A stretch of 64,000 bases of DNA from Chiloscyllium plagiosum (Eukaryota). Below, in pieces: positions 1 to 64,000 of the stretch (within the stretch, counting starts at the first letter, position 1; each line of letters starts with the position of its first letter). The notes beneath the pieces are model-generated. The model ran no database searches and had not been told where the DNA came from. It worked only from the letters and a program-made list of their open reading frames with translations. The position numbers and the translations under genes are program-made. The stretch is from assembly GCF_004010195.1 (NCBI RefSeq), contig NC_057718.1:95136003-95200002 (forward strand). Reading direction: 5' to 3'.

Positions 1-835
1 ACAGACTAAAATTTGAACTTCAGGATTATTTTCATAATACTTTAATAATGCAGTTAATATACTACTTCTTTACATAATTTTGTTCCTTGTAACGTTAATT
101 ATCTCATTTATACAACAGGTGGCATTCCAAGAGAAATTATCAAAGCCAATAATTCAATCATACAATGAGAAACATAGTTAGCACTTGTCACCCAAATGAG
201 AATATCAATATATTAAAAGCTTTTGTGTGGCCAACTGAGATTTATAACAATCATGCAAAAGCTTTCTACACTATCTAAAAGTAAAAAATAATTTGGCCAA
301 TGCAAATAGACACTTGGCCTCTATCTAGAAGTACTTTACACATTTCTGATCTAAAAATGTCAAAAATCTAAAGCAATCACTGTTTCATAAGAAGCACATT
401 TAATGGCAAAGAAAGCAACGTGTTCATTTTGTACTTTGACTGTCGCAAAGACATCACTTTCTTTTTCCATTAGCTAGCTTCTAGTAAAAGTAATTTTGAG
501 CTTTCCTCACCCAAAATAGAAAACAAATTATCACAATTGCACTGTATGAACTTAAATCTGAAATAATGCACAAACAATGGAAGGTAACATAGTAAATGTA
601 AACATTGATGTGAATGCATCATGCAAATGCCCCCAACCATAATAAAATTTAAATGGCACATTAAATGTATTACAAAATAAAACACTATTTTTCCCCTTGA
701 AGAATATACAATAAACTTTTTTTTAAAAAAGAGAATATGAAAACCAAGAACTTAAATTATTGTTCATGCCACAATGGACTGAGAATAAAAGAACTCTAGT
801 ATTAAAATATGGAAGAATCGAAGAATTGTTTCAGA
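1..835 (-). other. GPCPD1 3' UTR (end not defined, may extend past the window)
   Basis: AT-rich, with no repeats I recognise, downstream of the stop. Only variant ATTAAA signals seen (about 399-404 and 41-46), plus several AUUUA pentamers. Confidence 0.7.
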
Positions 836-1079
836 TCAAAATGAACTACAACTTTGTCCAGAGTCAGATTCTGCACTGAATGCTTCCTGTTCACAGCTTT
901 TTATTTCACTTGGATAACTGCCCTCATTGAAGCTGTCTACCTGAGTTGATTGACAATCAAAATGGCTGACATCAGAACACGAGCAATTGACAAATACTTC
1001 CTCTGTTAATTGTTGTTTCAGTTCCTCAAATTCCTCTACTTGGAAGATATTAGTCTGTCCCAGTACAAAGTCACAGATC
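836..1079 (-). CDS. GPCPD1: GPCPD1 terminal coding exon 19 (ICDFVLGQTNIFQVEE...SGQSCSSF*)
   Basis: Acceptor tttaaacag, NIFQVE motif, open frame to TGA at 838-836. Confidence 0.93.
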
Positions 1080-1252
1080 CTGTTTAAACCAAAAAATATT
1101 TGTTACAAATTTAGAGCACTTTAAAATTTTCCCAGTTACCTTGTTTGTAAGAAACATTTATTAAATTCAGAAGCCAATGGTTTAGTTAGTAACAAGAGCA
1201 AACAGCTAAATAAGATGACCAGAAACTTTCAATCCCCAGTATACACACTGCA

Positions 1253-1570
1253 GGGGCGACATGGTGGCTAAGTGGTTAACACTGCTGCCTCACAGGGACC
1301 CAGGTTTGATTCCAGCCTCGGGCACCTGTCTGTGTGGAGTTTGCACATTCTCCCAGTGGGTTTCCTCTGGGTACTTCGGTTTTCTCCCACATCCAAAGAT
1401 GTGGGGGTTAGGTGAATTGTCCATGCAAAATTGCCCAGTATTCAGGGATGTATAGGTTAGGTGCATGAGTCAGGAGTAAATGTAGAGGAATGGGTTTGGG
1501 TGGGATACTCTGAGGGTCAGTGTAGACTTGTTGGGCCGAAGGGCCTGTTTCCACACAGTAGGGATTCTAA
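1253..1570 (+). mobile_element. HE1-type (V-SINE) tRNA-derived SINE
   Basis: A-box tggctaagtgg, B-box-like ggtttgattcc, V-domain gtgtggagtttgcacattctcc, CR1-like tail. Confidence 0.88.
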
Positions 1571-3017
1571 TTCTAATTATTGTATTACACAATTTCAGAA
1601 CACTACATTTGAGCTTAACAACCCTGGGAGGAGGAAGGACAAAAGAGGAATTAAAAAACAGCACCAAATCGATTTTACTATTCAACAATAGTCACGAAAT
1701 GTGTTGATCTGGTGAGAACACGAGCCATTGCATAAAGCTGCTGAATGACTCACTCGTGTTCACTGCAATGATTCACAGCTGAAGCTTAGTCAAGTTCAAG
1801 AAAGATCTTACAGAAGCAACAAATACAACATGAGAATGTACCTAAAATTAATTTTTGAAGTAAACTAAAAAGTATGTGGTATATTGCTCAAAATGTAATC
1901 AAAAATACTAAAAAATAAATTACCAGAATTCATTTTATGTTTAGCACTAAAGCCCCCCACAATTCACATTCTGGGGTCATAGGAAGTCACGCAGGGAAAG
2001 GAGGTTTGGGAAGTACTGACCAGTAACTTTGCAGGCAGCAAGGAAGTGTTACGGCTGGAGAAAGGAAACAACTTGCCCAGTGCATGGAAGAGAAGCAACT
2101 TGAATACAGAATGAAATAGGGAGAGGAGAAACAGTAACTATTGCCAGTGACATCTGAGATGTCAGAACTTACAAAAACTTCATGGATTGAAAGAACCAGT
2201 AATAGATCTTCCTGGAAAAAAACTGTTTCCTGAAGTGAAAGGCCGAAGAGAAACCGGTTATAAAGGAATTAAAGGCAACATGCTAATTAATGCCTGGGAA
2301 GGAGTCAGAGCAACAAAAACAAGTAGTTTCCTGGGACAGAAGAGGTAACACTGCTTGATTAGCTGCTGCATTGTGGTAAATGAGCAATGAAAACCTCTTG
2401 AAGATCCTGAAGTAAAGGGGTTTAAAAGTAGCACAGACTGTTATAAACAGATAGCTGACAGTATGTAATAAGGAACAGGGAGCTACATCTGGTAAGGTGG
2501 CAAGTTACAGACTTCAGGTCTGCAAAAGCGTAATTACTTTTGGAGGAGTGAGAAGATCTAAAGGATCAATAACATTACACACCACAAAGTTGAAAGAGAG
2601 AAGGTTTAAGAAAGCAACTTTAGAACACTCAGCAGAACTTCGAAGGTAACCCTGCACAAGGATCAAACCCTGGACACTTCCAGAAACAATTAGTTGGAAT
2701 TCCAGCTAAATTCCACCATTAATTGGATTGTAGTCAAGTTCAGCTGCAAGACTTAACTAGCTTACTTGAGGGGTCTTAGTTTGTTTGCCACATGCAATCA
2801 AGTTGAAATCCCTCAATACTTAATTATTTGTGAGATTTCTTAATATATAGCTGAATTAAAGATAGTTTGCAGGGAATTTACCCACAACACATCCATATTC
2901 TGAACATGTCAAAACAATAAACATTTTTTTTCTTTCAAATCATGAGCAGTTACTGATTTTAACAATTGACAACAACATAAAATGTAGTACAATTCAACAA
3001 GTCTTCTTTGGTCTTAC

Positions 3018-3178
3018 TTATCATAGATGAGCCCATCAATTCCACTCGTCTTCAGTATTCTCCTGTTTTCAGACTCATTGGTATCATCGCCCCAACAAAA
3101 AATGACCAAATCTCTTGACTTGGCTTGCTGGATATAGTCCAGGTTTCTGAGCAAGTCCTCTGTGTGAACATTGATTCC
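3018..3178 (-). CDS. GPCPD1: GPCPD1 coding exon 18 (GINVHTEDLLRN...FCWGDDTN...GIDGLIYD)
   Basis: 161 nt, follows a 126-nt intron, donor TAA|GTAAGA. Confidence 0.96.
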
Positions 3179-3304
3179 CTTTTCACCAAAAACAAAAAAA
3201 AAGCTTTAAGCAGCTGAAAAAAGGTCATGTTATTTGAAAGCATAATACTAAAAGATAGTATTCTTCTGCCAGCGTATAATAATGTGTACAGGACCAATCC
3301 CTAC

Positions 3305-3440
3305 CAGAATGCTTTCTGACTGTGCAAAACTCATCGCAATTGGTGTGCTTCGGCAACGGAGATCCATAAGCTCTGAATAGACGTTAGAATAACCTTGGGT
3401 CAAGAAAAGAACTGGATACTTGTTTTGCTTCTGTCTGATC
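3305..3440 (-). CDS. GPCPD1: GPCPD1 coding exon 17 (IRQKQNKYPVLFLTQG...PIAMSFAQSESIL)
   Basis: 136 nt, acceptor cttcctag, donor CTG|GTAGGG. Confidence 0.96.
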
Positions 3441-3974
3441 CTAGGAAGATAAAATTGATCAGTATTTAACTCAGAGAACCAAAATATTTGTACTTCCCTT
3501 TCTACTGTTTTTGGTGAGAGGACTAACAGGAAAGAGGAGGTAACATCTGGTGCTTTAAACTTACTTCACTGGGACTTTCAAGTTGTAGGCTCAGACTATG
3601 CTGCTATTATATCATACTGTACTACTGCTGGCAAGAATAGTTTGTCAGGAGCATTGAGGCTATGATATTGATGCAACACCTTAAAAACTTACTGAACTGC
3701 CAGAGCTACTAGCAAGTTTTAAAATGAGATCAATTTAGTGTATGAAGTTGAGAGTCGCCATGTCTATTTAAGTGCAATCCTTTGCTAATTCTTGATGCTG
3801 TGACTGCACCAGCTACAGCCAGAATTATAGCACTATTATCTTTTCACTACACCCATTGTTCAAAATCTTAGACCAGCTTTTCATTTCAGTCACCAAACCC
3901 TACCACTTTTATTGACTCTAAAATCAATGGATGCTGATAACCCTTCTTTGCTACTTCATACAAAATAAAGTTGC

Positions 3975-4122
3975 AGTCCAACAGATTTATTTGGTAGCTA
4001 ACTGACAAAGGAGCAGTGCTCCAAAAGCGAGTGCTTCCAAATAAACCTGTTGGCCTATAATCTGGTGTTGTACGATTTTTAAACTTTGTCCCCCCCAGTC
4101 CAACACTGGCACTTACACATCA
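3975..4122 (+). mobile_element. Family B short element (degenerate CTGAnGA-ggagcagtgctcc-GAAAgc core)
   Basis: Clearly homologous to 12279-12457; has inverted flanks. Confidence 0.65.
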
Positions 4123-4512
4123 TTGTACAAAATAGTTGAGAGGCAGTGTAGGTGGACTGTGGCTCACAAGGTCACTGTCAGATCCAAATCTAACGTCACA
4201 CAACAAATTGCATTGAGCAGTTATGGATCCGACCTTCCCCACCACTCCTGTTTTCTATCTGCTCCAGACGTACAGATGTCTTGATACATTGGACAAAATC
4301 AGGAATCAGTGTCCACTGGTTAAAAGATTAAATGCTTATGCAAGATAAATGGCTAGTGATTTTATAGAATCATAGGGAAGGAATGTAAACATTATTAGCA
4401 ACGGTAATGGGAGGAAAAAAATACATTTTCTTAAATATTTACAGATATGGCAATCAGAATATACAACATAGAAATAAAAATACTAATCCCAAACATCAAA
4501 GAACAAACTTAC

Positions 4513-4649
4513 ATTGAACAGACATCAGCAACAAATGAGGAGAACACTATTCTTCGCTTAGATGCATTTTCCAAGATGCATTTTAGGATTACATCTACAG
4601 CTTGATTCATGTCCAAATATGTTGGCAAATTGCCCTCCCAGGTACCATC
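4513..4649 (-). CDS. GPCPD1: GPCPD1 coding exon 16 (DGTWEGNLPTYLDMN...KRRIVFSSFVADVCS)
   Basis: 137 nt, canonical splice sites, FSSF motif. Confidence 0.96.
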
Positions 4650-5082
4650 CTGTTAACAGGAGAAAATAATTTTTCTTGTTGTTTCTATTGACAGCCAATG
4701 CAGTTAAAAATAAAGTTTGACAAACAAACATTACCGAAAGTGAAACCTTTAATACAATGGTCTACCATATACATTGGAGTATCCTTTATCCACTGCCATG
4801 CCAATAATTTATTGAAAATTAAACAAAGCTGTACATATATTTGACAATTTCCTCCTCCCATAACAGAAGAGTGCACACTAGCAATTCAAAATTGCATTGT
4901 TCAGGCAAATTGTGCAGAACTGTGATAAAATTCCACGCTACAGCCTTGTGCCTGTTGGGTTACTATTTTGAATTAACATCCCTGAGGGATCAACAAACTT
5001 GAGGCTGTAATCTTAAATCTAGATATAAAAGCAGTTAGTAAACGATGCATGAAAGAATGGTCAGGATACTTGCTCTTCAAAT

Positions 5083-5418
5083 AATGGCCTAGTGGTATAA
5101 TCGCTAGCCTATTAATCCAGAGATCCAAGTAATATTGAGGACTTGGGTCAAATCCCACCATGCCAGATGGTGGAGTTTGATGTCAATTTAAAAATTAAGA
5201 GCATAATGATGATCATGAAACTGCTGTCGATTGAACCCATTTGATTCAAAGATGTCCTTCAGGGAAGGAAATCCATCATCTTTACCTAGTCTGGCCTTGG
5301 TGCGATTCCTGACCCACAGCAGTGTGGTTGACTCTTAACTGCCTTCTGGGCATTTAGCGATGGCCAATACATGCTGGCCTAGCCAGTGATGCCTGTATCC
5401 CATGAATAAGTTAAAAAA
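5083..5418 (+). mobile_element. SacSINE1-like (DeuSINE) element
   Basis: tggcctagtgg..taatccagag..caaatcccaccatg..ccttcagggaaggaaat..tggttgactcttaactgcc. Confidence 0.75.
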
Positions 5419-5794
5419 CCCCATGAAAATACCACTTCAAACAATACAGCATTCTCCTCACACCTCAATGGATTATTATCCTAGATTAACTATTTAAGAT
5501 TTGAGCTTGCAATCAACTGAGTCAGAGGCAACAGTGCTACTGACCAACCTAAATTATATCAACACTTGCTAATTCACTATACCTTGTTATAGATTGAGGG
5601 CCTCTCCTTTCCAGTCTGTTGAAAGTCAATTAGTTTAAAAAAAATCAAAACCAAGAATGGGCAAATGTGTCAGTCTTTGAAAGTGAAAGGCTTTCTTAGA
5701 ACTCATTATCAACAGATTATGTTAACACTCTAATAATGACAATCAGACCGCTGCACCCACTACATCACAAAGATTGCGATGCTATGCGACTTAC

Positions 5795-5860
5795 CTTTTG
5801 TTGATAAGGCCATTTAATTTCAATGTTGAATCCAATATGCTCAGGCACACATACCAAAAC
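5795..5860 (-). CDS. GPCPD1: GPCPD1 coding exon 15 (VLVCVPEHIGFNIEIKWPYQQK)
   Basis: 66 nt, NIEIK motif, donor AAG|GTAAGT. Confidence 0.96.
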
Positions 5861-6250
5861 CTAAAAAAAATAATATTTATTTCATGCTGAAATTCATCAG
5901 TATTATTTGACCCACAAAAAAAGAAATTTCACAAATACTTAATTGTAACAACCTATTAAAATAGGATGAAACTTTAAAATGCAAAAATATGGCTGCTGCC
6001 AAAAGGATGGATTTGAACATAATTCTTAGAGAAATAAATCAAAACAAAATATCTATGGATGAATTAAGATCCCGCCAACAAGCAGCTATTTTATTCCGCT
6101 CACATATCACCTCCCAACTCTTATGCAAAACTCTTCAACGGGAGTGGAGAGGGTTTAGTGTTATCACAGGATTAAAGTATGAAAAAGGTGCATCAAAGTT
6201 ACCTACTAGATATTCTACATAATCAATATTTTGTATCACAAACTGCGTAC

Positions 6251-6312
6251 CTGTTGCAAAGAAGGAAATGGTTGATTTTCTGAAGCATCATTTTCTTCAT
6301 CCACTGAATTTT
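6251..6312 (-). CDS. GPCPD1: GPCPD1 coding exon 14 (ENSVDEENDASENQPFPSLQQ)
   Basis: 62 nt, acceptor tttcctcag, donor CAG|GTACGC. Confidence 0.95.
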
Positions 6313-6885
6313 CTGAGGAAATTAAAAATTCAAAGAACTTAGGCAATTTAAAAAAAACAAATGAGATCATATAGCTCCATATAAACTAACAGATAAGCAC
6401 AATGGTTAAAGAAAGCTAAACATATAAATCTTAAACTAACAAATTCTACAAGGCTTTACTTTCCCAGTTAAAGGTGTGTTTATCTTTAACCCTTGTTAGC
6501 ATCACAGAAACCAGCAACAGCTGTGGTAGGATGGCTGATATTTGATTAAGTACATACTTATTTCAGAGTTTAATTCAGAGTTTGCAATAAGTAAGTGAGA
6601 TTTGTATTCCTTCTCTCTAATTTATATACAAAAATAGATGGAGATAGAAAAACCAAAATAATGCTTCTAAATTCAAAGCAAAACCAGTCTTGTCATTCAT
6701 GTAAAGAAAACTTCAAGTTACTCAGAAAAGAATTAAGCAAACATTTAAAAACTGCTTTAAAAAGTAGATTTTTTTTGAAGATTATTGCAAGATAGCTCTT
6801 AAAAGATATTAAAATACATTACTGTAATTATTATAAAATCACAATGATATATGGAACTTTGGAAATTTTCCAAGTTAATATGTAC

Positions 6886-6925
6886 CTTTATCACCATTCA
6901 CCTTCAAAGCAGCCACATGAGCCAA
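6886..6925 (-). CDS. GPCPD1: GPCPD1 coding exon 13 (LAHVAALKVNGDK)
   Basis: 40 nt, acceptor tatctttcag, donor AAG|GTACAT. Confidence 0.93.
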
Positions 6926-7101
6926 CTGAAAGATAAAAATGGCAAGTGAGTGTGTCACTTATTTGTTATGTACAACAGTATGAATGCAGCAGTTCACTAC
7001 TGTGTCCAACCTTCTGAACATTGTCACAACATCCAACTTTATTCGTACATGTATAAACACAGGCTTGCTCACATGTCTATAACATCTGCATATTATGTTT
7101 G

Positions 7102-9403
7102 CGATTTTAGAGAAGATTTGTAGCTCAGGTTGTAAGTTTATTCGCTGAGCTGGTAGATTTGTTCTCAGACATTTTCTCACCATGCTAAGTAACAGTGAGC
7201 CTCTGATGAAGCGCTGAGGTTCTATCCTGCTTGCTATATATCTGCCTTGGTCTTTTGTGGTGGGTGATATCACTTCTGGTTCTTTTTCTGAAAGATTTGA
7301 AAATGGGGTCCAAATCGATATGTTTGTTAATAGAGTTCCATTTTGAATGCCAGGCCTCTAGGAATTCCCGTGTGTGTCTTTGTTTAACCTGTCCCAGGAT
7401 CGATGTATTGTCCCAGTCGAACTGGTGTCCCTTTTCATCTGTGTATATGGATACTAGTGATAGGTGGTGATGTCTTTTGGTTGCTAGTTGGCGCTCATGT
7501 ATCCTGGTGGATAGTTTCCTACCCACCTATCCAACGTAAGGTTTGTTACAATCCTTGAATGATATTTGTATGTGATGTTTATTTTGCTGGTTGTTGGTAC
7601 AACCAGAAGCCGTTTCAGCTCTGATAGTAGTGGTGGTAGGTTCGTGGGCTACTATGATGGCTAGGGGCCAGAGTAGTCTGGTCGTCATCTCAGAGATGTC
7701 TTTAATATATTGCAATGGCCAGAGTCTATGGGCGTGTTGTCTCTTGTTTAGGCCTGTTGTGTAGGAATCACTGGATTGCGTTCATCGGGTACACCTTGTT
7801 CCTGAATATGTCATACAGGTGTTTTTCCTTAGCTTCGTGTAGGTCCTGGGAGCTGCAGTGCTTTATGGCTCATTTAAATAATATCCTGATGCAACTCCAT
7901 TTGTGGGAGTTGGGACAACTGCCCTTGTAGCTGAGTACCTAGTCTGTGTGTGGCTTTCCTGTATACGCTGGTCTGCAGCTCTCCATTGGTTTTTCATTCT
8001 ACTGTGACATCTAGAAAGGAAAGGCTGTTGTTGTTCTCTTCCTCTTTGGTGAACCTTATACCAATAAGGATGTTGTTTATGTGCTTATGGGTTTCTTCTA
8101 ATTTGTCGCGTTTCGTGATGACAAAGATGTCATCCACATAGAGGAGCCAAAGCTTGGGCTGGATCATGGGAAGGCTGTTCGTTCTAATCTCTGCATAACT
8201 GCTTCTGCTAAGCGTCCTGATATTGGTGATCCCATAGGTGTCCCATGATTTGTTTGTAGGTCTTGTCCTTGAAGGTGAAATGGGTTGAGGGGCACAGGTC
8301 TACTAGTTTGAGGATGCTGTCCTGCTGATGGAGTTGGTGCTGTCAGGTGTTTGTGCCCTTGGTTCTTCTAGCAGTGAGGCCAGGTTTCTTTGGCGAGGGT
8401 GATGCTTATTGATGTGAATAGGGCAGTCATGTCGAAGGAAACCATGACCTCGTCGTCCTCTACCTTGGTGTCTCTGATGATGTGAAGAAATTCCTGGGTG
8501 GATTGGCTTAAGTCTTCTGCTAGGTGTTGCAGTTCCTTTGCTGGTCTATATGCCGGTGTACCGGGAAGTGAGATTATGGGTCTGAGGGGCCCCTTCTTTA
8601 TGTATCTTTGGTAATCCGTAGAAATGGGGTGTGTTGGATCCTTCAAGTTTCATTCTTTGGAGATCTGTCTTGTTAATTTCACCTGTCTTGTGAAGTTTCC
8701 ATAGAGGATGCTGTAATACGGTTTTCGATCTGCTAGTAGTGTTCTTGCTTTTTCAATGTATTGTTCTGGTCAGGATGACAGTCATGTGCCCTTTGTCTGC
8801 CAGTACGATTACGATATTTCTATTTTTTTTTCTGAGTCCTGTGAGGGCTGCCTTTCCAGTGTGTTGAGGGTGCTTCTTTCTGTTTAGTGTTGGTGCTACA
8901 GTCTATCTGAAGGCTTGCTGGATTTCTTCCCTAAGTCCATTATCTTCCTGGATTGATTCCAGTGCTGCTACGAGTCCTTTTTGTCCATGTCCCTGTGGTT
9001 GAAGTTTATCACTCGTACTAGGACGGCTTTTTCCGTGTCTGAGAGTGGTCGGTCTGACAGGGTCTTTATCCAAGTGTCTGAATTGTCCGTGTTATTGCTG
9101 TCATGAACTTAGCCAGTTTTTCTTGTAGGGCTAGTCTCTTCTTTGTCTTGGGCCACTGTTGTTTAGTGTCGATGGCTCGTTCTAGCGTACTCATCCATTC
9201 ATGGTCAATCGTGTTAATGTAGAGTTTTTTTGGTGTGAAATTTCTCATTCATATTTGTGGAATTGGTTGTGGGCATCATTTATCATTTCTCGTAGCATCC
9301 TACGGCTGTTCTGTTGTGCTGTTCTTCTAGCTTGTGGGGTGTTGAAATGTGTCAAATACAAACCACCTCTCAACACCCCACAAGCCAGAAGAACAGCAGA
9401 ACA
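7102..9403 (-). mobile_element. Decayed Penelope-like retroelement (RT plus GIY-YIG), 5'-truncated with an inverted end
   Basis: Frameshifted ORF pieces PLRPIISLPGTPAY, MVSFDMTALFTSI, YVDDIFV (about 8140) and GRKLSTRIHE...FDWDNTSIL...FLEAWHS. The 3' end resembles 39360-39745. Confidence 0.9.
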
Positions 9404-10297
9404 TCCTGCAGTCAAAGACAGGGTGGGAGTAGGGGTTAAGGGGTAAAATAGGTGGAGATAGTGCCCGAGGAGAAAGAAAAAGAAAGAATATCTTGCTCAT
9501 CAGTGAACTGTTGTGAAGACTGGAATAGTTCAAAAGTTTTGTTGTTCCTTTCTTATTCAAAGGCTTTTTCCTTTACTCCAACATCTCTATGGCAAATCAT
9601 TCTCTAAACAGGTGAGACTTCTAACCGATGCTCCCTCTAAATGTCTTTTTCATGCATGCAATGCTCTCAGGTCTGAACTGACAGTGACTTCTGAAACTGG
9701 AAATCAATGCTGCATTCCACATTGGCAAGCCGATCTACACATGAGGTACGTCAGAGGGGCTGAGTGAGCGCTGAGCCAAAAGGGAATGTTGCTTCTAACC
9801 CTCTAGTAAAACTACCTTTTAATCCATACTTTTCTCCTGGTAATGTCATCGCTTGGCCAAGACTACTGCTTTGAAACATGCAATGATTCTGTCAATGGTT
9901 CTGAAGAAGCCATTGGACTCAAACATTTCAACTGTTTCTTTCCACAGATGTTGCCAGGACTGAGCTTTCCAGCACTTTCTGTCCTAAGGTACCAAGCTCT
10001 GAATATTATTGCTGAATAAGCACATGCAGATTTCCAACATTACTATGGCAATTGTCCTACCAAAAAGTATTTTATTTACTGTAAACGGTTTTGGAACATT
10101 CTGGGATCACCGGAGTTGCTTTCACATGAAATAGGTGAATGATTTTAACAACTGCAATCATGTTTATTATTTGTGCTATACTGTTACATTATATTCATCC
10201 AGATCAATCTAGCATACCTTGCTTTCTCTGTTTGTCATTAAATACATAACTGGAATGTATAGTACTGTTAGATATTCTTAACTATATCATTTCAGAC

Positions 10298-10375
10298 CTT
10301 TAGTAGCTGCAACTGCTCAAATGTAAGTTCCTTTACTGGAATTTCAAATAGTTCCGAAGATTCTTTGTCCATTTT
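10298..10375 (-). CDS. GPCPD1: GPCPD1 coding exon 12 (KMDKESSELFEIPVKELTFEQLQLLK)
   Basis: 78 nt, acceptor tttgtttccag, donor AAG|GTCTGA. Confidence 0.96.
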
Positions 10376-10871
10376 CTGGAAACAAACAGAAATGGAAACA
10401 TGAGTAATACTACTTCAAAAAAGTCAGAACTATTGATACAGAAGATTGAGAACTGTTATAAAAAAGTCGAATCACAACAATTAGAGACATGAACATCACA
10501 CCACCACTTAGAATAAAACAGATTCCGCTTACAGGAACACTGTTTTAGAGCATTATTATGAATGAAGTGGATAATGATTTTTCAATAGGGTAACATTTCT
10601 ACATAATTTTCAAGCTATCAAATGCAGTTGGAATACTTGCATCGAGGTTTTCACCAGCACAGACAAGAGGGAAGAATTTAATAACAGTCTAAATTTAAAT
10701 ATCAACTTCGCACAAAAAAATGGCTTCCTTTACAGAATGCTTGAAGAGACGTTTACGATACGGTGCTCTAACATGAAAAAGATTTGTAAATGACTTTATC
10801 AACTGCTGTCATGTTTATTATTTGTGCTGCAACGTTTCATTATATTCATTCAGGTCAGCCTAGCACATCTT

Positions 10872-12012
10872 TGTTGGTAAAATTCTAGAATCCATCATTA
10901 AGGATGAGGTTTCTAAATTCTTGGAAGAGCAGAGTCTGATTAGAACAAGTCAACATGGATTTAGTAAAGGGAGGTCATGCCTGACAAACCTGTTGGAATT
11001 TTTTGAAGAGGTAACAAGTAGGTTAGACCAGGGAAACCCAGTGGATGTGGTCTATCTAGACTTTCAAAAGGCCTTTGATAAGGTGCCACACGGGAGGCTG
11101 CTGAGCAAGGTTAGGGCCCATGGTGTTCGAGGTGAGCTGCTGGGATGGATTGAGGATTGGCTGTCTAACAGAAGGCAGAGAGTTGGGATAAAAGGGTGGT
11201 CTTTGCTGTAATAAAATCCATCCCCTGTCTGAAAGCAACTTAGAATCATAAAGTGCTCACAAGAGGAGGCTATTCAGCCCATAATGTCCATAGTAGGCCA
11301 CAACAAATCAGCCTGTTCCACTCGTAGAATCCCTACAAAGTGGGAGCAGGCCATTCAGCCCATCAAGTCTGCACTGGCCCTCCAAATGGCATCTCACCCC
11401 CTTCCTGTAACCCTGCATTCCCCATGGCTAACCCACCTAGCCTGCCCATCCCTGGATGTTATGGAATAATTTAGCATGGCCAATCCACCCTAACCTGCAA
11501 ATCTTTGGATTGTGGAAGGAAACCAATGCAGCCACAGGGAGAATGTGCAAACTCCAGGCAGACAGTCGCCTAAGGGTAGAATCGAACCCGGGTCCCTGGA
11601 GCCATGAGGTAGCAGTGCTAACCACTGAGCTACTGTTCCACCCCGATGCCATCTCACAGGCCTGGCTTGGAAAAGGTGGATGCTAGGAAATTGTTTCTGT
11701 TAGACGAGGAGACTAGGACCCGTGGACACAGCCTTAGAATTAGAGGGGGTCATTTCAGAACAGAAATGCGGAGGCATTTCTTCAGCCAGAGAGTGGTGGG
11801 CCTGTGGAATTCATTGCCACGGAGTGCAGTGGAAGCCGGGACGCTAAATGTCTTCAAGGCCGAGATTGATAGATTCTTGTTGTCTCGAGGAATTAAGGGC
11901 TACGGGGAGAACGCTGGTAAGTGGAGCTGAAATGCGCATCAGCCATGATTGAATGGCGGAGTGGACTTGATGGGCCGAATGGCCTTACTTCCACTCCTAT
12001 GTCTTATGGTCT
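10872..12012 (+). mobile_element. CR1 LINE fragments (RT 10872-11196; 3' end about 11660-12012) interrupted by an HE1 SINE
   Basis: QHGFSKGRSCLTNL..VYLDFQKAFDKVPH; TRGHSLRI..FFSQRVVGLWNSLP; tail ctcctatgtcttatggt. Confidence 0.92.
11325..11640 (-). mobile_element. HE1-type SINE
   Basis: Reverse complement of the 1253 element. Confidence 0.88.
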
Positions 12013-12278
12013 TTCTTTCTATTGCTATACTCTCATAATATTATATAGGGAGTCCCTTCACACTTTGCCTCAGGTTTCAAAAGGAAAGTTGTTACAAACA
12101 TTGTATTTTTTTCATCCAATTGCAATAGCAAATACACTGGAATTCAGGCCAAAGCTTCCTTCAATCATCAGAGCCTTAAAGGCACTTAGTAACATTCCAT
12201 ATTCATATGAGATCGAATTTCCAAGATGATCAAGTTATAGGCAATTTTACTGGATAGACCGTCATTGGGGGAAAGATT

Positions 12279-12457
12279 ACAACACCAGGTTATAGTCTAA
12301 CATATTTATTTGAAAGTACAAGCTTTTGGTGCACTGCTAGTTACCGAACAAAGGAGCAGTGCTCCGAAAGCTTGCATTTTCAAATAAACCTGCTGGACTA
12401 TAACCTTGTGATTTTTAATTTTGTCCACCCAAGTCCAACACCAGCACCTCCACATCA
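12279..12457 (+). mobile_element. Family B short element, palindromic
   Basis: ggttatagtc..tttatttgaaa / tttcaaataaa..gactataacc arms around ggagcagtgctccgaaagct. Confidence 0.65.
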
Positions 12458-13330
12458 CTGGGGAATATAGCAAGATTATTTTTAATTCCTGTAAACTTTG
12501 TAGTTATCACCAAGGATACTTTATCTCTTGTCATTCTGGGTTAGATTTAAACCTGTATTCTGCACAATAAACACACTTCAACACATTGAACCATGTTAGT
12601 GCTAGGTCATGCATCACTTTACTGATTTCCAAACTCAGCAATTAAGGCAGCATCTGTACATAAAAGACAATGGGGTTAACATTTTAGGTCAATTACCTTT
12701 CATCGGAAACAAAAGGATTGTCATTTAAAACAATAATTAAAAAAAAGAATAAGTGGATTTAATCAGCATCAGGTGGAGCATCCATCTGTTCTTGTTTGGC
12801 AGAATCAACAATAAATTAACCAAAGGATTGTAAGCAGACCTCCTGAAATAAAAGTGAGAACTACAAGCCCCTAGGACCTATATAAACACAAAACTGAAAC
12901 TGATTCACCTACTAAGGAGGAGACACAAAGTGGCTGTTACCTCAACAGTCAAGGCAACAAGTTACCCTGAATAAAAGAATGTTACGTGTGTTATGCTTCA
13001 TTGAAACTCAGGCCTAGCAAACAAAAATAGAGAATAGAAAACTTATTGCCATTTCATAGCTTCCAACCTAGAACGTTTCTTCAGCAAAAACATATTTGTA
13101 ACATTTCCTATTAAAAAGTGAGCTCACAACTTCAACCTGCATAAGTATATTTCACACAAGGTTAAAAAAAAAGTCACCCAGCACGGTTGTATCTTTCATA
13201 CCACATTGAATGAAATTGACAGGATTTGGCAATGTTCACAATATACAATGCAGATATACAGTTTCCAATATTATCAGCTGGTTTATTTTTCTTCAAAATA
13301 GACAATTCAAGGAGAAGAAACTTCACATAC

Positions 13331-13423
13331 CTTTTTCATTAATATACAACAGGTGAGATCATGGTACACAATAGGAACATGGTCTTTTGAAAGGTGGACA
13401 TCAAACTCTACAAAGGCAGCACC
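13331..13423 (-). CDS. GPCPD1: GPCPD1 coding exon 11 (GAAFVEFDVHLSKDHVPIVYHDLTCCILMKK)
   Basis: 93 nt, metal-binding ExD and catalytic HD motifs, canonical splice sites. Confidence 0.97.
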
Positions 13424-14004
13424 CTGAAAGAAATCAAATGCATAATTTATACTCTAGAAACTGTACTGGTGGAATTAAAGTTCTGCAATCAACTTATCAA
13501 TTTCACAATTGCTTGCAAAAATTGTTAATAGATCTTGATTTCTATTTAATTTGTTAAAGTTTAGCGATTGAACGTCTGATCAATCTATACCCTACACGGT
13601 TCTTTGGTGACAAATTGCATGCACAGTCACAACTTCAGATACTCAGAGCAAGATAAACATCCAAATTTAAACCCTTCAAATGTAGAAGCTACCTTATTTT
13701 ACTCATATTCAAGTGTAGTTTTCTCCCTTCCTTCTCTTACAACAACTTGATGCCTGGACTTCTCTTCCCATCAGCGAAATACCTAACTTCTGTTCAACAC
13801 CTCACTAATGACTCAACCAAAAATCAAGAAATTACAGGGAGAAAGTACTATTTAAACACAAGTCTTATCTTGTCTCATAAATGCTTCAATGTTTCCCAAT
13901 CAGTTACTTAAGTAAACATGGTAGCATTTTGCACAAAACAATGGACCAGTGCATTGCTGATAATTAACACAGGAATGACGGACACTTCAATGTACATCGA
14001 ATGA

Positions 14005-14530
14005 GTTAGGAGCAGGAGGAAACTATTTGGCTCATTGAGCCCACGCTGTCATTTAATAAGATGATGGCTGATTTAATTGTAATCTCAGCTCCACCTCCTG
14101 CCTACCCATGAAACCCTTCACCCTCTTGCTGACCAAGAATCCACTCTGCCATAAAAACAAAGTCTTTAGACCTGCTTTTGAGAAAGGAAGAAATAAGGGC
14201 ATTCCTTATTTTTAAAAAGGTGACTATTAGCTCTTGATTCTCCCACACAAAAATAAATCCTCATACCCAGAGTGTCTAGACCCTCGGTTTAAAGTTTGTA
14301 GAGTTTAAATCAAATCACTAGTTATTTTTCTAAACTTGAGCAGTTACAAGCCTAATCTGTCCAACCTATCTGCCATTTCAGGTATTATCAAATAAACCTT
14401 CTCAACTGCAAATAAATTTTTAAAATTGCAACAAACAGTAACATTTTATTACCGTTTCTCCTTACTTGGTCTACCCACATACTAGCCTTGTATGATACAT
14501 GGAACTAGGACATCTGGACCCCTCTGCGTC
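14005..14530 (-). mobile_element. Old CR1 3' fragment
   Basis: Tail taggagcagga..atggctgat..aatctcagctccac, like 30362. Confidence 0.6.
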
Positions 14531-15459
14531 CCAGAGCCCTGCCAACAAGACTTTTGTGAACATTCTGTTAATGTTTACTTGAACAGTTAGCCAAAGCTTG
14601 GTTTAATATTTCAGCTGAACAACATTGTCAACAATATAGTATTTCCTCAGAACTCAACTGCAGTGTTTCCCGAGATAATGTGTTCAAATCTCAGAGGAGA
14701 AGTAAAGCTACCTAAGTTTCATAAATGAAATGATCTGAACCAAACTGACAATCAGAAACACAAGCAAAGTCACAATGCACTGAGTGTCAGTACAATGCAA
14801 TTTAATTCAATCACCAAAATTAAAGTGTGACAATTCTAACTTGGAATGTAACTCAAATAAAGCAACAAAGATACAGAAACCAATTCATATTTCAACAGGC
14901 TCCATCAAGTGATCACTACTTCATATGGATAAGTGCCCCCAACAGTGTCGTTGGACAAAATTCATGATCATCCTCAAAATATTGACGTCATTTAATCAAT
15001 TCTTTTGTTCATTTCCTTTAATTCATCCAGGTCCATTTTTATGCAATCACTCTCCATAAGTTTGTGAAAAAGACCACTTTTATGGTATAGAGACTGTGTT
15101 TTTCATAAAATTTGATGCTATGCCTAGGCTAGTCTCCTAGAGAAGTGTTAAGGCATTATTAAAATTTTGTAAGGAGGTGTCAATGTTGTTAAAGATCATC
15201 ACATTGAAACTCTTGAAAACTAGTTTCAGTCATATGGCTGTGTTATTTTATATTCCTACAACTATCCTTCTCCACATGATTTAGGAATATTGTAGTCAGA
15301 GAATCCAAAAATAATAAATATAGCACTGCCACAATTTTTATTAATCTGATGTTTCGACTCAAATAATTGGCAATTCGCAATTATTGCCTTGAAAGCATCT
15401 GATTAGAAGACACCATATCAATAGCAGACCCTTGGCAGCTGAAGTGGACATTTCATTTA

Positions 15460-15800
15460 TCCTTCACTCCTTCATGGGATGAGGGAGTCACTGGCTAGGC
15501 AGCACTTAGTGCCCAGAGAGCAGTTAAGAGTCAGCCACATTCCTGTGGGTCTGGAGTTACCTGTAGGCCAGACCAAGTAAGGATGGCAGTTTCTTTCCTT
15601 AAAAGGGCATTAGTGAACCACATGGGCTTTTCCGGCAATCAACAATGGATTCAGCATCATCATTAGATCCTTAATTCCAGATATTTATTGAATTCAAATT
15701 CCACCACCTGCCGTGGTGTGATTCAAACCCAGGTCCCCAGAACATTAACTGGGTCTCTGGATTAACAGTCCAGTGACAATACCACTAGGTCATCGCCTGC
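15460..15800 (-). mobile_element. SacSINE1-like (DeuSINE) element
   Basis: Reverse complement of the 5083 element; partial copies at about 32445-32700 (-) and 58920-59005 (+). Confidence 0.75.
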
Positions 15801-15919
15801 TTAACATTTAAGGTTCTGTGCTGTGTCCAACTTACAGCCTGAAACTTATAAATCAGAAAAAAATGACTATCAACTTCATTCTTCATTTTCTGAAGGCTAC
15901 TCAACTGTACAGGACACTT

Positions 15920-16690
15920 GTATGCTTTCCTTTATTGGTCAGAGTATTGAGTTTAATTTTCCACCCTTCAGGCACTCTGCCTGAATTCCTGATGAAGAGC
16001 TTTTGCCCGAAATGTCGATTTTACTGCTCCTCGGATACTGCCTGAACTGCTGTGCTTTTCCAGCACCACTCTAATCTAAACTATTGAGTACAGGAGTTGG
16101 GAGGTCATGTTGCGTCTGTACAGGACATTGGTTAGGCCACTGTTGGAGTATTGCATGCAATTCTGGTCTCCTTCCTATCGGAAAGATGTTGTGAAACTTG
16201 AAAGGGTTCAGAAAAGATTTACAAGGATGTTGCCAGGGTTGGAGGATTTGAGCTATAGGGAGAGGCTGAACAGGCTGGGGTAGTTTTCCCTGGAGCATTG
16301 GAGGCTGAGGGATGACCTTGTAGAGGTTTACAAAATTATGAGGGGCATGGATAGGATAAATAGACAAAGTTTTTTCCCTGGGGACAGGGAGTCCAGAACT
16401 AGAAGGCATAGGTTTAGGGTGAGAGAGGAAAGATATAAAGGAGACCTAAGGGGCAACGTTTTCACGCAGAGGGTGGTACGTGTATGGAATGAACTGCCAG
16501 AGGATGTGGTGGAGGCTGGTACAATTGCAACATTTGCAAGGCATTTGGATGGGTATATGAATAGGAAGGGTTTGGAGGGATATGGGCCGGGTGCTGGCAG
16601 GTGGGACTAGATTGGGTTGGGATATCTGGTCGGCATGGACGGGTTGGACCGAAGGGTCTGTTTCCATGCTGTACATTTCTGTAACTCTAT
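15920..16690 (+). mobile_element. CR1 LINE 3' portion
   Basis: ORF 16338..16610 (FTQRVVRVWNELP..KGLEGYGP) and a 3' UTR shared with the other copies. Confidence 0.92.
15953..16081 (+). mobile_element. Family A short element nested in a CR1 copy
   Basis: CTGATGAagagcttttgcccGAAAtgtc core; flanked by the 8-bp direct repeat tattgagt (15945-15952 and 16082-16089). Confidence 0.75.
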
Positions 16691-17099
16691 ACCATTCAAA
16701 TTAAAATACAGTAATCTCTCCTGTATCAGGCACACACACACACACAGAAATGGAGGTGCCAGTTACCTGAATCTGCTACTTGCATGGGAAATACTCGTGG
16801 TAGCAGGGACAACCCACCTCAAGATTATCACAAGATAAGTAATGTTTTAAAGAGGCATCAGGGCCAGACAAATACCAGTATAGCTGGCCACAATAGGTCA
16901 CTCTGTCATTATAGACAAAGCATGGCCTAGCTTGGCGATCATACCCACAACCAGCAGCCAAGCTGTAAATCTTTATGTAAACTTTGAATGTCTTGAAATA
17001 GCTTTAATAAAGCATCTGATCCATTATCCCCTTCTCATTCTAATACCAGTAAAGTCCATGTTATCTTCCAAGCATCTAGGAATTCCCCTTAATTTCAGA

Positions 17100-17370
17100 C
17101 GACCATAAAAAAAAGGAACAGAAACAGGCCCCTCGAGCCTCTGCATTCAATAGGATTATGCTGATCAGACATTCAGGATGCCCACTTTCTTGCCTTTTTC
17201 CCACCATCTTTGATTCCCTACTGATCAAGAATTGATCTCAGTCTTAAATTTAGACAAGGACTCTGCCCCCACAACACTCAGAGACAAGAAGTTCCAAAGA
17301 CAGCCAACTTTCAGAAGAAATTTCCCATCTCGGTCTTAAATTGGCACCCCTTTATTCTGAGACTTTGCTC
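17100..17370 (-). mobile_element. Old CR1 3' fragment
   Basis: gaccataa..cagaaacaggcc..caataggattatgctgatc tail. Confidence 0.6.
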
Positions 17371-17613
17371 AATTTCATTCATCATTTCAGGATCTAAAAT
17401 ATGTTTTTCATCTCATCCATTTGTTTGAAAAAACGCACTACCTATATTGTAACCTATAATTTGAAACTAGTTACAGTCTAGCAAGTCATTAACATCATGA
17501 GGGCGATTTGTTCTAATTGTTACAACAAATGACTTCTAATAATTTTTTACGAAACAATTTATCATGACCTTGAGAGTCTCATATCTGAATAGCAGAGCTG
17601 TTGTATTACATAC

Positions 17614-17668
17614 GTGACTGGCTGCATTTTTGAAGGAAGCTATTGTGTTTTCTCGGACTTTTGCAAGG
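17614..17668 (-). CDS. GPCPD1: GPCPD1 coding exon 10 (LAKVRENTIASFKNAASH)
   Basis: 55 nt, acceptor ctgttttag, donor CAC|GTATGT, GDPD ENT motif. Confidence 0.96.
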
Positions 17669-18061
17669 CTAAAACAGAATGAGGAAAATTAGCACAGTGA
17701 AACCTCAATGATGTCTATACACAGCTAATAATTTCAGTAATCATAGACAAAATAAACTAATATCCCAACAGGCAATACACATGCATTTAAAATAGAAACA
17801 AATGAATATTCAGAAAATATTATATTGCTGCCTATTGTTGTGCCACCAAAAATACAGAACAAAAAATTCATTGTTTTGGGAATGTAACAAGGCTTTTTTT
17901 TTTTAAAACCTTGCATGATTGTTTCAATAAAATTAAAGGGTCAGGGAAGTGTGGTAATAAAGTGAAAACCTCCCAAGATTGGGGATATGGAGGCCATTTT
18001 GATTTTAAATGGCAGAAATTAATTGTTTTCCTTCCATTTCCCATCCAGCAGACTGAATCAA

Positions 18062-18240
18062 AAGTAAAGAGTGTGGTGCTTGGAAAGCACAGCAGGTTAG
18101 GCAGCATCCGAGGAGCAAGAAAATCGACATTCCGGGCAAAAACCGTTCATTTTGCTCTTCAGATGCTGCCTGATGTGCTATGCTTTTCCAGCACCACATT
18201 CTTGACTCTAATTCCCAGCATCAGCAGTCCTCACTTTCAC
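18062..18240. mobile_element. Family A short element, inverted-repeat form with the centre deleted
   Basis: gtgtggtgcttggaaagcacagc... / ...gcttttccagcaccacat arms. Confidence 0.7.
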
Positions 18241-18835
18241 CGAATCGAAAGTCAGCCCAGCTGACAGGCTGGAAAAATAATGGCATAAGGCTGCAACCAA
18301 GGATGGACCCTCGAGTACTGACTGAGGTAATTAGGAGGAAGCAAGGGATTAAACTTGTGAGGGACGAGGTAAAGAGCTGCCTTGCAAGGAAATTAGGTCA
18401 GATAATCAGGAAGGAATGAGAAGGGCAATCTGTTGCTAAAGGGAATGATAATTTCAACAAGAGAATTGAGAATGGAGTAGTTGGAGCTAAAACATCGCTG
18501 GAAGTTGAAAGTTAGAGAGCACGTGACTGTGGAGAAAGGGACCCTTTCGGTTGGGGGTAGGGGAACAACGAAAGGCTGGAGATTGTAGGGGAGGAGAGAG
18601 GGCATAATTTGAGTGAAGAATTTAGAAATTGCAAAGAGAGAGGGAACGGCAGGAGGGAATAAAAAGAGAACAAGTGCGGATGGATGTACAAACAAAATGC
18701 CTTAGCAGACGGGAGGTGATGGTGCAGGATTGGGTTGGGGAGGTAGGGTGAGAGATATGCGATTGTAGCAGAACGAGGAGCGAGGCCATGATTGGGTAAA
18801 GTGGAAACTAAAGGTTTCCTTCAGGTACTCCAGCT

Positions 18836-19190
18836 CCTTATAGAGATTTATAAAGACATGAAGAGCAGATATAGGGTGAACAGCCAAGGTCTTTTCTCCA
18901 GGATAGTGGAGTCCAAAACTAGAAGGCATAGGTTTAGGGTGAGAGGGGAAAGATTTGAAACTGACCTTTCCATGCAGAGGGTGGTGCATGCATGGAATGA
19001 GCTGCCAGAGATATTGGAGGAGCTGGATACAATAATAACATTTAAAAGACATCTCAGATCAAGTACATAAATGGGAAGGGTTTAGAAGGATATGGGCCAA
19101 ATGCTGGCAAATGGGACTAAATTAGTTTAGGATATCTGGTTGGCATGGACGGGTTGGACCAAAGAGTCTGTTCCTGTGCTGTATAACTCT
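18836..19190 (+). mobile_element. CR1 LINE 3' end
   Basis: SKTRRHRFRVRGERF..WNELP plus the shared tail. Confidence 0.88.
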
Positions 19191-19422
19191 GTAAGCAGCA
19201 AAACTTGACCATGCATTTAACTTATTTTGCCAGAGCTCTCAATTAAGACAATACACAAACAAATACGTAGGACTTCTGTGAATGTTGTCTGCACTGCTTT
19301 TATATAAAGTGAGGCTACGGGATGGGGAACATATGCACAGGTCTAGACATAACTCAATCTTCATTTTGGAGTTAAGCTTTTCTTTGTTTCCATATTTTCT
19401 TTCTAAATCCACATTAACAATG

Positions 19423-19790
19423 TGGTTTATAAAATCATGAGGGGCATGGATAGGATAAATAGACAAAGACTTTCCCCTGGGGTGGGGGAGTTCAGAACTA
19501 GAGGGCATAGGTTTAGGGTGAGAGGGGTAAGATATAAAAGAGACCTAAGGGGCAACTTTTTCACGCAGAGGGTGGTACGTGTATGGAATGAGCTGCGAGA
19601 GGAAGGGGTGGAGGCTAGTACAATTGCAACATTTAAAAGGCAACTGAATGGGTATATGAATAGAAAGGGTTTGGAGGGATATGGGCCGAGTGCTGGCAGG
19701 TGGGACTAGATTGGGTTGGGATATTTGGTCGGCATGAAGGAGTTGGACCGAAGGGTCTGTTTCCGTGTTGTACATCTCTATGACTCTAAC
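19423..19790 (+). mobile_element. CR1 LINE 3' end
   Basis: ORF 19422..19709; tail tctatgactcta. Confidence 0.92.
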
Positions 19791-20295
19791 AATTTTTAAA
19801 AAACCAGTAAATATATTACAATGTAATGTACACACCTACAGCAGTGGCGATGGGAAAGCAAAAGGGCTAAAGGTGAACAGCATGGATAATGGGAGGGGTA
19901 GGAAAGGGCACCTCCTAATCATCATCATTACAAAAAAGGACCCCTGTTCAGATTCTCTCTTCCAGTGACAGTGTGAACAAATTGCTGCTCCCATATCCCT
20001 ACATCTACAGCTAGAAATGCCTTTCATGCAGTACTTGGCCAAGCAGCTCAGTTGGCTAGATGGCTGTATTATAATACAGAATGAAGCCAACAGAGTGGGT
20101 TCAATTTCTACACCAGCTGAGGTGACCTCATGGAAATGTGAGAGGTTATGTACCTTGGTAGGAAGAAAAGAGGCAGAGACTAAAGTGAAGGTGAGAAAAC
20201 AAGAAACAGCTCTTCTATAGGTTGCTAATTTGATGCATTTTGGAATTGTCAGCTGCATATCTCATATAAAGAATTTAAACTACTTTAACACTTAC

Positions 20296-20425
20296 TTTGC
20301 AGATGATGTATTTCCAGCACCTCTGTGCCCAACGTCTAAAGCCATTTTGGGTTTCCAATACTTGGACAATGAAGGAGACATGTCACAAATATAGCCTTCC
20401 AAGGGTTTAATAACAAGGTAGTCAA
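20296..20425 (-). CDS. GPCPD1: GPCPD1 coding exon 9 (DYLVIKPLEG...LDVGHRGAGNTSSA)
   Basis: 130 nt, catalytic GHRG motif, donor AAA|GTAAGT. Confidence 0.97.
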
Positions 20426-20974
20426 CTATATGTGCAGATAAAGATAGATAGAAATGGTTAGTAGCTTACATTCCAATTCATGTCATTACATAAGCTATAT
20501 TTAGGTGCAATCCCAATTGAATTATAATTAAAGACTCCATTTTGTGAGTGAAAGGCAACACCCTCAGAAATTTGATGACATTGCCAGTATCTAGTATGTA
20601 AATATTAGACCAAATAACCTTGGATAGTTCCAGTCTTCTTTCAAACACATTCACAGTTTATCTTTTTCTGATAATGTCAGTTGATAAAAAAGTTTATGTT
20701 ATGTCCTTAAACTGTGCTATGGAGCCTTTTACCTCCTGATACCCTAAGAAACTAAATCTTTAGTATGCTGAGCAAATAGTCGCCGGTAAAAACAGGAATA
20801 AAGGTTCTGCAAGAGATGTAATGGGCTTGTAGGTGAACTTAACAGGGAAAAACATTTGAAGAAAGTAAAAGATAAAACAGAAGAATCAAGATTGTTTAGT
20901 ATAATAATTGCAATTTATGATCATTGACAGCAAACTGCATTTTGGGGTGCTGTCAGAGATTATGTTCTCATAGA

Positions 20975-22408
20975 CGTTAGTGCCACTGTTTAAGAAGGGT
21001 GGTAAGGACAAGCCAGGGAACTACAGACCAGTGAACCTGACCTCGGTGGTGGGCAAGTTGTTGGAGGGAATCCTGAGGGACAGGATGTACATGTATTTGG
21101 AAAGGCAAGGACTAATTAGGGATAGTCAACATGGCTTTTTGCGTGGGAAATCATGTCGCACAAACTTAATTGAGTTTTTTGAGGAAGTAACAAAGAGAAT
21201 TGATGAGGGCAGAGCAGGTGATGTAATCTATATGGACTTCAGTAAGGCGTTCGACAAGGTTCCCCATGGGAGACTGATTAGCAAGGTTAGATCTCATGGA
21301 ATAGAAGGAGAACTAGCCACTTGGATACAGAACTGGCTCAAAGGTAGAAGACAGAGGGTGGTGGTGGAGGGTTGCTTTCCAGACCGGAGGCCCGTGACCA
21401 GTGGAGTGCCACAAGGATTGGTGCTGGGCCCTCTACTTTTTGTCATTTACATAAATGATTTGAATGCAAGCATAAGAGTTACAATTAGTAAGTTTGCAGT
21501 TGACAGCAAAATTGGAGGTGTAGTGGACAGCAAAGAGGGTTACCTCAGGTTACAATAGGATCTGGACCAGATGGGCCAATAGGCTGAGAAGTGGCAGATG
21601 GAGTTTAATTCAGACATGCAAGATGCTACATTTTGGGAAAGCAAATCTTAGCAGGACTTATACACTTAATGGTAAGGTCCGAGGGAGTGTTGCTGAACAA
21701 AGAGACCCTGGAGTGCAGGTTCATAGCTCCTTGAAAGTTGAGTCGCAGATAGATAGGATAGTGAAGGCGGCGTTTGGTATGCTTTCCTTTATCGGTATTG
21801 AGTACAGGAGTTGGGAGGTCATGTTGTGGCTGTGTAGGACATTGGTTAGACCATTGTTGGAATATTGCGTGCAATTCTGGTCTCCTTCCTATCGGAAAGA
21901 TGATGTGAAACTTGAAAGGGTTCAGAAAAAATTTACAAGGATGTTGCCAAGGTTGGAGGATTTGAGCTGTAGAGAGAGGCTTAACAGGCTGGGGCAGTTT
22001 TCCCTGGAGCATCAGAGGCTGAGGGGTGACCTTATAGAGGTTTGCAAAATTATGAGGGGCATGGATAGGGTAAATACGCAAAGTCTTTTCCATGGGGTCA
22101 GGGAGTCCGAACTAGAGGGCAGGGGTTTCGGGTGAGAGGGGAAAGATATAAAAGAAACCTACGGGGCAACCTTTTCACACAGAGAGTGGTACGTGTATGG
22201 AATGAGCTGCTAGAGGACGTGGTGGAGGCTGGTACAATTGCAACATTTGCAAGGCATTTGGATGGGTATATGAATAGGAAGGGTTTGGAGGGATATGGGC
22301 CGGGTGCTGGCAGGTGGGACTAGATTGGGTTGGGATATCTGGTCGGCATGGATGGGTTGGACAGAAGGGTCTGTTTCCATGCTGTACATCTATATGACTA
22401 TGACTCTA
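20975..22408 (+). mobile_element. CR1 LINE, 5'-truncated (RT domain to 3' end)
   Basis: PLFKKG..NYRPV..QHGF..DFSKAFDKVPH..SGVPQG..KFAVDSK; contains stops and frameshifts. Confidence 0.95.
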
Positions 22409-23093
22409 AGTGTTAAGACTTCTGCACCTTGAATCCTCATTTCTGAGAAGTGCAGCCTCAGTCTATTATCACAACACAAAATTTTAACAATGATGCAAAC
22501 AATATTTGCCAGTATTTTTGTCCCATCACTCCTCCAAAACAAAAACAAGGTGTCAGTTCTGACATTGAGATAAAGGTCACAAAACTCTGGGGTTGTCAAC
22601 ATACATAGCCAGACCCGCCAAAAGCATGGGGGCAAGATGGATTTCAGATTGGAATTTGAGATGTTAAACAACTGACTATGCTACTGATCAGTGACCAAGA
22701 TCAACGAACCATATTTAATGAACTGTCAATATATTTGGAACAGAATGAGAAACAAAACTGGCAAGACAAACCCAAGACAAAAAGCCCACTATCTTAGCAC
22801 TGTATTCATATAGCCTTTAACAATCAAGTTATTGAACTATCAGATAATTACAGTGCAAATAATTGAGCAATTTTCTTCCTAAAATAATTTCCCTTATTTA
22901 ACAACTGACCAGATGTGGTCTGCACACAGTATTTAACTTTGCTATCAATTGTCCAAAACGTGTGTCGGAAATCTCCAAATTGAATGGGCTCAATCACAAA
23001 CTAATGACTAGCTTACTAGAGTATGCATGTATGTGTAACATGTGCATCACTGTACAACTATTCACTAAATTCTGCAATTCTAAATAGTGATAC

Positions 23094-23250
23094 CTTTCAC
23101 TTTTCCAATAGTTTGTCTAGAATTTCTACTCATGATGGGAAGTGTGATAACTCCACTGGATTTTTCCACAATTGTTGAGGACAGAAGGCAGGCTGTTCCA
23201 ACAAGGCCAGGAAGTGCATCACCTTGTACTACTGGTACACCCAACTCTTC
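23094..23250 (-). CDS. GPCPD1: GPCPD1 coding exon 8 (EELGVPVVQGDALPG...SRNSRQTIGKVK)
   Basis: 157 nt, acceptor attttacag, donor AAG|GTATCA. Confidence 0.97.
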
Positions 23251-24292
23251 CTGTAAAATACAAGTATGAGTTTGTGCCATATTAAAAACATAAATGACCT
23301 AAGTTGTTCATGCAGGATAAACTGTTGAAAATGCTTGAGAAAACAACAAATCCAGGAAGAATTAAGAATAGCAAAAATGCTGTTCTTGATAATTCATAAT
23401 CAAGTCTCTAATTTCTTTGAAGCCCTCAAACCATACAACTCTTGCTGAATACAAGTCAATCAAGCCCCTTCTGATTTTCTTGAACGTGTTAACTACCCTC
23501 TCACTGTATCCATTTTTCCCATAACATTTTGAATTCTTTCAATCCTTTGCACCTAAAAGTACCAAATCCATTTGTGTGGCATTATTCAAGGATGTCACTT
23601 TCAGACCTGATCAACTCTGCATTTGTTTGGCTTTCATTCCTACATTGCATTTTAAACTTCACTGGTTTTAATTTTATACATTCTCTTCATCCTGTACATC
23701 TGCCCTGGCTCACTGGCAAGTACACCATTTTAAAATTCTCATCTTTGTGCTTAAATTATCTCACAAACAGGAGACAATCTAGTCCTGATGTAAAAGGACA
23801 AACTGGAACAGCATTAAGGATTTTGTCATATTTACAAGTGGAAGCTGAAAATACACAGATTAAATTGGACAAAACTAGTGATTGAAACAGAGGTGGAAAC
23901 AAATCTTAAAAATCTGCAATAGGCAGAGTACCCAGAATGCATGAAGTTTGCTCAATTTGTGATGTTTTTGTTTACACTGTTACAGCTTCTGACCATGGTT
24001 ACAGCTTCTGACAGAATGAGGTAGGCTTACCTCAGTGAAGCTGTTATCAGTAATTAGGGGTTAGAATTTAGGAGGAGTGGAGGGGAGAGAACCTTATTTT
24101 CCAGGTAAAAACCCTGCCAACAAAAACAATGTTTTCAAATAATACAATTATCTTTCCAGTATGAAAGATACATTATGATTTCTTTCTTTCTACCCCAAAC
24201 TTCAAAACATAAGCAGATCATGGGCAATTATTGCCACATCACCTTATAAACAATTATTTTATATTAAAATAGCTTAAGAACAAATGTCATAC

Positions 24293-24536
24293 CTCAAAGA
24301 AGTCAAAAATTAGTTCCAGGTTATCTGGCTCCATTGTTTGAATGCTATACTCTGTCCACTGACTAGGGTCTAAGGCATATCCACACTCTGGCTGTGAGTG
24401 ACGTGATTTGTATCCATTGTCGCTGATTAAGGAGATTTCTAAAGTATTGGGCATTTTCGGCACAGAGGTAGAGGTAGTCAGCAGTTTGTCATCATCTTCC
24501 TCCTCCTCTTCAAAACCCTCCAATGTCAGCTTTACC
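24293..24536 (-). CDS. GPCPD1: GPCPD1 coding exon 7 (VKLTLEGFEEEEEDDD...MEPDNLELIFDFFE)
   Basis: 244 nt, acceptor tatttaaag, donor GAG|GTATGA; matches ORF track 24287..24523. Confidence 0.97.
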
Positions 24537-24837
24537 CTTTAAATAGCATGGGCATTAAAGAATTCAAATTTAAAAACTGCAGGATATTCATCTAATATTC
24601 ACTTCGTATCAAACAATCATTTTGGTCTTAAAAGTTGGGGAAAAAAAAAGTTATCTTTTAAAACAAGACTAACTAGCCTCCACATATTGGTTTGCACGGC
24701 CAATCTATCAACTAGCTAATCCAAGAAGTTCTAAGATTATTGTAGACTTAATGACATTTACGAACATCATTTATTTTAGACAAGATTTGAGCTCATGGCA
24801 TGTGGGCTTTAGTCTATGACATGAACATGTTTAACAC

Positions 24838-26425
24838 AATCATAGAGATGCACAGCATGGAAACAGACCCTTCAGTCCAACCTGTCCTTGCTAACCAGAT
24901 ATCCCAGCCTAATCTAGTCCTACTTGCCAGCACTTGGCCCATATCCCTCCAAACTCTTCCTATTCGTGTATCCATACAAATTCCTTTTAATTGTTGTAAT
25001 TGTACCAGCCTCCATCACCTCCTGTGGCAGCTCATTCCATACACGCACACCCTCTGTGAAAAAGTTACCCCTTAGGTCCCTTTTAAATCTTTCCCCTCTC
25101 ACCCTAAACCTACACCATCTAGTTCTAGACTCTCCAACCCAGGGAATAGACCCTATCCATGCCAGTCATGATTCTATAAACCACTGTTACGATCACCCCA
25201 CAGTCTCTGACACTCCAGGGAAAATACCACCAGCCTATTGAGCCTCTCCCTATAGCTCAAATCCTCCAACCCTAGCAACATCCTTGTAAATTTTTTCTGA
25301 ACCCTTTCAAGTTTCACAGCATCCTTCCGATAAGAGATAGGCCAAACTTGCGTGCAATATTCCGAAAGTGGCCTAACCAAAGTCCTGTACAGCCGCAACA
25401 TGACTTCCTAACTCCTATATTCAATGCTCTGACCAATAAAGGAAAGCATACTAAACACCTTCTTCACTATCCTATCTACTTGAGACCCCACTTTCAAGGA
25501 ACTATGAACCTGCACTCCAAGGTCTCTTTGCTCAGCAATAGTCCTGCTCTGATTTGTCTTTCCAAAATACAGCACATCGCATTTATCTAAATTAAACTCC
25601 CCTGCCACTACTTGGCCCATCAGCCCCTCTGATCAAAATCCCATTGTACGCGGAGGTAGCCTTCTTTGCTGTCCACTACACTTACTAACTATACCACCTA
25701 TGTTCACATCCAAATCATTTGTATAAATGATGAAAAGCATTGGACCCATCACCGATCCTTGTGCCACACCACTGGTCACAGGCCTCCGGTTGCAAAATAA
25801 TCTTCCGCCACCACCCTCTGTCTTTTGCTTTGAGCCAGTTCTGTATCCAAATGGCGAGTTCTCGCTCTATTCCATGTGATCTAACCTTGTTGACCAGTCT
25901 ACCATGAGGAACCTTGTTGAATGCCTTACTGAAGTCCAGACAGATCATGTCCTTCATTCTGCCCTCATCAATCCTCTTTGTTACTTCTTCAAAAAACTCA
26001 ATCAAGTTAGTGAGACAGGATTTTCCACGCACAAAGCCATGTTGACTGTCCCAAATCAATCCTTGTCTATCCAAATACATGTAAATCCTGTCCCTCAAGA
26101 TTCCCTCCAACAATTTGCCCACCACCGATGTCAGGCTCACTGGTCTATAGTTCCCTGGTTTTCCCTTACCACCTTTCTTGAATAGTGGCAGCACGTTTGC
26201 CAACCTCCAGTTTTCCAGCACCTCACCTGTGACTATCGATGATACTAGTATCTCAGCAAGGCCCAGCAATCACTTTCCTCGCTTCCAGCAGAGTTCTAGA
26301 ATACACCTGATCAGGTCCTGGGGACTTATCTACTTTTGTGTTTCAAGGCATTCAGCACATCCTCCTGTAGCATGGATATTTTTCAAGATGTCACCATCTA
26401 TTTCCCCACAATCCGTATCTGCCAA
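24838..26425 (-). mobile_element. CR1 LINE, 5'-truncated, same family as 20975-22408
   Basis: ORFs 25715..26269, 25408..25620, 25174..25401 and 24920..25102. Confidence 0.95.
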
Positions 26426-28364
26426 GTCCTTATGTTTAAGTATTTCTGTAGAAATGGGAATACTTTAAAAAAAAACAATATGAGAATATGTGGCCAGTGT
26501 GTAATGATGTATTACTTTCATTGGGAGTGTGTTTACGAGCAAACAAATAGTTGTGCACTAGACCTTCAGTTTAGGAAATCAGATTTTTTTCGCCTTTGAT
26601 TAGGGGAAATATCCAAAGCTTGCAAGATGTTTTTGGGTTTCAGTTTGATAGTTTTTGCAGAAGTCTTCGCTGAAGTCAATGTATTGCTTCATCAATTGCT
26701 CCTCAAAGAAGTTGGCTTAGATTGTTTGAACAAAATTACCTCAATTTCAGCATTTCCGTTTATGAATTTCAGATCAGAAATCTTTGATTACAACACTGAA
26801 GGAGTTAACTGACGCTGAAAAAATTCAAGTTTACCCCCAAGAACCGGGGTAGGGGGAATTGAAGCCACAGTTACTTCAGGCCTTTTAGAGGTCAAAACAG
26901 AGGGAATTCTTTTTGATGGGAGCATTTGCGATGAATGGGACTGCATTTCAATTGGTATTTCTAAATCTTTAAACTTGTGTATATAGGTCTGTGTATTTGT
27001 GTGTGTCATTCAAAAACCTTGTTAAAACCCCCAAAAAATTATCAAGCTAGATTTCAGTCTGGTATCGTATTTGCCCAGTAATTACATCAGCTAGCAGAGT
27101 AACAAACAGAATTTGCTAGAGAAACTCAACAGGTCACTGGACCCAAAAACTTTAACTCTGCTTTCGTTCCACCAATGTTGCCAGACCTGCTGATTTCTCC
27201 AACAAATTCTGTTTTTGATTCAGATTTTCAGCATCTGCAGTTGTGTTTGATTTTAGCTGGCACTGTAATACTGCCCAGTCTATACAATTATTATATAACA
27301 GACTGGGGTTGCCATCATCAGGTTTCCTATTGATATAAACTAAACTTGAATGGAAAAAGAATCCACTATGCAAAGGGGAGTTTATTTAAAACAAAAACCA
27401 AACTGAACAGCTTTGATTGCATGGTGTATTAATTCACTGGTCTGATGTATATCTCTCTTGTATAGTGCATAGAATATGTAATTCCATTAACTAAGTGTTA
27501 GCCAGCTATTAGTCAAAAACAGAAACTAAGTTTAAGAACATCCCTCCTTCACAAGTACTGCAATGTTCAGTGTCTATACTTCAACCTATAGAATATCTCG
27601 TCTTTCTTGGGACACAGCCTTTTTATTTGCTGATAGAACATTTTTTTTCCTTTATAGAGGATGGGGAAAGTAATGAGAAATCAATTCCATGCTTGATAGT
27701 GGTGGTAATGGGGCTTCAACCTTTCTTGTGTGGCAGGAGTCTGGAAGGAGCATCAAAAAGTCAGATTCTCCTTATCAAAACTTCTCAGCAGTATCACATT
27801 TATATAACTTATACAGTGATAAGATTTGTGCTTTCCAATATTCAAATGAAATCGCTAGCATGGTCTTTTTCCTAAAATCAACCTGTTCAGAGTTGTTATT
27901 ACCCATCTCTGGATTGGTTGTGATTATTTGTGTGAAGTTACCATGAATGACTCTCCTTCTCTCCTCTCACTTGAAGGGTGGGAACACTCAGGTTAAATCA
28001 CCGGCAATCAACTCCACTGACAGAGCAGACCACGGTCTGCTAGTACTATGGTGACTTTGCTTTTTTAATCTAAGTATTTCAATTGTCTCTTACGACAGCT
28101 TTCTAAATACCAGAACTGTACAGACCACAGCAATCAGTTGTGCGAATTTTGCTTACTTTCCACTAAACTGCAGCTTCCCAAAGAAAAACACTCAGCATTT
28201 TTAACAACCAGCCAATGGATGAACAGAAGTTTCCTGTAATTATGCAGTTGGCAGACAGGAATCACAGCTTTTTATCCCCACTACAACTGTTCCCTTGTCA
28301 TGAACTCAAAACAGTCTTCCTAGCCATTGCCTGAGCCTGAATCAGACCCAGTGCCTGCCGTAAG

Positions 28365-28800
28365 ATTATTGACACCTTTGTAACATCGCTTCTGTGCCCT
28401 CCTCCGTTCACTTGGTGTGGAGGTCTCATGCCATGCTTTTGTTACTCTTGGACTTGACTAATCTAATGTAATCTCGGGCTGCCTCCCACACTCTATTGTG
28501 CAAATGCGAAGCAACCACAAACTCAGTTATACATAAAGCCAAAGTTCCCATATCATATCCGTTCTTGCTGACCAGAATGGATCCTGTTGCTAGGTTTGAA
28601 ATAATTTAAGCAATTTTACCCTGGGTTCAAAAATCCTACACTGGCTTTCCTATTTCTTGATCAGCTAGGAAATCCCAAGATTTATGTTTCACTCTAACCT
28701 CAATTGTTCCACGATTATTGCTCAAAGTCTAGGTTTTGCAATGACCTCCCTGAATGTCTCAATAGTTTTTCCCTCCTTTGAAGACATTCCTTAACACTAA
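28365..28800 (+). mobile_element. Old L2-like LINE fragment
   Basis: catgcttttgttactcttggacttgactaatctaat reads HAFVTLGLD*SN, close to the L2 HAFVTSRLDYxN motif. Confidence 0.55.
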
Positions 28801-29591
28801 ACACAGAAGTAAAATTGCTCACATTTACCCTATACTCAGGATTGTTACAAAGTTCATTGAGAAGAAGTTTTGATAACGGCCCTATTTTCCTTCATACTCA
28901 CTTCAATGTCACAAAGGAAAGATACTGGATTAGCTCAAATCATGCTCAGATATCTCGGTGACAATTCAAGATTCAAAAATTAAAGTTAATCTTGCAGTAG
29001 GTCTGCACACAGGCAATGGCATTTGTTTTTATATCAGAGGCACAAGGAAATATAGTTCAAAGTAGCTTTAACAGAAGAAACTTTCAAAAAAGTAATGGTG
29101 AATGGCATCTTAGGGTCAAAAGACTACACAATGCAAAGTGGAGTAACAAGATTAAGTTTGAGGCTGATTATGCAATAAGGATATCAAACAAACCTGGTTC
29201 CATTGACAGTTAGTAAAGCTATGACATTACTAAAAGGACAAGGGGGAATTGTTCCCATGACCATAATAATAGTTTTTGCAGTTTTACTGCTGTGATGCAA
29301 GCTCTCCTGGGGTCAACCCAAAGTTAAAACATCCTCACAATTCAGTTATTTTGTACAGTTTACAGAAAAACTACACTAGCTTCAGTAAGGCATTGGAAAA
29401 CCAAACAACAAGCATGCAAATCTGGACAGAATATATTGTGGCTTGACAAGTTAGATAGAATGCGATTCACATTATTAATCATCTCAACTTGATAATGTAT
29501 AGTAGTTAGAAATTTCACTTCTTAACAAGGAAGACAAGATTTATGTTCTGAACAGTTTTAAAGGAGCAATGTTACATTTTAAGTGATTTAC

Positions 29592-29715
29592 CTAAACCTG
29601 GACTTCTTGAACTTCTTCTTAGATATGGAAACTGGAGGTTTCTCAGAATAATGCAACCTCAACCGAATTTCACTTTGGCAAGTTAACCACCCAGACTCCA
29701 ACTTCTCAACGTCAT
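29592..29715 (-). CDS. GPCPD1: GPCPD1 coding exon 6 (DVEKLESGWLTCQSEIRLRLHYSEKPPVSISKKKFKKSRF)
   Basis: 124 nt, acceptor gattacag, donor TAG|GTAAAT. Confidence 0.97.
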
Positions 29716-30361
29716 CTGTAATCACAAATGAAATTACTTAGTTTACATGCATCAAGAGATATCCTATAAACTGCTCCACAAATCGGCATATATTTTTCAA
29801 ACTTTGAAAAGCTAACTATCACATTTCACAGACTACATCCCATTTTCCAAACAGCATTACATTTCAGTTATGTCAGATGATTACATAGCAATATACATCA
29901 GTGACTGTACAGTAAATGATTTATGTATCAAATGATTGAAATTAGATTTATGTTGGTATCTTCACAATTAGTTACATTCTAAAATGTTAAAAAGTGTTCT
30001 ATTCAGCACCACCTTAATTAAAAAACGGTAAAATACTTAAATTAATCTAAATAACAAATGTACGAAGAACAAAAATATTCAAGAAAGCACTTGAAAGCAA
30101 TAACAGCAGACCAAGTCATCATCCAAATTGCAAGTCTTCACGTGAAGTATCTTATTGGTCTCGTTCACCATATACCCTCGGTGGAATTGTTCACCTGATG
30201 ATCTGCACCACTAATCAAAAGAAATACAGTGATTTGGGTCACTGATTAAAAACTCTAGCAGGCTAAGCTTATAAAAGTAACAAGAGAAAAAGCTAGTGAA
30301 TCAATGACTTGGAAGGAACATCTTAATTCTGTCCACTTAGTTCAACAGTAATCTCTCAATT

Positions 30362-32440
30362 GTAAGACCATAAGACACAAGAGTGCAAGTAGGCCATTCA
30401 ACCCATTGAATCTTCTTTGCCATTCAATGAGATCATGGCTGATCTGATAAGCCTCAACTCTGCTGCCTTTTCCCCATGACTTTTAGTTGCCATACAGATT
30501 TATAAAAAAGGTCTCAACTTTAAATATAATCAATCAATGTTTCAGCCTCAACAACCCTCCGCAGTAAAGAATTTCAAGACTCATCTACTATCAAAACATT
30601 TAAAATGTTCTGAGATTGTGTCTTCCAGTTCTAAACTCTCCCACAAGGGAAAACAACCTTTCTGCACCTAAATCTGTCACGGCTTCTAAAAACTGTGCAT
30701 GTTTCAATAAAGTCATCTCTCTTTCTCGATCTCGAAAAGTACAATTTCTCTAAACCTGGTAACAGTGTAGCGAACCTTCTCTGAACAGCCATCAATGCCA
30801 ATATATCTTTCCTTAGACAAGAGGCCCAAAGTACTTAAGCTATCTTCTGACTAGTGCCTTGGGTAGTGTTAGCAAAACGTCCTTACTTTCATATTCCATT
30901 CATTTTGACTTAAAGGCCATCATTCTATTTGCCTTCTCTTGAACTGGTGGACTTAGATGGTAGCCTTTTGTGATTCATGGACGAAGATTTGCAAACCACT
31001 GCGTTCTATAGCTTCCTGCAGTCTACTGAATTAATATTCAGCTCCTCTATTATTCCTGCCAAAGTGCATAACCTTACATTTCCCCACATCATATTCCACT
31101 TGCCAAGGTTCTGCTCACTCACTGAAACTATCAATAGTTTCAAGTTATCCACATCACTTGCCTTTTCAGCTATTTCTGGGTCATCCACAAACCTGGTTAT
31201 TGCACACCTAAGTCATAAATATATAGTAAATAATTGTGGCCCCTGTCCCTACAGCACACCTCTAGTTACAGGCTGCCATTCTGAAAATGCCTCATTACCT
31301 AAATCTGCCTTCTATTAATTAGTCAATTCTTGATCCACACTTGAGTACCACTTCGAACACCGCGAGCTCTTACCTAGTTTAGTAGCTAACGACTGATACC
31401 TTATTAGACACTGAGAATTCAAATGCATCACAGCCACTGTTCGCCTTTCATCTATCCTCCTTTTTACTTCTTCCAACAATTCTAACTGATTTGTCAAGCA
31501 TGATGTCTCCTTCATGCTGACTGCTTGATCACATAATGCATTTCGAAACACTCTGCTATGGCATCTTTTCTAAAAGGCTTTAACGTTTCCCAATGGAAGA
31601 AGTTAATCCAACAGGTCTGTAGTTACATTTCATTTTAGAGACATAGAGATGTTCAGATGGAAACAGACCCTTCGGTCCAACCTGTCCACACCAACCAGAT
31701 ATTTGTCCCTGTTTCGTAAAAAACAGCTGTTACCACTTGCAGATTTCCAATCCCCTGGGGATTGAAATCTAGGAATCCCTGGAAGCTTACTACCAGGACA
31801 TCCATCATCTCTGTAGCTATGTCTTTTAATGCTACCATTAAGTCCAGGGCCTTATTGGTCTTTAGCCAGATTACTCCCTTGCATTTTTACCTCCAGTGAT
31901 AGCTTTCATACTTATTTCCTTTTCTCCTTTTGCCCTTGAATATTTAGTAATTTTGAGATACTAGTGCTTTCTACTGTGAAGACTGATCCAAAGTACTTAT
32001 ACAATTCCTCTGCCAGTTGTTGGTTCACCAATTATTGTTTTATCCACCACCTTCCCCATCCCCAAATAACGAAAGAAGCTCGTTGTACATCTTGATATCA
32101 CTTACAAATTTACCCTCAGTTTATTTTCTCCCTCTTGTTTTTTTTTAAAAAGTCATCTTTTGTTGGATGTTTGCAACTTTTGTAATCCTCTAGCTTACTA
32201 ATTTTTTGACATATTGTATTTCTTCCAATTTGACCTTATGTTTAAGTTCTCTGGTTAACCATAGTTGGCTTATTCCTTTCCTGGAATCCTACTTTACAGG
32301 GATACATCTTTACTTTCTTAAAATGTCTACCATTATTCCTCAAAAGTCTTTACTGCTAAACTGCTTCCCCAGTCCATTTCAGCCAGTTCTACCCTCATTC
32401 CTCTGCAATCAATCATTCTTATTTAAGCTTAGAACCATTG
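30362..32440 (-). mobile_element. Old, heavily decayed CR1 LINE with a younger CR1 tail nested at about 31640-31705
   Basis: Residual SCLTNQLELLEEV motif; tail gaccataagac...ggccattcaaccc. Confidence 0.75.
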
Positions 32441-32808
32441 GTTTTTTTAATGTGGGCATGCCTAGCTAAGCTAGCATTTATCCTCAATCCCTAATTGCCG
32501 AGGGGGCAGTTAAGAGTCAACCACATTGCTGTCCAACTGGAGTCACATGGAGATCAGACCAGGTAAAGACAATACGTCTCCCTCCTTAAAGGCTGGTAAA
32601 CCAGATGGGTTTTCTCACAAACAGCAGCAGCTTTATGGTCATCATTAGACTCTTAATTCCAGACTTTCCGCTCAAATGGAATGCTAAATTCCACCATGTT
32701 ACAGTCACTGTTTTCAAAGGAATCTTTTACTCTGTCATCAGTATTAAACCTACGTCATTACATATCACCAGATCCACAGCATATTTTAGGAAACTACCCT
32801 AATAATGT

Positions 32809-33141
32809 GGACAGCATGGTGGCTCAATGTATAGCACTGTTGTCTCTGAGAGCTAGGGTTTGAGGTTCGATTCTCACTTTGGGTGACTGTGTGCAGTCTA
32901 CATATTTGCCCCATGACTGTTTGGGTTTTCTCTGGGTGCTCTGTTTTTCTTCTCCCCGCACGTTAGGCAGATTGGCAATATTGAATTGTCCATAATGTCC
33001 AGGATGTACAGGCTAGGTGGATTAGCCATGGGAAATGCAGGGTTACAGGAATGGGGTGGATTTTGGTGGGATGCCCTTCAGAATGTCAGTGAGGACTCGA
33101 TGGGCTGAATAGCCTGCTTCCACACCGTAGGGATTTTATGA
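32809..33141 (+). mobile_element. HE1-type SINE
   Basis: ggacagcatggtggctcaatg head, gtagggattttatga tail. Confidence 0.85.
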
Positions 33142-34298
33142 TACCCCCAAGTACATATCATGATTTCTTCCTTATGACTTCCTGTGTCAATGGTTAACGC
33201 ACCACTTTTATGCCGTCGTTATCACCTGACTTTTGTTCTACCATACAGCTACTATCAGGGAGTCTATAGACTACTCCTACCAGTGTTGTCTTTCTCTTTT
33301 TATTTCTTAACTGCCAACAATATATTCTACACCTAATTCAAGATGATTTCTTACTATCACATTTATTCCATCTTATACCAATAGGGTTATCCTACTACCC
33401 TTGTGTTTCAGTTTGTCTTTTTATTAAGTCACATACTGTTGAATATATAGTTCCCATCTTGGACTTACTTGTAACTGTGTTTTCTGTAGGGCTTTAGGGT
33501 CATATCCATTAACCTGTACTTGTACAGCTAACTCATTTATTTTGTTCCAAATACTATAGGTAATAAAGTCACAAGCTATTAACTTAGACTTTTTATACCA
33601 CTTCCTGTTTTGACCCTACTCACTGCTGTTTCTCTATGCTTGTTCACACTGGGTAAATTTATCCAAATAACTGTGCTGTAATTCTGCCAAATCCTCTTGC
33701 TTTCGAAGCCTATTTTTCCCTCTTCCAATCCTACATTAATTTGAAGCCATCACTATAGCCATAAATATTTGATTCATCAGGACCTTGATATGAGCATGGT
33801 CCCCTGAAGCCCATCCCACCAATTACACATTCAAATTTCACTCCTGAGATGTCAGCATATCTATCCTGGCATTCAGTGGAATATGTAAGGTTTGCTATGT
33901 CAATATGAGCACTACCTTTCAGGTAGAAAGAGGTCACAGCTACACAGATGGACATAAAAATTTCTTTAGGATAAGTATAAGTGCTCCTCCTAGAGTCTTG
34001 GCTAATATTGCTGGTTATTGGACCCTGTAGGTATTACTAACACATTTCATTACTTCACCACTGTCACTATGCTTCAAAAGATACTTAACTAGCTATAAGG
34101 CACTTCTCTCTATGTCTTTATGATAAAGATGATTTATAAATACATTTATCTTCAAAATTTGGACTGGAAAAACCTGTTGGAGAAACTTAGAAATTACCTC
34201 TTCAGAACATTTTTTCTAGTTAGTGATTCGCTCAGATGTTTCTTTTTTCACATCATACACCAGCAGAGCCAGACAAAATGTGGAAATGAGAGACTATA

Positions 34299-34506
34299 TT
34301 AGAGTGGTGCTGGAAAAGCACAGGTCAGGCAGCATCCAAAGAGCACGAAAATCCACGTTTCGGGCAATAGCTCTTTCATCAGGAAGGGCTTTTGCCCGAA
34401 ACGTCGATTTTCCTGCTCCACAGATGCTGCCTGACCTGCTGTGCTTTTCCAGCACCACTCTAATCTAGGTTCTGATCTCCAGCATCTGCAGTCCTCACTT
34501 TTGCCT
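34299..34506. mobile_element. Short palindromic PLE-type element (family A) with HHR-like cores in both arms
   Basis: Inverted arms of about 80 bp, ttagagtggtgctggaaaagcac... / ...gtgcttttccagcaccactctaa, around cctgatgaa..gcccgaaacgt motifs. Confidence 0.75.
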
Positions 34507-35141
34507 AAAATGTGGAAATGAACCAGTGCAAATGTGGTGGCTAAAGGATGTAATGTCATTGTTCACATAGATAAAAATGACATTCAAGAGTTGGCCAGAG
34601 ATTATGAACCACAAAATTACTCCAAAAAAAAAATTGAACAGTGGGTTACAAGTTGTTTCACTGAAAGATGAGAATTATAGTTGATTGCAACATATAAGTC
34701 TGTGAACAGAAGTTAACATGCATGAAAGATTTTGATTACCCAGTGACAATTACAAAGCAAGCATTAAGTCAGATATTTACAATAAACTCCAATTTCTTAA
34801 TTACACATGCAGAGAATGGTACCAGAGATATCGATGTATTGCATTTCTTCATCTGCAATAGATAATTGAGAAGGATATTGCAGATGCGCATTGTTTGTGC
34901 CACATTTTTAAAAGACCCCACTCTCAGATATGCAAATACAGTTAAATGAGAGAGGCAACCAAATACAAAATAACTCAAAGCACAATTCATTTTTACAGAA
35001 AAGAGAAACCTACACACCTTAGCTACTGACCCATAAGGAGATGGTGATACATACATGAGCAAGAAACACTAATCATTTCGATAAGAACACCTACAAAAAG
35101 TAATGCATGTTCTCAATTAAGTATTACTTTAAGATCAACTA

Positions 35142-35257
35142 GGAGAAAGTGAGACTGCAGATGCTGGAGTACCAGAGTTGAAAAGTGTGGTGCTGGAAAA
35201 ACACAGCAAGCCAGGCAGCATCCAAGGAGCAGGAGAATTGACGTTTCGGGCATAAGC
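35142..35257 (-). mobile_element. Family A short element, truncated within the HHR core
   Basis: ctgcagatgctgg...gtggtgctggaaaa...gacgtttcgggcataagc. Confidence 0.7.
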
Positions 35258-36389
35258 AGTATTGTCAAGACTAAAATTAATCAAAGGTTCGAGAAAGGGG
35301 TCACAATAATTGAACAGTGATCTTTACAACTTCAAGATTGAAGACCCGGGTTCAATAATTCTGTTGGAAGAAATAAACACTCAAGAATGTTTAGTAGACC
35401 ATGGGTCTGATTTTGTGCTAATAATGACAGTGAAACTGTCAGCATTTGAAATCATTTCTGCTCTGCAATGGACAGCAACTCCGCAGTGTGTACACATTAA
35501 ATGTGGAAATTCTGACTTATTTTCAGAGTGATCTTGTGCATTTATATGCATGTAGAGAAGCTGCATATAGTTTCCCAGAAACTGAAATTAGAGAACAGCA
35601 GTCTTATGTTTATAGTTTTTATGCAAAAATAATTCAAAATTTTATCTTGCTGAAATAGATGCAATGGAATCTAGCGTCCATGGGTACTCTAAATAGCCTC
35701 AATAGCCCAAGAAGAGTTATTTTGTCTTTGTTGAGTGTCAAATTTCTCATTATAAGGAATTGCACATTTTTCAATATTTTAATGACTACTTTAATTCCAT
35801 GTGTCTGCCCACTTATTTTACATCCTATAAGATTTAATAAATAAAACTGAAAAGTTTCAGCTGAAAGCATGTCGAGCATAAGGCTTAAATAATGGTTAAA
35901 ACTATGCTAGCTAATAAATTCAAAGATGCATTAACCATCTTAATCGGGGAGGTGCATGATGGCAATTTTGCTAGACTTCTAAAGGCGGTTGGGGCGGTGG
36001 TGGGGGAATCTCTATGAAGTACACTGATTATCTTGCTTCACAAGAATCACTGTTTGTCAGGGATAGAAGGGAAAGTGGAATGTCGAAGACAAACAAAACA
36101 GCCATAACCCTACTAAAAGATGGAGCAGGCTTAAAGGGCTGAATAGTCTATACCTGTTCTTAATTCTCATATTTGAATGTTCAGAACTCCTGGCTTACTT
36201 TCTAGCCTTTGATGAACTTCATAACATGCTTGTAAAAACTTAACAGACTTTGCTGAAACTTGCCTGAGGGGTGACAACACCTACACCCTTAATGAAGTCT
36301 CGCCACTGGCAATATCTTCCTCCATTTGTCCTGCCATGACTATTGAAATGACAAATGGCAATTGTCACCAGATCACACTGCTTTTATTT

Positions 36390-36716
36390 TAGAATCCCTA
36401 CAGTGTGGAAACAGGCCCTTCAGCCCAACAAGTCCACACCGACTCTCCGAAGAGTAATCCACCTGGACCCATTCCCCCTACCCTATATTTACCCCTGACT
36501 AATACATCTAACTCGCACATCCCTGAACACTATGGGCAATTTAGCACAGCCAGTGCACCAAACCTGCACATCATTGGATTGTGGGAGAAAACCAGAGCAC
36601 CCAAAGGAAACCCACACAGATACAGGGAGAATATGCCAACTCTACACAGACAGCCATCAGAGGCTGGAATGGAACCCAGGTCCCTGGCACTGTGCTAACC
36701 ACTTAGCCACCGTACG
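36390..36716 (-). mobile_element. HE1-type SINE
   Basis: agaatccctacagtgtggaaacaggccc tail and V-domain. Confidence 0.88.
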
Positions 36717-37964
36717 ACATCCTTGCTCCTCCATTTATGATGCAGCTTGTCGCTCAGATTATTATTCCCCTCCCACCTGGAGTCATTACATCATAAAGAT
36801 AATGCCACCATGAACCTACAGCTGAAATCATGAAGCAATGGTCAACAGCCAATAAAGATCAGAAGACACTTACGTGAGACATAGTCTCTTTGCATTTTAG
36901 TTGTAACACTTAAAAAAAAATTAAGGCGATACCTTCTGTTGCTGTTTTCAGACTTTTCTATGATGGCGGTGTGGTCAATAAGCACATGCTCTTTGGAGAA
37001 GTGGTTTGGCTCTAGCTCAAGTCTTTTGCTCAAAGAAAGGCCCAAGTAACCACATACAAGCATCATTTAGTGCGCTTTTGGTTTTCATAAACTGAATGGT
37101 CAAATGATGTTTCAGCTAAATTGAGCATTTGTCAATCAACCCATTTCAATTCATACATTAAATTAATTATATAATTTATATTTTGGACAGTGGTGTGTAG
37201 AATTAGATGGCATGAATACAAGTCATTTGATAATAAATACAACCAGGATATCAAGAGAAATTTCTTTGCCCAAAGATTCATGGGACAAAGAATTTGCTAC
37301 CATAAAACAGCAACTGAGGCAAGTAGGATAAATACACTGTGCTCATCTAGCTCCCCTACAAAAGAAAGCAGATTATTTTAGGTCAGATGAAGAGAGGTGG
37401 AGGTGGTGGTGGAGGTACAGTGCACTTAGGTGGATTTCAACACAGGAGAGATTGGGCTTAACAATCCATTCAGACAAACTGCCTCTAGTAAAATGCTGCT
37501 TGCTATTGATAATCAGGATGAATCCACCCCGTGAGATCAAACTTTTCTGCAAAGAAAACTTCCTCTTTCTCAGCTTGCTTTTATTCTTCACTATGACCTT
37601 TCTTTTCTATCACTCACGTGATTTTATTTTCCATCACTCTTTAGTGTACTTTGGGACTTCTGATCATTTTTCTACAAAATGGATTTGAGAATTACTTAAA
37701 TATCATTATCTTAAAAGTGATGTTTCAAAGTTTAAAAATTGACTTCACAATCACTGGAACAAAAGGTAGGAGGAATGAGTGTGCAAATGATTTAATCTTA
37801 CAAGTGCTGAGCAGCCATTAAAATTTGCTCTGCAACAACCGCATTTCTGACACCTCCAATGAGCATGAGGAGAAACTGTAGTCAGATGAACAAAGAACGC
37901 GATGGTGCAATCTGGTCTACAATAGGAGAAGACTTAGAGAGAAACACTGAACTGAACTAGCAGC

Positions 37965-38070
37965 TCAGAAACAAAAATAGAAGTTGCTGGAAAAGCTCAG
38001 CAAGTCTGGCAGCATCTGTGAAAAGAAACCAGAGTTAACGTTTTGGATCCAGTGACTCTTCTTCAGAACT
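37965..38070 (-). mobile_element. Family C short element (CTGAAGA-a-gagtcactggatcc-[G>A]AAAcgtt); related copies near 9898, 12650, 27100, 40495, 48330, 53590
   Basis: Shared gctggaaaagctcagcaggtctggcagcatctgtg...gttaacgttt block in several copies. Confidence 0.65.
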
Positions 38071-39357
38071 GGGTGAAATTGTATCAATTTGAGATAATCT
38101 ATAAATAATATTTTGTACATTCATTTACTGATAAAATACAACAGCTTTAAAAATTTATAGTTGACCCTAATGCACTAAAATACTGCAGTGCAACAGGATT
38201 AGAAATACGAAGACTAATAGAACTCTGCTCATATAAGAAGAGGTGTCATTGTATCATCACTGAGTTAGTTTAAACTACATTTTGGACTTGGAAGATAACC
38301 TCCTCAGAGGGGCACAAATCCAGTTACTGAAAAACATTGTAAAGACATGACAAAATATCTTAAGCAGACCAGAAATTTACAATACCCATATTCTTTCATG
38401 TATATGAAATTAGCATTAATGCAATTTCATCTACGTAATGAAATATGAATAAATGGATTAAAAGCACACTTGTTTGACTGGTGCATGGTTTAACTAATAT
38501 TGGTCAAATATAAAATAAGTGTGCATAAATGTACTAGGCACACACAAAGAAAAAGCATGATTTATAACCATCACAGTTCAAAATGTCACTCATCAACTAA
38601 TACCAAATCAAAATAATGGGAAGAGAAAGCAACCTATTCACAGATGAATGATGGATATATCAGAAATTTTATGAAATGTAACATTTGGATTGTCAATCAC
38701 ATTAGCATCTCAAAAGTATACTCAATTTTACCAATACTGCATAGAATAGATGCTAAATTCTGCTACTCTACCGAAGTGGTAGGTGATAAATTCACAGCAG
38801 TTCATCGCAGGGAATCGCGACTATACCCAGATCATCATGAATCTTTAGTAAATAATAGTGTGGGGAAATACAGGTTTGGGAATGTCTATTCTTCGACACC
38901 ACCAAAACAGCAACATAAAATTGCAGTAACTTATAATCAGAAATCATCATCCACCCTATGTTGATGGCACAAGCTGAAGAAAGGTTAGCTGGTAATGAAT
39001 CTAATTATATCTACTGAAGCTGATGCAAGTCTATTGGTCACGAGGCTGCCACTTAAGTTGTTGAGATAAACAAAGTGCAGCCCAAGTTTCAAATCCACTC
39101 TGTAATAAATTTCTGACATCACTAAAGGCAGGTCTACAACTGTCTGCAGCTCAGACTGCTACCCAGTTAACTGTGTCCATTCATACATGCTGCGCATGTT
39201 TATTTTCAATGAGAACTGGATTGGATTGACTTGTGCTACCACGAGCAACCTATTTATTCAAAGAGTCAAACATTTGGAAAAATATATAAACCGTGGTGAG
39301 CTTACACTTGGAGTCAGTGAATCCTTTACTTTTGTTTGAAGATTTCTATAAATTAAA

Positions 39358-39745
39358 GACAGAAGTAGTAGCCACACATGCAGATGACAGGCAACATGAG
39401 TTCGACTGGAACAACACTACTATTATAGGACAAACCAAATAGAGAACAGCCAGGGAATTCCTAGAGGCATGGCACTCATCCCCAGATTCTATCAACAAAC
39501 ACATCGACCTGGAACCAATATACCGGCCACTGCAGCGGACAGCTGGAACTGACAACCGAAAGCGGCAGAGACAAACCACTATAAATGCTGGAGGAAACAA
39601 CACAGAAGCGCTTCACAGGAGGCTCCCAAGCACTGAGGATGTCACCTAGACAGGGGACGAAACGTCTGCAACACAAATTCCCAGCTCGGCGAACAGGACC
39701 ACAACAACGAGCACCCGAGCTACAAATTTTCTCACAAACTTTAAA
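39358..39745 (+). mobile_element. Penelope-like element 3' end / pLTR
   Basis: HEFDWNNTTIIGQ...REFLEAWHS...INKHIDL-type GIY-YIG tail followed by an HHR-bearing terminal region. Confidence 0.88.
39630..39669 (+). ncRNA. Minimal type I hammerhead ribozyme motif inside the Penelope pLTR
   Basis: gca-CTGAGGA-t-gtcacct agac aggggac-GAAA-cg-TC-tgc. The core boxes, stem II, 3-bp stem I and palindromic ACGT are all present. Confidence 0.75.
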
Positions 39746-40675
39746 GGCAGAAGTTTTAAAATCCCACAGCCAAAAGTCTCATTAATGTTCAATACCTCAG
39801 TTTGTGTACGCTTCCTTGTCACTAAACATTTATGTTGGAATTCACACACAAAATTGGTCAGAAGGCAATTTTTTTTCCTACAGTGGAGATGTCATATCAT
39901 TAATAGGAGAGTGTCACACCATAACTTTACACCAGATTTTACAGGTGCAGATTCCATTACAAAGCTAGATACAAAAACTTTAATGGAAACACAAGAACAA
40001 CAATGGACGACATTAAGAGTTGGGACTAAATGCTGTGCACACATACGGATCTGAATCTTCACACTCTGGTTCAGCTTTATCTGAAATCCACACTTTGTTC
40101 TGACTTTCCAAGTGCTGCATGTCAGATGTTTGACTGGTACAAATAATAAATCACATCCACTTCTATCAATAGGTGTGTGTTCTATCTAGAATATTTATCG
40201 CACTGCAGCTATCAAGGTTAGATTTAAAAAGGTAATGCAATTTAGGAACCTTGTGAGTTGGAAGCAATTTGCAATTTACACATTTCACACATAGGCAGAC
40301 TTACATGAGGCACTGTTTACTACTTTAGCCTTATGAAAACTGGGTATCCAAGAGCACAGGAAATAGGGAACTGGAGTTTCACTTTAGTCAAATACACACT
40401 GCAGTACATGGCATAATGTTCCTGAACTTATAATGCTTCATTCAACTTTTAAGTAAAGCAAAAGATACTATACTTTACAGTATACAAAAACAAAGTACTG
40501 CTGATGCTGGAAACAATTGTGCTGTGCAAAAACTTAACAGGCCTGGTACCATCAGTGCAAAGAAAATGTTCATTTCTCAAGTCCAATATGACTCCTCTTT
40601 GGAACTGCTCTTGAATTTGATGTTGTCTTCACACATTAACATTTCACAATAATAAAAATAATGCAGCACACTTAC

Positions 40676-40717
40676 TGTGGATTCCAAAGTATCCATCATT
40701 CAGAATGCACTCTCCTT
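40676..40717 (-). CDS. GPCPD1: GPCPD1 coding exon 5 (EGECILNDGYFGIH)
   Basis: 42 nt, acceptor ttttctgttctag, donor ACA|GTAAGT, phase 1/1. Confidence 0.92.
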
Positions 40718-43516
40718 CTAGAACAGAAAAATAAAGTATTGGGAGAAGTCAATAATTGTTGCTGTAGAGACATTACCCAGTTTAAAATTAAACAATGTAT
40801 GGCAGTTTTAAAGTTGGATAAAATTCATTTGAAAGAAAGAGGAATTTTCCTGATATAAAGGCATTTTTTAAAAACTAAGTATATAAACATTGAAGTGCTT
40901 TGTAATCACAGACCTATCTTCAAAATTAAAGTTGAAAACTTTATTCAACACCCTTACAGGGCAGCATACTGAGCACTGAAGGCCATTTCCAGTCCTTAAA
41001 ATGTAAGCAAGATTTGTAAAACTGGAAAAAATAAGTCTTTCATTACCCCCAGCCAGTGAAATTCAGGGAGAATGATGGGGACAATAATAGCTACATCAAT
41101 TAATGATAAGGAAAATAAATATCAGAGCAATACATCAAATTAACATTACAATTACATAAAGGTTTCAACGAAGAACACAAGAAATAGGAGGGCTGGGCTC
41201 ACAACTTCCCAAACCTGCATGCTGTTCAATATTTGGTTGATCAAATATAGTCCAGAACACCACTTCTCTGCCCTCTCCCCATTTTAATTCTATTACAATT
41301 CAAAAAGACATCTCAATCTTGAACCTAATCAACTTCAGCCACTATAAGAGCAAAAACATGGGAAACGTAAACATTTCTTTTACAAAATGGGATAAGAATT
41401 GCTCCACTGGCCACAGTAATGTAATTACAGACTTCTTCCGTACCCTTCTTCATTCTGCAACTACTTCAGCAGATTTGAACCTGATTTTGTTCAAAGTAAA
41501 CTTCCTCACAACATGCCCCTTGGCAAAAAAGGGGACCAGCCAAAGCACACTTTTAGTACTTTGAGTCTTCGTTAACAGATGTCAGCAAAAGTAATGGAAA
41601 CTGTTTGCATTACATTATTGTTTAACTTGTTTTGGACTGGGAACAGTTACTTACTTTTAAAGAATGTTCTCACAGTTATGTCCCTTGCCTCTGCACTGAT
41701 TTTGAAACCAACGTGAAGCTACTAAACAGATAGAATATTCAAGTTGCTTTAACTTAGACATTCAATAGCATTATCTGGATATATCTGACCAGGCATGAGT
41801 TCTAGCATTTTAAATGACCCTCACTGCAGATGTAGTTACATGTGACAATCAATCTGGTAATTGCTTGGATAGTGAGGGCTTTAGAATGAGGCCTTTAATC
41901 AACCTTATCTTTACATGGGGATTACATCGGAACCACAGACAGCATTGATGACAAACTGCAAATAATAAATTACTTGAGTGCTGACAATTAACCCACTCTA
42001 CACAGCCTTTACTTTACTGATGCCTTTATGGGGAGCCTCAATAAACATGGGGGAAAGAATATGTCAATGAGATAAGAGGAGAATAGGGGGATGTTTGACA
42101 TACACCAGTATTGGTCTAATGGGCTGAATGTCTTGTCTGTGCTGCAACTTGACATTCTGGAATTTACATGTTGCCGGACAGATGGTACTGTATGGCAACG
42201 TTTGCGAAACTCCAGTTCCCTATTTCCTGTGCTCTTGGATATCCAGTTTTAGGATCTGGATAGAAGGCCTTCAGAACTCTTGTGCATGCATGACAACACT
42301 TTTTCCATTTGAACCTACTTTATGGCTTACTCCAACATTGCAAAGGCAAGTAGTCTGCACACGAAGGAATAGGTAAATAGATACATGGGAACCTCTGTAC
42401 ACAATCAGAATTTGGATCATTGAAGAGTTTCATCACAAACATTTTCTTCATGAACAGTTAGGTTTAATATAAACATTGAGACTCCAGAAGCCAAGTGCCA
42501 TTTTCCTAGAACGTTTTTATTGACTGTATTTGTTAAGTGACATTCAACAGACTACAGACATTTGATATTCAAAGCTGTTAACTGCCTTTACAGTAGGTGC
42601 AAAATATGGGATTTACTACATTTTCAGACACTTGGACAGAGTGCCAAAGCTATGCTGCATGAGAAGTATGAGCTAATGCAATTTTATGGTCTCAATTGGA
42701 TATACTGGTCCTGGGTTTGCTTTGCAACCACAGACCAACTTCAATCAGACAGATTCTGGAGGTAATACAAAAAGGAATTCTGAATTCTATCTTTCCATGA
42801 GTACCAGAACCCAGGATGATGTGGCAGGAGTCACTGATTCAAGGACACAACAGAGAGGGCTAATATCCTAGGATTGAGTCCCACTTTTAACAAAATTGCA
42901 ACATTGACAATTGTGTCAATGCTACAGGTACACTTTTGTCAACTGCATTGCAAATATCAATAAAAAGATATTAATGAGGTTAATGAGGTACTGGGAGGAA
43001 TGTGACTTTTCTTCAATTAAGAAATTGAATCAGTCACAAATTGCAGACGACAACTTGAATGGAGTCTGGTTTGAATAGAAAAGTTACCTTCTTATAGCAA
43101 TATCAGAAAACCTTGTGGCAGGCCCAAAGTGCCCCATTTTCCTGAAGCACCTAAACATGTTACTGCCTCAACTACAGCAGTGACATCTTGGGAGAACTGA
43201 GCATCTAGTGCAGTATGCATCTCCATAAAAACTTTTCTTCAGAATCTGCTATTACCTGGTGTTGCCTGTCCAGATGGTGACTTTTTGGCGTTTATACACC
43301 CTGCTTCTAAATATTGTACTCACCTGCAATTTAATTCAATTCTTCTCGATTTATAGGTCTGAGATGTTTTAATTGATTTCTTCTTCTGTACTTAAAGCAA
43401 ACCTTAAAAAAAACTAATGGCAAATTAGGTGCAAGATAGCACACTCAGCGGCAGCACACAGGGAAACAGCTCATGTGCTTCAGGTTTTTAGGGGGAAAGC
43501 ACAGCTGTGGTGCTGC

Positions 43517-43562
43517 ACACTGAAACAGCACTGTGCTGTACACTGAAACAGCACTGTGCTGT
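43517..43562. repeat. Perfect 2 x 23-bp tandem repeat acactgaaacagcactgtgctgt
   Basis: Read directly from the sequence. Confidence 0.9.
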
Positions 43563-45054
43563 TTTCTGGACTGTCAGGCAGGAACAGGCACATTGCATTC
43601 CTTAGCATATCAATACTGCAACTTTTTTTACTCAACCTTGAGAAGACTGGATGCTTCCCTGTAGCTTATCAAATTGGTCTCAATGATGCAATGGAGCTAA
43701 AGGCTCACCACAAGGGGTCAAGAAGTGGAAAAATACTTTAAGAGATACTTACAAAACAAAAACAAACATTGTACTTTGAAGAAATCTAAATCTCCACTGA
43801 GAATTACATATATAGAATACTCAATAGAAAACAACTCTTGACATGATTATTTAAGATAAAGTTACTTGCAACTGGGACAAATTTCATAGTAAAATAAATT
43901 TATGTTTATAAATTTAGAAAACTAACTGGGGCAAACAATGACATTGTCAACAAAAAATGGTACAAGCTAAGATTTATGCATGTTTAAAAAGAGACTAACT
44001 GTTTCCATAAATGCAAATATCAGTGCAAATGCAGCATAGTGAAGTTTTTAACCCACCAAAGCCACATACAATTGCACATTTTAAATACTTGTCCAGTCAA
44101 AACAGTGCAGGAATACATTGTCTATCAATGTGAATTGCCACGAATACATGATTTGCATTGTAGCAACATAAATTTGAAGTAGACTGTAATTTTGATGTTA
44201 CAATTGTAGCATTCTCTAAGAAAGCTTTATTCAGCTTTGGTAATAAAAATGGTACCACTGTGGCATTTAAATTCTTTTGGAAATGTTCAAATTTTTGGGT
44301 GGTCCAGGGATTAAAGCTGATTAATGGTTCAACATGGGAAAAAGCAAATCTGCACCCAAACTCTCTCTCTCCAAATACCAATGGACAAAGAGTATCAAAT
44401 AAAATGCAGCAGCTTTTCACCAAAGAGGTGGTAATGTAGGTGCTTGTGTAATCAATAAGATTTAAACAATAACAGATTACACTGTACATAGGTTTATACG
44501 TCCCTGTGGTCAGTATGACAGCAAACTGTCGACCATCTGTCCAACCTCATTTATGAGGAATGGTGCCAAGACAGCCAGAAGACAGAGAGGGAAAAATAAA
44601 TTTTAAATTAGTTGGTGTAATAGTTTACGCTAAATAACTTTTCAAAACTTTGAAATCTATGTCAATCTAAAGTATTGTGCAGAATCAACAAAATAACCTT
44701 GATGCAAAACAGCTTCTGTGACGTATTTTAAATGATAACTCTGAACGAAACTTAAGTTCAGAGCATCCCAAATACAGATCAAGAGATTAACCATAAAGGT
44801 ATACAAATATGCAAAGGTGTGAGGGAGGAATACACGACTGTTTAGAAGTGCTACTGATATATTCCTGTCCAACATGACAGATGTTTGGTTCATAAAAAGT
44901 CAGAAATATAATGTGGGAGCAAATATTGGTGTTAAGTAATATATCTCAAATTGAAAATTAAATGATTATTGTTAGATGCTTAATTTTATCACATGTAGCT
45001 CTGCTATTGCCAATCTGGCAGATAACAGAAACTCAATACACTGTAGTGACATAC

Positions 45055-45130
45055 CCGACGGATTAAATGATCGTGGATGAGGATGAGTCTCCCACTTGTT
45101 GACTAGCACTTGCCGAAGATCAGCAGGGTT
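45055..45130 (-). CDS. GPCPD1: GPCPD1 coding exon 4 (NPADLRQVLVNKWETHPHPRSFNPS)
   Basis: 76 nt, acceptor ttgactcag, donor CGG|GTATGT, CBM20 KWE motif. Confidence 0.95.
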
Positions 45131-47568
45131 CTGAGTCAAGTGATAAAAAGATTAAAGCCCTTTATCATAATGCAAAAGGACTAGAAGAAAATTCAAGCTC
45201 AGAGGACAAGAGATAAGTTTTAATCACTTCTGGGAAAGTGTTTACAACTTTTTCATAATGTGCTTTTTATGTAATAACATGATTGTCTGAAGCTACAAGT
45301 ACTGAGGATAATAACCAATATTTAAACTGGGTTAACCACAGTACATCTTAATAACAGCATATCAGAGCACCAACAGGTGACACCGCACAAGAGATGCAGA
45401 TTTGAACTTCTTACTGAAGAGTTCCAATCTCAACATTCCTGTCACAGGTCCCATCAATTCCCTACAGAGGAGAGAAAAGTTGGTAGGATTGCTATTGCCA
45501 GGTTATTGTCATGAGCTTCCAACTGGCTGTCTGACAGAACAGCTGTACTGGCAGATGCATAGAAACAGGCTGCCAGGTCTGCAGGAGGTGCATAGCCCGG
45601 CAAGACCTGCATAGGAAATAAATGGATTAGTTATTTATGTAAATCAGCATACATGCACCATACATACAATTACAAATTGCAGCTTAGACTCATTCTTCAA
45701 CATTACTAGTAATTATTCTGCCATTACATCAAAAAATTGGTGAACTACAGAAATATTATGATTGCTAAAATAACAATATAGTACTCTTCTTAAAGTTACT
45801 TAAAGGATCAAGATAGCATAGGGAATCAGAACTTTCATTCCAGCAGAGAACAATGAGACAAATCCCCACCCTCTAACTCTTAAGCATCTGCATGAAATAA
45901 CTGGGCAGACTCAGTACAGTTTAAATGCATGGGCCCCAGCACAAAAACTCCATTTCTGGTTTTGCTAGCAAGGAGAAAAATAATGACAGGTGTGGGAAAT
46001 GGGGAAAAAGCAATATTCGACAAAGTACGTGATACTACAGTTTGGCACTGAAAATTGAAAGTGTCCCCTTGTTAGAACTTAGAAAGTTCTAGGAGCACAA
46101 AAAAAAATCAAGAAAAAAATTAACATAAGCAAGCCTTAAATATCATATGTATTCTTCTTGAAGCAATACTATATCCATTACAAATTTTAAATACAAACAA
46201 ATTTGGTAAAATGATAAAAATTACATAAAGATCTATTTCATTTACTTAGGAATCAGGGCCTGTTTGTGCATCCAATAGTCAATACGACCAATACAATTTT
46301 AAAAAAATAATTGAAATGGCCACATACACACAATTTCTTTTTTTTAAAAAATGGGATATTTCAGTTTTGTCTGAACAAAATAGGTAAAATTAAAATCAGT
46401 GCTGCCAATAGGTCGACCTACTACAACAGTATCAATATCCATTTCAAAAACAAGTTTCAACTCAAGCCAACACTGATATCTCACATTCAGCTCAAGTTTT
46501 TAATCACCATTATCAACAAGAAACCTATAATCGCCAATGCCTTGATGTTATATGGCTCAAAATGCTCTTTCCAGACACAATCAATCAATTAAAACAAGAA
46601 GTCCACACACCCATTAAATGCTTTACAGAAATCCTAGTGGCAACACTGAAACAGTTTAAATTTCCTTTACTTCAATTTCAGTTCATTTGTATTATATAGT
46701 TCAGTTAGGATAGCAATTGATTTAAATTTTCAGTTTTTAATATACCCAATTTTTAATGAATTTTGAGGAAGTCCAGTTAAGTTAAAACTGAAGCCACTCA
46801 ATCTTAAGAATGAAACCTATTAAGATTTTAAAAAATTGCAACAGGCTGTTTGTTAAAAAGGAATCTAATGATGATAAACCTCCAAAGATGCTAATCAATT
46901 GCCAATTGAAAGAAAAGTAAGATGCTGCAACAGATTATTCACTGCTGCTAAAGTGAGCCAGCATTAAGAAACCCGCATTTAAAAGATAATGCAAAAGGAT
47001 GGAAAGGGACATGGGTCTAATCTATGCAGTTACTGCAGGAAAGTCTTTATTAACATGCACTCAGAGTGAAGGTGTTGATGCAGAACAGAATGGAACGTAC
47101 AGTAACACACTACTCTACCTCAACCAGTTAACCCACGATTTATTTTAGCCTTAACCAGAAGAAGCAAGATATCAGCTAACATTACAAATTCATCCATTAT
47201 ATAGCTGAGATTAAGAATTCTTACTAAGACAAATTTTTAAGCCAGAAAAGTTATGTCTTTTCTTTACCATTTTCTCTCCCTTACCCTGTAGAATTAGCAT
47301 TCATTTGTGTATGACAACAAACATCAGCAGGACAGTCAGCTGTCCTTTCTGCAGGAGAAGGGAAAGAAAAAAGGCCAGACTGCACCCATCTCCTAGTATA
47401 ACACTTTTCATTGCATTTTTCTTGTAAATGTACATTTATCAATAAATTCTAAATGTGCTTATACAACAAGAACCTGAAAGCAATTCATCCACCAGATTCC
47501 ACAGCAGGATCCTCCAAAACCCAAATATTAAACAAATGATGTAGTCATATCCCAAAAACAAGTCTTAC

Positions 47569-47653
47569 CTTGGGCTCCAGGACATAACATTTGAAGTAGC
47601 GATATTTGACAAGGGTGGCTCCAGGGAGAAAAACAGTCGCCCTCCACGTTAGG
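47569..47653 (-). CDS. GPCPD1: GPCPD1 coding exon 3 (LTWRATVFLPGATLVKYRYFKCYVLEPK)
   Basis: 85 nt, acceptor tttgtctgcag, donor AAG|GTAAGA. Confidence 0.95.
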
Positions 47654-48476
47654 CTGCAGACAAAAAATGGCAAAATCGTAGAAACATCCAATTAAGATGG
47701 TCATTTTTAGTTGCATTTTGACACAAACTAAATAGTTAGAGCCTTTAATACATGAGAACAGTTAATGATCACTGTGAACCAAAAGGGAATACAAAGCTGA
47801 AGATAAAATGGATTTTTAAAAAAACTATCGCCCAAGCTATCAGTGAAACACATTTACTTGCTAGCTTATAGCGAATAAAGAACTTGGTGATCAGACATAA
47901 TTGGCCCAGATATAGAAGTCAAAGAATTTCATGAGGGAACTGGCCTCCCAGAATTAGAGCTAACCTGGAGTCAAAGTCCAATTAACACGAACTGAGCAGA
48001 ACTATTCTTTAACTGTCAAAGGCCAGTGGCAAATATTAGAGTGGTAACACTTGACCATCAAACAAATCCCTTTTCAACATTGCTTAAAGGTATTTCTTGA
48101 AACAGAGATTTTCATCTCAACTCCAAATGTTTTCGATTGAAATGAGGAAAGAAACCGAACATCCACTGCAAAACCTGACAGGCAAACCAAGTCTACAGAT
48201 TCTGTTGATCACCTTCAGAAAATGAAAGAAAAAAAAAACAGGAGGAAAAAAGACAAGAAACAAATACATGTTAACTGGCAGACTAAATAAATTTAAATAA
48301 TTGAATTCCAACTAGACATGCCACAAATCTGAAACAAAGAGCTGGAGAAGCTCAGCAGGACTTTGGAGAGAAATTAGAGTCAATGTTTCGAGTCTAGTGG
48401 CCCTTTCTCAGAAAGGGATGCCACAAATGTGACCGTTTTACTCAGCGAGAATTTATCCTCTCTTACATTCATTTAC

Positions 48477-48567
48477 CTGTCGTTTTCATCTGGTTCCAGA
48501 AGCACTGCTTTCTGAGGATACCAATTGCCAAGTGCAGGTGAACTTCCACATACTGCAAATACTTCAC
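48477..48567 (-). CDS. GPCPD1: GPCPD1 coding exon 2 (EVFAVCGSSPALGNWYPQKAVLLEPDEND)
   Basis: 91 nt, acceptor ccttag, donor AG|GTAAAT, CBM20 LGNW motif. Confidence 0.95.
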
Positions 48568-50144
48568 CTAAGGTACAAAGGGAAAAAAAACTTGAACAGT
48601 AGTCAGGCACACAAAATATTAATAGGTTAAATAAACAAATATATAGATTTTGTAATAAATACTCATTGTAAACTTAGATGCTTATTATGAGTAACTCAAT
48701 AGCCGAGGTACAATTGATTGCCTTATGCTATGTTTGGTCAAGTGGAACTAATCACACTTTGAAGGATTATAGAAGAGTTACTCAAAATTTTCACTAGATC
48801 CAGACTACCCACAGAGATACAAACAGATCAAGGGTCAGATTTTACATCAAAATTATTCAGGGAAACTATGGATAGCTGAGGGATTGAATAATTCAAATCC
48901 ACTGTGTACCATCCAGAATTGCAGGGAGGATTAGAACTGTGGCATCAAACTTTGTATGAAAGAACTCTGCATAAAATTATTTATTTCTCATCTATTTCTA
49001 TATTATTACAGGTATTGCCACTAAAGAAATAACCACAGCACTGAGCGGATGGCCCCAGAAAGAAACCAGTTATGTCGTACTTGTGTTGCTCCCGATGGTC
49101 ACGCAGTCATTATCTATGCCTGAAGAAACAACTTAAAACATGGCACTGCAATTCCTTCCCCCTTTGGATCAGTCTGATGTCAAACAGTTTAGAGATTTGT
49201 GTCTGAAGTTGTTGAATGAGATATACATGAAGTGAACTTTGCAAATTCCAACATGGCTATTATCAATTTCTTAGTTAAACCACCAAATGATGGTAAAATA
49301 GCAACTTAATGATCTTCTGAAGTTTCATAATAACCCAAAGTGTCCCATGCTTTCTTTTCTTTGACTTGAGGTAATTGCATTAAAACCCAGAATTTCCAAG
49401 CCTGATTTTCTTTCTGTAATCCAACAAATTATACCCATATTTAAGTTGCTCATAAATATTTTGGTCGAATGTTTTAAACTGCCCCAGAAAATTTCCGTCA
49501 GCCTGCCTAAACCCTAAAGAATGAATAACTTGGCACCTTCTAAGAAGCCAAAATCGGTTAGCAGGCCTGCATTCTCTAGTGCTTATAATTTCTTTTTGCT
49601 GGAGTTCATTACACAAAGGATATTCTGTTGAGCATTGGCAGTTTATTTTAAGCTAATTATTGAGCACTGCAAAAACAAAAAAGAATGCTACTGATCTGCA
49701 GGAGACAGTTACTCAAGAACAAACAAGAATCAGTAAGCCATCAGGGCAGATGGGACATTGTAAGAGGACTAAAACTCTTGCTGGTGAGAACACCATTGAC
49801 CGTAGATAGATCATTGGCAGAGTTATAAATGCATGAGACATTAAATTTAAAAGACAATGTGCTAATTATCTTACAAACTATTTGATGCAGAGGATACCAT
49901 GTTAGGAATACTTTAAACTAGAAGTTTAAAATTATTTTAAAATCTTCAATGTATTCAATTTTTCCAGTCAGTGGAAATTCAACAGTGAAAGAGCAAGTGG
50001 CATAACCTGACGACATATAGATGGTGATGAAAGAAAATTTCTTGGATACTATTTAACCAGTAGCAATACTTGTAACAAATCTACAAATTAAAATAACAGA
50101 TTTTGAACTTCCCCACAAATCCAATTACAAGTGTAATTGGATTA

Positions 50145-50710
50145 CAGATAATTCTCCTGTAACACCATAGTTGTGTTCCAGCAAAATATCGCTTAATAGA
50201 AACAATGGGGGCTAGGGGAAAAGTGGAGTTGGGGCAGACAAGCAAAACATATCACTCATGATCGCTCAAAAATCATCCAGAAATCTAATGCAAAGTATAG
50301 CACAGCCTGAATGAAGGTTTAAATCATTTTTATTAACGAAACAAAAGTAAATTTAAAACACTACATTTAAAAAAACGCAACAAAGTTGCTCTCTGTACAG
50401 TACCTCTCATTGAAAGCTGCTCTGTCAGCAGCTGACATCTGCGCAGAATCGCACAGAGACTTCGGTGTGGACATCGTGCATTTGTGCAGAATGGTATGAA
50501 GACTGGCACCAACGTCATGCATGCATGGACACTGGCACATGCACAGAATGGCGCAGAGATTTCAGCGCGTGCTTCAGCGCATGTGCAGAATGAAGCATGC
50601 GAACCGAACCCCACTGAAATCACACTATTGCCAACAGAGGTAAGGGTTCAATTCTTCAGTGACATTATAGCCAAATAGTGATGAATTGCACTTTATCCCA
50701 GAACTACCTG
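50145..50710. mobile_element. Non-autonomous Tc1/mariner-type (Tigger/pogo-like) DNA element
   Basis: TA|cagataattct ... agaactacctg|TA imperfect TIRs with a TA target duplication; CpG-containing interior. Confidence 0.65.
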
Positions 50711-51631
50711 TATTACATCTCTTCCATTGTTCAAGTTGTTAGCTATTTTTGAAACATTCAAGGAAAAATATTTTAAAATGATTTGACTATTAAGAATAGA
50801 TATTTACTACTTTAAAAAAAGTCAAGTATGCTTATATTTGACTCTCAATTTGTATATAATCAAATTTCATTTAAAACTAGAAGGAAACTGAATTCTGAGT
50901 CAATGCAACAACTTAAATGATGCCAATGTGATTTTGTTGGGAGTTGCTGTTCATACGTGAGCAAATGATCTATTTAGGAGATTATATGTAGAAATTCTAT
51001 TTCAGAAGGCACACAGCAATCTTAAGAGACAATGGAACAGATTTAACTTCCAGAAGTGGGTAATATCAGAATATTGTTGGACTGTCTAAACAACAGACTT
51101 TTTGTTGATTATGCAAGGTATAAACCATCTGATTTTTGTTTTCAATTGATAATTTTTTTAAAAAGTTGGATACACATCTTGCAAGTTGAACTACTGCTTG
51201 GTATTTATTGCATATTCTAAGAACAATGCAAATAGTTAGCACAGAGCATCAAATGTTGCGGCTGTCAAAAATCAACTCGTGCAAAGTGTTGGATTCAATA
51301 CGTGTAAAAGCCTTTTGAAAAATAGCATTGCAAAACAGAAAAGAACTTCACTCAAATTATGGGCAGTACATTTTGCAAGATATTCATAAAAGCATGCCAG
51401 TGATAAAATGTTATTTGTGTGGAGACTACTCCCATTGGCTATGCTCACTAATTGAAAAACTGATGCAGCAGCAATTTGGGCTGTTAATAATCAAATGCAT
51501 TGAATTCGGTCGCTTCATACAACTGCAGTCATTATTAAACATCCACACTTGCAATACACAATTTAAGAACTCAATCAACAAACAAAAATAAAAGAAGTAC
51601 CATTGTTTAGACACAGAACAGGAATTTGACA

Positions 51632-51960
51632 TAGAATCCTGACAACATGAAAGCAGGCCATTCAGCTACACTGACCCTCTGAAGAGCATCTCACTCAGAT
51701 CCATGCCATTCCTATGGCCCTGCATTCCCCATGGCAGTGTCACTCCCTCAATACTAAGGGCAATTTAGCATAGCCAATCCACCTAGCATGCACATCTTTG
51801 GGTTGTGGGAGAAAACCCGACCACTTGGAGGAAACCCATGCAGAAACGGGGAGAATATGCAAACTCCAGTCAGACAGACAGTCACCCAAGGGTGGAATCG
51901 AACTAAAGTCTTTGGTGCTGTGAGACAGTAGTGCTGATGACTGAGCCACCATGCTGCCCT
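51632..51960 (-). mobile_element. HE1-type SINE
   Basis: Ends in gagccaccatgctgccc, the reverse of the head. Confidence 0.88.
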
Positions 51961-52445
51961 GATGTCTGACAATGCAAACACAAAAGTACTGGCTGTTAAA
52001 ACAAACATGGGCAATGATTTATCCTATAAAGAAAGTACTCATGCGCTTAAAGAAAAAGGTGGAAAATAATCAAAAATAGCCATACTCAAACTAAGGGAAA
52101 AAAAAACTTTTTATTACGATTATTTATAGGAAAAGTTGACTCAGAATTTCATAGGACAAATAATTGGCCTGTACCAGATTATGCAGGGGAACCATTTACC
52201 AGTACTTAGTTCCCTATGATTCACAAGTATACATCTCCACCCAACAAGACTGTTGTGTAACTCCCTTCATACAAACTGGTCATACTAATTCAAGATTAAA
52301 CTGCTCACAAAAAACTGAAATAAACTTTGCCCCAAACTGAACTAGAAATTATTGGGAATATAGCATGTATTCCCTTTGTGATGCAGGCCAGCATTGCCAA
52401 TTGAGATTTCATTCAGGAGTTGTACAGTTGCTGTGAAATATTCAC

Positions 52446-52462
52446 TATATATATATATATAT
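52446..52462. repeat. (TA)n microsatellite just downstream of the coding exon 1 donor
   Basis: tatatatatatatatat. Confidence 0.9.
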
Positions 52463-52472
52463 TTATGAATAC

Positions 52473-52521
52473 CTGGAAGTGTACGTCCTTTTATTTTGAA
52501 AGTGACCTGTGAAGTGAACAT
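52473..52521 (-). CDS. GPCPD1: GPCPD1 coding exon 1 (MFTSQVTFKIKGRTLP/G); the exon probably starts at 52562 with 41 nt of 5' UTR
   Basis: ATG at 52521, 49 nt coding, donor CAG|GTATTC, upstream acceptor ttttactctag. Resembles the human N-terminus MTPSQVAFEIRGTLLPG as I recall it. Confidence 0.92.
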
Positions 52522-54384
52522 GATTGCCAACGATGAAGCTCTTATTGAATGGCTGACGTTACCTAGAGTAAAACACAAATTCATTTAATTGTTTAATTGT
52601 ATTAAACATATGAAACAGTGTACATTCTGCAGTAACAAATACAAATGAACTACTGCAGTAATTTACGATTTTTATAAAAAGGCACTAGAACCCAACATAT
52701 TTCATGATAAAATCCTCTACTGAAATATTCAAAGTCCATTCCAGGTTGCCACAGCTTTGAACTTTGCTCTCAGCTGTGCTACTGGGAAAGGTGTCAAACA
52801 GAGTAAGATTTCTCCCACAGTAAGCCACACTCATAAATAGCATAGCAGTAGCTTAAATGATGCTTTAGGATTTAAGAGCTCTCTAGTCAAGCAAAGCAAT
52901 ACAATACCAGTCAATTGACAATTTATCTTTCTCAAATCAAGAAATAATACACCCCTTGTTGAAATTGTCCACAATTTTTGAAGAATTAAACTTCAGAAGT
53001 TCTGATACATCACCTCAGCAAGCATGTAAAAGAAAACTTCCATGCAATTTCGGCTGCAATAGCAAAACTGTAACAGCCTTTACAAATCCAACAGCCAGTG
53101 CATCGACTCAAATGTTTGGAGATACTTACAAAGCAATTTCAGCTTTTTGGTTACTACAGCTGAGGAAATACAACTTCAAATTTGCAACGTAACCACAATC
53201 TGTGTGAAGTTGCGATTCAAACTGCAGTAAAGTACCACCACCTGCACAAAAGATAATGCATTCTAATGTCATTGCCAAATTGAGATAGGCAGATATCGAA
53301 GTACTGAAATGGTATTTGGTTGCTGTAATGCAAATGGCAGTGACCAGAGAGATATTTCTGTCTTTCCATACTTGCATTTTAATGCACTGCAATACAGTTC
53401 TTGAGCTTTAGGTTACAGCAGACCAGAGCTTCTCAAACTATGGGCTACAAACTCAAAGAGAGTTTGGGGTTGTGTACTCCAAAGCAGCAATGACTCCTCC
53501 AGAGTTTAGATGGATGCTAACAGTTGTAAAACCATTTTAAATCCTTTTTGTCTGATGGTGGACACAGTCCAACAGAGATCTTTGCAGTGCAAACAGAAGT
53601 TGCTGGAAAGGATCAGCATGTGCACCAACATCTGTGATGAGAAATCAAAGTTAATGCTGAGGTGATCTTTCCTCAGAACTCAGATTTCAGAGATAGTCAT
53701 GGGCAAATAGGGCTCTTGCACTTTTCAGCTAAATGCAATCCTTGTATTAGTAGTCAGCTTCATTTTTTCACTCCAGAATTCCCTGTATTACTCATCTTAC
53801 ATCGTAAGTCAATACATGGGATTAACAGGTGATATGGGTTGTGAAGATAACACTCGGGAGATTACATTACATTCTCAGAATGCATGGCAAGTGGAAAACA
53901 GAAATAGGTTGCCCAGTGAAAAGAATGAAGTATGAATCATAGGTAAAAGTTATAACATTGACTAATCTGTCAAGTAACTGCTCTAGCAGGAGTAATTGTT
54001 GCTAGTGAAAAACTGATACAAGAATTGAAAAAAAATACTTTTAAGGTCAAAAGAAGAAGGGACCAGCCAGTGCCTTGATATCCTGAAGTAAAGATTCAAT
54101 GTTAGGACCTTTACTATATATCATCAACTTGAATGAAAGTACCAATTTTGGAATTGGAATTTAGTGATGACACAATAATGGGTAGGGAATGAAGTTATCA
54201 TGAGGACATAACCTGTTTAAATTCCTTTTTTAAAATTCTCTAAATGAGTGATCAAAGAAACTGTAGAATGAAGCATAAATAGGAATCTTTGAACTTGGCG
54301 ACTTTGGCGACTAGTATATTATTTGAATGGCAAGAATTCTATACTGGAAGGATCTAGTACATGAATCACAAAAGGCTTTCTTTG

Positions 54385-54960
54385 TTCACTTCTGGGCATT
54401 GCTGACCAATATTTATTGCCTGTCCCTAGTTATTCTTAAGAAGATGGTGATAAGCTGCTTTCTTGAACCATTGGAGTCCATGTGATGTAGGTTGACACAC
54501 AATGCAGTCAGGGAGGAAATCCCTGGATTTTGAGCCAGAAACAGTGAAAGAGTATGTCTCCAAGTCAGAATGGTGAATGGCTCGGGAGGAAACTTGGAGG
54601 ATACGGTGCTCCATCTAGAAGAACGAGGGCAGGAGACAGGTGGTAAATGGTTGTGGACATGCAAGGTGTTATTTAAGAATCGTTGAAGAATTTCTGCAGT
54701 GCATCTTGTAGATAGTACATACTTGCTACTGAGCAGTAGTGGAAGGAGTGGATGCTTGTAGATATGGTGCCAATCAACAGGCTGCTTTGTTCTGCGGGGT
54801 GTTAAGTTCTTTCAGTGTTGTTGGAATTGCACTAATGCAGGCAAGCAGGGAATATTCTATCAAACTCCTGACTTGTGCCTTGTGGATGGTGAACAGGTTT
54901 TGGGAATCAAGCGAGTTACTCACTATAGTATACTTAGCCTGACCTCCTCTTGGAGCCACA
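54385..54960 (-). mobile_element. LINE 3' fragment (CR1/L2-related), nested in an older plus-strand CR1 remnant (about 54020-55530)
   Basis: ORF TIHKAQVRSLIEYSLLACISA..LNTPQNKAAC and GLQWFKKAAYHHLLK, typical of a LINE RT C-terminus. Confidence 0.75.
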
Positions 54961-55637
54961 AGATGTGTATGTAATAGGTGGTTAGGTAAGCAAAAGGAAT
55001 TATGGTGGGGATGAAATATATAAGCAGAAAAATCTTGCTACAACTGTACATAGCCTTTAACCAGACCACATTTGGAGTACTTTATGAGATTTTGGTATCC
55101 TAAAACTGTTGCATCAAAAGCAATTTAGAGAAAGCTTACTCATCTAATTCCTGGGACAATGAAATGATTTCATGAGGAAAACTTCAGCTGTATCCAACTG
55201 GAATTTGGAAGAAAGAGATGATTTTATTGAAAGATAGGTAAGGACTCGACAAGGTGAATTCTGAGAGGATGCTTACCCTTGTCGGGAAGTTTAGATCTAA
55301 CAGACACAGCTTAAAAATATAGGATTTACCATTTAAAACACTGGTGACAATTTATTTTTTCTTCAAGAGATTCACAAGCCCATGTAATTTGTTGACTAAT
55401 CTAAAAGGAGTTATGAGGAATGATCAGCAACATAGAGTTGAGGACAGTATCAGATTAGCTACATATTATCTAATTGCAGAACAGACTCAGTGGACCAAAT
55501 GGCCTACACCTGCTCATAACTCTTGTGCTTTTGAGACACATTTTGGAATAAGACCTCAAATAGATGGAATGAACACAAATGCCATGCATATTTTTATGAA
55601 GTACAGGTATTTACTGTACCTTTAAGAGAGTGAAACC

Positions 55638-56214
55638 TGTCAAGGATTGACTGAAAGCACGAGTGTGCTGAACAATTTAAAAATGTAACAACTGGTTGTG
55701 AAACAAATAGCTGGAGCTGCGTTGCCATGGTATACAATAAATTCAAATTTGGCCCCAAGATAGCAAAGTCCAATCGAATTTGATGACATCAAACCAAATG
55801 AGACGGTCCAATGTTTTGGGGTATATAAAATCAGGTATTTTCAACAGTTGGGGAGAACACCACCAACTGATTGCTAGCAGAATAGCTCTCTGAAAGGTAC
55901 CTGTCTGTAAGAAATTTGTGCAGAAGACTGAAGAATAGATGACCTAGGAAAATCTACAGAGAAAAACCTACCCAGCTGGCTGGTTTTGAAATGTGATTTT
56001 TTAAAAATTGGACCAGTATTGTAGACGGAGGGGTAAAAAATAGGTTTGAGAGAAAGTAGTCGTAAATAGTTGTTGTCTAATGTTCTCTTTTGGACTTAAA
56101 GAATAATATTTGGGTTGTTCTTTGCCACATGAAATTTAACAGATTACAGTACGAGGTGAGCTTTTCGGTGTCTCTGCTGTAAATTAGCAGAAGGTTTTAC
56201 CCTGTGTCGTAACA
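55638..56214 (+). mobile_element. Possible solo LTR
   Basis: Ends gtgtcgtaaca, with internal CCAAT boxes and TATATAAA. No TSD found, so the left end is uncertain. Confidence 0.4.
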
Positions 56215-57779
56215 ATATATACACAGTAAACTAAACCTTGAAACCAGCAAATATTTTAGATCAACCGTTCATTTGTGTAGCCCCATTTTGGAATGAACCA
56301 GTCATCACTTAAATTCCATTAAATAATTTTGTTTTACATACTCAAAATGTTGACTGCCAAAACCAATGTGTAGTTCAACATTGTTCACTTGGCTTTGTGC
56401 ATACGCTGACCCCCAATTTTGGGAGGATTTTTGCAGGCTTAAAAGATAGATTTGCCTGTCGTAGCCTATATATATATTTTTTAAATTATTTTATTAATTA
56501 CACCAGCAGCAACAGCCTTATTCAAATTATACCGGCAAGTAGGCAAAAGATAATGTTAGCACAGGAATTCAACACTTCTGCATATTAACAAAGTTCTTTT
56601 AAAAAATTAAGTTGGAGCTGCAAATCTGGCAACTTTGCATTGTAATTTAGTCAGTATTAATCTTTAATCCAAACAGTGATTCCAATATAATAGAGAAAAA
56701 CTGCAAACTTTGAATTTACTCACGCCTGCTGCCCGTTGCAAGATAAGTCATGTTATAAGTCATCAGACCAATTCCAACATTTCACAATAATTTAAGTTCC
56801 AAACAAATTACGGTGAGCAACCAGAGAAAAATGAAATGAAACTCCCCAGATTAGGAAAGTTCCCTACTCACTATGTGATGACTTAACTTTGCAGTGGTAA
56901 TTAAAGTACACTGCTTCTTAAGTGCAGCATTGACAAGAGGCCCAAACTGAATGACAGGGCAGGACAAGGTTACATTATTTTTACCCATTAAAGAGTCAGG
57001 AGCAGTCATTGCTCATTTGTCATTCCATTTCAACATCCCTCATAATCACTTGGAGGAGCTGAAAGGCCTGGAGGTAAGGGATGCAAAGTTGATCTAAACA
57101 TTTGCAAAGTAACTTCTGTTGGAGGAGTTCAAGGGCATATGCAAACAATCATGCAGAAATGACTCATTTGGCAGATGAAGTTTCAGCCAGGCAGTGTAAA
57201 CATGGTATTTCTTGGCTGAAACATCAATAGTTGCAGTCTAACTATAGTTTAAAAGAAACAAAATATTCTTTGCAATTGTGCAGTATATATAAACATTTAG
57301 CACTTACTGCACACAGATGGACCTCTGCAATGTCATGCCGGTTTGTTGTCTCCGCTTATAGCTCTTAAACCTCCAGGCCTATATTAAAAATAAAGTGATT
57401 ATGTTTAAAATTAACATTAAGTATGGTATTAATATTACATAATTCAGAGCAGCATTAGATTTTGTTAAAGACACTGAACCAGGTTTACATTCCACTTGAC
57501 TACACAAATCAGCATAGCACTTACTCATTCTCACAAATAAAAAGGCCATTTGTAATCACAGCTGTGATGCAAGTGATTAATATCTATATATTAGATATTT
57601 CAGATAATTTAAAATTTTTCAAATAAACTAATTTATTCAAAAAAAATTAAATATTTATTGGATTTTGAATTCATGGCATGGGGGGGTTTAACGATTAATT
57701 TGTATAAATTTTCAAAAAATCATCATAAGACAGAGTTCTTGGGTCATTATGAGAATTTGCTTGCATTGGGAGCTTTATG

Positions 57780-58451
57780 AGCAAAAGACAGCAAATATTG
57801 AGAAGCATTAGCTTCCTTTCAGTTTAAAGGGATTAGGATTTTGCTTGCTGAGTGGACAAAATGCACAGCTTGGAAAACATGTGCATTCAATTTAGAGATC
57901 CTAGTGGAAAGTTAGCGATGTGAAGTAGTTTCCCCCCCACCAAAGAAAAAAAGAGCACACTTAGATTTGTTAGTTTACCTCAGTTTAAGGATTTCAGGTA
58001 AAAGGTTACCGCCAGAAGTGTTTGGCTAGAATCCTGAATGGTTTACTCAAAGCTTGTTCAAAGAAAGTCTAAGCTTGGTTGTCTAAATTATCAAGGAAAG
58101 GAATCAAGTCTCAAGATCAGAAACTAAAAGAAACAGCTCAGTTAAAACTACAGGTGCAACGGTTAAACAAAAACTCTGAAGTTTGAGTATTGCAAAATGA
58201 TAGTATTGGGATAGCTGGGATTGTATTATGCTTCAAAACACTTCAAAATTTGCTATATGTAAATAGCTTGCTTTTTCATCTTATCCTTAGCATAATAAAA
58301 TTATTTCACTGTTAAAACCAATTCTACATCATTATGCACTTGTGTTTCAGTGAAAGATCATTAAATAAACATTAAAAATATGATCTGTCAAACCAGATTT
58401 CAGTCTAGGATCTCACTTGTCCAACAGTAACATCAGCTGGGATCATCTACA
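57780..58451 (+). repeat. LTR-like repeat related to about 26430-27095
   Basis: Both end in agatttcagtct.g.atc...ttg.cc..cagtaa..acatcagct.g. Confidence 0.4.
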
Positions 58452-59130
58452 TTCAGTTAGCTAATGTTTCCATGCTTCAGTCTATCAACTGTGGTTCATC
58501 TAAGTATTGTAATTTTCACCACGAGGCACATTTTTTTCTAATCCCTCTTAGCTGCTCATTGACCCAGCCTTTTTGATCGTCCTTTCCAAATGTATCACAA
58601 ATGTCTACCCTGCACGTGCACAGCCTGCCTGCAGTCAACTGCCCTGTTTAAGCAAGCTCATGGCTGTCTGGTTTCAGTCTCCCTCATAACCAGAGATCCT
58701 TTTCAATTTCTCAGAAACTCAGTCACTACCGATTCCCAGAATTCTCCTTCAATTGTGAATACTTAAAGAAAACTTTGAGACAGTTAGACCAACCATCTGT
58801 AATACAGCTTGCACACCCTTTCCCATAAAGCAGAAAGAGTCCATCACATGGCAACTGGATTACTGGGAACTCAATAAAATGCAATATTGTTTACAGGGTT
58901 CTGGGACCTAAAAAGAGAGGTAGTGGTGGCGGTTAGTGGCAGTATTACCGCATTGTTAATCCAGAGACCAAGAGAACACTCTGGGTACCTGGATTCAAAT
59001 CCCTCTAGGATAGAACTGCACCAACCTCCACCTATTATTTATTTCTTAGACCAACCCCTCCCTCCCTCCACCCTTTCTCTTAGCTGTCATCAGTCAAGGA
59101 AGAGTATTTTTTAAAATAGGAAACTTTCAT

Positions 59131-59831
59131 CGAATCCTTACTGTGTTGAAGCAGGCTATTCAGCCCATCGAGTCCAAACAACCTTCCTGAGAGCATACCA
59201 CCCAGACTCTTCCCTCTAACTTATGGTTAGAACCATTTCCCATGGATAATCCACCTAGCCTGCACATTCCCTGGACACTATAGCAATTCAGCATATCCAA
59301 TTCACCTAACCTGCACATCTTTGGATTGTGGGAAAAAACCAGAGCATCTGGAGGAAACCCATGCAGACACGGGGAGAATGTGCAAACTCGACACAGACAG
59401 CCGCCTGAGGCTGGAATTGAACTCTGGTCCCTGGCACTGGAGAGGCATCAGTGCAAGCCACTGGGCTGCTGTGCCGCTCCAGGGAAATGGTTTTGATTTG
59501 CAGAATTGAGATATGGATTCAATTTGGGTGGAGGGAGGAAAAGGAAGAATTCACTGAAAAGAACAGAATCTCTACAGTGGGGAAGCAGGCCATTTGGCCC
59601 ATCGAGTCCACACCAACCCTCTTAAGAGCACCTCACCCAGACCCATTCCCCTTACCAATGGCTATACCTACTTCCCATGGCCAATCCACCTAAACCACAC
59701 ATCTTTGGACTGCTGGAGAAAACTGGAGCATCTGGAGGAAACCCACACAGGCACAAGGGGAATGTCTGTGTGGAGTCTGCAGAGTTGCTCAAGGGTGGAA
59801 TCGAACCCAGGTCCCTGGTGCAGTGAGGCAG
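59131..59831 (-). mobile_element. Two tandem HE1-type SINEs (about 59131-59478 and 59566-59831)
   Basis: Both carry gcatctggaggaaacccac/t blocks and tails. Confidence 0.85.
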
Positions 59832-60409
59832 CTGAAAGTGTTAACTCTGACTTCTCTTCACAAATCCTGCTGCTGAGCTTTTCCAGCAATTTCTGTTTTT
59901 TATCCCACTGGACAGCCAGCCACACTACTAACTTCCCTTCTTTAGTTCTGTGGAATTGTCCTTGCTTTTATCTACCAGAGGATAACCAGAGGATCTTCAC
60001 CAGCGGCTTCCCTTTCAATCTCCTCCCGAAAGATTGTTCTTTGAATTCCTTTTTTCTTGCCAGAGACAACAAAGCTTAGAGACCAATATCCACATTAAAA
60101 AAACTTTAAAAGGAAATGCTTAACTAACTTGCCATGTTTCTAATGTTTAGTACTGTCTGATTACTCACAACAACCTGTCTTGGATGACACCCAATTTGCT
60201 CTTGCTAATCAGCAGTAATACCAGCTTCATTACATCAGGGTCTTGCTGCAAACTCCAGATTTGTTTACAATGTAGGCATCCTGTTCGTCTCCAAGCTGAG
60301 TAATATCCTTTCCATCACATCAATATCACCTCGTCCCACCCTTGGCTCACCTGCTGAAATCCTTACCTGTATACCAAAAACACTGAAATGGACTACTTTA
60401 AAGCTCTTA

Positions 60410-62640
60410 TAAGGATATGAAATAGGAGCCAGTCCAATTGAGCTTGCTCCACCAGTGGGTCATGGGTGATCCAGTTGTGGTCTAAAAGGTAAAAACAATG
60501 ACTGCAGATGCTGGAAACCAGATTCTGGATTAGTGGTGCTGGAAGAGCAACTCCACTTTCCTATCTATGGTACAAGCTTCAACTCTCTGGCAGATTAAAA
60601 CTCTTTCTAATCTGGTCTTGAATATTCTTAATGGTCCAGTCTCAACTGCTTAAGATGGAAGTGAATTCCAAAAATGAAATCCTTGATAAGGCCTTAATGC
60701 AATGAGCAATGTGTTGCTTTTTTGTAGCAAGTGTTCCCTCTTATATATCATGTGCTCTGCAAAAAAGGTAAATTTCCAATTTACATCCTTAATTACTTAC
60801 CATACCTGCATGGCAACCTACTTGTGATACATGTACAAGAACACCCAGTTCCTTCTGTTCCATAGCAATATAGTCTCTATTTAAATAATACTATGCTTTG
60901 ATTATTCCTTAAAGTGAACACCTCATATTTTCTCACATTATAGTCCATCTCAAAATCTCTGCCAAGTCACCCAACCTATCTATATCCCTTCACTGAATCT
61001 GTGCCCTGCTCGTAACATGCTTTCTTACCTATCTTCAAATATTCAACAAACGTGGCTACAATGCAATCTGGTCTTTTGTCCAATTTAATATAGACAAACA
61101 ATTTGAGCACTGACTTCTGAGATGCTTCACTAGTTAGGTTTGCCAACCTGAAAATGATCCACTGAATTCTGAATCGTCCATTAGCCAATCTTCTATCCAC
61201 ACTAATGCGTCACCTTCAAAACCACAACCTCTGCAGCATTAATCTATTACGTGGTACCTAGCCAAATGTATTTTTTGGAAATATAAACACAAATTACTAC
61301 TGTAGGTAACCCTTTATTCATCCTGAAAGAACCTTAAAAACATCAAATATGATTTCCACGTTACAAAATCTTGACTTGCTAATTATGTTTGCAGTTTTAT
61401 AAATTTCTTGCTTCTATCTCTTAAACAATAGATTCTAGAATTTTATTCAATGCCAGATGTTAGGCTTATATAGTTTCCTGCCCTAGTGTCCCTTCTTTCC
61501 TGAATACTGGCGTTACATCCAAGCTATTCCATCCAATGGAACGTTTCTAGAACAGAGGATTTTTGGAATATCACAACTCATACACCTATAATCTTGCGTC
61601 CTCTTTTAAGACTCCTCTTGTCAGTCTTTAGTCCCATTAGTTTTCCTTGTACGTTTTCCTCTGGAGACTGAGATTAACTTAAGATTTTTCTTTTCTCCAG
61701 ATCCTACTTTTCCACTATTCTTGGGATGCTTTTGGTCATTGGTTGTATCCATGATAGATTGATTTTTCATAGACTAAGAAGTCAAGGGGGTTTCGGGGGT
61801 GGGGGAAAACAAAGAAAACCAGACTTAAGACCACAACCACAAATTTCAGTGAGTGGTGGAACAAACTCAAAAATCCAACACCCATTTCTGCTCTTTGTTT
61901 TTATACACTTGTTAGAAGTTTTATTTCTTAAAAGTTCTCTCATAATCCAATTTCTCTATTAGTCATCCTTTGTTGATTCTTAAGCTTTTTCCTCAAACTT
62001 CAGTCCCGCCATTAATCCTTTTCAGTATTGTATCTGATTTCTACCAACACGTTATCATCTATAACTTCCTCAGTAAGTTTCCAATAAAATTAAAAATCTT
62101 TGGATAGTGCAGTCTCTCTTCCTGAATGGAATACACCTTTGTTTAGGGTTATGAATTGCTTCCTAAAATACTTACCACTCCTCTACATTGTTTCTTTTGA
62201 AAATTATTCTTCCCATTCCACTTGACAACTTTTGCATTCATAATCTTGTAAATCGCTTTTAAGACAAGTTTCAGATACATACCTGTCTCAAAATAAATGT
62301 GATATCCTGACATGCTATGATCATTCTGACCAATAAGAATCTTCGTTATTAGGTAATGAATTAATCTTGCCCCATTGTACATTATTAGGTCTAAAACACC
62401 TAGTTCTATGTTTAGCTCCAAATTGTATTGTTTTAAGAAACTATTCAAAATACCAGGCTACCTAACCCATTTCAATTGCCCAAAATCTACATAAAAATTA
62501 AAATTTTTCCAAGTGTTGCAGTACCTTTCGTAAAAGTAATTATTTCTTGAATTATACAGTAGCAACACTGTCAAATGGTAAGATGGCCCAAAAACTACTT
62601 TCCAGTGAATTCTTGCTTTTCTTACTTCCACACAAATTAC
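60410..62640 (-). mobile_element. Old decayed CR1 LINE
   Basis: Tail gatatgaaataggagc; RT-like remnants in ORF 60976..61200. Confidence 0.6.
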
Positions 62641-62677
62641 ATCCATTTCTCAATTCTGCAAATTAAAGCCAGTTCCC

Positions 62678-63010
62678 TGGGATGGCACGGCAGCTCAGTG
62701 GTCAACACTGCTGCCTCACAGCACCAGGCAGCAGGGTTCAATTCCAGGCTCGGGCGACTATCTGTGTGGAGTTTGCACATTCTCCCTTTATCAGCATGGG
62801 TTTCTTCCGCGTGGTCTGGTTTCCTCCCATAGTCCAAAGATGTGCAGGTTAGGTGGATTGAATATGATAAATCACCCATAATGTCCAGGGATGTGCACGT
62901 TAAGCAGATTAGCCATGTGAAATGCAGGGTTATCGTGCAGGGGTGGAGAAGAGTTCAGGTGGATGTTCTTCGGACAGTCGGTGTGGACTTCTTGGGCCAT
63001 TCTCACTACA
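62678..63010 (+). mobile_element. HE1-type SINE
   Basis: gggatggcacggcagctcagtgg head, B-box gggttcaattcc. Confidence 0.88.
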
Positions 63011-63134
63011 GTACTGACTCACCCTTTACTAACAATGCTGCCTCATCTCTTTTACCTTTCTTCTGAAATTTCAAATAGCCTGGGAGCTTCTTATGTAACC
63101 CCGTCCATTAAAACTTCTAAGCCACATTTTAGAT

Positions 63135-63428
63135 TAGATTCCTTACAGTATGGAAACAGGCCCTTCGGCCCACCAAGTCCACACACACCCTCCGAAGAGT
63201 AACCCAACCAGACCCATTTTCCCTCTGACTAATGCACCTAACACTACGGGCAATTTAGCATGGTCAGTTGACCTAATCTGCACATCTTTGGACTGTGGGA
63301 GGAATCCTGAGCACCTGGAGGAAACCTATGCAGACACGGGGAGAATGTGCAAACTCCACACAGACAGTCGCCCGAGGCTAGAATTGAACCTGGGACCCTG
63401 GTGCTGCAAGGTAGCAGTGCTAACCACT
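63135..63428 (-). mobile_element. HE1-type SINE
   Basis: Reverse copy of the same family. Confidence 0.88.
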
Positions 63429-64000
63429 GGAAGGAGAAAACCAGAAATCAAGCTTTGCTCCATTTAGATTCAAGAACGGAATAAAATTACATGTGCGTAA
63501 CTCATAATCTGCACCCCAACTATTGTTTCTTTATTTGCTGTCTCTCTATATATGCTTAATTAAATGAACACCTTTTATGGATTAAATGGACAATTAATAC
63601 CATGGTCACTTTGTCACTGTATCTGTGAAACAGCTATAACATTTAGAAATGCTACATGCTTTCAGATATAAAGCCTTTCACTCTTTTTAAAACCATAATG
63701 CACTATTATGTTTGTTTGTTCTCTCCATTCCTCTCACATCTTGTACTGCAACCCTGATTATTGCCCTAAGACATTTTCCAAAATTCAGTCCAAGATGTTT
63801 TCACAAGACTACATTGACCTGTCAGTGGCAAGTACAACATTGCTGATCTCTCTCCTGATGCAATTATCGTATGTAAAAGTTGAATTTTTGGATTACTTTT
63901 TAAGGTTACACTTATGGGGTTGTCTATTACATGAATACTACTTTTCAGGACTAAAATTCATGCTAAAGTCCAAAATACCTCATTATTTGTTTAGCAGAAG

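Follow-up and report, generated by a model that had tools for sequence, protein, structure and literature searches.

Exon 4 skipping and a candidate 192-nt stop-carrying cassette in the preceding intron of shark GPCPD1

The window analysed here is a 64,000-nt stretch of the Chiloscyllium plagiosum genome (assembly GCF_004010195.1, contig NC_057718.1, positions 95,136,003 to 95,200,002), and all coordinates below count from its first letter. Its minus strand carries GPCPD1 (GDE5), which encodes a choline-releasing enzyme, in 19 coding exons running from about 52521 to 836. Translation of coding exons 1-13 reproduced the C. plagiosum GPCPD1 X1 protein (P0124) at 421 of 421 residues, with 2 differences from the C. 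punctatum protein over the same exons. Homozygous knockout of GPCPD1 is embryonic lethal (PMC11106330). The analysis centred on intron 3, a 2438-nt intron between coding exons 3 and 4, and on the exons around it:

52473..52521, minus strand: GPCPD1 coding exon 1, from the ATG, placed by translation against P0124
48477..48567, minus strand: coding exon 2, placed by translation; loose contig ends pass from exon 3 into exon 2 (compared by eye)
47569..47653, minus strand: coding exon 3, 85 nt, its donor joined to three acceptors in contigs
45055..45130, minus strand: coding exon 4, 76 nt, skipped; orthologue of human and mouse exon 5
40676..40717, minus strand: coding exon 5, 42 nt, receiving the exon 4-skipping junction

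Splice junctions were read from assembled contigs of 4 of 24 listed runs, mapped to 40600-47800; that these contigs derive from RNA is presumed rather than on record. Contigs drop rare forms, none of the listed runs has NMD blocked, and contig depth was used neither for PSI nor for intron retention. Five joints were recovered, four of them with splice ends and the fifth a 37-nt deletion in one of the sampled organisms (organism C), which also differs in intron 3 by 51 letters and 11 gaps at unplaced positions. The joint of exon 3 to exon 4 (47569-45130) was present in all four runs, and that of exon 4 to exon 5 in three. Exon 3 was also joined directly to exon 5 (47569-40717), skipping exon 4, in three of the four runs, these three coming from 3 studies and 2 organism labels. 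The remaining joint linked exon 3 to position 45606 within intron 3 at an exact AG; it was seen in a single contig (depth 5.7) of one run, X2, under another organism label, and this contig consists of 30 nt of exon 3 followed by 45604-45453. The exon 3 donor has three fates, two of which create stops far upstream of later junctions. Run X2 lacked cover over 45420-45452 as judged from bin depth, a gap that says nothing about where a cassette would end. Contigs of runs X1 and X3 covered intron 3 and crossed both of its exon borders, a pattern that retained RNA, nascent RNA and DNA would produce alike.

Exon 4 skipping was a recurrent event that the original prediction for this locus had missed. 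Skipping shifts the frame and leads to a stop in exon 5, giving an 80-codon frame. Among the 190 proteins examined, the RefSeq X2 models of seven sharks (two Chiloscyllium, Hemiscyllium, Carcharodon, Cetorhinus, Heterodontus and Heptranchias) fit the exon 3-5 join, as does the X3 model of Lates calcarifer. In the shark X2 models an out-of-frame ATG in exon 3 reads directly into exon 5. This ATG lies near the end of exon 3 (47569-47590, minus strand) and is kept in the seven sharks; as predicted by the X2 models, the exon 4-skipped message would carry a 594-596-residue frame starting from it, without the CBM20 domain.

The same exon is skipped and regulated in mammals. Human and mouse GPCPD1 exon 5 measures 76 nt, and PMC7347940 lists it among NMD events of the exon-skipping type; its identifiers are hg19 chr20:5566840-5566915, hg38 chr20:5586194-5586269 ES_NMD and MmuEX0021570. 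Orthology of shark exon 4 with this exon was concluded because the lengths are equal, because 76 nt is unique among shark exons 1-13, and because published RT-PCR primers match the exon 3 and exon 5 peptides by inspection. Shark exon 4, being skipped and frame-breaking like its mammalian counterpart, belongs to this NMD-type skipping event. Metformin lowers inclusion of the mammalian exon by up to 40 PSI points and AICAR alters it too (PMC4877444), thapsigargin raises it from PSI 35 to 87 and from 41 to 71 in two pairs (PMC5000506), and TAF15 knockdown raises it as well (PMC4935974). In the passages and supplement rows covered, these three papers and PMC7347940 describe no cassette or hairpin upstream of the mammalian exon, and the PMC7347940 rows hold no human cassette there; the human exon that it lists as causing NMD on inclusion (46 nt, chr20:5567797-5567842) lies in another intron, 18 kb further into the gene than exon 5.

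The original prediction had placed a 47-nt poison exon between coding exons 3 and 4, with a strong acceptor and with its donor in the loop of a hairpin that would act as a splicing switch responding to choline, GPC or osmotic state. The elements concerned are:

45415..45461, minus strand: first-proposed 47-nt exon; 45461 is a possible inner acceptor of a longer cassette, with no joint in contigs
45387..45442, minus strand: predicted hairpin B, 56 nt and 23 pairs, with the weak donor 45415|GT at its apex

The donor 45415|GTAAGA, the acceptor AG|45461 and the 47-nt spacing are all present in the sequence. Inclusion of the 47 nt gives a 99-codon frame with a stop within exon 4, and at least 8 junctions lie more than 50 nt downstream of that stop, in agreement with the 50-nt rule for premature stops. 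The wider idea that intron 3 is a place of unproductive splicing was borne out, in that the exon 3 donor enters two stop-making junctions. Site strength was assessed using a crude weight matrix built from the 18 donors and 17 acceptors of GPCPD1 itself (acceptor 6294, whose boundary is uncertain, was left out of training) and scanned over 49.6 kb of intron. By this measure the acceptor at 45461 is average rather than strong: 10 of the 17 real acceptors outscore it, 47 of 3067 intronic AGs score at least as high, and it lacks a YTNAY branch motif at -15..-45, as do 4 of the 17 real acceptors. The donor at 45415 scores below 17 of the 18 real donors and is equalled or bettered by 233 of 2860 intronic GTs. 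Acceptor-donor pairs (25-250 nt) that match or beat both sites number 51 in the scanned intron, about one per kb. The junctions 47569-45461 and 45415-45130 were found in none of the four runs; since contigs drop rare forms, their lack among contig joints is no proof of absence. The boundaries of the 47-nt exon are not supported, as the sole cassette-side junction uses 45606 and its contig continues through 45461.

Hairpin B folds as originally drawn, with 23 pairs and a CAGU loop at -16.8 kcal/mol (z -2.4); of 300 shuffles, 3 folded equally well. The proposed strand asymmetry was reproduced as well, the opposite strand reaching -12.4 kcal/mol and the two G-U pairs being visible in the predicted structure. 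Occlusion of the donor would be partial at most: positions +3..+6 are predicted to be paired (p 0.63, 0.91, 0.99 and 0.52), whereas positions -2..+2 are unpaired (p <= 0.05). Folding of this quality is found in 233 of 12159 intronic 56-nt windows (1.9%, 55 loci), and 5 of the 233 donors that score equal to or better than 45415, that donor included, sit in so well-folding a window, which is the background rate. A stricter shape filter, itself tuned on hairpin B, returned 7 compact hairpins in GPCPD1 introns, B among them. Rfam covariance models gave no match in a scan of the whole window, and a second Rfam scan gave 5 weak matches, all far under the gathering score and none on hairpin B. No alignable homologues of the stem were found for covariation, and conservation of the stem was undetectable against L001, the only teleost intron compared. 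With fold statistics at background and the donor GU unpaired, a role of the hairpin as a splicing gate is not supported. The link to choline, GPC or tonicity is not supported either; nothing tying GPCPD1 splicing to any of the three surfaced in literature searches naming the gene. Given the backgrounds of pseudo-exons, donor scores and folding in GPCPD1 introns, the 47-nt element is real but alone not clearly above chance.

The junction at 45606 points to a longer element that may end at the same donor:

45415..45606, minus strand: candidate poison/decoy cassette, 192 nt; 5' end spliced in one contig, 3' end putatively at the hairpin donor
45626..45632, minus strand: AACTAAT, consensus-like putative branch point, with the branch A at -21 from the 45606 acceptor
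45565..45610, minus strand: predicted hairpin A, pairing the 45606 acceptor, -24.2 kcal/mol
45454..45456, minus strand: in-frame TGA after use of 45606, closing a 125-codon frame

Acceptor 45606 lies 145 nt upstream of 45461, outscores 14 of the 17 real acceptors and ranks in the top 11 of 3067 intronic AGs. The 192-nt block has a GC content of 49.5% against an intron 3 average of 34.7%; it forms the GC peak of the intron, resembles exons 3 and 4 (50%) and falls in the top 4.8% of GPCPD1 intronic windows. Between 45606 and exon 4, the donor at 45415 is the only one scoring above 2, save a GT at the acceptor itself; the original prediction was right in so far as a cassette with a stop could end at the hairpin donor. 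At least 9 later junctions follow the TGA at 45456-45454, so that the 192-nt form obeys the 50-nt premature-stop rule. Its upstream junction was found in one of the four runs and its downstream junction in none, in contigs that drop rare forms. Since none of the joints linked 45415 to exon 4, the 45606 form could be a plain alternative acceptor reading on into exon 4, with the same stop codon as the form ending at 45415. Pairs as good as 45606-45415 number 13 in the gene, itself counted. Several competing splice sites are a mark of decoy exons (PMC6097662), and here 45606 and 45461 share the donor 45415, with only 45606 seen used.

Masking of the 45606 acceptor by hairpin A was considered and rejected as evidence. 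The hairpin reached z -3.3 in a hand-cut 66-nt window and -1.5 in a 46-nt cut, and pairing is predicted at p >= 0.98 for 12 of 47 cryptic acceptors as well as for 4 of the 17 real ones; because predicted acceptor pairing is this common, hairpin A was given no weight. A young repeat origin of the element is unlikely, there being no self-match in the window and no extra contig depth. The 50-residue frame of the cassette had no relatives among 1.84 billion representatives, and truncated short proteins with the shark N-terminus yielded 1 match in 13 candidates, which was no isoform of interest.

Other features of the window were recorded alongside these. Intron 3 has further strong cryptic acceptors at 47348, 46370 and 46088, and the intron 13330-10376 (minus strand) contains several, including 13013 and 12842. 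A TGCATG hexamer, an RBFOX-type site, lies at 45657-45652 (minus strand), about 50 nt upstream of the 45606 acceptor, and is one of 27 such hexamers in the gene. Exon 5 is flanked by an inverted pair (42250-42206/40380-40336; 45 nt, 98% identical, 1.8 kb apart) that could pair across the exon. A 23-nt tandem repeat is present at 43510-43562, a palindromic hairpin of -35 kcal/mol at 34411-34348, and a stretch at about 51960-51640 that seems to us to resemble a shark SINE.

For comparison beyond sharks, a pattern scan of metagenome contigs returned one locus, the GPCPD1 gene of a perch-like fish (L001). RefSeq models of four percomorph species (in Scatophagus, Micropterus, Morone and Dicentrarchus) include a frameshifting 40-nt cassette between exons 3 and 4, and in Morone and Dicentrarchus a 26-nt partner restores the frame. 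L001 has both the 40-nt stretch (9 of 13 residues) and the 26-nt stretch (6 of 8), neither of them followed by a GT; the acceptor of the 40-nt cassette precedes exon 4 by 175 nt and has CACTAAC at -17, and the 3' end of this cassette is also in a predicted stem. The two cryptic cassettes of L001 occupy 1833-1858 and 3025-3064; each alone would shift the frame, the first contains a stop, and jointly they correspond to an additional 22 residues in the Morone and Dicentrarchus models. The intron just before the teleost exon 4 (L001, about 3155-3199) is by eye well kept in four fishes (gene models P0027, P0061, P0088 and L001).

The percomorph cassettes resemble the shark element in being frameshifting and in occupying intron 3 a short way ahead of exon 4; in L001 a consensus branch point is present as well. 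They differ in their length of 40 nt, with the 26-nt partner in Morone and Dicentrarchus, and have no significant likeness to it in sequence. Six comparisons of shark and teleost intron 3 revealed no likeness beyond shuffles (18 of 100 shuffles as good), and against the teleost cassette 45606 ranked about 2500-2800 of 3067 acceptors. Hairpin B was noticed by eye to resemble the teleost cassette, down to a matching pairing register, but this likeness was rejected, its rank being about 860-1260 of 3067 random acceptors. The shark and ray intron sequences compared were only ones at about 98% identity. Among the 190 proteins, an insert between exons 3 and 4 occurred in no shark or tetrapod, stop-carrying forms being seldom modelled as proteins; long isoforms of caecilian, turtle, zebra shark and platypus were dismissed as in-frame cassette homologues, as they have no exon 3/4 insert.

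These observations were weighed against several explanations. The most sceptical treats exon 4 skipping as the sole regulated event, 45606 as a chance strong acceptor used occasionally in a slow intron, and the hairpin and its donor as chance features. It is a real possibility, if on the doubtful side: pseudo-exons matching the 47-nt exon number 51 in the 49.6 kb, roughly one to each kb, folding equal to that of hairpin B arises in 1.9% of windows with no enrichment at donors (5 of 233), the shark intron has neither likeness to the teleost intron nor an Rfam match, and the 45606 junction is one contig. Splicing noise would not, however, readily explain why, of the four top-scoring cryptic acceptors of intron 3, the one found joined has a consensus branch point and an exon-like GC block, nor why teleosts too carry frameshifting cassettes in this intron. 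The explanation first put forward, in which the hairpin opens or closes the donor of the 47-nt exon in response to choline, GPC or tonicity, is very improbable. The splice sites, the frameshift, the stop and the hairpin all match the original description, folding is better on the sense than on the antisense strand, and the teleost cassette, at 40 nt, is comparable in size and has its 3' end in a predicted stem. Yet the sole cassette-side junction is at the other acceptor, in a contig passing through 45461; the donor is weak and its GU unpaired; the likeness to the teleost cassette falls at about rank 860-1260 of 3067 random acceptors; and the inputs reported for the mammalian exon in PMC4877444, PMC5000506 and PMC4935974 are AMPK activators, ER stress and TAF15, not choline.

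A further explanation involves hairpin B together with a second hairpin beyond exon 4:

44990..45045, minus strand: predicted hairpin C, 56 nt and 23 pairs, beginning 10 nt past the exon 4 donor, -17.4 kcal/mol

Hairpins B and C would then flank exon 4 and tune its skipping by masking enhancers or recruiting a factor, and the loop donor would be incidental. Two of the 7 compact hairpins in the 49.6 kb of intron are indeed no farther than about 310 nt from exon 4, each with 56 nt and 23 pairs, and exon 4 is the exon seen skipped. We nevertheless consider this unlikely, as the shape filter was tuned on B and the chance of such closeness for C alone is an estimated few percent, the z-scores are modest (B -2.4; C -2.1 in a 76-nt cut), and the corresponding teleost sequence past exon 4 shows no folding advantage over shuffles (z +1.0). 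Prediction of long-range pairing across exon 4 gave only duplexes with large loops. An 11-nt word stands on both sides of exon 4, at 45500-45490 and 45012-45002 (minus strand); the gene has no third copy on its sense strand, and teleost intron 3 contains 9 bases of the word (L001 2433). Pairing of the upstream copy with the 5' arm of hairpin C might loop out exon 4, a post hoc observation that may be chance.

In the account that we prefer, exon 3 joins exon 4, exon 5 or, in one run, 45606, and the hairpin donor would close a minor 192-nt stop-carrying cassette opened at 45606; we put this tentatively, at a little short of an even chance. Since the contigs show both exon 4 skipping and use of 45606, the hairpin is better read as probably marking the end of this minor cassette than as a 47-nt metabolite switch. 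Exon 4 skipping in sharks is surer by far than any of these mechanistic readings. As mammals too skip this 76-nt exon in a regulated way, exon 4 skipping would be the main dosage control, inherited from a jawed-vertebrate ancestor. The cassette, having a good branch point and acceptor and a weak, half-paired donor, might be recognised more often than it is completed, and would compete with the exon 4 acceptor for the exon 3 donor. It would thereby add a second unproductive route, through inclusion or through a stalled intron as in the decoy-exon model, and NMD would remove both unproductive forms. Hairpin B would only further weaken an already weak donor, and control, in line with reports on the mammalian exon, would run through stress signalling and splicing factors, with no ligand binding the RNA.

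Stem-loops over 5' splice sites are established for MAPT exon 10 and SMN2 exon 7, where they cover the exon-intron junction and have been proven by mutation. Hairpin B shares with these a donor at a stem, and differs in that the GU lies in the loop. Metabolite-responsive splicing is known for SAT1 exon X and MAT2A, and to our knowledge no ligand response has been reported for the GPCPD1 hairpin or cassette. OGT provides a further metabolite-responsive comparison (PMC6097662); SAT1, MAT2A and OGT resemble GPCPD1 as metabolic enzyme genes with an unproductive isoform. The candidate cassette, beside an NMD-type skipped exon, may act as poison or decoy exons do. SF3B1 intron 4, OGT intron 4, ARGLU1 and DDX39B carry decoy exons in which multiple splice sites compete (PMC6097662), and the shark element resembles these as a cryptic cassette in an intron of more than 1 kb, with rare junctions, two possible acceptors and a stop on inclusion. 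According to that paper, decoy exons are highly conserved across vertebrates and promote retention in reporters, whereas the shark cassette is known from sequence and one junction, with no teleost likeness detected.

Literature searches naming GPCPD1 found neither the skip in sharks or a teleost nor the shark cassette; a human cassette in this intron may be catalogued in subscription papers or bioRxiv supplements, which lay outside their scope. No entry for GPCPD1 occurred in the searched supplements of PMC8091538, PMC12026817, PMC11632617 and PMC6097662 (4 of 5 files) or in the main text of PMC13434015, and the accessible portions of 10.1101/2024.12.23.630108, PMC13683050 and PMC13434015 held nothing bearing on the cassette or hairpin. 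The mammalian skip is already known; the shark cassette, and the extension of the skip to sharks and a teleost, appear to be new as far as the literature was searched.

A broader possibility, modelled on the feedback of OGT and MAT2A on their own metabolites, is a GPCPD1 splicing rheostat of jawed-vertebrate age that feeds back on choline or GPC supply. Exon 4 skipping would be its core, and a structured upstream cassette (in sharks 192 nt, each end within a stem; in perch-like fishes 40 nt) would have been kept or re-invented in separate lineages to set the level; we regard this as a long shot. The hairpin and cassette would matter only if conserved and functional, and for now are a lead. The skip of the 76-nt GPCPD1 exon, in mammals mostly an entry in splicing screens, extends to sharks and a teleost, which suggests long-standing, selected control over the dosage of an essential enzyme that releases choline. 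What sets the inclusion of this exon becomes a testable question.
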